This document shows positions 1-64,000 of a stretch of 64,000 nt of DNA, piece by piece; the stretch's first letter is position 1; every line of letters starts with the position of its first letter. Source of the DNA: Pavona decussata. Lineage: Eukaryota. Made by a program: the position numbers and the translations under genes. Below the pieces are notes generated by a model. That model had not been told where the DNA came from. It saw only the letters and a program-made list of their open reading frames with translations, and did not search any database. Where the stretch lies: NCBI GenBank assembly GCA_977016875.1, contig CDRNST010000002.1, forward strand, positions 2,790,001-2,854,000, read 5' to 3'.

Positions 1-1
1 G

Positions 2-176
2 ACTAGAGGACGCATTATCCGTCTGGAAGAACTTGGGCAAACATTTGTTGTTCGTCTGGTTATCCGTCTTTAGTATAAAGACGGGCACAAGACACATTGT
101 CCGTCTGGTTGAGGTATTTTCCGTTGTACGTCGTTCAAGACGAACAACGAAAGATAATTCGGTCCGGACACATAAA

Positions 177-207
<31 letters not shown>

Positions 208-271
208 AATAACCAGACGAATAACAAATGTTTGCCCAAGTTTGCCCAGACGGGATAATGCGTCCTCTAGT
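2..271. mobile_element. MITE / short foldback element with ~90-bp terminal inverted repeats (may extend beyond the window start)
   Basis: ACTAGAGGACGCATTATCC...GACGGGCACAAGAC (2-93) is the reverse complement of GTCTTGTGCCCGTC...GGATAATGCGTCCTCTAGT (179-271). Confidence 0.8.
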
Positions 272-278
272 AAAAAAC

Positions 279-372
279 GGCCAAAATATGCAAACAAAAC
301 TAATTTTCTTCTGAAAAGCTTTGCACTCAGCCTCGCTTTCATAATGAGGCTCACAGCAACTCGATCGGAAAT
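279..372. mobile_element. Partial copy of a dispersed MITE family (other copies at 24981-25156 and 60461-60612)
   Basis: Shares the core AAAACTAATTTTC...TTGCACTYAGCCTCGCTTTCATAATGAGG...GCAACTCG with the other two copies. Confidence 0.65.
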
Positions 373-1331
373 AGCGTATAAAGAAGTTGCCATAATGCAG
401 GTGAAAGAACAATATGACTCGCAGTCTCTTACAAGGTTCTCTCACCCAGCACTGATTTAAAAACAAGCGTAAAGAAATAAAAAAAGTACAAAATGATATA
501 TCTAGTAGATAGACTACAAAGATCAGGCAATTCGCAAAAAATTAACCAACAAGAGCAAACAGAATTCACAGAAAAAGTACGGTGACACTAAGGACAGATA
601 CGTTTACATTCTCTAGCCGTATGGAGGTCTCACAAGCAGAGAAGAGTCTGGATAGAAGACCCTTTCAATCCTTTTCAATTAAGGTTTAGTGTAAAGAAAC
701 GATGAAATGGAACGACGTCATGCTAGTATTGTCATAACCTCATCGCTTATTTGTCGAAGCGTTTTTCCTTATGCCTTTGGAATGAAGTGAATGATTCGAA
801 GTACTGAGAAAACACTTAACATTCAAGAACTGAAACCGTCAGGTGACACAACTGTTCCGAGTCCTTCCAAGTCAGTAACTTGTTTCACATCGCAGATTGA
901 CTGAGACAAAGGTTAAAGTTTTCAGTCCAATTTTTTAAATATGAATAAGCGATTTACAACAATAAATTTTGTGTTGATTGGAGAGAAAACAATACAACAA
1001 ACGCCTTACAGAGCTTTAAAAGCAATAGTAGCCCTCTGCTACAATGTTGATGTTAGTTGTGCTAAATGAGTTTCGGCAAATTACAGCACGCCTAGAGCTA
1101 TTTAGTCCGGCTTGTCAGTCTTTCTTTTTTTGTAATAAAAATCGGATTCTTACCTCTCGAACAACTACAGTTGAATGTTATTTTTCTGTACCGTCAAGAA
1201 ACATTATACTAATAGCGAACTTTGACCCACACTGACAGTTACTCAGGAGCCAGGGACGGTTTGGTTGCATGCTTGCATTTTGACGCTTTCTGGCGCCACT
1301 GCATCTCTTTGTAACTGCTAGCCACTGGACA

Positions 1332-1382
1332 AGAAAACAAAAACAACAAAAACAAAAACAAAAACAAAACAAAACAAGACAA

Positions 1383-1415
<33 letters not shown>

Positions 1416-1430
1416 AAACAACAACAAAAC
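1332..1430. repeat. (CAA)n/(CAAAA)n microsatellite
   Basis: Seen directly; it explains the poly-Cys and poly-Leu ORFs on the minus strand. Confidence 0.95.
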
Positions 1431-2346
1431 ATTTCTGGTCCTTGGCCAGAGCTAAAAAAAAAAGAAGCGTTCAAAAAGAACATCTAGCACTCAGCCCGTA
1501 CTGCAATTCTATCATGAGTTAGACTTGGGGATTTTAGTTGACCTCTTAACTTCTCCGTCTCGCGGGTTATTTGTTGAGAGCTATTGTAGTCTTTTGGCTG
1601 CCGCATTATTGCAATGGGTCGAGATGAAATAAGTAAAAAGTTTATGATTTTGTTCAGATAAGGGGCTTAAAAAATCTTCCGAATAATAATAATGACCGAA
1701 ATGGTTTGCTACTCGAGACTCACAAACCTAGCTCGTGACCTAGTAGCTACTTCTAAATGAACTCGAATTATGTAACAAGAAAGAGCGAAATAAGGACTTA
1801 CGAAGTGCTGTTGTAAGCGAAAATAACGCTTATCCGGAATCCGCTGGAGCTTTTTTTTTCGATACAAGCTGTCTGACCTCGTCGCAACACTCTGACAACG
1901 CGTGACGATAAATAGCTCGGTGCTTCATCATTTCTATATATATATTCATATAAAATCCTATATCCACTCACGTGTGACGACTACGCTCTCAGTGACGTCA
2001 TCACATAAAAAAAACGGTCATCAGCAAACATATTGTAAAAAAAAAATATCTTGGTGATAAATCAGGCATCTAGGTCTAAATCTAGTAGCTTAACCGTTGG
2101 ACAGCCTTCAAGGAATAGGCGGACAGAAAGACAGATTACACAAGAACTTTGTTTATTCAGGTCTTACAAAAATGCACAAATACTTTATCAGTGTTACCTA
2201 GCAACAACTTAACTATCACTACGATCACCTGACATTCACGATGCATAAATGTATGTAAGCTAAAATCTATTTTTACGTTTTTTCTGCCTTTTAAATTGAC
2301 ATTCATTCAATTACTAAACAGGAGTTATCGTTGATTTAGAAAAACA

Positions 2347-2512
2347 TTTAACTAAAAATACAAAAATTAAAGCGATTCGATGTTTCGATGTACATTATCA
2401 AGAAATAAATTCAACTGAAGTTGTGAAGGTCAGCCGCTGGCAATATTTCTTGATAATGGTGTTCGCTATTACATCAACGTCGAATCGCCTTAATTTTTGT
2501 ATTTTTAGTTAA
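2347..2512. repeat. Imperfect inverted repeat, MITE-like
   Basis: TTTAACTAAAAATACAAAAATTAAAGCGATTCGA... pairs with ...TCGAATCGCCTTAATTTTTGTATTTTTAGTTAAA. Confidence 0.7.
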
Positions 2513-2613
2513 AAATAGAGCTGTCCGCAAAAACAGGGAATGATAAAATAAAGTGCAAGTTCCCTGATCCGATCAGCCTATCACTGCTTTGTATGCGTCT
2601 CAGTTTGAGAACT

Positions 2614-3742
2614 CAGGGGCCGATCCAGGATTTTTGAAGAGGGGGTGGCTGACGCGACAGAACGATATCGGAATTNNNNNNNNNNNNNNNNNNNNNNNNN
2701 NNNNNNNNNNNNNNNNNNNNNNNNNNNNNNNNNNNNNNNNNNNNNNNNNNNNNNNNNNNNNNNNNNNNNNNNNNNNNNNNNNNNNNNNNNNNNNNNNNNN
2801 NNNNNNNNNNNNNNNNNNNNNNNNNNNNNNNNNNNNNNNTAGAGTAAGATTATATTTACGTAGGCTGTGGTCACAAACAAGCAAACCTACCTATTATTCG
2901 TACTGCGTTCCTCAGCCACGCGTGAAGTGATCTTTCAGCCTCCGTGCTTTCCCTTCTGTAACACCGCAAGGATCGTAAGTTCTCGGATATTAGAAAAGAA
3001 CATGTTATTAGCATGTGTCTAAAAGGCAGGTTGCTGAAATTTTGTCTGACTCTGCTTGACGCTTCCGGTAATTGTTCCAGCGAAACAGGTCACTCTCAAA
3101 GGTTGGTTGGCGGACGTTGCCGCAGTACGTGATCTCACTTCTGTTGCAGTACTTTACCAATTCAACATCCATGGCTTCTTTGGACTTCGTAACGATTACA
3201 GTAGGAATGAGAGCACAGAGTTCGTAATGGGTCTACTTTTGTTTGCTAAAGCGAGACTTCAGTTCTCAGAAAATTATGCCGAGTAAAGGTATTGCCACTG
3301 TTCGCTGCCAGCACTGTACCACTGAATCTGTTGGGGTGTTATCCCGATTCCGATATCTACTGCAAATACACGGACGTTGTTCAGTAGACCCCACTAGTTC
3401 TGAAAGAGTTAAGACCTCTTCGTACAGGCGTTCGAACGACGACTTTCAATTTCATTTCCGGTATAATTCATCTAGATGGCCTTGTAAAGCAGCAACGAGT
3501 GGTCATATTGGTTCCAAAAGTTCCTTTGCGCAAACAAAGCTCAAATATGTGAGAAGTTTGTCATGTTGTGCCTCAGTCCATTGTTTTAGTGTGCGGGTGT
3601 CCCAGCTCCATTCTTCATCATAAGAAGCGCTCGTCGGGTCAGTTGTTATACTTTGGTTACCTTTTATATTTTGACCTTTAACGACCCTAAAGAGGGGGGT
3701 GGCTAGCCACCCAATCCACCTCCCCCCCTGGATCCACCCCTG
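2614..3742. mobile_element. Non-autonomous hAT-like DNA transposon with a 5-bp TSD (spans an assembly gap)
   Basis: Termini CAGGGGCCGATCCAGG...CCTGGATCCACCCCTG, flanked on both sides by GAACT (2609-2613 and 3743-3747). Confidence 0.7.
2676..2839. other. Assembly gap (N run)
   Basis: Run of N characters. Confidence 1.
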
Positions 3743-3867
3743 GAACTTTATTTGGTACTACGACACTTTGGATAAGTCTTTTTGTTAAAATTATTAAATT
3801 TTGTTACATCAATGTGTGTATTTTGCAGTCTCAGACAACTCTGATTTTGTCATCTGTTGAGGAATCC

Positions 3868-4053
3868 NNNNNNNNNNNNNNNNNNNNNNNNNNNNNNNNN
3901 NNNNNNNNNNNNNNNNNNNNNNNNNNNNNNNNNNNNNNNNNNNNNNNNNNNNNNNNNNNNNNNNNNNNNNNNNNNNNNNNNNNNNNNNNNNNNNNNNNNN
4001 NNNNNNNNNNNNNNNNNNNNNNNNNNNNNNNNNNNNNNNNNNNNNNNNNNNNN
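3868..4053. other. Assembly gap (N run)
   Basis: Run of N characters. Confidence 1.
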
Positions 4054-5194
4054 AACTTTTATTACGCGGGATGCCCTTGGGCAGACCGCGTCAAGGATTG
4101 GGTCGGGCATGGTTTTTTTCTCCTTTTTTTTCTTCATCGTAGTCACAAATTGTAATGAATAAATTTATTAAACCTGGATTAAATCCTGTTCTGTCCTAGA
4201 AGGGATATTTTTGCCCTCTTTTCGTGTCATTGTCTTCAACAAAAATGGCCCAATCAGTATCCATTATCTGCACGTATGTCAGGAGGGAGGGGACCAACTC
4301 ATCATTACATGCATGTGTGACGTCACATAGCCACGATCTGGGGCCTAGAAAGAGAGGCTTTCCTTCAAATTGGCGGCCATGTTGATTTCACGCATCAAGA
4401 CGCTAATATGCAGCAAGAAAATCTTTTTGAACAACTTCTAAGAAGTGCTCGACAGTTTAAACGGTGGAAAATGGAGAGTTCACGGCAAAGAAATTACGCT
4501 TTGACTGACAGATTGCGTATCTAAATGCGAAGAGGAAAGGTCATAAGCGTAAAATCCTCACTGGCACGCGACGCTACAGACTTTGTCGAGCTGATGCATG
4601 AGCGTTATTGGGAATCTACCTCACAAAAAAATTAAAAGTTTGATTGTCAATTTTTACTGAAAGTTTTCATTTAGGAAAGCATTTTGTCTGTTTGTCTCCC
4701 TGTTTCCTTGATGAAACGAGGACACTTCGTAATCTTACACTTACTGATTACATAACCAGAATATAAATAGCGCTTGTAAGGTTTGTAATCGATGTTCGTA
4801 CGCTTTTCAATGTTCCGCTGTTTATATTTATAGATTGATACAGGGAAAACATTTGCTAAGAAGAATACCTCGGGCTTCACACGGACGCTTTAATCCTCAC
4901 GTTATCACCTTTGATTTGGAGACAGAAACCGTTTGTAATACCATACTGCTGATTGTTTACATTTGCATTTCCATTTATTTGTACGTTAAACAATTCTGAC
5001 TGTGGGTTCACATCCCGCGTTAACGCCTATACGCGTCTTGTTCTCTATATTTCGTTCACAGTAATCGAGATATTGCTATTTCAAGATTTTTAAAATAAGC
5101 CAATCAATAAATAGTATGATAACGATCGCAGACTACATTCACCCTTCTGTTGGGGAAAAAGAGACGGGTTTTGCCGACTTGAAAAGGTTTTGTA

Positions 5195-5346
5195 CAAGGT
5201 CGTAACATGGTATATGGGCTCAGGGCTCAAAGCCCAAAATATGACTGGGATCAGGGCTCAGAGGAAAGGGCTCAGGGCTCAGAAGAATGGGATCAGGGAT
5301 CACAAGGCTTTTGAGCTCGAATCAGGGATCAGAATTGTCACACCAT
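5195..5346 (+). repeat. Subterminal GGGMTCA tandem-motif block, possibly the left end of the P-like transposon
   Basis: Starts CAAGGTCGTAAC and is followed by repeated GGGCTCA/GGGATCA units. It lies ~0.5 kb upstream of the decayed transposase; no matching right end was found. Confidence 0.45.
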
Positions 5347-5799
5347 GAATACACGGTAAAAAAATCTCTTATCACAATATATTTCCGCGTAATAAGGTTT
5401 CTGTCCATAGAATTTCCTGGCCGACGTACATTTCCTATTCTTGCTTCCGGCTGGGGGCAATTACTGTCATGCGAGTCAGTTGTTTGACAAAAACATGGTA
5501 TCGTATTCTTAATTAATTCAATTGTTGAGCGGACTTTCCTGGCCTTGTTACGCAACTCTGCCTACGGCTCTCTGGGCTCTTCTCAACGCGCTGTGTACAT
5601 ATCCTGACATATCTTTTTTTGTGAGAAATGGGTAAGAGGAAAAAGGAGAAAAAGAAGTCGCGGGACAGAGAAAGGTACGTAAGTACATCTTTGACTGGTT
5701 TTACTTTGTACTTACTCCTGGCAAGTCTTCAAGCATAACAATACAGGACAATAGACAAACCGATTCATTAAAAGCGGAATTTACTTGATTTACTGATAG

Positions 5800-8597
5800 G
5801 AGGAGGAGGAGCACCACGGATTGAGCACTATGATAACGACAGCCGTAAGGTTGTGCAGACATCCAAACATTGTCTTTTAAATGGGACTCAATGTGTAATT
5901 TCCTGTGAAGAATGCAAAGAAGAAGGAATTGCGTGCGACGAATGTGAACAAGCTGGGCATACAAGTATAAAGCCGATGGGACGCAAGTGAGCTCGTTGTC
6001 AGGTTGGCAAGTTGGAGTGTTATCGATTACAAGAGTTGTCATGGGTGTCTGACTCAGAAGTCTCCGAGAGAAGCCATATGTCTAGTATCGCAAATGAAGA
6101 CACCAGAGTTCCTGTTCCAGACCCTCCGCATGTTCTCAAGCTAGTAAGGAGTGGGCTCTTCAACTATTGGGTTCTACATGGAAACTATCTCTTTAATCTG
6201 AAGCTCCTGCGTTCTGCCAGGGAGGATTCCAACGAGGCTATTTCCAAGCCTTTTGCACAGTCACTTCCCCGCAGCTGTATACGCAACAAAGATCAAATGA
6301 ACATGGCGACTGCTGTAGGCCTTTTTAAAGAGAACCTGTTAAATGGTTTGCCAGATGACCCATTAGTTTGCACCCTTGTTCCAGAACAGGACAGATTTTG
6401 GCGGCAAAACCCAGCAAAGAGCATCTAAAAATTTCCCACTGAAGTTGCATTTTCTTCAAAACACAGCATCCTGATCATTACAGATAAAGCAAAATCAACG
6501 GTGTACATGGCGAATATACACAACCCGGTGTGCATCATTCCGATTGCAGGTCCAGATGTTGGAATTTCCAGTCCAACTGGCTTGGCTATCAGGGACAACT
6601 ACGTGATCGTTGTGAACTCTGGCGCAGAGACAAGCTTTAAAGTTGTTGACATCGCCCCAATTTTAAAGAAGAGTAGAGCGTTGCTACATATTGAGTCGGA
6701 TAATGGTGACGAAATTGGAGATGAAGAAGGCAGTATCAGGACAGCGAAAGTTAAGGTTTACGACATCCAGCTTTGGTCAAGAGCAGAGAATTTAAACATT
6801 GGCAAGATTATTTCATTAACGTGTGAACCAAATGGTGATAGAGAGCAAATGACTGCTAACTCTACTTTGTTTGGATTGTCTTGCAATAAATCCATTTACA
6901 AGTTTTGCGAGTTTGGTACAGATCAATCGGGCAAACGATTCAAGATGAGAGCCGGGAATTACTATGCCTTTGGCGGCGGCGAACAACCGTTATGCATATA
7001 CCAGCGTCTTAATGGAATTTACATAAATCCCTACAACAAGGGCATCCGATGCGTACAGCAACTCAACCAGTCCCAGGTCCGAGTCATTGATGTCTTTGAG
7101 AAAGCACCATCCTTAATACTAGGTACGACGAAAACCTCCGAAAAGCTCAGTAGTATTCTCCGATGCATCTGACCACACTCTTAATTACTTAGATGATAAC
7201 AAAGTGACCGTAACATTGGGTGAATCAGAAGGTTTTCGAGATGGTTACTCACTTTACTTCAACTCTCCATCACACATCACGTTATTTCAAGAGAACATCT
7301 TCGTTTGCGACGTGAACAACAAGGCCCTGCGTTTGGTGTCGAGTATGAGTGTTTACAAGCAATTTGGCAGGCAGCTCTCAGCCTTTATAGACCTTATCCA
7401 ACTAGATAAAGATTTTGCCTACCAGGGAGCAGAGCCAACACTGGACGAAGGAATTGCGACACTGAAAGACCTTGCCACCACAATGAACTATACAGAACGA
7501 GCAGCTCACTTTCGCACAGGGAAGCGATGCTCCCAGGGCCCAGATCTGGCACTCACGAAACCTTGCAGAGATTCCTTTTCGATGCTTCTGAAGTCGTTGA
7601 AGAAAGTAAGGAAGATTCTTGATGACTTTGACCACTTAAAAGAAGGGCTTTTGTTTTCTTCCTTCACCACCTTAGATTTGGAGCAATTTTTTAGTGGAAT
7701 GAGAACACCCGCTCGCCCAACCCCCGAAAAGAACGACTATGCATCGCGGAGGCCCAGCTGCATTTTAGAATCTATAGAGAGGCTATATCAATCCTCGTTC
7801 ATCTTTTATACCGGTTCTCAAAGCCATTATACACAGAGAAAGCTGGGTCTAAAGGCACCGGAATGGCTTCGAAAGTCCCACGGCAAGGGTAACGAGGATG
7901 TGGACGAAGAAACGTGCGCGGAGGAAATAGAGAGACAAAGGAAGGCATTGCAGGGCTTTGCGAAGGAATTTGGACGGGGTGTACGACAACAAAGAACAAG
8001 TGGGAAGACCAAAGAAAGACCTGGTACACTTCCACTTGCCCTGAGTATGTTCAGAAGGAATGTGTCGGCACATGGAGAAATCAATCTACTGAAAGAGGTT
8101 CAAGGGAGTGAAGGACAATCTACAGCTCATGACGCCGTCGAGGAATACGAGATTGTCTTTTCAAAAGGCTATGTAGTTGCTCTCAAGCACAACTACAAGA
8201 GGTATATTATTCCTTTCTTCCTTGCAGTTCTTTCAGAATATCTCCACCATAACGGTGATGCATTCCTGGAAGATGGCATGAGGTTGAGATGGCTGGAACA
8301 GTCAGATGAAGATCCCCTTGTATACAAGACTGGGCACCAGGACGACAGAAATTCACCGGAGTGTATTATCGAGAAAGTTGAGATAATAAAAGATGGAAAC
8401 AACTTCTGTTTGAGCCACCATGAAGAACAACGCCTAGTTGCATTGCTTCAGGGGTCAGTTGAATCAGATGATTCATCGGAGTCAAGTGGTGATGAGGCCA
8501 GGGGAGCAAGGTCAGGTGGACAACTTTTCAGAGCCCATTAGATTCGAAGCTGGAAGGAGTAGGTCTGGAAGACCGACGACCAGATATGTCCTTTGAC
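5800..8597 (+). pseudogene. Decayed P-element/THAP9-like DDE transposase (~900+ codons) with a Cys-rich insert and NHL-like repeats
   Basis: ORFs 6012-6428 and 6501-7172 share one frame, broken by TGA 5988-90 and TAA 6426-28; a frameshift near 7120-7200 leads into 7204-8541. P-superfamily motifs: WVSDSE (second Asp), PDPPHVLKLVRSGLFN (D-x2-H motif, compare DxPHLIKLVRN), RNKDQMN and FTTLDLEQFFSGMR (catalytic Glu, compare QDxLENFFSxIR). NHL-like segments: FPTEVAFSSKHSILIITD, SSPTGLAIRDNYVIVVN and GFRDGYSLYFNSPSHITLFQENIFVCDVNNKALRLV. Confidence 0.75.
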
Positions 8598-9113
8598 AAT
8601 CTAGTTATTAAATCAGGAAAAGCCAATGGCGGGCTTGATACAGAAAAGCTGTTGAGCTTTAGAACCTGTGGCCTGCCCCATTTCATTTTTCTACTTCATG
8701 TAAAGCAGGTGGCTTGCTATTGGTAATTGATCTAAACCCCAACAACATCAACAGGGATGGGGGAAAAGAAATTCCAAAAGTTGGTTGCCCTTAACCAAGA
8801 AACACAGCAGTAGGAGATCCGTAAGACAACGGATCAGTGAGGCAACAGCTCAAACAAAATGCACCAATCCCAGCAGTTAAGAACCGATCAACCAGAACCG
8901 AGCTTGGAGTCATATAAGTTCAAAGTGTTGCAATTCCTGATAAAAACTCGCAGTACGCATTTGAAACGTCGAGATCTACATCATTAAGTGACTACATCGT
9001 GAGACAAACGATTACACTTTTTCAATAATACATTACTGTAGACCACTAACGCCTGTCAGCCAGAAGGAGGAAAAAGATCTCAATGTCAAAAGGTATGACC
9101 GCTGAATGAATGA

Positions 9114-9203
9114 CATCCTCGGAGACCCAGGGGCAGTCAGTCAGTCAGTCAGTCAGTCGGGGACGGGCCAAATGGCGCAACGAAAGTTTGGTCTCCGAGA
9201 ATG
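9114..9203. mobile_element. Short MITE inserted in a (GAAT)n tract
   Basis: TIRs CATCCTCGGAGACC / GGTCTCCGAGAATG, with an internal (CAGT)n run. Confidence 0.7.
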
Positions 9204-9269
9204 AATGAATGACTACCTGAGTAACTAACTGAATGAATGGCTCAGCGAATATTTGGTTTTATCGACAGC

Positions 9270-10100
9270 GTTGATAAGGTAATTTGATCACCGAAAAGAG
9301 ATTCGAGTGCTGACGTTTCGAGCGTTAGCCCTTCGTCAGAGCGAATCAAGGAATTATGGGTTGTACATGTGTCTTATACAGTGAGCAGAGCTGCTACGCT
9401 ATTGGTGGGAGCATGGTAACGCAGAGAACAAAAATATATTATGCGTTTGTTGATTCCGTGGAGATTAAAGAGTACCATTTAGAAGATGAATTTTTGCTCC
9501 AAACTTTTGCGGCTTTCAGCCACTTTGCCACCATTATGTCAGTAGAGAAATACCACGGGCTGCCATGTGTTTGTAAAAATGGTTAGAAATTTTCGAGCGA
9601 CTGGTTTGGATACATCTTTGCAATTTCTTTCAACGGCTCGAAGACGTTCGTGAAATCGGTCGCACAGACTCCTTCCTGTCTCACCAATGTATAACATTTT
9701 GCATAAAGAGCATTTTATGAAATAGACGACATTAGCGGAGGTACATGCGAAATGATGGGTGATTTTAATAGATTGTTTGGGTCCCGAAATTTTATCGACG
9801 TTCTATAGTTTTGCATCGTTCGCAAGCATTTAAAACTAGGTTGATCGTCAGATTTCAGTTCCCTTACAACTAGAAAGTTACCTTTTTTTTCATCGCGTTT
9901 CAACTGATGAAATCAGTGGAGATCGTGAAAAAAATTGTCACTGGTTTCGGGGTCATTTTCGAGCAACTTGAAGTTCTCCAAAAAAGGATGCTTGGTTATG
10001 TGGACGAAAGGTGCTGGTGAATGGAATTCTCTCGTTCTATTCCTTCTGTGACGTGGCGCTGACTGTCAGACAATTGGTTGAGAGCAGTGTCGGTCTGTAT
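9270..10100 (-). mobile_element. Degenerate Penelope-like retroelement 3' part (GIY-YIG endonuclease plus terminal repeat)
   Basis: Frameshifted minus-strand translation gives KRDEKKGNFLV, GPKQSIKITHHFACTSANVVYFIKCSLCKMLYIGETGR, SKPVAR and ESRKSLEQKFIF...HGIN, the typical Penelope GIY-YIG C-terminus. A hammerhead-containing terminal repeat follows. Confidence 0.8.
9301..9346 (-). ncRNA. Minimal type I hammerhead ribozyme of a Penelope-like element
   Basis: Minus strand reads ATTCGCT-CTGACGA-AGGGCTAACGCTC-GAAACGTC^AGCACTCGAAT: CUGAnGA and GAAA core, short stem II, palindromic ACGU stem III, GUC cleavage triplet, and stem I GCT/AGC plus ATTCG/CGAAT. Confidence 0.8.
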
Positions 10101-11510
10101 TGACAATAGACCTGGTATAGTCACGTGTTTTGAAGAAGGGCGCTTTCCTCTGATTTGTTGGAAAAATCAGTCATCAATCACGTCATAAACGTCGAAGTAT
10201 AAGATATTGAGGAAACGGAATAGAGTTTTTCAGGTGAGGCGGGTGATAATGGGGGATAATGTCGACGTCTTTAATATCTGTTTTCCCTTGAATATTGTTC
10301 TGTGTCATCCAGATTCTTCCACAGATGGTCGATTTCTTCAGTTCTGGTTGTTTTCAGTTAATCTTCTATTTGGAGACGCCTAAATGTTGTCGTAAGTTTT
10401 TGTTTACTCTGTTCATATCTGATAAAGAAGTCCTTTTAAAAGTTCCCTCAGCTCACGTTTGTTCGAATTCATTGTAGCGCCTCCATATGTTTCATTTCAT
10501 TTCCATTTCAATATTTGAAGCTATACAATGTTTGCAATCTGTTTTGGATATGGTCAAGGGATGCTTTCGTGTCAATTAAATTAATTTCTTAATATTATGG
10601 GTGACAAATTACTCCTTAATTTTGGCGCGAAATTGTATCGTTAATTTGTGAAATTACAAAATTTAAAACTTCCCAAACTACATGCCAGGAGTAAAATAAA
10701 GGAAGAATTAACGATTAATAAAAAGAGGCAAAGTTTCTAAAGGGGCAAAAGGTCTAACTTGATTTAAACAAGCAAAGCTGAAGTAATTTTCTTCGCCAAA
10801 TGATCAATGCAGTTTAACCAAAAAAGCGAAGAAACCGTATAACTCTTTAGAGGCTTCTGAATTCCACTGAATTGTGATGAATCGCAAATCAGTAACCATT
10901 CTCATATCAAACAATAACCTGTCTTAAACACCATGACACTCATTTATTATTTTTTTTGTACACTTTAAACTTTCACTTAGCTAACCATTACAAACAGCAA
11001 AATTAAAGAAACGTAAGAAGAATTGACTGTCATGGGGTACAGAAAACACGGAAAAGCAACAACGACAAAATCTTACACTAGTATAATTAACTTATACCAT
11101 AAACAATAGAAACATGTCAGCTTAATATGCCCCGTTCACACTAAAACAGATTGTTTAAATTTAAACGCGTTCTTAAATTGGTTTCTCAACAGAAGTTTCG
11201 TAGTGATGTTTTTCGTCGAGAATAAGATTTAGCACAGTGAATTCACAAACACAGCTCACTTGAACTTCATCTAACAATCACTTTTTCAATTGTATGTCAC
11301 CGATTTTCATTTTGCTTAAGCTCGTTTAAGAACTGTTTAGTTAGTGTGAATAGAGCATAAGCCTAACTATTTCTAGCTGGTAAAACATTGTTCACTTTTG
11401 GTTGAAGAACAAAATTTGACTTGTCATAACAGAAAAAGCAAAATTTCTCTTACAAAATGAGAAACGTACTTGCATTAGAACTAAGAACACGATTATTTAT
11501 TTTGTGTGAG

Positions 11511-11695
11511 TATACACTTATGCAAAAATGGCTAACATTTTAACATTCTCTTGTCTCCATTCAAATTAGCCGTACGAGCCTCGTTTAGGGTAAAATATTC
11601 TTTTGATCTTTAAACTCAAGAACAAGGTTTGTAAGGCTAATTTAAATGGAAACAAAAGAATCTTAAACGTCAGCCATTTTTGCAGAGGGTCTATA
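11511..11695. mobile_element. TA-flanked MITE (second copy at 13729-13920)
   Basis: TIR TATACACTTATGCAAAAATGGCTAAC / GTCAGCCATTTTTGCAGAGGGTCTATA. Confidence 0.75.
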
Positions 11696-12381
11696 AGCTA
11701 TCTCTATCACTCTTAAGACACACTTTGTTCGTGCATTTATTATTTTCTAATTAAGCCGTTATGTTAAGACATCCGAAGTGGAATCCATAACTGCAGAAGA
11801 AAAACAAAAACACGAACATGTGAGTTATCTAGTGTATATGTGAGAATTTTTTATTTTATTTATTTTATTTTATTGGCTTTGCCTTTGTTACCAAAAAAAA
11901 AAAACAACAACAACAAAAAAAATCACAATCAATATGTAGACGTTGGCAGGGACATCGCAACAGCTAAGTAGCCAATTACTGCGGGACCAGAAATAAAATA
12001 TATGTAAAAGAAAGAAAGAAAAAGCACATCACATGCAGCACATTATTGGTACGTCAAGGAATCTTGTGGAGTTGCATTTCAAACAGATGGTTTTAATCGT
12101 TAGAGGGTCGTCCGGATTGTAGTTCATTCTGACAGCACGAGATGTCTCTCTTGTATGAAAATCGAAAAAGAAAATCCATGTTAATTTTTCTTTCTCTGGT
12201 TTGATCATGAGACGTGCTGAGAAACGTAAAATTTCACCTAACAAGACGGGTAGGGCTATGACGCCAACACAAGATCACTAGTTTCGCGGTTTCTCTATTG
12301 CTATGTTGTTTCCGTTTACGAAGGAAGAAGATTATGACTGGGAATGTTGAAAGCTCGCACCTCATCAACCTATATTTGTGC

Positions 12382-12530
12382 GAAATTCGTCCCTGTACAA
12401 AAAACATTGTGTATGCTAGGTTTGAAATTTTTAGAGCTTTTCTGTGCGTTTTAATGAGTGTTTTGGGGTTTTTCGCACGCTAAGAATTATGGGTAAATTC
12501 GCAGTCGCCATCTTTTTCCGCAGAGTGGAT
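12382..12530 (+). repeat. ~150-bp direct repeat, copy 1 (copy 2 at 14398-14540)
   Basis: ATTCGTCCCTGT...CATTGTGTATGCTAGGTTTGAA...CGCTAAGAATT...CAGTCGCCAT...GTGGATT occurs twice, ~2 kb apart. Confidence 0.85.
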
Positions 12531-12992
12531 TGATAGTTCAAGCTTTGGATGGATGGGTGTCTAAAAAGAATGTAGGACATAACTGTTATTAAATATGATA
12601 AAAGATGTGACAGATCTAGAGTCAATAATGCAATGAACATATTCTCACCATGGTTCGCCATAGTTTCCCCTCCAGTGTTGCTAGTCTAAATATCTTCATC
12701 TCCCTCTGTACCTTGGAGTTCGCCACTTCCAGGCTCGCCTCCTCCAGATGACTCGGTCCCCTGGTCCTCGATGAGACGCTCTGCTAAGCTTCTCTCGTCT
12801 TCAGGATATTCTATTTACGGCAAAATCATCCATTGACTGTACATATATATTAAATGTTGACTGACCAAACAAGACAGTTATTGCTCACTTTGACTGTCTG
12901 AGGTTTGTTCTGACTATTGTAGTACACAAATAAATCTCTTGAGGGGCATTCCCATCACTGGGAGGGTAATAAAATATATTTTGCTCATGAGT

Positions 12993-13400
12993 GGGTCATA
13001 CATACTCGACGCAAGCACAAAACTGAAGCCAACGTGAAAACTGGGGCAACGCAAGCACAAGCGCAAGCATAAACGAAAACACAGGAAAAGGAAATCGTTC
13101 CTTTTTCTTGTGCTTGCGCTTTTGTTTCCGTCGTTGCGTCGCCCGTGTAAACCAGGATAACGCAAACATAAGCACAATTGCAAGAAAACAGTTCTGTTTT
13201 CTAGATGGCGGCGTGCACCCCCGAGCTTCAAGAACGTCTTGCCGTGGCTGTTCGCAGTTATCCTGTCTTACATGACAAGTCCTGTGCTAATTTTAAAGAC
13301 ATAAATAAAAACGTTTAGCTTAGAAAGATGTCGCTGCCACTATTTGTGTAGCTTCTGGTGAGTGGCATAACATATTCGCGGGATGTTTGCAGTTTTTGTT
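12993..13400 (+). mobile_element. PIF/Harbinger-type fragment carrying a MADF (Myb/SANT-like) ORF exon at 13205-13357
   Basis: MAACTPELQERLAVAVRSYPVLHDKSCANFKDINK (frameshift) ...KDVA followed by a GTGAGT donor matches the MADF N-terminal pattern. Upstream are GCAAGCACAA subterminal repeats. Confidence 0.6.
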
Positions 13401-13728
13401 GTCACTAGTTGAACTCAGTCGAGACAAGGCCAATTGTCTCAAATCTAAATACGGAATGAATGAATGAATGAACGTCAACGACGACAAGGTGTGACGTGCA
13501 CTTAAAAACGAATGCTAGTTTCATCTTGTAAATACTATCACTTTTTCAAGAATATAATATTGACTTATTTCTCTAACGATTTATGTCTGTTTATTTTGCT
13601 AGATTTTCCTAGTTATTAATTGATGTACCCTGCACGTTAAATAAATTAACTCTACATTTTTGTACTTACACAGTACTTCAGTTTACCAGAGAGTTACAAT
13701 AACTCTTATATTGGGTTAATTGGATGGA

Positions 13729-13920
13729 TAGACCTTAAGCAAAAATGGGTGACATTCTGATATTATTTTGTCTCTTTTCAAACTAGCCCTACTAGCCTCG
13801 CTCAAGGTAAACTATTCATTTGATGTTTTAACTCAAGTACAAGGCTAGTAACAGTAGTAAGGCTAATTTGAAAGCAAACAAAAGAAAATTAAAATGTCAG
13901 CCATTTTTTCATAGGGTCTA
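13729..13920. mobile_element. TA-flanked MITE, same family as 11511-11695
   Basis: TAGACCTTAAGCAAAAATGGGTGAC / GTCAGCCATTTTTTCATAGGGTCTA. Confidence 0.75.
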
Positions 13921-14397
13921 TAGGTAGTGTATTTCCAGTCGAACAGTATTCTTACCAGGAATTTCCGCAAGTTCCTCTGCCTCAAGTGAATCAGCTTCTT
14001 CAGGAAGTTCCTCGCCCCCTTCTGTACCGCCTACTGGTGTGTCAGCTTCGTCGACCCTTTCCTCGTCCCCCTCCGTATCTTCTACTGGTGTGTCAGCTTC
14101 CTTGGGCATTTCGAATTCCTCGTCATTCTTTGTGGCGGGTTGCTCGTTATCCTGAAAGACCTCTTCCTCCTCTCTTAAGAATCTTTCTAGAAATTCCTGC
14201 TCATCTTTCTCTCGTTCAGTGTCTTTCGTATACAAGGGAAAAAATACAACAACTTGAAGTTATATATTTGAAGCTGGGTCATGATTCCTACTGATCACTA
14301 ATCCACTGTAAGGAAAAAGATGGCGGCTGCAGATTTTATAACAATACCCAGCGAACCTAACACAACCAGTAAGCACAAAGGAAGTCATAGTTTTTGA

Positions 14398-14540
14398 GAC
14401 ATTCGTCCCTGTGCTAACAACATTGTGTATGCTAGGTTTGAAGTTTTTAGAACTTTTCTGTGCGTTTTTTTTAGGGTTTTCATACGCTAAGAATTTTGGG
14501 TAAATTTAACAGTCGCCATGTTTTTTCGGTAGGTGGATTT
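14398..14540 (+). repeat. ~150-bp direct repeat, copy 2
   Basis: Diverged copy of 12382-12530. Confidence 0.85.
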
Positions 14541-17500
14541 CAGTTACGGATAATATGACTGATTTACGCAAATAAACCTTGACTGGACCCAATCGTCATG
14601 AGTCATAGTAAGTCATGAGGGAGTAAGGACTGTTGCTGTCCTAGAGCGTTTCTGGCCATGCTACTGACACAAGCAGTGATCCGTACATAAAAAAATCTGT
14701 TTTTCAGACGTTTTGAGAATTTATATTTTTTCACAACTGAGAAACCGCAGCCGCTCATTCTTATGTTAATTTTGTTTGTTTATTGTGCGGTCTAATGTAT
14801 GAATAAACCATGAACTCCTTTTTTCCTGTTTAAGAGCCATGGAACTTGAAGTCCTAAATTAAAACTCTTGAGCAAGGGAACGACATAGAAATTGAGTGAA
14901 ATATACAAAGTAACGAGCTTAAATCTCCTCTATGCTACTTCTGCATGTATCTTATAGTTAATCAAACCGGCTTGTTTCATGTGCATTGAAAATGTCGATT
15001 AGAGCTAATGACTATATACCGACTCATATAGAAGGAATATCATAGGCTTCATTTATTCATAAGTCAAATTAGTTTGTAATTAGGTGTGAATCAAAATACT
15101 ATCCTTTAATGCGATTGCCATTCATTGATATGTCCTGGATTACTATACAGGAAAATAAACAATCAGAATATGAAAGGCCAAGCATGTCAAAAACACTAGG
15201 TTCATCCTAATTAAAACTAAAATCGTGCGAAGTCTTTTATTCTGGAATGGCCTTCAGTTTGGCATGACGGAAAACCCGCCGTGAACTGTCTTCTTGTACA
15301 CAACTGGAATGAAATTGATTTTGAAACGTTATAATACCTAAACCCACATTCATACTGAATTCTAACTTTCCGGACTGAGTCCGGGGAAAGCACCTCCAGT
15401 AGGGAGACTGAAAGCAAGTGATCAGTACTTTTCCGCATGGTTGGTACTTGTTTAACAACATTTTGCAAAACGCATCTGATTTAAGATTTTTGTTAGTTCA
15501 GTTCGGTCTTGATCGTCCTTGAAGGTAAAAAGCTTCAAAAGTTGATACTCCGATAACAAAAGCTTTATGACACTGTGAAAACTATGAGTACATGTAAACT
15601 AAAAATTGGCAGCAGAACGGGCAATTAGAAACGGGAGTAAGATCTAAAGGCAACCGATTTCAAACTGGCAAGAAAGCCTTTACATGGAGGTTGAAACCTT
15701 CGCTTACCTTCACTGACTGGAAATGAAAGGCAACAGGTGATAAAAGCGAGGAAGAATAATCCGGTAAGCTTCATCTTAAACTTCACTTAACAGCAAACGG
15801 GACAATTAATGATAAAAAATAAGATGACAGAAAATTTAAATTCTAAGAGCTGTCATCTAAGTGGTTACAATGTGTCCCTAGTAACGGTGACAGGTGACCT
15901 GAGTAGGTGGTTTGACTTAGAGACAATGACCGAGGTACAGATGTGAACTATTGAAAAAAAATTCCGCATTTCTTAGCGATTCGCATGACTCTGCCGAATA
16001 TCGTAAAAGCAGTAAAACGCGTATCTTACAGGGGTAGTCAACATTACTTATCTTCTATAAAGCGCCCTGTTAGGTTTTTGTAAGCTAGTCTAACCGCCTT
16101 TATCACCGCCTTTATCACCTTATTCAGTCTAACTTCTAACTACCGAAACGTTAAGCTGTTGCAAATAGATTGACCCAAGAGATTAAAACGGGTTCGAACG
16201 GGATTGGCTAACAAGTACTTGACTTAAGTGCTAACTATAGCACGTCATATCTTATTTCTAGTAACGAATGTCAAATATCTTCCGCCACTTCGAACGTAAC
16301 AACCAAAACCTCAACACAACAGGGATTTTTAGTGTGCTATAAACCAGGGATGCTTACAAGCGGAATTTGTTTTGAACAACGCTTACATCACGAATAGCCA
16401 TGAATAAATCATTTTCTACTAGCTTTTTCCTGTTTACTGACCGACACAATTAGAGTTCATTCCAGAAAAAAAAAAAAATGTATGTGACCTACGGTACAGC
16501 ACAAAGTGAGAGCGACATCATTGGAAGCTGATTTGATGAAGTGATTAATTAACGTAGTTCCAATATAACTTGCGAATTCAAGAATGAAATCAGCATTAAA
16601 CTCCACTTTAAGGCCCGTTTGCACTTTTCTGCGAGTTTTGTGCACTTTTTGTAGCGTTTAATTTTCTATTATCACGGGTGTATTTCAGCTCGCGTTGGTT
16701 GCGATTTGTCGCAGGCGTTTCGAAGACTTCATGACATATTTAGTGCAAGCGTGCGACGTTTTCTCAGAAAAACTTGGAACAATAACATCTGAGAGGGGAG
16801 CCTAAATACCCAACCCGTTTTTATTTTTTTATGCTGGCCCTGAGACTAAAAATTGCAGCGACATCTCGCTGAAATCACAGCTGGTTTAGACATGTGATTC
16901 AGTTGAGTACCTTGCTTTTGCTGGAGAAAAGGTACAGCGGAAAGCGCGACAAAAGTCAGGAATATAAAATCGGTGAATACGGTGCTTATCAGCTGTACTA
17001 AAACCTTGGGAGTGGAAGGGTTGATTTATGTTTAAGAGAAACAATTTTACTATTACTACCAAAGTGCATTTACAGTGCGGTCATTAGCATGCTCCTCGAT
17101 CGTATTTTTTCCGCAGCAAACAAAGTGATATATTTTCCCTTTCTTTGTCATCGTGCTCTTCATACTGTATTTGCATTTCCGTTTTAACACCCTTTTATCT
17201 GTCGCCCTTTTCAAGAGGGGGCATTTTTACACGTCAACTACTTCAGCCGTGACCGACATAACAGAGTAGAAACTGATTGCAGCCGGCCGGATTCCTAGCT
17301 TTCTGATCATTCGGCATGCATACGATGGTCTGACTTAGTATGGGCCCTGGAAATATCGACAAATTATGTCTTGATGTTGCAGCGGTTTAGAGATTAACGT
17401 CAAACATCTCTCATGCCAGCCGCTATTCAAAGAATGACCTTATTTTTGCGGTAACCATTGAGGCGTGTATTTTCCGCTTTCACTGGCTAGCTTTTACTCA

Positions 17501-18394
17501 GTGTTAAGTAAGTAAGAAGTCATTATTGAGTTATTATTGTAAGTTATTACATGATTTAAAGCGATCCACAACAAATAAACTAACTAAATAAATTTTATTA
17601 CCATGGTCAAGCTTCAGTCTTGTGATAAAGGGCATTCAACTTTTCGTGATTACGAGTCAGACGAAAGCAAGTGATGTTGGTGCCCCGGGGTTGGTGCTTG
17701 TTTTACCGGCGGTACTTTTGGACTCTTGCTCCGTTGGTCTTGCACAATCTTGAAGGCTTACTTCGAGACATACTAAACTACGCTACAGAACGCCACTGTT
17801 CACTAAAAGGAAATGTCGGTCGGTTATTCCATTACTGGGAAGGTGCCTGTACTGGTTCTAAACAGAGGAGATTTTTGTTCGTTCTACACAACAAGACCCC
17901 GGCAATGCTCCATGACATGTACATGCTATTTGATTGGTAACTGAAGTTTAAGAGGAATTCTGAGACCGTGGGATTGTCCTTACAAGTTCATATTGTTCTA
18001 AATGACTGAAAAGACTTATCTCGAATCTGATATGCATTTATTCAGGGGACTACTTACGAATTTTGCAACGCATTTATTTAAGACTATATTTAACTATTTC
18101 CGGCCGCAGTGCCCTTATTAAAATGCAACAGTTGTTTGTTTCTGAGAGGTCTGTTCTAAGACATTTTACTTGGTCCCTGGTTAACACTCCTTCAAAACAT
18201 AATTCTGTCGAATATGAGTAAAAACGTAGACGGCCCGCGGTCGTATCCTAGTTTTCACTGCTCGAAGAAGGGCAATAAATGGCATTTTGATTTAGACGAG
18301 CGGCCAATTTTCCGGCTTTCAGGAGCTGTTTCCTTGCCCCGACATGCGCTCAACAAAGGTAGCAGTTAAAAATGTTGGGTGTGTAGCCAGGCAT

Positions 18395-18486
18395 GTTAAA
18401 AAGAATTAAAAAATTGTTGACACTGGCTAAAAATATATACATATACTGGACGTTTTCAGTGTCAACAACTTTTTAATTCTTCTTAA
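18395..18486. repeat. Short inverted repeat
   Basis: TTAAAAAGAATTAAAAAATTGTTGACACTG / CAGTGTCAACAACTTTTTAATTCTTCTTAA. Confidence 0.7.
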
Positions 18487-18688
18487 AGGTAGCAGTAGTT
18501 CCTATTTCATGTGTGTGAACCAAAGGGTATAGTAAGAGCTATAATCAACAGTAAATGATAGATAGCACGCCGAGTTGGCTATCTGTCATCTTGTTACCAA
18601 CAAGTGCGAGTAAAATAATTGTTTTATTAAAAAAAAAAAAACACGAAAAATCGGCTTTTGCGATACTTTCTTTTCTCCCTGACGACTA

Positions 18689-19813
18689 CTGACTTAGTTC
18701 CTTATCTCCTCTGGGAGAATAGGGCCGTTGACTTGTTTTCTCCATCCCACCCTGTCTCTCGCAGCGATGACAGCCTCTCCCCAAGTGTCAAAACCCATCT
18801 TCTGCCTCTCTCCTTCCACAGTCCTTCTCCAGGTCTCTTTCGGCCGCCCTCTTTTCCTCTTCCCCTCCGGTGTCCAAGTTAGGGCAATGCGCGGGTTGTG
18901 ATCGCTGCTCATGCGCAGGACATGCCCTATCCACCGCCACCTCCGTCTCCTAATCTGCTCACTGATGGAGCAGGTTTTTGCTCGCCGTCTAACCTCTTCA
19001 TTTGTCACCTTCATTGGCCAATAGATCTTAAGTAGTCTACGTAAGCACTTGTGTAGGAATGTGTCCAGCTTTCTTTCGTTCCTCTTAGCCTTCTAAATCC
19101 AGACCATCTACACTCGCTAACTCCCAGTATACTGATCTTGTAACGTTGCATCTCCGATGTAACTTGAGCTGTTTTGCCAATGCTATACATTGTCCGTACA
19201 TTCCAACATCCAATTCTATACATAATTTTAGGACTAGCCAACGACCCTCTCAGTCCACGGGCTTCCTTGCGGGTTTGGCCCGCGTCCGTCATTCTGCCAT
19301 CATCCCATGTAATATAGTTATCCACCGGAGTTTGGCATGTCGTTGTGCTTGATCCAGTGTAGGTTTTCGTCAACAAATCTCTGGTTTCCGTAATCAGGTA
19401 TTTTTTACGGTGGAGGGTGATTGGCCCTACGACCAACTCCAATGGAGAAGGTTGGTGTTTTATCGGGATTTTCCTTCCCCTACGTAGCTGCCTTGCTGGG
19501 CTAACGGGTACTACCCCCCGAGTTTGATTTTGGAGTTTTCTTTCTCCTAGATGGGCTGCTTTTCACAGCTAAAGAGCCCCAACTGCCCTCTACTATCACC
19601 ATCCCACTTAATAGGCTGGTTACCCTGACGTAGTTTAGCCGGTGGGTCGACACCGTTGCCCGGGGTGTGGCCGCTGCAGTGTCTGCAGCTTCTAGGAGCC
19701 ATACGTCAGAGCTGGGTGTTGCGTGTGGACCAGTGCAGCTCAGTCACCCTGGGAAGGGTGCGACCGCCTCCCTACAAAGGTACTACCACAAGCAAGCACC
19801 CCCATACACCCCA
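18689..19813 (-). mobile_element. RTE-clade non-LTR retrotransposon with both ends intact and a large internal deletion; 12-bp TSD
   Basis: TSD CCCTGACGACTA at 18677-18688 and 19814-19825. The APE endonuclease N-terminus (RIGCWNVRTM...ILGVSECRWSG) is fused out of frame near 19082 to the RTE C-terminus (ERKLDTFLHKCLRRLLKIYWPMKVTNEEV...RRRRWRWIGHVLRM...GKRKRGRPKETWRRTV). No RT domain remains. Confidence 0.92.
19622..19812 (-). ncRNA. HDV-like self-cleaving ribozyme at the RTE 5' end
   Basis: P1 GGGGUGU (19812-06) / ACACCCC (19668-62). P2 GCUCUGACGUA / UACGUCAGGGU. P3 GGC/GCC. L3 begins UCCUAG, and P1.1 pairs CC with GG. J1.1/4 reads GGGCAAC as in genomic HDV. P4 CGGUG/CACCG. J4/2 GCUAA has the catalytic C at 19638. 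Confidence 0.85.
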
Positions 19814-20205
19814 CCCTGACGACTAACCCTTACTATATTTATAGTGGATGGTATAATGGCACATATACCATGGCTGCTAAACCAATCAAAACCCAGGAAC
19901 TGCGTAATCCAATGAGTCAGTTTTTAATAATAGCTCATAGAAGATTGAAGCTTATCGGAGCAGTAGAGAACACGAGCACACAGTACACACGCACACACGC
20001 ACGCACGTAAATCGGTCTAAAATGCTCAGTATTGCGTGAGAGACCTACACGGTAAAAAAATAAATCCACTACATATTGGCCTTCGTACAACTCGAGGCCC
20101 GTTCTCCCAAATTTCCCAAGGTAAAGCCTGAGATAGCTATCACGGAGCTCGGTGAGCTGAGAGCTAGAATGCAGGGAGTGTTGTTTGTGCCACATGAATG
20201 GCAAA

Positions 20206-20360
20206 AGGCCAATTTCAATATATCAAATTTCGTACCTGGCTATGTGGCTTAGGGAAAATAAAACAAAAATAATTGCTTTGAAGCTCAGAGATGAATAACT
20301 TGTCTAATTCCTCTAATCCTCGTAGCCAAGCTAGAATTTTAATATATCAAAATTGGTCTA
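20206..20360. mobile_element. MITE-like inverted repeat
   Basis: AGGCCAATTTCAATATAT... / ...ATATATCAAAATTGGTCT. Confidence 0.55.
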
Positions 20361-22802
20361 GTTTGCCCTCCACCTTTCGCGCCTTTTTTTCCTTTACGCA
20401 TGTACATGTCTGCAAAACTTTAGCGCATGCGCTTTTTTAACAGTTCTAAGCCACATCTTGGCTTCCGGTTTCGATTAGTCCACAGCGCCTGTGCACAGCG
20501 GTCAAACGTATAGCGCGTGCTCAATCGCGACTGCTTTGTATTCGCGAAGAAGCCGAGAATTCAAAGGAAAATGTTTAGAGAAAGTTGTTTTCCGGTTTCC
20601 TTTGAGCTGAAAAGATAAGGCCGTTACTGAGAAGAGAACCTGTAAGAAACGTTGAACACCAGTAGCAGATTTTTTATTTGTTTTCATTATCGCTTCTCAT
20701 TTTGTTTGTAATTCGCAAAAAAATAGTCTCTGAAGATCGAGTGTTATTAAATGGACTTTGTCCTATTATCCGTTTGTTTTCCCTTTTCCATTGTGAGATG
20801 ACGGAAATAAAAAAGCCAAATACGTCAAAGAATGAGACCAAAGACTTCCTGTTTGTTTGTAGACAGTTAAAAAGCGACAAACTATGGAAGAAATTGAGCC
20901 TACTGTATGCGCGAGTTATGCCATGAAAAGCCGACTGCCAACTGCCACCACTAGTCCCAAACGGTTAGACGATTGCAAAATGTTGCACGACTCCAGAAAT
21001 TCTTTGTTTCCTTATCCGTTTTGCAGACGAGAGGCAAGCAGGAAGTGCGAGAGAAATGCGCTCCACGCTTACTTCTCGCCCTAATAACGCATAAAAACAT
21101 AAACCCTTTACTGCAGGCCAGGCAGATTTCGACCTTTTTTCCAGTAATTTCGGACATATCCGCCTTCATGGAAAGATGTTACATTTATTGAACACAGTTC
21201 CAATTTTAGATGATTCAGTTTGAAAGCAACCAACGTACTTTGGGCAAAAACGGAACAACACGAAGCCGGAAAAATGCATAAACACTATGACACGTCGGAG
21301 CTGTGCATCCTGTGACCTGTGAAGAGTTGTAAAAATAATTGAATTATTCAGTTCGCAGCCTCTGTTTAAGTTAAATGTCGTTAGGGCTGTAAAATGCTTC
21401 GACTGTGCTTTTGCCCGCGAAGAAAAGTTTTCGATCATTTTTTTTTGTTTTGTCCAAAAGATTACCCATTTTAAAGTTTTTGTGATTAAAGTATAGTCCA
21501 AGCACTGAATCCATATACGGGTGCGAAAACAAGCTGTCTCGTTTCAGAGAAATATGGGCGCAGTTCTAGGCAATTCTAGGCAGTTTTAGGCATATGTTAC
21601 ATCGAGTTACTGCAACGGCAAGGTAAAAAGGAATACAGATATACATCAGCTCTACCGATGAAGACGATTATGATATTACCACACACAATAGAAGCAGCTT
21701 GAACTGAGGACATCGCGGCTTCAGGCTATTGATTTCCCAGGAAACACAGTCAGTTAAGTGGGGAATTGTATAAGGAATAAAACATTTGAAACCAAGAAAT
21801 ACGCAACTATTTGACTCAGTCATTGGCACATTTTGTAATCGCCTGTGTATATTACCTGATCGAGGCTTATTTTATCCATCATCAGCGGCGGGGTATTGTA
21901 AAATTTATCACAGTTTACTGTGGTGAAGGTCTTGCCCATTTTTTGCTACAAATCCAGTTCCCAAGGCGTTTGTCTTGTCCTGTAAGTTGCGTTAAAATGC
22001 CGTTTCAAACGATAGGCAAAGAACGTCAGTTCAAGACAAGAAATAAGTTACTTTGACTGCAGTACTGATTCTTAATAAACGAGTGCGTAAACTTGGATTA
22101 GCGGCTGCCAACAACTTCGGAAACAATTGACGACTGATTCACTGAAAGTTCGAAACGTGTTTGCTCCGTACAAAGTTCTGTTTACTCAACTTGAAATTCT
22201 TCTTTGAAAGATTAATAAATGAAATCATAACTGCAATATTTGTTGCTATTCGATTTGCGTTTAAGAAATTAAAATTGAAAACTAAGCCCTGATAAAGTCC
22301 ACCGATTCATTAATAAGAGATACTCTCCTACCTTTTGCTTCGTAAATGAGGAAGACGATCATATCCGCGCCAATTCTATTTTACGGGCCCTAGATCACCC
22401 TTACATATGAAGTAAACCTTAGCCTCACTTCGGGTTCGCAGTAAATTACCCAGGACATCGAAAAGGCCGGCACTTTACGACTCCTTCAACGGAGATTTAC
22501 CGCGGACATAAAGCTTTACGGAACTTTACGCGGATGCGTAGAGTTCTGTAAAGCTCGATTTACAGCTTAACGCAATTTTACGGCGTGTTTTAAAGTTTAG
22601 TAAATCTGCTCTTTCGTACTGTGTTTTTTTGCTATGATCATCGTTGAAGGTTTCTGTTATAGATAATAGGGCAGGACATCCTATCTTGGGCAGGATTATT
22701 ATGTGAATGATGTCTGAGATTTGTGGGGCCTATGTTTGGAGGGAATAATATCGGAAGTTCTACGGCATTATCATGGCTTTGCCCCGCCGGATCACAGAAT
22801 AC

Positions 22803-24974
22803 TTAAGCAATAGACCGCACTTCCCAGAAGTTTACCAGCGTAATAAAACCACGCGGGATGTTGGGAGAACACGAGAAAGCTTGTAACTCACGAGCCGCAG
22901 GCAAGTGATTTACAAGCTTGGACAAAAACACTTAGAAATCGGCGCTTTTTATTTTGTAACTTGATCAAGTTGTTTATTCTCTTCAAATTCATCAGTAAAG
23001 CGGGAGAACCAATCACAAATCGGGATCTATTTTGAGCATAAACCTGTTGAATCGCCGAAGGACGCATCGCAGTTTGAGCGAATGAATGAAAGTGTTTTTT
23101 AAGGTGAATTACTGTCTAACTCTCACAAAAATGTGGCTAAAAAAGGTTAATGCCTTGGCGAAAGAATGCTTTTTATCAGCAGATAGCAGTTACTGATGAA
23201 AAGTGATGTTTACACTGCCGATTTTACATGAATTAAACATATTGCTGTATGCCGTGGACGTCGCAACTGTGCTGTGGTGAGCCATCCCTGTCGAGACGCT
23301 GTTCATGTTTATTGTGGAACTTGTACATGGCAGCTGCTGGAATGGACTTCTTATAGCTGTACTTTGCTGAACGGCAGATGTTTGTACTTCTTCATCTTCG
23401 CAAAGTGCCACTGTCAACACGTCGCTGCACTTTCGAAGCTGATTTACTGATGGCTGATTGTGATAGCTTCGCAAGCTCGCTTCATTGCGGTGGCCAGAAA
23501 TTGCCATGATCTCTCGATCTGTTAATCCGGCGTTGGCCTACAGGGTTATGGCTGTCGCTCTCACCGAATGGTTGGTGTAGGTACGGGACAGACCTGCTTC
23601 GGCACTGATTTCTTTCATTAATGAAGACAACTTGTTCTTTCCGAGTGGCCGATTTTCATACCACACTTTATCTGAAGGGCGCCAATTTCTCTTCGGATAC
23701 TGAAATAGTGCATCGCATTGTGGATTGAGCTTTGTGAGGGAGACTTCCAGAGCAGAATAGCCATCGGTTGTACAGGTGGTTTTGTACATTCGGCCATTTT
23801 TTTCGAAGCTCTCCACTTCTGAAATTCCCCCTGGATGGTTTTTTGTCGTTTCGTCGTGCGTCATGGTGACGAAAGGGCAGTCTGTTGCATCTCTCTCAAA
23901 CGCAAAGCTTGTTTTCTTGAGGTTTCTCTGGCCTTCAAACTCACGACGACACCAAAACAGAGAAACATGAAACCAGACGTTTCTCAAGAGGGACAGCGGC
24001 TTGGTGAGTGAAAAAACTTCACTTGTTTTGAGCTTGGCCAGGTCTTCTTTTTCTATTGCTGGTTTGTGCTTGGTGTTTTACATGCCTTCTTGCTTAAGCT
24101 GCTTAATTTTGGCGTCAAGCATTTGGTTTGAGAGGACAAAACGTGGGTCGTGAGTGAACCTTATTCCTAAACTGTGTAATGGTGTGTTTAGATATCTCTC
24201 AATGCCATTTCTTAAGGAGAGAAGAGTCGCGTGGCTGTCAGTAATTTTCGCTTCTTTATTTCTTGCTTCGGCGTAGAATTGCCTCAGATTCCTGTCCAGC
24301 TCTTCGACCGCCATTTCCGCCAGACTTACGCCAATAGCCTTTTGTTTACTCCACTCTAGGTGAACGGAGAAAGAGGAATTGTGATTTGAGCAGTTAATAT
24401 CAAATACCTTGTACTCGGGTTGAACGGTTAGTTTTAATTGTTTTAAACGCTTCAAGTTATTTGTAAACAACTTGACTTTGGCATATAAACCTTCAATAAA
24501 TTACAAATTTTGTACTGTTTATCAATCCTGTTTGAGCCGTTTATTTTATAAAATAACACTTTCAGTGAAAAGCCAGGCTAAAAGATTATTCATGTAATTA
24601 AAACCAACCTGTGAATACGGAAACTGCCCACTGTGTTGCCTGCTTGGTTTTTTTGGCTTGTGCATTTTCGACGATCGAGTCAAGTTCTTCGTTTTCCACA
24701 TCGGAAAATCTTCTCTTTTTGCTCGACCTTTCTTCTTCTGTCTCAGAATTTAAGCTCTCCTTTTTAAAATTTGGCTCCAAATTTTTATTGTGCGGCAAAA
24801 GCACATCAAAGCCTGACAACATGTCGAAGTTCGGAAAGTTTTCGTGGCGCTCGTCGGCCATTATCGAGAAATCTCCAGCGGGAGAGCAGCGGGAATTTAC
24901 CGGTACAATAGTACATAGGTTTGGCAACTCTATTGACCAATCAGAACGCGCGTAGTATGTTGGTTATTTTATAA
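22803..24974 (-). mobile_element. Crypton (tyrosine-recombinase DNA transposon, CryptonA/DUF3504-like), approximate extent
   Basis: Contains the spliced tyrosine-recombinase pseudogene below. The non-coding flanks look like element ends; boundaries are approximate. Confidence 0.65.
23190..24861 (-). pseudogene. Crypton tyrosine recombinase pseudogene; exons 24861-24609 and 24355-23190
   Basis: Phase-1 GT-AG intron. A single frame carries two premature stops (24080-78 TAA and 23540-38 TAG). Motifs: RFSDVENEELD...TQWAVSVFTEW, LRQFYAEAR, FWCRREFEGQRNL (catalytic Arg region), YTNHSVRATAIT (HxxR) and ISGHRNEASLRSY (His and catalytic Tyr). Confidence 0.88.
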
Positions 24975-24980
24975 ATTGCA

Positions 24981-25156
24981 ATAGGCCATTTCCGAGTTGC
25001 TGTGAACCTTATTGTGAAAGCGAGGCTAAGTGCAAAACTTTTCATATGAAAATTAGTTTTGTTTGCACATGAATGAAAACTAATTTTCTAACTAATTACT
25101 TTGCTCTTAGCCTCGCTTTCATAATGAGGCTGAAAGCAACTCAGACATGGCCTATT
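24981..25156. mobile_element. MITE
   Basis: TIR ATAGGCCATTTCCGAGTTGC / GCAACTCAGACATGGCCTAT. Confidence 0.8.
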
Positions 25157-25700
25157 TGATAAAGAAATGAGTGGCACGTTCCCGTACAGTTAGCGTGCCC
25201 CTTTTAGTTCTTCTGGCCATACGTTGCCGCCATCTGTGATCTGAAGCTATATCTCTGTACATTTATTCATCGTTCAAAGTTTCAAAATGTACTTCTACTA
25301 CTGAATAATCAATGAGTGGTTCACCCGGGTGTGTTGTTTCATTTGCGTAAATGAAACTGCCATACAGTAGTTGTCCTTCTGAAAATCATTTGATCAGTTG
25401 TATTTTAGAGATATCTCTATGACTCAGGTTCCCCAAAAGATAAACTCTTATTACTTGTGCCGAAGGGCGACAAGTCCGGAAAGACCAGAAATATATTGTC
25501 GCTTTTTTGTGTGTGTCACAGGTATCCCAAGCTCCACGGATACCTGAACAATTTTAATACAAGAGATAAGAAATTAAACCAAAAAAGCAGCTTCATTAAC
25601 CAGATGCACATGACAGCTGTTGGCACACACATCCATTATGATTCTTTCCTTTTTTGGTACTTTGGGAGGACTGTAGCTTCAAATCCAGAGGCAAACGTAT

Positions 25701-25782
25701 TAGCCTCCCACGCAGTCGTTTTTAGGGGACTCCTATTACCTCCTACACACGAGTCCCCTAAAAACGACTACGTGGGAGGCTA
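25701..25782. mobile_element. 82-bp TA-bounded MITE
   Basis: Near-perfect 32-bp TIR TAGCCTCCCACGCAGTCGTTTTTAGGGGACTC / GAGTCCCCTAAAAACGACTACGTGGGAGGCTA. Confidence 0.85.
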
Positions 25783-28700
25783 CAAAAGTATAGGCTACCT
25801 CTAGACTCGTGATTGCTGCCGCAGCGAGGGAGCCTGAAGCAACCAAATAAGGCAGCACTCTAATCGGCACAAATATATACGTATGGGGCCTTTCGTTCAG
25901 CTTTCTTGCAAAATGCAAAGCACTGTGGTTGCGGTAAGATCAAAGCATTGTCTTTAATTTTGTGGACACCACAATGCAACGCGCTGCTCTCCTCTGTTCG
26001 ACTGTTCTGATCGACTGGAGGAATCGGAGTGACTATTTTGAATTGTTCCTACTTCGTTTATATTTTCTTAACTGCATCGCTTTTAATTTCAGAACACAAT
26101 ATATTGGCATTTAGGCTTAAGATATATCCTCTGGTAAGAATAAATAAAGGCAAATTCTTGAAAGTTGTGGTTGTTGACATTGATAACCCGCGCTGATTAT
26201 TCTCATTATTCGCGATTTCGTCTCGAATTCCGCATAGTGCCATGTCTGCCTTTAGTTTCTTGGTTACGGTGGTAGCTAACAAGTCGTACAACGTGTCAAT
26301 TTCGAAGAAACTCGATAAGTAATATACAGTTGCCCTGTAGTAACATGAGTGGTTTGCTCCGATGGGCGATGACCAAGGAGAAGCTGTTAAAGTACCAGGA
26401 TTCAGGCTACACTATAATTTGAAAACTACCTTATCTGAAAAGTAAAGAATGAATATACAAGGCCTGTGTTTGTAGAGAAATGGTCTTACACCGAATGGTT
26501 CAGTTTCAGCACTTTGGCAGACCATAACGTTGACCGTGCTGAAATCGCTGAGACAGCGTATTCCAATCATGCAACCTTCCATATCGTCTCTGGTTGTTTT
26601 TTTTTTCAGCAGGGCAAAACGGTATTTCAGCTGAGCTTTAACACTTAAACATTAAAATGACACTTCAAATGCTTTTCTGGATATTAATCGTTTTCAAATG
26701 ACAAGCTTGACATGACGACATTTCATTTCATTTCAGATTTTTCATTACGCGGCTTTCAACATGCCAATAAATACACTTTGAGTTGTTACACACGTTATTT
26801 GTTCATTATACTGAGTTTTCCTGCTCCACATTTGGGCAGAATGAGCCAATTTCAACCCTCCCTTCCTATTCTCAACGCAGTTCTTAACTCACTGGTTCCC
26901 TCCCCACGACAGCATTCACTGCCGTTCCGGTATACCAGTTTAGCTAAGTTTAGACAGACTTAAATAGTCGCAAGTGAACAGTTAAAAAGGCTGTCTGCAG
27001 CATGACATATATAAACTAGACAGCTTGATCAATCGATAGATAAATAGATAGTTTATGTAAAAATTACCCAGTGCATCCAATAAGTTTCATTGCGTAATTT
27101 GCAATTTATAAATCCTAATAATAGACAAGGGAAAGGGATAAGAGCCAGAGTAATCCTATATAATATCAATAGCATCTTATTATTCAAAACACTGTAAAAC
27201 TGTCCAAAAATGGTCATATTTGTCTTCTGCGATATACGTAATTTGGTGAGTCGTGAAGAAGAATGTAACAAATCTTTTCAGCAAAAAAATGTGCTTTGTT
27301 ATCAATATCAATGTTATCAGTTGACAGTTTGCTACAGAAATCGGCAACAGTGGCATCAGTCAATGAGCAAGTTACAGATCTCGTGCATTTAGGGTGTGGA
27401 AAATGAAGAAAATGTGAGGCGTAAGGAAAAACAACAACGACAACAACAAAACAAACAAACAAACAAACAAAAAACAAGTAAGCATGAGGGTACAAAAATA
27501 TGGCCCTCCTTTTGCTCCTCAGGATATTTCTATCTTGCTCACAATTTTTCGTTTGATGTCTTGTTTGCTATTTGTTCGTTTGTTATTTTTATTCGGCCAG
27601 CTCGCGAAGGTGATGTTAAAAGGTGGAATTTTTTATCGACCATATTCTCAACAATGCGCACAGGAAGCCTTTAGCAACTCAGTGATTTTGTTCCAGCAGC
27701 GTGTTGTAAGTTTCCGAAGACAGAACAAAAACTAGCAATGGGCTGCCGCAAGATATTGCTTCGTTAACAGTTTTCCGACAACTTTTCCACTTGGGTTAAA
27801 AATCTTTCTGAGTAACTGAACATCACTATAACTCTAGCCGTTTTCGCCGTTCATGATTAGACAAGACATCCGCTCAAAACTTAAAACTATAGTGGGTCTG
27901 CTCGCAGAACCAAAACTACAAGCCTAATCATGACAAAAACAACATTGAGAATAAACTTTTCAAGAATCCCGAGCTCTCCGGAAGCTAACCAGCTGAACCG
28001 TTTATAACGAGGACGCGTGAGGTATTATCAGGATGGCTGGAAGTCGGTATTGTTTTCAATAACATAATTAAACCACTCTGATCCACGCAACAAACCGCCC
28101 ACGTACATAGGATTGTGTTTTTCATGATGTGCACCGCTTCAGCGTTAACAATGATATTTTTCGAGGTTTTGTTTACACTTAACAGATTTTTTGTTGTTTT
28201 CGTTGTTCGCTTTTAGGACACTCCAATGGAACCCACACTGGGGAGACTGCCTGCAGACTACAATATTGGACATAGTCCGGCCAAAAAAAGAAGAAAGGGT
28301 TCCCGTAAATAAGTCGGACATTTTATAACTTCAGGAATCCTAAGGTTGGGAAGCCTTGATTCGTGTTTCAGTCAGATTAATCCATCCATCAGGAAAGTGG
28401 ATTCTCACGCTCGTTGCCCTAACTACTGTTGTCGCCCACGTAAATCATTTCAGTCACGATATCTCTGAGTCATCGTTACCAACTAATTTAGGGAGGTGAG
28501 ATTTTTCATTATTCAAAACACTGACTCACTCCACGTGCCTGGCGCCATGTGTCATGCCTGACGTGTAAACCCAAATAATGTGTCTGCGTCAATTTACTTT
28601 ATCCATTTTATACCAGAGGAGACGTCGGCAAACCCAAAGAGACTTTTCTGAGAGTCAACAAATCCCAAAGCTTGAAGGAAAAATTCCCTGGGCCTAGCAT

Positions 28701-30475
28701 GTTTACTTTTAACCAAAAATAGTCAACTTTGCTCTTAGTTCACTTTTCCCATGTCAGGAACTCCCTGTCCTCGCGACAAGTCCCATTACAAGCTACAGGC
28801 TGGTTTCCCTTCGTCTTGTATTTGAAAACAAAAGAAACTTAGCTTTTCTTCTTTACCTCTTAATAGCGCCACCACAGCAATTTTATTTTTATTACGAGGG
28901 CTGGGTAAAACTCATTGATAGCTTTGATTCTTTTTTTTTTACACATTTTACAGACCAAAACCCAACGTCCGACATTACGTGACTCAGTAAGAGAGAACGG
29001 TAAATGATTTGTGTAAGGTCTCAATCAACTGCAGTGATAATACGTGCCTCTTCGTAATTCAATCTAAATCGTGCACGTGTATGGCCACATTGTTCCATCA
29101 GTTTCTTTGTGTCTCACTTCCTGATTTAAACTAAAGGTCAACTCTGCAAGGGAAGGCTTAGTTAGATTTGATAAATCGGGTATAAATGGTGTGGCAAACC
29201 TTGAGATAAGATTAGGATACAGATTATAAATAGACGTATACAAACAAATATACCCATAAATACGTTATAACTTTTAACCTTCCTAACTTTTAATATTCTG
29301 CTTTATTACGTGCGTGCCGGCACTCGGACAGGAGAGTACATGTTGTCTTGTATTTCAAACTATTTTTCCAACTGTTTACTTTTTTTGGTTAACCTTAGTT
29401 CGTAACTTCTCACCGACAATACGTAGCAATAGCATATCTTTTATTGCAATTTAAACTTTTTGACAACTGATAAAAGGGAAGGCTCAGTTGTATTTGATCA
29501 ATCGAGGTTAAATGGTTTGGCAAACCTTTCCAGCTTCCCAACCACAAATACTCAGCGGAAGCAGACGTGATAACATATCTTTTCTTGTAATTAAATTTTC
29601 GTTTTCCGTATTCTGTCGGTCTTTGGTCTCCAATTTACGTCAATTCTTAGTTTCGACAAGGAACTAAAGAGGAAAAATATAGATCCACCTATAATAAATC
29701 TGATATCTGAGACCCAAGGTCAAATATAGATCTACTTATAAAATGACCGTCACTAATATTCGCCATGATTGCCTAGAAGAATAATTTGCATGGCAACGAG
29801 CCAAGCAATGAAAACAATTATTAGACAATAGATAGATAGTTTTATGAGAAAACACTTACAGCCAAAGGATGAATTACAGTTATCTGTAAGAAAATATAAA
29901 ACTACAATAAAGGCTAAAGTTAATTTAAAAAATAGAGAATATCGTACTAAATTTCAAATACTACAATTCAGTTAGAATTTAGAAATACTGATTTTCGCCA
30001 AGGTAGAACTCTTTTAAAAGGAAGAGTACGAAGGTCACGCGATGCCTCCACAATTATATATTTTACTTCCCTTTCCCGTTGTTTTTAATTTTTGCCGCAT
30101 TCAATTTCCTCTCTGAAGATGATGAAATATTCGGGCTGCAAAATTGAATTTCGTTGGATTTTACTTCTCCACTTTCACAGAAAAGTCAGAGTACATTGAA
30201 GAATAAAAGGCCTGATAAATTGCCAGACTGGTATGTATGCACTGATCCACTGTCCCAGCGTAACCTTTTTTGGTTTAGTGAACAAAAGGCGGAACATGAA
30301 ATTGCGTGTTAATGCGTCGCCACGTTTCCTGGGAGTTGGTCATTTACAATGATTCGCCAATAATACTCACCACAAACAACGTAGGTTGGCAGATAATGGG
30401 ATGGACTCCTCACGTCAGAGATTATTTTTTTCTACTTTGTTTCCCGTTACCATAGCAATGCAAGGGATACTACAG

Positions 30476-30587
30476 TATAAATAAATGAAGCTGGAACACT
30501 GATCGCTCAAACAGAATTCACCCTCAGCTAATTTCGTACTTCCAAGACAGTGGAAGCTCATCGGCCATCCTTTTGTTGGATAAACTG
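30476..30587 (+). promoter_or_regulatory. Putative TATA box and non-coding first exon of paralog 1
   Basis: TATAAATA at 30476, a strong donor CTG|GTAAGT at 30588, and an acceptor CCTACGCAG at 32128, 26 nt before the ATG. Confidence 0.55.
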
Positions 30588-32154
30588 GTAAGTAGTTTAT
30601 AAATTATTTCTTTATGTTCAAGGCTAAAAACGATGACTATTTGTTTAAAACTCCTTCACTGGAGGTCACTATCGCTATAACACTTGTTGATTATAAGATA
30701 GGTCATGTTGATAATATCCGTTACAATTTCTGAAGCGAGTCTTCTAAACCGTTAGCAAAGAGTTCCGAACTATAAAAAAATAATAAAAAAAGGGTTAAAA
30801 CGATCAATGAAGGATTTAAAAATTTCAGCTACAAAAAAAAAAAAAAAAAAAGACTGTGGACTGAAAAGATCATTAACACATTTTTCCACTTGAGTACATG
30901 TCATTATTGTCTCTGATTCGATCTGGTTCGATGGTTCTGAATCATTGTCTGCTACTCAAATTCTTTGTCTCTTTTTCACTGTTTTTCTTAATTCTGACTA
31001 GAATGAATTCGATCTATTTTTTTTGGAGCCATTGTATTTAGTTTACGTTCCACTCGATTTTAAAACATTTCCTTTGAAAGGTATTCCTGATCCAATATTT
31101 TGTGTTTTAACTTTTGATTCGGTGGATGTAATTCCTGTGGGCCATATAAACTTGATTCTGTTGCGAAGCACTTAGTTTAGCTTACTAGGTTAAGTATAAG
31201 AACAAGCGTTTTGGGGATATTGGTTGGCTTTACGCTAGATAGCCTTTAAGTTTTGCCTAGCAAAGATGACGTGTGTGATGTCAGACTTAGTATGTCATTA
31301 AGTCGGCAAGGAAGACGTACTTAAAAAAAAGACATTCTTTGTATTTCTTCTAACTGCGCAAAATATGTCTTTTGATAGTGTTCGCGCGGGCTTTCTTATA
31401 ACAAAAAGATTGCCAGAAATGTTTTACACACTTTGTTACTCAGTTTCATCTCTTGCTGCTCTTTTTAAGGTCAATACGTGTAAAAACAGTTTATTTAGGA
31501 AGGGATCTGGCGTGTGGCATCCGACCGCTTTCAATTTGCCCTCTCAGCCGGGCTCGCAAAGGGTGCCGGAAGTCTTCAATATACTTTGGTTGAGAAAGGT
31601 TTATTAATAGAAATGAGAGTGACTGTATTAGGGCTCTAAGTTGAATTTCAAAGACGGAAATCATACTGAAAGAATTACATGAGATATAAAAGAGACGCCG
31701 CAACAATTTTTACCGTTTCAAAAAGGGAGAAGGAACTCTTGAAAGTCTTAAAATAGTTTACCGCTTCTTACCAAATTTGTATCAACTGGGAGGCCGTTTC
31801 GTTGGACTGTCATCTGCATGATTACACCATCCGACTGGCCGCTTTTGCAAATGAAACGTAGACGTTGCTCTTTGGAACGAGGAATAAAATTGAAATGCAA
31901 TATCATCGGTTATATTGTTTGAACGAGCCGGCATGCGTGATAAAATTTTAAAGCCGACCAAAGCATGCCTTGGAGTTAATAAGATTCAAGGTATCGATGT
32001 CATCCATGTTTTAGTACCTACTGTTTTAGGTGACATGGACTTACGGATAATGGTTCGACATCTTGAGAGAAAGTCACCACCGTATTTGTATTGTCCTTCT
32101 ACTAAAACTTTACTTGCTTCCTACGCAGATTATAGAAAACAACTATTGCTAACA

Positions 32155-33962
32155 ATGCACTTAACTGTGACCTTTCTCCTGATTGCTGCGGTCTTCGTTC
32201 ACGACACAGGTAAGTAGTATAATACTACTGTTATAGCTGTATAGCTTTTCGCACACACTTCCTTTTGATTTACGCCTGTGGAGTACAAAATACACATTTA
32301 CCAACTACTTTATACTGATATATTTATTTTGTGTTATTCCAGTGGCCTTAAAATATTTACCAATTGGTTGCTTCAAGGACAGGATAAAGAAATCGAAGCC
32401 AAGGCTACTCCCTAATCTGATTAAAAACTTCCGAGGAAATATAGACTGGTATAATCATAACAAGACAATCGATGCCTGCGCCGAAGAAGCGAGGAAAAAT
32501 GGAACTTTGTACTTCGCAATTCAGTTTTATGGGGAATGTTGGACCGGCCCAATGGCTCACTTGACTTTTGACCAAGCTGGCCCGTCTAATAGTTGCATCT
32601 CTGGTGTTGGCAAAGCAAGAACAAACTTTGTGTACATGCTTACTGGTAAAGGTAAGTGTCCCCAGCGGAGGGGAGGCGGGGGTGGGGGGCAACTCAGATA
32701 TATTAGTGACGGGGAAGTGTGAATGAGGCCAAATCGTTAGCGGAATCCCAAAAAAGTCCAGTTGGGCTAAAGCTGAACACAAAAAAGTCCATTGGCCGGT
32801 CCAGAAAGCAACCCCTAAAGTCTAATTTTTTTCTTTACATTAAAAGTCCAAACTCGCAAAAAAAGCCCTTAGATCGCTAATTCCAAACCCCTTAAAGGCC
32901 CTCGGACCTCCCCCGTCACTGCTTTACCTGAGTATCTCCTGGGTAAGTGTACTTTTTGGTGAATAAAAAGTCCAGTTTTCTGTTACTCTCGACTGAGTCA
33001 CTCCAATGGTGCAATTTTCTTTACATGGAAATTGTGGTACGATTATAAATCCGTTCTTGAAGAACCAGTATAAAAAGTTTGCCGCTATAAATCCTCATCC
33101 GATTTCAGACCAAAACACGAGTTATTTCACAGCAATTATGATCCCTTACCCACACTTAAATTCTTTCGCACCGTCAGTAAGCAAAATGTTCTATACTGTG
33201 ACCAAAAGGGCTCAAATATTGAATGGAGCTTTGGACTTGTACAGTAATGCAGTGTGAGAAATTATTCCTTGCCGTTTAGTAAGGTTCAACCGTTGACCTC
33301 TCACTGCGTTGCAAACTTTTTCAAAATTAGAATAGCGACGTCCTCACTAGTACTTGTAGCCCACAGTAAAGACCATTTCGGTTTTTTCCCACAGAGAATG
33401 AATGCGCCAGTTACAACATTTTAGATTCAGCGGACCGGTCGCGGACGTACTCCATTGATACTTCACGTGCACTGAAGTGTGATTACTGGAGTCGCGGTTT
33501 TGACTCAAAACGCTGGAACAGATTTGAGGGCGCAGCGGGACAGACCATGGCTGAAGGATATGTGGAACCAGGGCGATGTCAAACTGTCAAGAGTGGATGG
33601 ATGGATGGAAAGCATCCAAAGGTTGGTATACTTAAGGCCATAAGTGTCCAGCCAAACTCAACAACTGGCAATTATACCACGAGCGCGCGTTGGATACGAG
33701 ATGATAGATCGGCGCTGGCAACAATGATTTAATATCCAACAAGCACGAGTGGAATAATGTTTAATTAAAACAAGCAAACAGTATTGCTAGATCTTGCTGA
33801 TTTCGCTGTACAAAAACAACCAGAAGACAATTTAATGGTCGCAATTTGTCGGGCATGGTGTAATGGTTCATGTAGCATGGCCGCTAAGCCAATCAGATCC
33901 CTATAATTGTATTATAAAATCCATCCAGTTTCATTAAAATAATTAATAATTATTCCACGAGC

Positions 33963-34020
<58 letters not shown>

Positions 34021-34257
34021 AATCATCTCATATCCAACAAGCGCAAGTGGAATAATTGTTTTATTAAAAACAACCGAGAAATATTGCTAGATCTTACTGA
34101 TTTCGCTATGCAAGAACGACCAGAAGGCAATTTAATGGTCGCCACTTCTCGGCCATGGTATAATTGCTCATATACCATGGCCGCTAAGCCGATCAAATCC
34201 CTCGAATTGCATTATACAATGATGCAGTTTTTAATAATTAACAATTATTCCACGAGC

Positions 34258-34315
<58 letters not shown>

Positions 34316-34828
34316 AATCATCTCATATCCAACAAGCGCAAGTGGAATAATTGTTTTATTAAAAACAATCAAGGAATATTGCTAGATCTTACTGATTTTG
34401 CTGTGCAAGAACAACCAGCAGACAATTTAATGGTCGCCATATCTCGGCCATGGTATAATGGCTCATATACCATAGCCGCTAAGCCAATCAAATCCCTCGA
34501 ATTGCATTATACAATGATCCAGTTTTTAATAATGGCTGATATCCCATGGCCATTAAGTCAATCAAAACTTTGCATTATCAAGTAATGCAGTTCTTAATGT
34601 TATAACGCTAATTATTAAAAACTGCATCATTGTATAATGCAATTCGAGGGATTTGATTGGCTTAGCGGCCATGGTATATGAGCAATTATACCATGGCCGA
34701 GAAGTGGCGACCATTAAATTGCCTTCTGGTCGTTCTTGCACAGCGAAATCAGTAAGATCTAGCAATATTTCTCGGTTGTTTTTAATAAAACAATTATTCC
34801 ACTTGCGCTTGTTGGATATGAGATGATT

Positions 34829-34886
<58 letters not shown>

Positions 34887-36570
34887 GCTCGTGGAATAAT
34901 TGTTAACTATCAGTCATTTACAATTCCCGACAAATAGCGGCCATGAAATCGTCTTCAAAAGAAATCGACAAGATCTGGCAATTTTTTTGGTTGTTTTTTA
35001 AAAAAAACAATTACCCCAATCGAACTTGATATGAGATTATTATAGTCAATTCATTGATTGTTTCATATCCAACGTGCGCCCGAGGAATAATTAACCACTC
35101 ATGTATTTTATAACAAAACGAGTCATAGATAAGCTCATGTACGGCGCAGTTTAGGGGTAACTGTTCTATTCTATGGACCACAATGAAGTTTGAACATGAC
35201 TGTTTTTGACTTATCGAACAAACTTTTCTTTTAATTTTTTCTTCATCTATTCTACAGTTTGCTCGACTTGTAAGATATCACGAGACGATAGTCAGAGGCC
35301 AAATACTTAGCTTGCATTTGAATGGCCCAAATAATTCAATTTAAGAATCGGATCTACATTCCGTCCGACGATTAGGCAATTTACCTCCAAGTTTGTTTCT
35401 CGTTGATTGTGTGGTTATTGGGTCGATTTGTTGCACTACAATGATTTTTGTCAGTTTTTCCGGCACTTGAATTAAATTTGACGCGTCAAAAGTGTCGCGA
35501 CAACGCGAACCTAAACGCATTTAATTAGGATTGCCATACCGGCCCGAGATAATGGTGCTCGCAGGCCCGAAGCGTGTTGGTTTTCTAACTCGTAACGAAT
35601 AGTAAAGGAGATTTTGTTTAAACTAGTCCATTATTTAACAATTTCTCCGAATTTTCAACAGGTTGTCGATGGAATTCAAAACAAACGCGTCTGCTTTAGC
35701 GGGAAGGGGAATCCATGTGAACGGTCAACAACAATACGTGTAAGAAACTGCGGGAAATTTTACGTTTACTTCCTCCCAGACACACCAGGCTGTCTATTAC
35801 GCTATTGCGGGAATGGTAAGTCTAAATTTCACTTCTAGCTAGTCTGATCTAGTATTGGGGGTTATCACGGCGAGTTTGGACTAAAATTGGAGCCATGACG
35901 CAGAGTACTCTCGGTGCATTTTAATAGAGGGAAGGAAATAAAAACACCCGGTTGCTGGGAGAGGCATTTGAGGTTGCAGGGGAAGGAGGGGGGGATCAAG
36001 AAAGTTACTCAAAGTAGGCGGAAAGCGGGATCAAAAGTGGCAAACATCACCATCCTCATCACATTATACCAAAGAATTAGAATACACGTACAGGGATGAA
36101 GATTATGACAGGTGTTGGGAGGTCCCAGGCGGACCTTAATATATCAATAAACTAGAAAGAAAATTTAGGCAGAACCGGTGAAGACAGCTTGATATCTGCG
36201 ACTGAAAGAAAAGGCTTTAGGGCAAAGAGCTTTGCGAAAAGATAGCCAGAAGTCGAATCTAGCAACACGTGTTCTGTCGTTAGAAAGGGTGCGTTTTATT
36301 TCTAGCTAAACAGGGTCAAGTAAAAAGGAATAAATTATTTGTGGAGCTGAAACAAGAACGGAAATGGAGAAATAATGTTTTGTGTACAAATTAAGAAAGT
36401 AAATATAGTCACTGAACATTACTCGATAATGTAAATTTAGAAGGCAAAAATAATTTCTGAATGTTGCAAGATAAATTGAGTGACGGCTCTTAAAACCAGC
36501 TCTTTTGCTAATGAGTTTCCTGTTTTTTTCTTTTTCAGGAGTCAATAAATCCTCCAGCATTCATGTGTGA
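32155..36570 (+). CDS. Secreted WSC-like + D8C/D10C (uromodulin/GP2/OIT3-type) protein, paralog 1, 258 aa; exons 32155-32209, 32343-32651, 33395-33621, 35662-35815, 36539-36570
   Basis: All introns are GT-AG, giving 777 nt in frame. Signal peptide MHLTVTFLLIAAVFVHDTVA. WSC-like IGCFKD...NFR..IDW...FAIQFYGECW...NFVY. D10C NECxxYxxLDxxDR...CD...RFEGAAGxxM...RCQT...GWMDGKHP...VCF...VRNCGKFYVY...C..RYCG. AATAAA at 36812. The last exon is the least certain. Confidence 0.88.
33670..35092. repeat. Intronic array of a ~295-bp dispersed repeat: three direct copies, then one full and one partial inverted copy
   Basis: AATTATTCCACGAGCGCGCGTTGGATATGAGATG at 33948 and 34243 (period 295), with a diverged copy at 33670. 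Its reverse complement spans ~34610-34905 and a degraded copy spans 34935-35092. Confidence 0.9.
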
Positions 36571-38620
36571 GCGCTGTAGAAGGACTAAGCTTTTTATTAT
36601 GTGTTTTGGCAGAAGTTAAAAACCTTGTCAAAAATTAAGAATATTTGATATATGATGACCACGCATTGTTAGAAATTTGAAATATTTGTTATGGAAGGAG
36701 TTGTTTTTAAACAATTAAAATATTGAACTATTAAAATAGACCATTAAAATGGTCTCAAAAGAGTTAAATGAAGTGTATATTATTTGGAATTCTGTACTTA
36801 TTTTCTTTAGCAATAAAACAAAGCTGCAGTAAGAAGAGTCAGTGGTTGTATTTTCACTTTATCATTTGCTTATTGAGAGATGAAGCCAGAAATTAAAATA
36901 TTCAAAATGCAAATGGGATTACAAGTGGAATAAGCGGCTTCACTGCCAAGTTTTGGACATTTTGTGGCGTTATGTCGTTGATCGAACAGGAGGTCATAAT
37001 TATTTTTAATCAGAGGTAGAAGATGCGTTATTTTATTTGATCCTTGTAAACCTGTGACCACATTCACATAGCTGTGACCACATTCACATAGCTTTCCTAA
37101 GTTAAGATGTACAAAGTATTGTTTCTTAACAATAGCTCATTGTTGGTCTAACAATAGTCTGTTTTTAAGAAAAAATACTCAGGATACATCGTGAATCCGG
37201 TCCCTGCCGTCTAATTGCAATTACTATAATAACGACCTGTTGTTCCATTTGACTAAGCAATTTGGTAGACTACCATATAAGCTCTCCTGGCCCACGCTGC
37301 ATTATGTAAATAACCCGCCCCCTTCTATCAATAATAAAACATGGCAAAAGTACAGTACGCGCTAAAGGACGACAGATCTGTCTTTGAGTCAGCCGTTTTG
37401 GTCTAAAATCGGCGACCGGATTGAGACAATAATATTATTTTCCTCTGGTTATAGAGTTTGCTTTTGTGTCTAGTCGTAAAAACGTCGTGAAATGATTTAT
37501 GAGGGGAGCCTAAAATAGGCTTGAAAGTTTGATCTTTGGCGGCAAAATCCTTGCCCAAAATCGCGAAGAACAGGTTCCCGGCCGGTTCACGATACGTTCA
37601 CTGTAAGAAATATCACAAATGGAAATTTGCAAAATATTCGAAAACAAAAAGAATAAATGACACACAAGTTAGAAAGCATTTCAAGGGCTCCAAGTTAAAC
37701 ATGGTTTCCAACTGAAAAGTTAAAATTAGATTCGGGTTCAGAGTAAAGTTGCACACTAAGAGACCATTTCTTTCTGAAGCAACTTTTCTGTGAAGAGATA
37801 AAACATACTTGAGTGTCAATATATGAACTATGCTAAAATGTACTCTTTAGCTGTCTCTTTGTGTACTTCTGTTTGTTTTTTATTAATTTGAACGTCAAAA
37901 ACGTGCTCTGTCATAAGAAAAGTGTCTATATAAAAACCGGAAACAGCTTGGGTTTTGACAAATGAATTTTAGCCTTAAAATAGAAGGTGTTTTCTTCCCA
38001 AAAAGAAGGAAATGGATAGAGACGAATGGAAATACATACAAATGAACAATTTTAATAAAATACCAAAACAGCAAGACATTTCTAAAACTGGAGTAGAACC
38101 AAATTTGCAATGAAGTATGTTTTTCTCACTTGATGAGCTCTAATAGCCGTCAGTTTTGTTTCCTGACAAGGAATAACCGGTGGCAATGTTTTGAAAGCCG
38201 TTTTCGGTGTATGAAAGTAAATAAAAGCACGTGTATTTGTTCTTGTCCAAAGGAGAAGATAAAATTATTTGCTTGTTATTAAATTAAAAGAAAACACAGG
38301 AACTCAGGAGATACGAAAAAAAAAAAAAGGAAAGGCGGTATCTTGCGGACGTACTATACAAAATTATTACTGCAGGTGGTGGCCCTCCCACCGCACAATT
38401 CAATCGTAGACAGCTTTAGGCCTAATGTTTCCGCCATTCATCCTGTATTGATGTGCTTAAGATGATGCTTGAAAAGATTAGCCTAATGTTTAAAGCAGCA
38501 TTTGACACCCGAAGGATATTCGAAATTTTCTTTACCCGATTCAAACCGGTTCAACGCAGGTAAGTTACGGCCTCGTTTCTTTATACAGTAGTTTCTTTTC
38601 GTTTCACGAATACTCTTAAC

Positions 38621-39100
38621 ATTTAAATGGTTAATTTTTCCTTTTAAGGTAGAGCTCCACTAGTATTTATCCATTTTGAGGAAAGAAATCGTCGCTTTTC
38701 TGTTAGGATAAGTGGGTTCAGAGTTTCTAAAGAAACTACGGTGCTGTGTCGGTGGGAGTAGAAACGAATTTACCAGCGGAGTTGATAAATAAAGGTAAAT
38801 TGACCACCTAAAGAGATTCGATTAGTGAACTTTCGAGCGTTAGCCCTTTCGTATCCTCTCTTTCAAAGGACTAACGCTTGAAAGTTCGGTACACGAATCT
38901 CTTTACGGTGGCCAATTCACCTTTAGTTATCAACTCTGTTGATAACACCAAACATTCGTTTCAACTCCCCACCGACGCAGCATCGTAGTTTCTTTAGAAA
39001 CTAACCCCCTTATCCTAAGAAAATAGCGACGATTTCTTTCCTCAAAATAGGTTAATACTAAAGGGGCTTTACCTTAAAAGGGCAAATTAACACATTTAAA
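38621..39100. repeat. ~480-bp foldback made of two inverted Penelope-type terminal repeats plus flank
   Basis: For example TTTGAGGAAAGAAATCGTCGCT / AGCGACGATTTCTTTCCTCAAA and GTTTCTAAAGAAACTACG / CGTAGTTTCTTTAGAAAC; centre at ~38851-38863. The inner arms resemble 9270-9335. Confidence 0.85.
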
Positions 39101-39255
39101 CAATAAGACAAACGTTCGCTATTTTCTAAGGGTTTTGTAAAGGCTCGTCCCATGCTCATCGTTGTAGTAGATTTGACTTAGTTTCTTACGAGCATCGCCA
39201 AGGAAACTTGAACGGGCCATTCAACCTAAGGCAGTATGGTATGGGAACAAGAATC

Positions 39256-39625
39256 ACTTAGTGTAAAGAGCACTCTACTTTCCTCTTACAGAAGACAACT
39301 TCTTCCTAATGTTCAACTCGACATCATTATGTGGCTTAATTTTCTTTACTTGTTTTCGCCTGTCTCCGCGAGCTTCCGCGGGTCTTTCTCTGGGATTTTT
39401 CTTATTATTTCCCCGATCCATAATAAACAGCACGTCCAAATTCCAAATTCAGGGGTTCACTTAGTGTGAAGAGCACTCTACTTTCCTCCTACAAAATTAC
39501 ACTGCTTCCAAGAAGGTCCTTGACTGCTTCCTAATGTTAAACTCGACATCATTTATGCTTGTGGCGTAATTTTCTTTTACTGGTTTTCGTCCATCTCAGC
39601 GAGTCTTTCTCTAGGATTTTTCTAT
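39256..39625 (+). repeat. ~200-bp local tandem duplication
   Basis: CACTTAGTGTRAAGAGCACTCTACTTTCCTC...CTTCCTAATGTTMAACTCGACATCATT occurs at 39256 and 39458. Confidence 0.8.
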
Positions 39626-39781
39626 AGATTGGATGAACCAGAAAATAGCCTAATAGATTTTCTTTTAATATTTTTCTTGGGTCATTCCCAACTTGTTCCA
39701 TTATGTTTTCTTTTCAGGGTTTTAGTTTCTACACAAATTCACAACTTCACAACTCAGTTCAAAGCCTGAAATCCAGACGCT

Positions 39782-42700
39782 ATGTACATCATTGCAAACG
39801 TTGCCATCTGGTTTATTTTAACAAGTCAAGTATTTAGTCTCAGTAAGTTTCTTAGCATAGTTTTGGCTTTTAATTTTATGTAAAAAATAAGTGATCTTTT
39901 CCTTGGGATAAATAATGCGTGTAACATTAACCGTTCCGTAATTTGCTTCTGTTTGCATTTTGTGGGCGAAACTCAAAGGAGATGTTTCAGACTTGTATCT
40001 TTTTTCTCTCTGTTCAGTAGCATTTTTAAAGCCGATAAGAAGTGTTTTAATATACCGACGGACGCATCCACACTGATCCAAAAGCAAATCTGAGCCACCT
40101 ATTCTAAGTTCTTTCTCGTATTTTTACTTTGTGTGCATATTGACAAACTGATCACGGTTGAAATATTTGCCTTTTATTTGATGACACTTGTGCGGCGAGG
40201 TACATGTTAAGTAAACACCATTCGGTTAGGTTAACGCCCCAGAGACATAGGCCCTACTTTTCCATTTATCTGAACATGTACGGAATCGAAAAATGAAAAG
40301 TACTATGGCCACAGGGGTTCTACCAGCTTGTTACTTCTTTTTCTGTGAAGGGGTTGTGGCAGAGGATCTACATTTTCTTTCTTCTTTTTTTTAATTGTTG
40401 CTTCTTCAAAGATGATCCAGATTATGTGCCGGTTGGGTGTTTCAAAGATAAGACGTCAGCGAGAGCTTTGCCTGAAATGCTGGCAAACTTTCGAATAAAG
40501 ACTGCAAAGTGGCCAGAAAAACTAAACTGGAGTGACATTGAAGGCACAGTTGTGAAAAAATGTGCAGCTAAGGTACGTTTCCAAAGGTGTTTATTCACTA
40601 TATTAAGACAACATTGCGGATGCGTTCAACGTCTGCCCTTCGAAAATGCGGGCCTAAGCAAATAGATGAAGCGCTGCCAAGCGCGAGAATTTAAAAATGG
40701 AAGCGAGCAAGTCACGATTGATTTTGTTTTTGTTATTCATTGGTTGAAAACGTGGCGTGAGTTTTCCTAACCAATCACGGTGCAAAGAAAAGCAAAACCA
40801 AAGTGAACGCGAATTTTCTTTGACGAGGATTCGAAAATCGCTCTAAATAAGGTGATTTGTTACCACTAGTATCACATCAAACGACAACAGACAAAGAGGC
40901 AGACAAGGAATATTTTCATTTATTAAAAACTGGATCATTGTATAGTGCAATTCCTTTGATTTGATTGGCTTAGAGGTCATGGTATATGTTCCATCATACA
41001 ATGCCTGAGAAATAGCGACCATAAAATAAATATAAAATAAAATACAAATATAAATGCTTTGTTTATAGTGGAAATGCACTTAGCTACCCAAAGCTAGTTT
41101 ACAGGCATTCCACTCAGAAATAACGGGAAACAAATAATAATCAAATCGAACGTAACATGTTAAAAATCTCAACTGGCAGGAGGCAAACCAGCTGGCTATT
41201 TTATAATACAAGCGTGGCCGAGGCGGGACTTGAACCCGGGACCTCCGGATTCAAAGTCCGGCGCCCTTACCACTGGGCCACGCCTTAAATTATCTTCTGG
41301 TTGTTCTTGTTCTTTTTTAACAAAACAATTATTCCATTCACGCTTGTTGGATATGAGGTGATTATAGCCATCTCTGCTCGTATCTATCATCTCATTTCTG
41401 TAGCGGCTCGTGAACTCAGTAATTGTTAAATGTTTTCTCTAGGCAAAAAGCAAGTGGCATTCGTTTTTTGGAATCCAGTTCTATGGAGAGTGTTGGAGTG
41501 GATCGCATAGCCAGGTGACATATGATAAATACGGCCCTTCGTCAGGATGTACGAACAGAGCTCCTTTTGTAGGGAAAGGCCTATCCAATTATGTCTACAT
41601 GCTTACCAAAGGTTAGTACAGGTTGCGCTACTTTGTTAATGGAGTGAAGCCGCATTGTCAGTCCGTTATATCCGAAAGCAGTGCTTTGAGTTTGGGGCGA
41701 ATTTCTCTAAAGTCCCAATTACTTACCAGACCAGATGAGTATTTTCTCACATACGACCAGTACTTATCAACGGTAATTTTAGGGAAAACTACCTCAACGT
41801 GTTTCACAAAGTTATTTAAATTTCAAGTTCAGCTTTAAAACCTACCTGAGACAAAGAGCCATGCTGCACTGAATAAAATAGTGTTCGGCACAGGAATGTC
41901 GTCGAGACCTTTGAAGACCTCACGCCGGATCTGCCTGTGATAGTGTCCATATTGGTGTGTAAACGGTTAACGGGCGAGTCGTACAAGAAACCTACATGGA
42001 CAATTACCCGAGTTTTTACATGAAACAGCGCTGACAGGATAAGCCGCTAGCACGTCGTGTTCGACAAATAATTGAGACAGAGCTAGAATCGCGTTTACGG
42101 CGAACAGCAAATGGGAGATTCGCGTTTATGTTTGCTTGAAAAAATTAGTGACACAGATGAGAATAGTGCAAATAATTCTGACCTTCGATGCTAACGCAAA
42201 ATCTAAGTACTCAATTTTACTGAGAAACTGAAAACAGCGAGCGGCAAATATAGGGTATACATGGTCATGTGGTCATTGCTGCCGTTTGTCGTAAATGTAA
42301 TTAACTTATCTCTTGTTCGCGCCCGGTGTACTCGAAGAATTACAGAACAGGTTGTATAATTAGTTTTTATCGTTTCCCTAAGTAAGGGTACTTTCCAGGC
42401 TAGTCGGTTCGTCAATGGAGTATACCAATTTGAAGGACTGATTCTTCGAATTCTTCAAAATGGTACATTCTGAGAGTACTGTGCGACCTTTTAAAGCAAT
42501 TAAAAATAGTGGCATGTAAACTGTCGTTCAAATTGGTGCATTCCGTTTGCGAAGTGATTGAACTGGACGGTCAGTTCTGACAAATAGAAAGCGCCCTAAG
42601 AGAACGGCTGTGAAAGAAGTCACTCACATAACTGTTGAAGGATCCTCGGAGAATTTGATTGATCGTTGAAAAAAAGTATTGAGTCACTGCCATTCCCAGC

Positions 42701-44162
42701 TACTTCCTCTTATCGGTTACTATGATATACTAAGCTTCTTCTTTTCGTTTGTTTCTTTATTTGTGTTTGCAGAAAATGAGTGCCAAAACTATAAAATCCT
42801 CAACAGTCCGGACCGATCTCAATTTCACAAAACTAGTGGACCGGGGATCAGGTGTGACCAGAATGAAATAGACCAAAACAGCTGGTATAGGTTCACGGGA
42901 GCGGCAGGAAATGCCATGGCGGACACATGTGTACAACCTAACAGGTGTCAGACCATACGGACTGGCTGGTTTGATGGAAAATACCCTGAGGTTATAAAAT
43001 AATTTTCTTATCGTTTAACGCGAAATTTTTTTTCACGTATTTTTTTATTGGAATCACTTCTAACGGCTATCGTAACACTTTTCTTCAGCACTGGGACGAT
43101 TTGCACCGCTAACGCTGGGTGTAACTGCCAGGTGCTCAGTTAGCAGTAATATTCTTTTATAATCCACAAATTAATTTCCGCGCGTCATCATTGTACAAAA
43201 CACGCTACGTGGTACAAAATCGGACGGCGGATATGAAACGATAACAATTGTCTGATTTGGTATTATTTACCCGATTTTTATTTCCAAAGAAACAAAGCAA
43301 AGATAGAACGTCACAATTTCTGATTTTAGCTTTCGTAATACAATCACAGTTTAATATAATGTAATGACCTAATTGGCTTGCATTTATTTGCCTGCAATCA
43401 TGTCGTGGTCATTACTAGCTGTTTTTTCTTTTTCACAGGAAAGGGCGCGCATTTCAGAAACTAATCAAAGGAATATAAAATAAATAAACTCAATTCCGGC
43501 TTGCTGATATATCGAATGATAATACCCATCGGCTTTAAAATTATTGTCCTCAAATTTTCACAGTTGCCCTCGAAGCTTCGCTTCTTGGCCAAGTGCTCAT
43601 TATTTGGTTAATCGTTCAGCCTCTGGCATTGTCCTTCGATATACCAGCCGTCTATCTATCGATAGACGGCAGGTTGTAAGAGCGCGCGCGATTTAGCATG
43701 CATCATTGCACAAATATATCAAAATTTATGAAATAAAAAGAATTTTTTGCTTCATAGATCGATCACTGAGGTATGCTAAAACAATTAGACGGCTCGCTCT
43801 CGGTTTCTATCGCCTTTGATAGTTGGCTCGGGGCTTCGCCCCTCGCAAACTATCAGCCGATAGAAACCTCGAGCTCGCCGTCTAATTGTTAAATATTTGT
43901 TTTGCCTCACCCATACACTAAAAAAATGATAACGCTTGTGCGGATTTTCCCTGATCTTTGTTATTCCGTCTTAATAATGTTTTCTTTTTCATGGTGACAG
44001 GTTGCAGACGGAATTCAGGAAGGCCATGTTTGTTTCAGCTGGATGGGGAATTGCTGTGAAAAGAGATTCAGCATCAAAATTCGAAACTGTGGGCGTTTCT
44101 TCGTGTACAAGCTACAACGGAATATAAAGTGTTTGAATGGCTACTGTGGAAACGGACAGTGA
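39782..44162 (+). CDS. Secreted WSC-like + D8C/D10C protein, paralog 2, 256 aa; exons 39782-39842, 40412-40572, 41443-41611, 42773-42990, 44001-44162
   Basis: GT-AG introns give 771 nt in frame. Signal peptide MYIIANVAIWFILTSQVFS. VGCFKD...NFR...FGIQFYGECWSG...NYVY. All ten D10C Cys are present (NEC, IRC, DTC, NRC, HVC, NCC, RNC, IKC, GYC). AATAAA at ~44286. A probable upstream non-coding exon ends at 38559 (CAG|GTAAGT). Confidence 0.9.
41021..41284 (-). mobile_element. tRNA(Gln-TTG)-derived SINE, nested in a copy of the 295-bp repeat inside paralog 2 intron 40573-41442
   Basis: A box TGGCCCAGTGG, anticodon arm GGACTTTGAATCC, B box GGTTCAAGTCC, then a ~170-bp non-tRNA body shared with 55682-55918 and a simple tail. 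Confidence 0.85.
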
Positions 44163-45647
44163 TTGATCCGTAACTTCAAATTTACACTGAGATTCAAAAT
44201 GCTTTGTTAGTTGGACGTAATTGAAATTATCAAATTTAAATCTTGGTTGGCGGAAAACTGTGAACCTGTATCTTTAATCGTAACAAATAAATTAAAGGAA
44301 GAACGGCTTTAAAATGTGTCATTTTATTTGAAAGCTTTTCCTTTGGAAATAATTTGATTCCCGGGGTGTTGCTGTTTGTTTCCCAACATATTGCAAAATA
44401 AATTTTATATATTTTTTCAGTCTTTTTTATTTTATTTTAAGTGCTTTGGAAGTAAAATTCTCAAAGGTAAAAGAGCATTTTTATTCTCACAGGATTGTAT
44501 CCCAATAGATTACATTAATCACGCGAGAGGAGGCAAGGCAAGGCAAGGCTCCAAGAACAATTGACTTTTATGTCGAATTTTCGACGTACCTACAACCGTT
44601 AAAGATCACCTTTTCTTAATAGTGGTTCACTCTGTTAATTGTGCATCTCAGTTTGTCACGGAAATAGCGAAACAATCTCCTGTCGCTTTTCTGTCAGAAT
44701 TTGATTACTCTGATTTTATAATCCTGATTACAATTCAAATGTTTAAATTACGCTACGTGTTACGCTTCTGTCAGGTTAAACAGTATTTCCGTCAGTTTAC
44801 TCCGGTTGTGTTTTCTCTAAATGCTTTGATTGACGAAAACACTTGTTCCCACGAGGGAGGAAAACGTCGAGCCGTGAACCGAGAAAATTTACTCCAGTTC
44901 CACTGTGCCTTTGCAGCGACGAAAAGATAAGTTAAAGTAAACACGGCTCTCGAATAACGTAATAGACGATTGTTCCATATAGGAAATGTCTGTGCATCAT
45001 TCCTAGTTCATAGGCCTCCCCTTGTCTTTTATCTCGGTCAACCCGTCGCCGAAACGGATTGACCGTGAGGGGCTGGAAAAAAGCCTTACCGGAACCATGA
45101 GGGCCTGGAAGAAATCTGAAGGCATCCACGTGTTTCCTCAAAACACGAGTCAGTGTGCAAACACGTTTCTAGACTCCTTGTTTCAAATAAATGGCAAAAA
45201 CAAGGGTAGAAAAGATTATATGTGTGTCAGAAGAATATATCATAAGAATCATAACTTTATAAATTTATCACTTTTATCTCTATAACAAGGAGATCTCAAG
45301 TTACGACGATTGGCTTCTCTAAGGTAAATTCAGGTAGCGTTCAATCTCATCATTAATTTTATCCAACATTAAAACAGGTCGGGCCCGACTTTTTCAAGTC
45401 GGTGTCCATTTCCATCTTGGCAGTGCCGTTGGGAGCAACATTTTACCAATATTTTACGTGTATTAGAATAGCATTTTAAAGAAAATTTGGCAGTTATTTT
45501 TCCTGAGCTGCCATGATGTGTCACAAAAGGTAGGTTGAATAGCCCCTCTAAAAACCTTGTTAACCCTGAAAAAAGAACAACCACGAGATTAACTACCCGA
45601 TAAAATTACACCTAGTCCCATTAACATCCCTGAAGGCTTTTAAAAAA

Positions 45648-45870
45648 TTAAGTGGTTGTCTCCCCTAGAACCTCATCACCCAAACTGGCCACAAAATGGA
45701 TTTGTTTCGAATCTTGCACGTGAATTACACTCATGAAGAAACCGTTTACAACCAAAACGAAAGGAGTTTTTAAAGTAACTGGACAAAGTGTAATTCACGT
45801 GCAAAATTTGAAGCAAATCCATTTAGTGACCAATTTGGATTATGAGGTTCTTAGGGAGACAGCCACTTAA
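45648..45870. mobile_element. TTAA-flanked MITE
   Basis: TTAAGTGGTTGTCTCCCCTAGAACCTCAT / ATGAGGTTCTTAGGGAGACAGCCACTTAA. Confidence 0.75.
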
Positions 45871-45942
45871 AGATGGGTGTGAAATATAGAAATAGCTGAC
45901 ACAATGCGGATGACTAAGTATTCAAAAGCATTTTGTGTTTAA

Positions 45943-48900
45943 GAGCGGTTGTCAGTAACTTTCGAGAATCCGGCGACAGAAGCGAAAATTCGAATTTTTT
46001 TTTATTTGCCCCAAAAGACCCTTTTGGTGAACTATTTTCAAAAATAATATTCAAAAGTTCCAGCGAATTTTTATTTTGGCAAAAATTGGGAAAGTTCGAA
46101 ATCGGCCAAAACGCGACCGATGGCCCGATTGAAATTATGCAAATTAGTACATTTTTAAAACTCTCGTTCAAGACAAGGTAGCGTTTTCTCGAGTTTACAC
46201 TTTCACAATCGTTTTTACATCCCTTGTGCTTGCTTCTAAACTATATTTTATCTCCACCTGAACATTCTTTCATTTAAAGTTGCCCACGTAAAGAATACAA
46301 TGTTTGCTATTCCTTAGATAGAGTGATTTTTGCCATATTTCAGATGACCATATCATCAAGGGTATACAAATATACTGGTAATGAAATCACTTTTTTGAAC
46401 GGGCAATTGTTCTTATTTATCATGTTAAAATATTTAGTTTGGCCCGTGAAAAGCGAGCGCGCTAGGTCGAGATGTGTGGAATGCACTTTGACACAATTCG
46501 CCATTTCAGTACTTCATGTTCCTCCTGTTACTTTGCACTTATCAATACACTTCACGGAAGCTTTTAGATAAAGGTCTCTGTGTTCATTTCATGCTTTTAT
46601 ACATGTAAATAACTAGCTTCAGACTTGAGTGCTCCCCATATTAGCATTAGGTTATCAAATGATTCCTTTCAGGTAAAATTTTCGAGTTTATATTGAGCCG
46701 TTCAAGCGAGATGAAAGAGCCGTTCGCAGGGAAATAACTTGAAATCAGTGAAATTTACTGACCCTGTCTCTCATATCATGCTACACTTCCAAACTACCGT
46801 TATTATTAAGCTAGAAAGTGTAAATGCTCCCTTTTTACGTGACCTAAGACAGAATTTGCCTAAAATATTACGAATAAAGTCCACCACAAGAAAAAACTGA
46901 AAAAATCGCGCACCGACGTAAATGTAAACATCAGCCGTTTCTCGACTTGCTACATGGATGAAACGCGTCCGTTATTTTACCTCTGTATACATTTATGAGC
47001 AGAAAGTAGAAACAAAAAAATCTTCTCTATGCCCATCTGTATAAATGCACTCGCCAATCAGGTTTTGATTTTCTGTATGTTTGTCGAAAATACTGAAGAA
47101 TGGTGCAACATAATAATTTGTTACTGACTACTTGACTCATTCAATCACAACCGGATACATGTGACACGACTGGAAACTAGATATAAAGAAACGCTCTTAC
47201 TTGTCTGCAATCGTTACTCACATTATATCTGGCGATATCACATCCCCGAGGCAAGGCTGAAAATTGTCTCAAAATCCACATATTAGAGATTCAAAGTTTT
47301 GAACAACGCAACAACTTCCATTGCGTGACAAGTGAAATGTGAAACACAAGCGTGCGAAAAGCACCGGAATAAACAATGTCAAGATTCGCCCTTGTGATGA
47401 CAGTGCGAAAATGATTTTTGAAATTACAAGAAGAAATTGAGGCAAGTCAAGGTCTGCAAGGTATATTTGATTGCCGGATTGAAACGAAAATCATGTTTCC
47501 TCCTCTCCCCCCACCCCCCCCCCCCTCCTAGGGATTGTACCGAATTGTCATCATCAACAACAACAACAACAACAACCTTTATTTTCCTCAAAATAAAACC
47601 GAAATTAACTGAAATGAAAGTAAACAAATCAAGAGCTTTCGAAACCTCAATGCGGTATTTCAATACTATCCTCAAACAAAAAGTTTGGAGGAGAGTGAAG
47701 TTTTTTTTTCGCCATGACACCTCTCCGTGTGGATCAAGCTCAAAAAATGCGCAAGATTTGTAATGTGTTACGCTTAATCAATGCAAAAAGGACGTTCGCT
47801 CGCACCTATAAAGGCACAAAAGATCGGGCCTATAAAGAAATTCAGGACGAAATAGTGTTGTTGCTAGGGCAGGTAAAGTGTTTTCATTTGAGCGAAACTG
47901 AGAGCATGAAAGAACATTTTATTTCTTTCTCTGGCTTTCCCTATTTTTTTAAACAGGAATCCACTGCTATGCATTACTTGACTTTATTCCAGGAATTATG
48001 ATTTACGATTGAAACTTTCCGTTCGTCTTTATATGCTCTCACCACCGAAAGAGGTAAGGCCTTCGTGTGAACTGGAACAGTCAGAAACCTTAACGACGAA
48101 GGGAGACCGAGGAATGAACAGCAAAGAATCGTTGTCATTGTCAATGCATGTACCGTGGGTTAACCCAATCCAAGTGGAACTCGCAATTAAGTTATATCTT
48201 CAACCATGCCATATAAAAACCACTATAAATTGAACAATCACTGGACTATGGTACACAGGTTCAAAAGATACTCTCACTGGCCTTGTCAAAGGCTGTTCGT
48301 ATGGTGGATACTCTGGAGCACGCTAGGAGGATTTAACAATGACAACGTCAGACTTACACAGTGACGGCCCGTAAGAGATAACATCGTCTTTTAGACCGAA
48401 TAGTCGACCGAACACGCGCGCAAGAAAATAAATTAAGGTTAAACTCTTATCTTAAAATTTGATCAGCCCTTCCGTAAGCAATAATGCAGAATAATGGTGT
48501 GTATTTCCAGTTAAAATTTTATCGCCATCAGTGACTCATCTCAAACAGACATTAAAGCTAGGTTTAACAGGTTAACCTAAAAAGAAGTTTTTTTTTTTCG
48601 TTCCATTCATGGTGAACGTCCTCATTGCATTGATTAACCGTATAACACATTGCAAATATTGCGCACCTTTTGAGCTTGATCCGCAACTTTTGCGCGTTGA
48701 TCCATGGCGAAAGACAAACTTCACTCTCCTAAATATAATTGCTTTTTGTTTGAGGATAGTATTGAAATACTGCATTAAGGTTTCAAAAGGTCTTAATTTG
48801 TTAACTTGATTTAAATTAATTTCGGTTTTACTTTTCCTGTAATGTTATTTTATTGATGAGAATCCGGCACAGACAATACAGAGTGAATCTCACAAAAGGA

Positions 48901-50459
48901 AAACTCCATGATTATTGTTTCAGTCCATTAAATATACCTTGCAGACCTTGACTTGCCTCAATTTCTTCTTGTAATTTCAAAAATCATTTTCGCACTGTCA
49001 TCACAAGGGCGAATCTTGACATTGTTTATTCCGGTGCTTTTCGCGCGCTTGAGTATCACATTTCACTTGTCACGCAATGAAAGTTGTTGCGTTGTTCAAA
49101 ACTTTGAATCTCTAATATGCGGATTTTGAGACAATTTTCAGCCTTGCCTCGGGGATGTGATATCGCCAGATATAATGTGAGTAACGATTGCAGACAAGTA
49201 AGAGCGTTTCTTTATATCTAGTTTCCAGTCGTGTTACATGTATCCGGTTGTGATTGAGTGAGTCAAGTAGTTAGTAACAAATTATTATGTTGCACCATTC
49301 TTCAGTATTTTCGACAAACATACAGAAAATCAAAGCCTGATTGGCGAGTGCATTTATACAGATGGGCATAGAGAAGATTTTTTTGTTTCTACTTTCTGCT
49401 CATAAATGTATACAGAGGTAAAATAACGGACGCGTTTCATCCATGTAGCAAGTCGAGAAACGGCTGATGTTTACATTTACGTCGGTGCGCGATTTTTCCA
49501 GCTTTTTCTTGTGGTGGACTTTATTCGTAATATTTTAGGCAAATTCTGTCTTAGGTCACGTAAAAAGGGAGCATTTACAATTTCTAGCTTAATAATAACG
49601 GTAGTTTGGAAGTGTAGCATGATATGAGAGACAGGGTATAAATTTCACTGATTTCAAGTTATTTCCCTGCGAACGGCTCTTTCATCTCGCTTGAACGGCT
49701 CAATATAAACTCGAAAACTTTACCTGAAAGGAATCATTTGATAACCTAATGCTAATATGGGGAGCACTCAAGTCTGAAGCTAGTTATTTACGTGTATAAC
49801 AGCATGAAATGAACACAGAGACCTTGGCTTTTATCTAAAAGCTTCCGTGAAGTGTATTGATAAGTGCAAAGTAACAGGAGGAACATGAAGTACTGAAATG
49901 GCGAATTGTGTCAAAGTGCATTCCACACATCTCGACCTAGCGCGCTCGCTTTTCACGGGCCAAACTAAATATTTTAACATGATAAATAAGAACAATTGCC
50001 CGTTCAAAAAAGTGATTTCATTACCAGTATATTTGTATACCCTTGATGATATGGTCATCTGAAATATGGCAAAAATCACTCTATCTAAGGAATAGCAAAC
50101 ATTGTATTCTTTACGTGGGCAACTTTAAATGAAAGAATGTTCTGGTGGAGATAAAATATAGTTTAGAAGCAAGCGCAAGGGATGTAAAAACGATTGTGAA
50201 AGTGTCAACTCGAGAAAACGCTACCTTGTCTTGAACGAGAGTTTTAAAAATGTACTAATTTGCATAATTTCAATCGGGCCATCGGTCGCGTTTTGGCCGA
50301 TTTCGAACTTTCCCAATTTTTGCCAAAATAAAAATTCGCTGGAACTTTTGAATATTATTTTTGAAAATAGTTCACCAAAAGGGTCTTTTGGGGCAAATAA
50401 AAAAAAATTCGAATTTTCGCTTCTGTCGCCGGATTCTCGAAAGTTACTGACAACCGCTC
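45943..50459. mobile_element. 4.5-kb non-coding foldback DNA transposon with ~1.5-kb near-identical TIRs and a TTAA TSD (Kolobok-like termini)
   Basis: TTAA|GAGCGGTTGTCAG...CTGACAACCGCTC|TTAA. Arms are 45943-47468 and 48930-50459. Mirrored ORF translations appear in the ORF track (46323+/49831- and 45914-/50231+). Confidence 0.9.
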
Positions 50460-52731
50460 TTAAGTAGTTTTTAACATTTAAACAGTTTTAATGTTATTCA
50501 TTCATACCATGTTAAGAAATTACCCCTTGTAAAGGATAGATAAGTCGTTTTGCATTTACTTCGTCTTGTAAATAGTAGCAATTTTTTTCCCGAATGATGT
50601 GAATTAAACTTTTTGCGATGCGATTCCATTTTCAACAAAAGAGAAATCAGGAAGCCAACAAAATCAGTCTAGCCATCATACACAAAACGACAAAAAAATA
50701 CCATTTTCAAGTTCGAGGTAGAAAGCAATTTGTATGATAGTTCTTGTATTTGCGTGAAAAATATAACTTTCGCGGACATTTGTCAAAGGCTTATAATCTA
50801 TGCCTATTTACATTGGGGGCCTATTCCGGTTGCGGATTCACTATGTATATAAGATTAGGAGGTGATCCGGGTACCCGGGAATCCGGATCCCTCGCCAAAA
50901 CCGAGCTACCTTGAGACTTACAGTTTTTTTTACACACTACATTGAAGTGTTTGCATGGTAGAAGCAGGAGCCCATTACCAGGAGCGTGCAATTCCTTTAT
51001 ATTCGTGTAACGGCGTTCTTATAGACCTATTTATTTTTAGATTGAAGTTCGCACAAAGTCAGTCTCCCACGGGAGCCTTACTAACTAGTCTTATGGTTTG
51101 CATAATTCTCACGTCAACCACTGAACTGATACTATTCCATGCGTATCTTAAAATAAACCGATCTGTAAAAACACCATAGCAAAGGGTTTGTATAGAAGTT
51201 GTACACTGCGAGTAACGGGCTGGTAGAACGCACTATCCACCGAATCGGGCTGTCTTTTATTGTATCTGAACGGTCAAAACAAGGGCACTGGCTACCCATT
51301 TTAATTTGTAGTAACGATTTTTCCTTTGAATTTAAATGTGGACATAACTTTGAAGGGAAACGGTCCCAGTTTTTCGAATTCGTTTTACCTGTCGACAAAT
51401 AATAGTAACATTGTATTTTTTCGGGTAAATGCTTTTTACGAGTTTTGACTTGGGGCTATCATTCTGGCAAAATCATTCAAAAACAACTCAGACAAAAATA
51501 AAAATAATAACAATAAAAAAGGTTCGAAGGCCATCAAAAACGATAGAGAACGTTTCCGAAAATTTATTTAGTCTCAATCTCGGAATATGTTGTTGAAAAT
51601 CGACAAAGTACAATTATAGATAATTTAGTTAGAGCGTATTTGTCGAAGACAATCCCATTTCCCACACCACGACACACGTCAATGACTTGGACATAGCCTA
51701 CTAGGATATAAAATTTACGAGTAAAGGAGGGCTGTGTTTTAGCTCGACTTGATTAACTCGCCTACCTGGGTGGTCTGCTTACAATGTAAACAGGGCCTTA
51801 AGCACACTTAGTCGTCACTGAAATCAAGATTCGTGCTGGACGTTTGAACTGCACTTTTGTGGGAAAAAAGTTGGTAACGCTATACGGTGCTTCTTGTTCT
51901 TTATTCTTCGTGTAGAACACGCCTCATCTATTTGGAGGTGATGTGGTTAAGTAAATAAATTGTAAAGCGATACATAGTCAATTTTGCTCGTGTGGGTTTT
52001 CACCAACAATATTTGTCGTAATTCAATGCCATCCAGGAAGTTTTTTTTACGATGGAAGATCGGCATTGTTTATATTGAAAAGCAGAAATAGTTTGAATAT
52101 TCTGTTCTGATTCCATTTTGAGACCAGTACAGTTCTAATGTTGGCCGGAGCTGCTTTGTTGCAGGCCTTAAGTCGGACCGGACAGCGACCTGCAGGTAAA
52201 TGGATAGTAGGTCTTGCGGCATCACACTTGAACTGCTTCCCACTTTCCGATGGGTTTCAAAAGACACTTTTTATCATCTGGAAGACTCCTTTGTCGGTTA
52301 TGATTAAACAACAAGCGGTATTACTTCATGTCGTTCAATTTTTAGTTTGTAGTTATGTTTTAAACCCAAGCCAAACAATAAAGGGGACCGACCGCCATGG
52401 CGGCCTTCTTTTTGAAATAACTAAAGTAATTCGTGATCATCATACTATATTATTCTTAGATCATAATGGGTGTAGTTTCGATAAAACACAGGCAAGGTGT
52501 TGTAACGAGTTTATGTCAATGATTACTCAAGAGATAGATTTTTTACCCGATCACAGAAAGAATTAACAGAAAATATTTAAACTCTGAAAGGAAAGATTGC
52601 AGATTCTATCATTGTGTAGAAAAAAAGCAAACATTTTGTCCAATTAAGGAGAGCGGCTTTGAAGTTGCAGCTGAAGTTTGCTAACTGTAAAGAGCGAAAA
52701 CGCTTTAAAGTTCTGACGGAAGGAACAAAAC

Positions 52732-53073
52732 TGTCCAGTTTTTCAATTATTAGTTTTGATATTTTAATGAGGTTTGATCCTACACCTGTAGCGGGCTTTG
52801 TCTGAAATTATTACAAGATACACAGTTTAGGAGCTTACTTCAATTTTTTTGGCATATTTACTGAATAGTTTAAATTAAGGAAAATAAAGAAGACACGATT
52901 TCTTGTCCAGTTTTTCAATTATTAGTTTTGATATTTTAATGAGGTTTGATCCTACACCTGTAGCGGGCTTTGTCTGAAATTATTACAAGATACACAGTTT
53001 AGGAGCTTACTTCAATTTTTTTTGGCATATTTACTGAATAGTTTAAATTAAGGAAAATAAAGAAGACACGATT
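52732..53073 (+). repeat. 172-bp near-perfect tandem duplication upstream of paralog 3
   Basis: TGTCCAGTTTTTCAATTATTAG...AAGAAGACACGATTT starts at 52732 and again at 52904. Confidence 0.92.
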
Positions 53074-53435
53074 TGTTTATCAAGTCTTGCCTATCACGCG
53101 ACAAATGGAAGTTATAACAAATCTAAGTAAATCCATATTTATAGTATTTGTAATAAAGAAGATACCGAATTCTCGAGTGCCTTAAAAGTTGCTAAAATTT
53201 AGTCTTAAAATATTATCGTTTAATGAACAAAAGTAAACGATATCGTTAGCTGCGGTCGAATGTTTGATGTGTCCTTCAAACAGTGGGCTTGTTCGTTATT
53301 AGCAGCTGTCGTGTGCACAATCCCGAGTTTTTCTTTGTGAAGGATTCTTTTGACAACTATAGCAAAGCGTACGCCGCCATTGTTTGGTTTGTTTGTTGAA
53401 GGCGCTCGAGGCATAATGAATTAGGTAGATGAAAG

Positions 53436-53443
53436 TATAAAAA
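53436..53443 (+). promoter_or_regulatory. Putative TATA box of paralog 3
   Basis: TATAAAAA lies 78 bp upstream of the ATG at 53514. Confidence 0.45.
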
Positions 53444-53513
53444 AGATAAAAAATATAGAGGGAGTGGTAGCATTACCTTGATCAATCCTTTAGGCTTAAC
53501 AAAAATATTCACG

Positions 53514-54738
53514 ATGAAAGTATCATTGCTTAGATTACTCGTGGCCGCCACTGTTTTGGTAATAGCCTGGCACAAAAAATCAAGTTTGTTTGTCGACGGA
53601 GAAGGTGAGGATTATAAATTGTTTACAGAGGCATAAACCTATTAAATAGAAAGATAGAAGATGCGTTGTCCTTTTGTCTAAAATGATATAGCGAGAACCT
53701 CGTTTTTCTTTATATTAATAGAGAGATTTGAATCGCGTTTATGGCAAACGGCAAACGTGAAATTTGTGTTTATGTTTTCTTGAAATAATAAGTACAGTCA
53801 ACTCTCGCCTTGCGGACACCTCGCTATTACGGACACTCCGATAATACGGACAGCAGCTAAGTCTCCGGCAAAACTAGATTACAGACGTTTGACTGAAATA
53901 AATTCCCGCTATTACGGACTCCCGCTATTAAGGACACTAATTCGTGGTCCCGAGGGTGTCCGCAAGATTCTGGCCTTTCATACTAACGCAAAACTATTAA
54001 ATTTTCTGAGAAGCTGAAACCAGCGAGCGGCAAAGGAAAGATAAACATGCCATGTGGTCATTTCTGTCGTTTGCCGTTTGACGTAAGAGTAATTCTAAAG
54101 CTCTCCAGTATTGCCAAATGCATACGCCTAGGGGTTTTAATGTCCCAGGATCATGAGTCCAGTTTAGCAGGTACTAAAATAATCAGAGGAATACTGAAGA
54201 CTTGCATTTGGTTTCGAGTAGTAGTAGTAGTAGTAGGGATCCTTCAGTCTCGGGAGACAATGGTGTGCGCCCTGTTGGGTCAGTCTTTCTGTTGAGAGCA
54301 GCGCCGGATGTGGCTCAGCAGTCCAATCCAAGCATGGCAGTCTCTGCCGCTATTGTTGCACGCAAAGTGACATATATTTTGCTTTTCTAAGAAATATTTT
54401 TTGTTATGGCGTACTTTTCTTATCGTCTTCATAGAATGACGGAAGGTTTTTTCAAAGAAATAATTTTTATCAATTGGGGCGAGCAAACTTTCATTCATCA
54501 ATCCTCTAAGGACTGGAACAACTTAGACAATGACATTAAATACAGCAAATCATTGTCCCTTTTTAAGGCAAAGCTTAAAAGGTTGTGAATGATGCACTTT
54601 CTGATTGTTTAGCTATTTTTAAATTCGTTTGATATCGTGAAATCATTTTTTAGGTAATTTTTTTGTTATTTTGTATTTTATTTTTAATTTGAAGGGCCCC
54701 ACTGAAAACCGCCAAGGCGAGTGGGCTCCCTGGATAAA

Positions 54739-54807
<69 letters not shown>

Positions 54808-57087
54808 CATGATAGACTACATTTTAAGTCTTGTGATATTAAACCTCTTCTATTTACTAAATTACAATTATCCTTATATTACCGCTCATTGCGGAAGGAT
54901 TAACGCCTCAGTCAAATTATTACATTGTTGCCTTTACATTTTTCACTTACTTTTTTCTCGTTATGATTTTATAATATTCTTTTTATTTTCTTTAATTTTA
55001 ATCACTTTGGCGAGAAACATTTAAGATTTACTACTTGCTGGTAGAAAAGATCAATGTAAGTTACTATTATTATTTCATCTTCTTAGATGTTAGATTTGAA
55101 CCAGTGGGATGTTTTAAGGACACCATATCCCCTCCAAGGCCTCTTCCTGTTCTTGTTAAGAACTTCCGATGGCCATCCCAAATAGACTGGAATAACTTGA
55201 ATAGGACCATCAGAGCATGCGCTGAGGAAGTCAAGGAAGCTGGATTCATATACTTCGGACTTCAGTTTTATGGTGAATGCTGGAGTGGACCGAAGGCTCA
55301 CTTAACCTATAATGAAGACGGGGAGTCAAAACGCTGTGTATCAGGCGTAGGCAAGGACAGGACCAACTTTGTTTATCGGCTTGTTTTTGAAGGTAAGGTT
55401 TGTACACAAAAATGGTACCTCTTTCTTCAATGCCAGTTGTTGGTTAAGATTTGCCTTGAGTTGTAGCACTTCCAAGACCCATGGTAAACGCCCATTTCTC
55501 GGCTAAAGCAGTAAGCACAAGCGCTGCTTTGTCTTGGCATAGTTTAATAGAAAACGTTTGCATTAACGAGAGCTATTGTTGACTCAATAGAAGTGAGGGA
55601 ATAAAGTTTTCATAAACCTATCAAGTTCAAGTTTTCAAGTTTATTCAAAAATGTTAACATAAAATCCAAAGACAACACTAACCGCGTGGCCCAGTGGTAA
55701 GCAAGGGCGCCGAACTTTGAATCCGGAGGTCCCGGGTTCACGCCCCGCCTCGGCCACGCTTGTATTATAAAATAGCCAGCTGGTTTGCCTCCTGCCAGTA
55801 GGGATTTTTAACATGTTATGTTCGATTTGATTATTATTTGTTTCCCGTTATTTCTGAGTGGAATGCTGGTAAACTAGCTTTGGGTAGCTAAGTGCATTTC
55901 CACCATAAACAAAGCATCTAACCCGCAAGTATCTAGAGCTAATCTAGGCGGGTAGTGAGAAGACTAATTTACAAGAATTAATTACAGTTTGCAGAAATCT
56001 ATATACAATTCGTCAGTGAGCCATACAAACATTGAAGAAAAGAAAAATAAAATAAAATAAGTGAACATATGAAAAAAAGAAATGAGATGATTCGTCTTGT
56101 AACACCTTCACTACCGAGGCGTCAAATAAATAAAAAATGTTAAAAAAATCAAACGGCGCCAAAGAGAAGTGCTGCTGATTAACAGCTTTCGTGGGATTGG
56201 TCACGTTTGTTATCATTCAAAATAAAATAAGAAAAAAAACAAACAAACAAACAAATAAAAAAAAAGGAAAAACAGAGACAGAAAAAACAAACAAAACAAC
56301 AAAAACCACAACAATAGAAAATCAAAAAAAAAAAAAAAAGAAGAACAATAATACAGAATAACAAATTGAGAGACATAAAAAACTTCTTAATAACTTTTAT
56401 TTTAATGGTTAAGAATTCTAGTCGAGGTGGAACGTTAACGGAGTTTAATATTTCATGATCAGTTAGAAAATGAAACATTTTGGCCTCTTATGTTGCCATC
56501 ACCCCGTTAAGGGAAAGTCTGAATTTTTATCATCTGATCCATAGAATGCACCCATCATAGTCGAGGTGGAAGGTGGAATAGTCGAGGTGAAAATCAAACA
56601 TTTTGGCCACTTATGTTGCCATGCACTTGTCCTCGAGTTACCAAACTTTCGTTGTGGTTCTAAAGTTTAAGAAAGTCTTTTGAAAATGTTTATCATCTGA
56701 TCCATAGAATGCAGCCATTATAAAGTTCTCGATGCGCCTGATCGCTCAATTCACCATCCCTACACGCCAGAGGCGGCTTGCGACTACAGTCTCCCTTCGG
56801 CATGGTACAGATTCCAAGGGGAAGCCGGAAATGCTATGGCCAGTGAGTGTCCCAGTCCATTCACGTGCGGGACCATTGTACCGGGATGGTTAAAAGGAGA
56901 TCTTCCTTCAGTTCAGGAAGGAGTTGTTTCTAGAACGATCTGCTTTCTTCAAAACAGAGACTGCTGCTACAGGTCGGTTGAAGCTGAAGTTCGTAATTGC
57001 GCTGGATTTTACGTGTACAAGCTTAGGTCAGCGCCATATTGTCAAATACGATATTGTGGAAACGGAAATCTAGTAAGTGATAAATAA
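53514..57087 (+). CDS. Secreted WSC-like + D8C/D10C protein, paralog 3, ~258 aa; exons 53514-53604, 55087-55392, 56708-57087 (or spliced at 57072 to a short last exon such as 58249-58269)
   Basis: Signal peptide MKVSLLRLLVAATVLVIAW. Phase-1 GT-AG introns. VGCFKD...NFR...IDW...FGLQFYGECWSG...NFVY. ECSHYKVLDAPDR...CD...WYRFQGEAGNAM..C.....CGT..PGWL.G..P...VRNCAGFYVY...C..RYCG with ten Cys. A GTAAGT at 57073 makes the C-terminus ambiguous. Confidence 0.88.
53719..54107. mobile_element. MITE containing a nested TA-CAGTC (Tc1/mariner-pogo-like) MITE at ~53793-53967
   Basis: Outer TIRs AGAGAGATTTGAATCGCGTTTATGGCAAACGGCA / TTGCCGTTTGACGTAAGAGTAATTCTAAAGCTCTC, with a related uninterrupted copy at ~42078-42310. 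The inner element starts TACAGTCAACTCTCGCCTTGCGGACACC. Confidence 0.6.
54217..54360 (-). mobile_element. 3' end fragment of an RTE-like LINE with a (TAC)n tail
   Basis: Minus strand SGRDCHAWIGLLSHIRRC matches the RTE terminal Cys/His motif and is followed by (TAC)n. Confidence 0.6.
54470..54807 (+). mobile_element. 5'-truncated L2/CR1-group LINE 3' end with a (TAT)n tail
   Basis: EQTFIHQSSKDWNNLDNDIKYSKSLSLFKAKLK* matches the conserved WNxL...SL..FK C-terminus. The 3' UTR ends in ~22 TAT units (54739-54807). Confidence 0.7.
55682..55918 (+). mobile_element. tRNA(Gln)-derived SINE, second copy, in paralog 3 intron 55393-56707
   Basis: Same head and body as 41021-41284; its B box carries mismatches (GGTTCACGCCC). 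Confidence 0.85.
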
Positions 57088-57439
57088 AAGGATGCTATTT
57101 TAGTTTTATTTTTGAGCGATATAAACGTTTCAAGAACAACATGTAGAAGCTTTGTAAAGCCAATTTCAAGGCAATTCAAAATTTCACTCAACATTGTGTA
57201 ATATTGCCTGATCAAGCACAGCAAAGGGAGGGCTGCCGGGGATGTTTTTAACACGTTTCTTTTTCCATTTAAGTTCCAGTATCAACCGATCTGTTCTCCG
57301 TACTTTTCTTCATATATCTCTAACGTAACTAGTAAGGAGAATCTGTTTGAATATCAATAATGTTTCGGTGATCATGGTGGTGTGGTGTTGTAGTAATTGG
57401 GAAGATGTTATGTTGTAAGAAGGTCATTGCTGCGGCTTA

Positions 57440-57720
57440 AACGGCCGTGTGTAAGCGCATTGGTGATTGGTGAGCACGTTGCCGGAACGTCAGATCTAAC
57501 GGTTGTTGGTTCAAAACATTACCCTAGGCCTTGTAACTGTTTTGTTTCCTTTGACAAGAACCTTTGCTCCACATTGTCCCTGTTCATTCAGCTGTTTAAG
57601 AGGGCATTGGTCAGAAGCTGCTGAGGGTAACCCTGTGATAGACTAGCATCCCATCCAGGGAGGAGTAGCAATACTCATGGTCGCTTCATGTTACAGATAC
57701 CAAGATAAAAGCTCTGGCCG
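57440..57720 (+). mobile_element. Older degenerate SINE-like element
   Basis: Degenerate tRNA-like head (GGTTCAAAAC) followed by TTTCCTTTGACAAGAACCTTTGCTCCACATTGTC...GACTAGCATCCCATCCAGGGAGGAGTAGCAATACTC. Confidence 0.45.
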
Positions 57721-60460
57721 ACGTGTGGTCTCTGAAAGCATACTTGTGACTTTAAAATAGTAGCCCATCGTTTGGGGGCCTAATGAGTTGTACTTATTTT
57801 GCCACTTTGCTGTGACATGAAGTGCAGTGCAAGATACCGGCCGTGTAGCATCATGTCTGATTTTGTTCAAAATTTCTGCGAAACGATAATGAAATTGCGC
57901 TAATATAGTACAGATCAAAGCAATTTTCATCGGTGTACAAGCGAAACGGGTAAAACAGGTATTGATTAAGAAGATAGCGACAACATCGGGATTCAGAATC
58001 ATAAGGACCGTTCAGCTCGCGATGAAAATCGCAAGTGTAAACTGGCGGCGATTTCAGTGCAGTTTAGCTGCGATTTCCCCTTAAAGCTACGTCGCATAAG
58101 GTTTCAAAACTCTGCGATGTCGTCACTACAAACCGCAGTCAAATCGCTGTTGGTTAACATTTCAATTTTCATCGCTAGGTCGAACGCAATCAAAGTTACA
58201 CAAGTTTGTATTTTTCACCGTTTTATTTTATTTGTCCTGTTTCTATAGAGTTACTTGGTGCCTAAATGATATCAAGGACTAAATCACATGTTTTGATCGA
58301 TATTTCAGAATTAATGCTTGATTATTTCATTTATTATCATCCACATGTTAATATATTCATTATTTTCTTAGGAATGAGCTGCTCGAAGATGTAAGAAGGA
58401 AAAAGAAAAATATATAAGCAAGAAATATTCATTGTATTAAGAATGAAAGTAAAATATATGCGAATTTTTGAAAGCTAAATAAACCAAATAAAACAATTCT
58501 CAAACGGGTCGTAAGTCTACTTCAGTACTTATTTGCTTCCCGAGTTGCCAACAAAGAGACCCTCTTTCGATTCATAGAACACACTTACCCAAAGAAAGAA
58601 ACGTGATTCCAACACTCTTCGTGTCCAAACAATTCCCTGCACTAAACCACCTTTCTGGAGTTACTGATCTAGATGGAAAATTAGTCACTGAAATGCACGT
58701 TTAAAAAGTATACTTAAGCCGTTATATACCACAGAGCTAACCAAATATTGCATTTATTTTTATCAAAGGAACACAAGAAAAAACTCTGTTCTGAAGTTCA
58801 TTTTACATTGAAACTTAACCTGTTCCATGGTCTGTTTAGCTCAAGGTTGAGTTCTTCCGGAATAACTCTTGGATTAGGAAGCTGTATGTAAGCAGTATCG
58901 CCAAGTATTGTTAACCAAATACGTAAATGTTTATAAATTTGTCAGCGTTACTTTATTCTTTATCACTGACTTCTTTCTATTTTTTCCCAAAGACTATTAA
59001 AACTTTTCAAGCGGCGTGCGATATTACTTTTAGACTGGGTTCCTTGTAGTTATCTATTTTAGTAAGTGCAGAGTCTATATTGCATTCTCGCATTTCACCA
59101 TTGTTACGATTCCACTCTTAAATACTCTTCCTCTTTCCATCTTTTGTTTTGCTTTGATTTGCATTGCGGCAATAAAGTCGCGGGAACAGCATCCTTTGCT
59201 TATGCTACGATACCTGCAGTGCCTTGGAGTTCAGTCAGTGTATTCCATGTCCTTTTTCAAACTTCATTAGAACTGCTAGCGAACTTTATAAAAGGAAATT
59301 TCTTAAGGCGGGGGAAGGGATGTTTTTCAAAGGGAACTTGAAGGTCCTAATTAAAGATATCGACAGTAGTGCCGCGGCGGATTCAACTCCCGGAAGATCC
59401 TTCACGTGACTGTCATTTCCGGGAATAAAATAACAGCTCTACAGCCGGCTGTCAAAGATTTCCTAGTTACTTTTAGAAAATCAGGGAAGTTTCGAATTTC
59501 ATACAGTTATTTACTTCTGCTTGGGGTTGTTTTCTGACTAATTGTTTTTTCGGCATAAATGAAATTATCGCTGGTTCGCATACCATTCTGAACTAAAAAT
59601 TAAGGACGCATTTATCCTTATTCCTAATATATAATAACAGCCGTCTTACCATACATACCATACCATAGGGTCATAATTAATGCCGTTAAAAAGGGAATAA
59701 AAGACACAAAAGCGTTTTTTGAAAACATATACCAAGTCCGTCATTAAGCAAACTTACTAAAAAACGGCGTCTATGAGAGAAACCCGAGGTACGTACGTTG
59801 TTTTAAACGTTAAATAAATAATTCATTTCATTTTAACCTAAATAGAGTTTCTTACAACAGAAAAGAAAAGCAATTCGCCGCGGCTAATGTAGTTTTTATC
59901 CTTCTAAACAATAAAGGCGATGCCGCACCTTATGTCATTTAGTACCTTATTTATCACGTAATATTCTTGACGCAGAAATGTTTCCTGTACACTCTGTTAT
60001 TTAATGCCGATTAACTGATGTATGTGGTATTTACTTCGAGTGCCAGCGCCTTCCCTTATCAAGTACCGCCCTCAATCAAAATCACACATAAGAGCAAAAA
60101 TTCTAAAAAGCTCCGTCCTTTAATAAACGCAGCACCTTTAAGCAAAAACGCGGCGCTCATTCGAAAACACAACCTCTAGAGTGAGAAGGTTGTTAAAATA
60201 AAAATATAGGACTATTCGCATTTATTTTAAAGACACTGCAAAAGATGCAAATTGACCTTTATTTCATTTTCTTGTCTGTATGGTTTTAGAATCGATAAAG
60301 CGCCGGATAAAATTCTCGCCAAATTTAAGGAAGGCTTGGTGGTATTTTGAGTGAGTATGGAGTTTGTTTCCAATACATGGAGGGGAGGATAGTTTTAAGG
60401 TACCTTAGAGCCAATTTGATAAACTGGTTTATACATTGTCCCAAAGGTAATCGCATAGGA

Positions 60461-60612
60461 ATGGGCCATTTCCGAGTTGCAGTGAACCTCATTATTGCAA
60501 AGTTTTTATTATGAAAATTAGTTGCCATTCGTATGCAAACGAAACTAAAATTAAAATCATATGAAAAACTTTGCACTTAGCCTCACTTTCATCAGAGGTT
60601 CACACCAACTCG
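60461..60612. mobile_element. MITE copy (family of 24981-25156)
   Basis: ATGGGCCATTTCCGAGTTGC...CAACTCGG. Confidence 0.7.
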
Positions 60613-62773
60613 GATGACAATTATCCCTAATCTTTCATACTCCAAAACGGCGCTTCAAATGTTAAGGGAATGATGCTCGAGTCTTTTGGAAATCCTTCTA
60701 AATCGGATCAAAATATGTCTTAGAATATTCATTTTTTAGTCTCGAATTACATTGGTAGAACACACAGGCGCTAAATCGTGGGATGATATTAAACAAGTGC
60801 TGAGGTCGCGATCCGAAAAAACATGAAAATTTCTTTTTATCATAAAAATCTTGGAAAAAGTAGAGTGAAAAATCGATGTTTTGAGAAACCGGAAGAGACT
60901 TGCTTTAAATTATTGTTGTCCTAAAGGGTAGGGTATTAAAACTCGCGCTAAAGATTCTAACTACCTATATATGTATTTAATTTATCTTCTGACTCGACGA
61001 TATGAAGAAAACTCACTCGTAGTTTGTAATGCGCTCACAATAATATTAATCAGTTACTATTTATTTCACTGTTTGCTTTTAAAAAGACGTGTTTATTATC
61101 TTTAAGATGATATCTTTTGCAGTCCAGCCAATCCGTCTCCATCATAATTAAGGTTATTATGTTGTTTATTTTTCGGCTGTTAAGTTCTCGCCATTTTTAA
61201 GTGAGGGTAAATCAGGTAACGCCATTTAATGATACGTCGTGATATTTCACGATATCCCATTTACCAAGAGAGACCGTGAAGTCAGGTAAAAAAAGACATG
61301 CTTTGTTTTACAGGAGTTTTGACTTAAAACTTGTCTATTGTAAAAGATTCTGGAGTAATATACTTTCTTACTCTCCACTGTCGCAAAAGTTAAAGAAAAG
61401 CACTACTTTTAAAGTAATACTATATTACTAACGAAGCAAATCGGTAGCAGATGCAGAATTTGTCGTATGGTTTGGACCCAAAGCCAAAAGAAGGGTTTGG
61501 AATATGATAAAAAATGCTAAGGAAGAGTAAAAAGGGCAAGGTATTCGATTCTTTTCATTCTGACTCAAAGGGAAGGCTTCCCCTCCCCCTCCGGGCCCCT
61601 CCTTTCCTCCCTCTGGCACAAAATTTCCATGTACGGTGAGTGAATAACTTTGACCGCAATGTTAATTAAAACATTGTTTTGTTTTTACAATTAACAATTT
61701 CCCTGAACACTGCGAGTCCCTAGCCAGGTATTATACTACAAACTAAAACGAAGAAAGGTATAGGAAGACTGCTAATTACCTAATGTTGTTGGAGGTTAAA
61801 ACTTCAGTACCGGCTTCTCTTCCTAGCTTTGTGTAGACGCAAATGTAAATTCTAAATTTGACGGGAACGGAATGAAATGTTCGAAAAAGAACGAGTTGTT
61901 TTGGTGTCGATTGTCTTCGGATTAACACAGCCTTGCGCTAATACTTCATTTCATGAATATAGACTTAAATACGTTTGTACTACAGGTGTCATTAATGGCT
62001 GCCTTTAATATGCAGATTAAGGGAATTATGTAAGACGATTTAATTTCTGCACTTTCGCGCATTTTCCCCCGAAAACCTTTAAACAGGGGGAGAGCTTGGT
62101 ACTTTTCTAAACAACTAAATAGCTCCATCTAATGCAAAAGCCCTCGTCATTGGGAAATGGAGAAAAATGGGTTTTATTTTAAAGATTTAAAATTCAAAAT
62201 TGACAAGAAACACGACAGTCGTGTACTGCTACATAAAATATTCGTTTCACACGATATAACTCTCTCTTAAAAGGAGAATTCGAGAATTGCAATGTAGGAA
62301 TATATATTTTAACAAAACATATTTAAACGGCGTTACATTGAACATCGACAGAAAAATCAATTTGTAGCCACACAAAAACTCCGTAAAAGTGAACTAAACA
62401 TACATGACGTGTTATGCAAATATCCGGAGGACACATACTGCAACGGCGATAATTAACTTTGTTTAAGCCAAGTGCATTAGTTTAGATAGGGATAACGTGT
62501 AATTAGTTTATGGGAGATAGGAGTCAATTCTTATAGCAGCACAGAAAACAGCACTTTCCCCCTCTTCCTGAACGTACACGAGGTTTAATCGATCTGTCAG
62601 AGAGTTTCGACATTTTTCTTAACAGGTTTATCTGACCGGGGACAGCTGACAAGTCATTCAAGCCTACGGGGTCTCGCAGCTGATTCTGAAGCACTTCACC
62701 TGACCCATACACGCTTTTCTAGTTCCACTCAGCTTTAACCGCCCATAATATCCTCGACCTCAATCGCCGTACG

Positions 62774-62837
62774 ATGAAATACTCTATTTGTGCTGTCGCT
62801 GCTCTACTCTGCATTGTTTATCCATCAAGCTTAAAAG
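62774..62837 (+). CDS. Signal-peptide exon of a further secreted-protein gene, possibly paralog 4 (continues beyond the window)
   Basis: MKYSICAVAALLCIVYPSSLK followed by a phase-1 donor AAG|GTTTGT, with an upstream acceptor TTTTTCTTAACAG at 62625. The layout matches the first coding exons of paralogs 1-3. Confidence 0.55.
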
Positions 62838-63651
62838 GTTTGTACAATAACTTTCTTGTTAAATTCATGTATCAGAAATCGAGTTTGTTGCTAATGCATA
62901 CAGTGTTGTGCTCAATGGGAAAAAGAAATGGACTTCGCTTACTTAAAGGTGCTTAACTGATATAAGCGTCTAAAGATATAAACACACTGAAGCCCTTTAC
63001 GTAACATGTAGTCATGTTTAGTTAAACTATACAAATAAAATACATTTTTGTCAGACAAAAATTTGACTAAGACATAATGTGAGCGATCGTGGATTGTCTT
63101 TGAGAAAAAGAAAAACAAAAATTGTGGCTGAGTATATTGTTTCAAATATAAAATCGTTTGTCTTCGCTTATGCCGCGAAAAGTACATACAGAATATATCA
63201 ATTGCAGGTGCACCGGACGATATATGCGAGTTATTAAAACCGCCTGTAATATTTTTATTACTGATTTGTGCACGTGATTTTATGAGTTCTCGCCACGTGC
63301 TGTACGTCTTGCTGACATGATTAAATAATGGGGAGCGAATAAAAAGATCAAGCCTTATTGGTGTCATTGAATAAAAGTGGGTGTTTTGGTGAAATCGCAT
63401 TTTGGTGTTCAACGGTACAAACTAAGATAAGCTAAATTGATAACTGTTGTCCTAAAAATGGCTTGTCAAGATGAAAATCGAAGGGGGATGTATCACTAGA
63501 AATATGAAACGCTTGTTTGATTTTTAAATGGGTGTCCTGAAGCCGCTTGAAGCTGGCGCGTCAAAACGTGGCGATATTTAATTACTTATGAATTCTCAGG
63601 AGTTCAAAATCTCGAGTAGCCTTATTCAAACTTTCTCCACTGATAACCTTG

Positions 63652-63772
63652 TCCCGGTTGTTCAAAGAGCGTTTAATTCGCTATCCGGCGGATAAAATGT
63701 ATTGGTTGGAGTGCATTTCATCCGCTGGATAGCGATTTATCCACTGGATGGAGTTATCCGCTCTTTGAACAA
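63652..63772. repeat. Dispersed MITE-like repeat with GGATA/TATCC internal repeats
   Basis: GTTGTTCAAAGAGCG...CGCTCTTTGAACAAC inverted termini. Confidence 0.65.
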
Positions 63773-64000
63773 CAGTAGCCAGGAGGCACAAGGAGTCAAA
63801 AACATGAAATTAGCGAAGACAAAAGTTTCCTCAATAAAACCACCAGATCTGTCCAAACTGACAGACATTGGTCAGACAAATGCGTCTGTGTTTGCTGATG
63901 TCTGACAGAATAAACTTCATAAACCCCTGATGACACCTCAATGCTAAAGCCAATAAAAAAATGGTGGTTAGTTAGTATCTCAGTTTTTTATTGCGATTTT

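Follow-up and report, generated by a model that had tools for sequence, protein, structure and literature searches.

A predicted HDV-like ribozyme with a hairpin inserted in loop L3 at the 5' end of an RTE-type retrotransposon of Pavona decussata

The retrotransposon and its 5' ends

The window, a 64,000-nucleotide stretch of a Pavona decussata contig, carries on its minus strand an RTE-type element whose full length is 3.55 kb but which an internal deletion has here shortened to a copy of 1.12 kb. The copy (19812-18689) is flanked by a 12-bp target site duplication (TSD), with the 5' copy (tagtcgtcaggg in the minus-strand reading) at 19814-19825 and the 3' copy at 18677-18688. The first 191 nt of the element (19812-19622, minus strand) hold the candidate ribozyme. 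In the remainder (18689-19621, minus strand) the 5' leader is followed by a fragment of the N-terminal endonuclease and, beyond the deletion junction at ~19086-19083, by the ORF's C-terminal end and a short AAGTC-type tail. Because it is internally deleted, the window copy is non-autonomous; its ribozyme core is intact.

The 602-Mb assembly contains four 5'-complete copies and ~20 more 5'-truncated 3' ends, with copy identities of 93-100% (most 97-99%). Two copies of ~3.55 kb encode Exo_endo_phos (APE), RVT_1 and DUF6451 domains in one reading frame region. These domains were identified in the copy on C289, and the window copy retains just both ends of the ORF. The 3' UTR is very short, the stop codon lying ~10-20 nt from the element end within an AAGTC/AAGTA repeat tail, and there is no poly(A). 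TSDs, in the copies that have them, measure 9-12 bp. The APE, RVT_1 and DUF6451 ORF, the short 3' UTR, the repeat tail, the TSDs and the length of 3.55 kb together fit an RTE-type non-LTR retrotransposon, the class to which the first-pass annotation had assigned the window copy and which the full-length copies bear out.

When the four 5'-complete copies were aligned with 50 nt of flanking sequence, similarity began exactly at one base, G1 (19812 in the window), and the flanks were unrelated. A TSD was found for three of the four. The 12-bp TSD of the C289 copy directly abuts G1, and one or two extra T residues lie between TSD and G1 in the window and C8 copies; in the window T19813 alone intervenes, so that G1 does stand one base from the TSD, as first noted from the sequence. 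Extra bases are common at the 5' junctions of non-LTR elements. Since the homology of the copies starts at G1 and the C289 TSD abuts it, we infer that the reverse-transcribed RNA began at G1, which is the HDV cleavage position. The earlier proposal that the predicted cut site coincides with the element's 5' end thus holds for all four copies. The same is seen in a second lineage: L074 and L076 belong to separate assemblies, their flanks are unrelated, and each of them starts at G1.

Two of the four 5'-complete copies, that in the window and that at G000:C8:1755017, have internal deletions at different points. As each retains both ends and is bounded by a TSD, either the RNA that was retrotransposed was already deleted or the reverse transcriptase jumped on its template while copying. 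In the window, a near-perfect AT-rich palindrome of ~90 nt (18396-18486) follows closely downstream of the element. It gives weak matches to plant miRNA precursors on both strands (MIR8742, 33.6 bits against a gathering score of 130) and is probably a MITE-like hairpin. In another assembly, a 5'-truncated relative that is 85% identical (L068:2600-3000) adjoins a tandem array of a ~20-bp unit (TATATGTCAGATGCCCC).

The double pseudoknot and its resemblance to known ribozymes

Ribozyme position p corresponds to window coordinate 19813-p, and the coordinates that follow refer to the minus strand. Between 19812 and 19622, no element of an HDV-type nested double pseudoknot is missing, and their order is the canonical one (P1-J1/2-P2-P3-L3-P3'-P1'-P1.1-P4-J4/2-P2'). 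P1 pairs GGGGUGU (19806-19812) with ACACCCC (19662-19668) through seven Watson-Crick pairs, and cleavage is predicted 5' of its first base, G1, which is also the first base of the element. The first pair, G19812-C19662, is a Watson-Crick G-C pair and not the G.U wobble of HDV. The two strands of P2, GCUCUGACGUA (19702-19712) and UACGUCAGGGU (19622-19632), form 11 bp, two of them G.U, and P3 is a 3-bp helix of GGC (19698-19700) and GCC (19669-19671). The canonical part of L3 is UCCUAGAA (19690-19697; RF00094 consensus UCCuCGcU), in which UCCUAG spans 19697-19692 and U19697 and G19692 are the equivalents of U20 and G25. P1.1 consists of two pairs between CC (19696-19695) and GG (19661-19660). 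That GG and J1.1/4 (GCAA) occupy 19656-19661 and, with the first base of P4, read GGGCAAC (19661-19655), the same as in HDV. P4 is a 5-bp hairpin, CGGUG-UCGACC-CACCG (19640-19655), and is followed by J4/2, GCUAAAC (19633-19639), with the putative catalytic C at 19638. Within GGCUAAAC, this C stands at the start of J4/2 with A residues after it. On re-reading, every coordinate and sequence that the first-pass annotation had given for these helices and core nucleotides was correct, the HDV-identical GGGCAAC and the position of C19638 among them.

L3 is not of the usual short kind (~7-8 nt). It totals 26 nt, made up of the 8-nt canonical part, a 17-nt hairpin with a 7-bp stem (GCUGCAG-ACA-CUGCAGC, 19673-19689) and the single nucleotide G19672. 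J1/2 (~93 nt, 19713-19805) is also long and forms a rod that closes beside P1 and P2, with a free energy of -41.8 kcal/mol when folded alone as a single sequence; it is a peripheral domain of the P1.2 type (PMC4908430). The first-pass annotation had singled out a self-folding J1/2 of ~90 nt as a conspicuous expansion. The rod is there, but it is not unusual: J1/2 loops of silkmoth R2 ribozymes measure 216-498 nt (PMC3774820), the Agam-2 ribozymes of Anopheles share a structured J1/2 (P1.2) domain with the window ribozyme, and a structured P1.2 helix in J1/2 makes cleavage faster by nearly three orders of magnitude (PMC4908430).

In the pseudoknot-free minimum free energy (MFE) fold, P2 and P4 form, as do the two expansions (the J1/2 rod and the L3 hairpin), and the 5' strand of P1 stays unpaired. 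The nested MFE has a z-score of only -1.5, as expected given that pseudoknots cannot be scored in a nested fold. GGGGUG of the P1 5' strand recurs at ribozyme positions 11-16, at the start of the J1/2 rod (19812-19797 covers both copies). P1' could pair with either of them, and ACACCC in the 3' strand of the rod could pair with P1; such alternative pairing might regulate or slow cleavage.

A helix-only descriptor proved unspecific, with many false matches in 128 kb (the two strands of the window). Topology alone is insufficient, so that the core nucleotides, covariation and the exact position of the 5' end have to carry the significance of the fold. The core descriptor allowed up to 40 nt in L3 and up to 150 nt in J1/2, and specified [U/C]CC in L3, a Watson-Crick P1.1 and C-N(1-2)-A in J4/2. 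In 712 kb of real sequence it matched copies of the window family only, and it matched one of 6000 dinucleotide shuffles of the region.

When the surrounding 9 kb was scanned against Rfam, no HDV family matched. In a local scan against all 4227 families, RF02682 (F. prausnitzii HDV-like) was the sole family reported, at 12.9 bits (E = 4.3), which is below its gathering score of 44 and serves as a pointer only; no Rfam HDV model reaches threshold. RF02682 aligns to the 3' half of the ribozyme (GGCAACGGU...ACCGGCUAA), and GGGCAA, UCCU.G and GCUAA agree with the RF00094 consensus. These scans are consistent with the earlier suggestion that searches with a fixed L3 length would miss the variant. 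L073, a relative with a canonical L3, is sub-threshold too (RF00094, 16.1 bits against 50). RF00094 and RF02682 have in common with the window ribozyme GGGCAA(C) after P1, the UCCU.G start of L3, GCUAA in J4/2, a 3-bp P3 and a 7-bp P1. The window ribozyme differs from both in its J1/2 (~93 nt against a few nt), its L3 hairpin and its short P4, and it resides in a retrotransposon, whereas they occur in viral or bacterial RNA.

HDV-like ribozymes process the 5' ends of R2, R4, L1Tc and RTE elements (Ruminski et al. 2011, as cited in PMC3774820). Retrotransposon ribozymes of this kind, including Agam-2 (as cited in PMC3774820 and PMC4908430), share with the window ribozyme the nested double pseudoknot, a J4/2 with the catalytic C, a 2-bp P1.1 together with UCC...G in L3, and a cleavage site (predicted here) at the first base of the element. 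The window ribozyme stands apart from them in its 26-nt L3 with a 17-nt hairpin, its G-C first pair and its sub-threshold scores with the Rfam HDV models. R2 ribozymes resemble it in 5' processing of a co-transcript (proposed here), a very large J1/2 and a conserved P1.1/P3/L3 block, which in R2 amounts to 15 nt (PMC3774820). They differ in two respects: R2 often cuts upstream, inside 28S sequence (PMC3774820), whereas the predicted cut here falls at the element's own first base, and the R2 L3 measures ~7 nt, whereas the L3 of the window ribozyme is interrupted by a helix.

Homologues, covariation and the L3 hairpin

Metagenome contigs were scanned with a pattern in which P3, the start of L3, GGGMAAC and GGCUAA were fixed and P1, P2, P4 and the L3 insert were free. 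Two contigs were recovered: L071 (SMVA01036140.1), in which a complete ribozyme lies on the 5' side of an APE-RT ORF of 1096 aa, and L072, a 5'-truncated copy. Relatives of the L071 protein, itself only 31% identical to the protein of the window family, led to further ribozymes, including L074 and L076 (90% identical to each other). The hairpin-bearing homologues (L071, L074 and L076) are built like the window ribozyme. Their J1/2 forms a rod 88-107 nt long (-37 to -43 kcal/mol when folded by itself; the rods were compared by single-sequence folds only), P2 has 10 bp, P3 is GGC/GCC, and the 8-nt start of L3 is followed by a 17-19 nt hairpin, one G and P3'. The window family and L071 also share non-catalytic J1/2 motifs, for example AGUACCUUUG and CACUGGYC.

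Searches of the window's own genome with the covariance models R1 and R2, in which 150 candidates were scored, and with the core pattern returned the same four copies only, and diverged copies may have escaped them. No model match was obtained in L075, L077, L078, L079 or L080, and the strict descriptor had no match in L075, L078, L079 or L080. Its match in L077 (6-bp P1, 47-nt L3) looked spurious, and a ribozyme look-alike in L078 yielded no clean fold. The closest protein relatives, P0001, P0002 and P0003, were discarded as ribozyme sources, as their contigs are 5'-truncated and without the leader.

The covariation alignment comprises the window family, L071, L074, L076 and L072; four of its rows are near-identical copies, which leaves ~4 independent lineages, several of them single metagenomic contigs. 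In the core alignment 97.4% of cells are paired, against 31-56% with the partners slid, and both sides have changed in nine pairs, including four in P2 and four of the five in P4; the shuffle control ignores relatedness. The copies within the genome are 97-98% identical, with single changes that are only disruptive, and because they are so similar the covariation comes from the lineages in other assemblies. All P1 pairs are kept in the window family (GGGGUGU/ACACCCC), L071 (AGGGUGU/ACACCCU), L074 (GGGGUAU/AUACCCU), L076 (GGGGUAU/AUACCCC) and L073 (GGGGAAA/UUUCCCC). Pair 1 is A-U in L071, G.U in L074 and G-C in L076, L073 and L081, and pair 6 changes from G-C to A-U across the homologues. P3 and P1.1 are invariant and hence uninformative. 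The catalytic C (C19638 in the window), the U, CC and G of L3 and the GG of P1.1 are likewise invariant in every homologue. Thus, the predicted fold is supported by compensatory changes in P1, P2, P4 and the L3 hairpin among homologues from other assemblies. Covariation of P1 to P4 among the genomic copies had been named as a check; it exists for P1, P2 and P4 in the homologues from other assemblies, but P3 does not vary and the genomic copies are too similar to contribute.

Position 155, the equivalent of HDV C41, is not constant: the sequence is GGGCAAC in the window copy, in L071 and in L073, but GGGAAAC in both full-length copies, those on C200 and C289 (L002 and L003).

The site of the L3 hairpin is constant in the homologues: it follows L3 nucleotide 8 and is itself followed by a single G and then P3'. 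Its size varies, from 7 bp with a 3-nt loop to 4-6 bp with a loop of 7-11 nt. With L072 included, each of the five outer pairs shows a compensatory change in at least one lineage, and 97.5% of cells are paired. The 7-bp hairpin described at the 3' side of L3 in the window is accordingly real, conserved and covarying, and the fixed site together with the compensatory changes in the stem suggests that the helix is under selection.

On related LINEs the same core is found together with an L3 of ordinary length. L073 (position 1359 of a Branchiostoma floridae x japonicum assembly), which weakly aligns to RF00094, has the L3 UCCUAGUC, a large P4, and UCCUAG, GGGCAAC and GGCUAA as in the window ribozyme. 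L081 and L082 have the L3 sequences UCCUUGU and UCCUCGU, thus UCCUUG or UCCUCG at the corresponding place, and GGGUAAC after P1. Like the window ribozyme, each of the three sits on a related APE-RT LINE, at its 5' side; unlike the window ribozyme, they have an L3 of 7-8 nt with no hairpin, and L073 differs further in its 5-nt J1/2 and its P4 domain of ~145 nt. Given these relatives, the L3 hairpin is a derived character that one sub-lineage of the ribozymes has conserved. In the literature searched, no helix or insertion in L3 was found described, which is weak evidence of absence. A long structured J1/2 is already known, and the hairpin after L3 nucleotide 8 is a derived variant of which we found no description there.

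The LINE lineage of L071, L074, L076, L073, L081 and L082 has no DUF6451 match and carries the same ribozyme module, with the L3 hairpin in some members. In three RTE families of the window's genome (B, C and D; 59% and ~50% protein identity) the 5' ends are ragged and the conserved 5' structure is another one. Across the RTE families that are 50-59% identical (L045-L067), this structure takes up ~190 nt of the first ~200 nt and includes a long-range stem (GGGUUAU/AUAACCC, GGGAUC/GAUCCC) as well as a small hairpin (ACCG/CGGU versus CUGG/CCAG), both of which covary. An HDV fold could not be fitted to the 5' structure of B, C and D even under very loose rules. That the module is shared at 31% protein identity while RTE relatives at 50-59% use another 5' structure suggests that 5' modules have been exchanged or replaced among LINE lineages.

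Proposed function, alternatives and significance

We consider it very likely that the first 191 nt of the element encode an HDV-like self-cleaving ribozyme, a reading in which the fold, the core nucleotides, the exact 5' ends and the covariation are observed, and cleavage, its chemistry and the role of the hairpin are inferred. The element would be transcribed within a longer read-through or host transcript, and the RNA would fold into the nested double pseudoknot and cut itself immediately 5' of G1 (19812), with C19638 of J4/2 acting together with a metal ion held by the L3/P1.1 core. The J1/2 rod, which is of a known type, would pinch P1 and P2 together. Cleavage would free an RNA with G1 as its first base, and this RNA could serve as the template for target-primed reverse transcription, so that full-length insertions would begin exactly at G1. 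The inserted hairpin, which comes after L3 nucleotide 8 and ahead of P3's 3' strand, would make a three-way junction out of L3. For the genomic HDV ribozyme, the last L3 nucleotides are dispensable for catalysis, and U27 can be deleted in fast-folding variants. This would make the end of L3 the most plausible site for an outward-pointing helix, and the hairpin most likely points away from the active site, where it may stabilise P3/L3 folding or offer a contact site.

L3 forms part of the active site of HDV-like ribozymes, and we know of no insertion that it is known to tolerate. The fold might thus be conserved while the version with the L3 hairpin no longer cleaves, acting instead as a structural 5' leader (in translation, RNP assembly or template recognition), with the uniform 5' end set by a precise transcription start. 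The L3 insertion, which we did not find described in the literature searched, and the G-C rather than wobble first pair speak for such a leader, as does a proposal that HDV-like ribozymes also promote the translation of retrotransposon mRNA (PMC4908430); a precise start could indeed give a defined 5' end. Every core nucleotide, however, the J4/2 C included, is invariant at 31% protein identity, a constancy that a purely structural role would not need, and in each of two separate lineages the 5' end coincides with the cleavage position. We regard a non-cleaving leader as improbable. Chance, by which a GC-rich 5' leader can simply be drawn as an HDV fold, has on its side the many false matches that the helix-only descriptor yields in ordinary sequence and the lack of an Rfam match above threshold. 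It is contradicted already by covariation in the core and the L3 hairpin, and also faces the specificity of the core descriptor (712 kb; 1/6000 shuffles), the recovery of independent homologues with a pattern that put no constraint on P1, P2, P4 or the hairpin, and the exact 5' ends at G1, which makes it extremely improbable.

Self-cleavage may also be combined with a hairpin that is a neutral passenger without a role of its own. Sister ribozymes with a 7-8 nt L3 on related LINEs indicate that the core needs no hairpin, and both loop and stem length vary. Against this, compensatory changes keep the stem at all five outer pairs in four lineages, and the insertion holds a constant site after L3 nucleotide 8 with one G next, so that we think a passenger hairpin unlikely. 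Returning to a cleaving ribozyme with a selected helix, we would go further only tentatively: it is possible, though by a little the less probable outcome, that the helix ("P3.1") leaving the catalytic loop defines a new structural subclass and that the whole module of core, J1/2 rod and L3 hairpin has been exchanged as a 5' cassette between distant LINE lineages.

Since L3 forms the active site, the descriptors and covariance models with which HDV-like ribozymes are usually found keep it at a length of ~7-8 nt. A helix that occurs naturally in L3 and covaries would mean that the loop tolerates a large insertion at one defined point, and current searches may therefore under-count the family. 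It would also offer ribozyme engineers a new insertion site beside the catalytic core, for example for aptamer-controlled switches, and because the set of ribozymes that share the core includes some with the hairpin and some lacking it, the effect of the hairpin can be tested directly. That one ribozyme module occurs on LINEs whose proteins differ greatly is relevant to the ways in which retrotransposons gain and swap their 5' processing modules.
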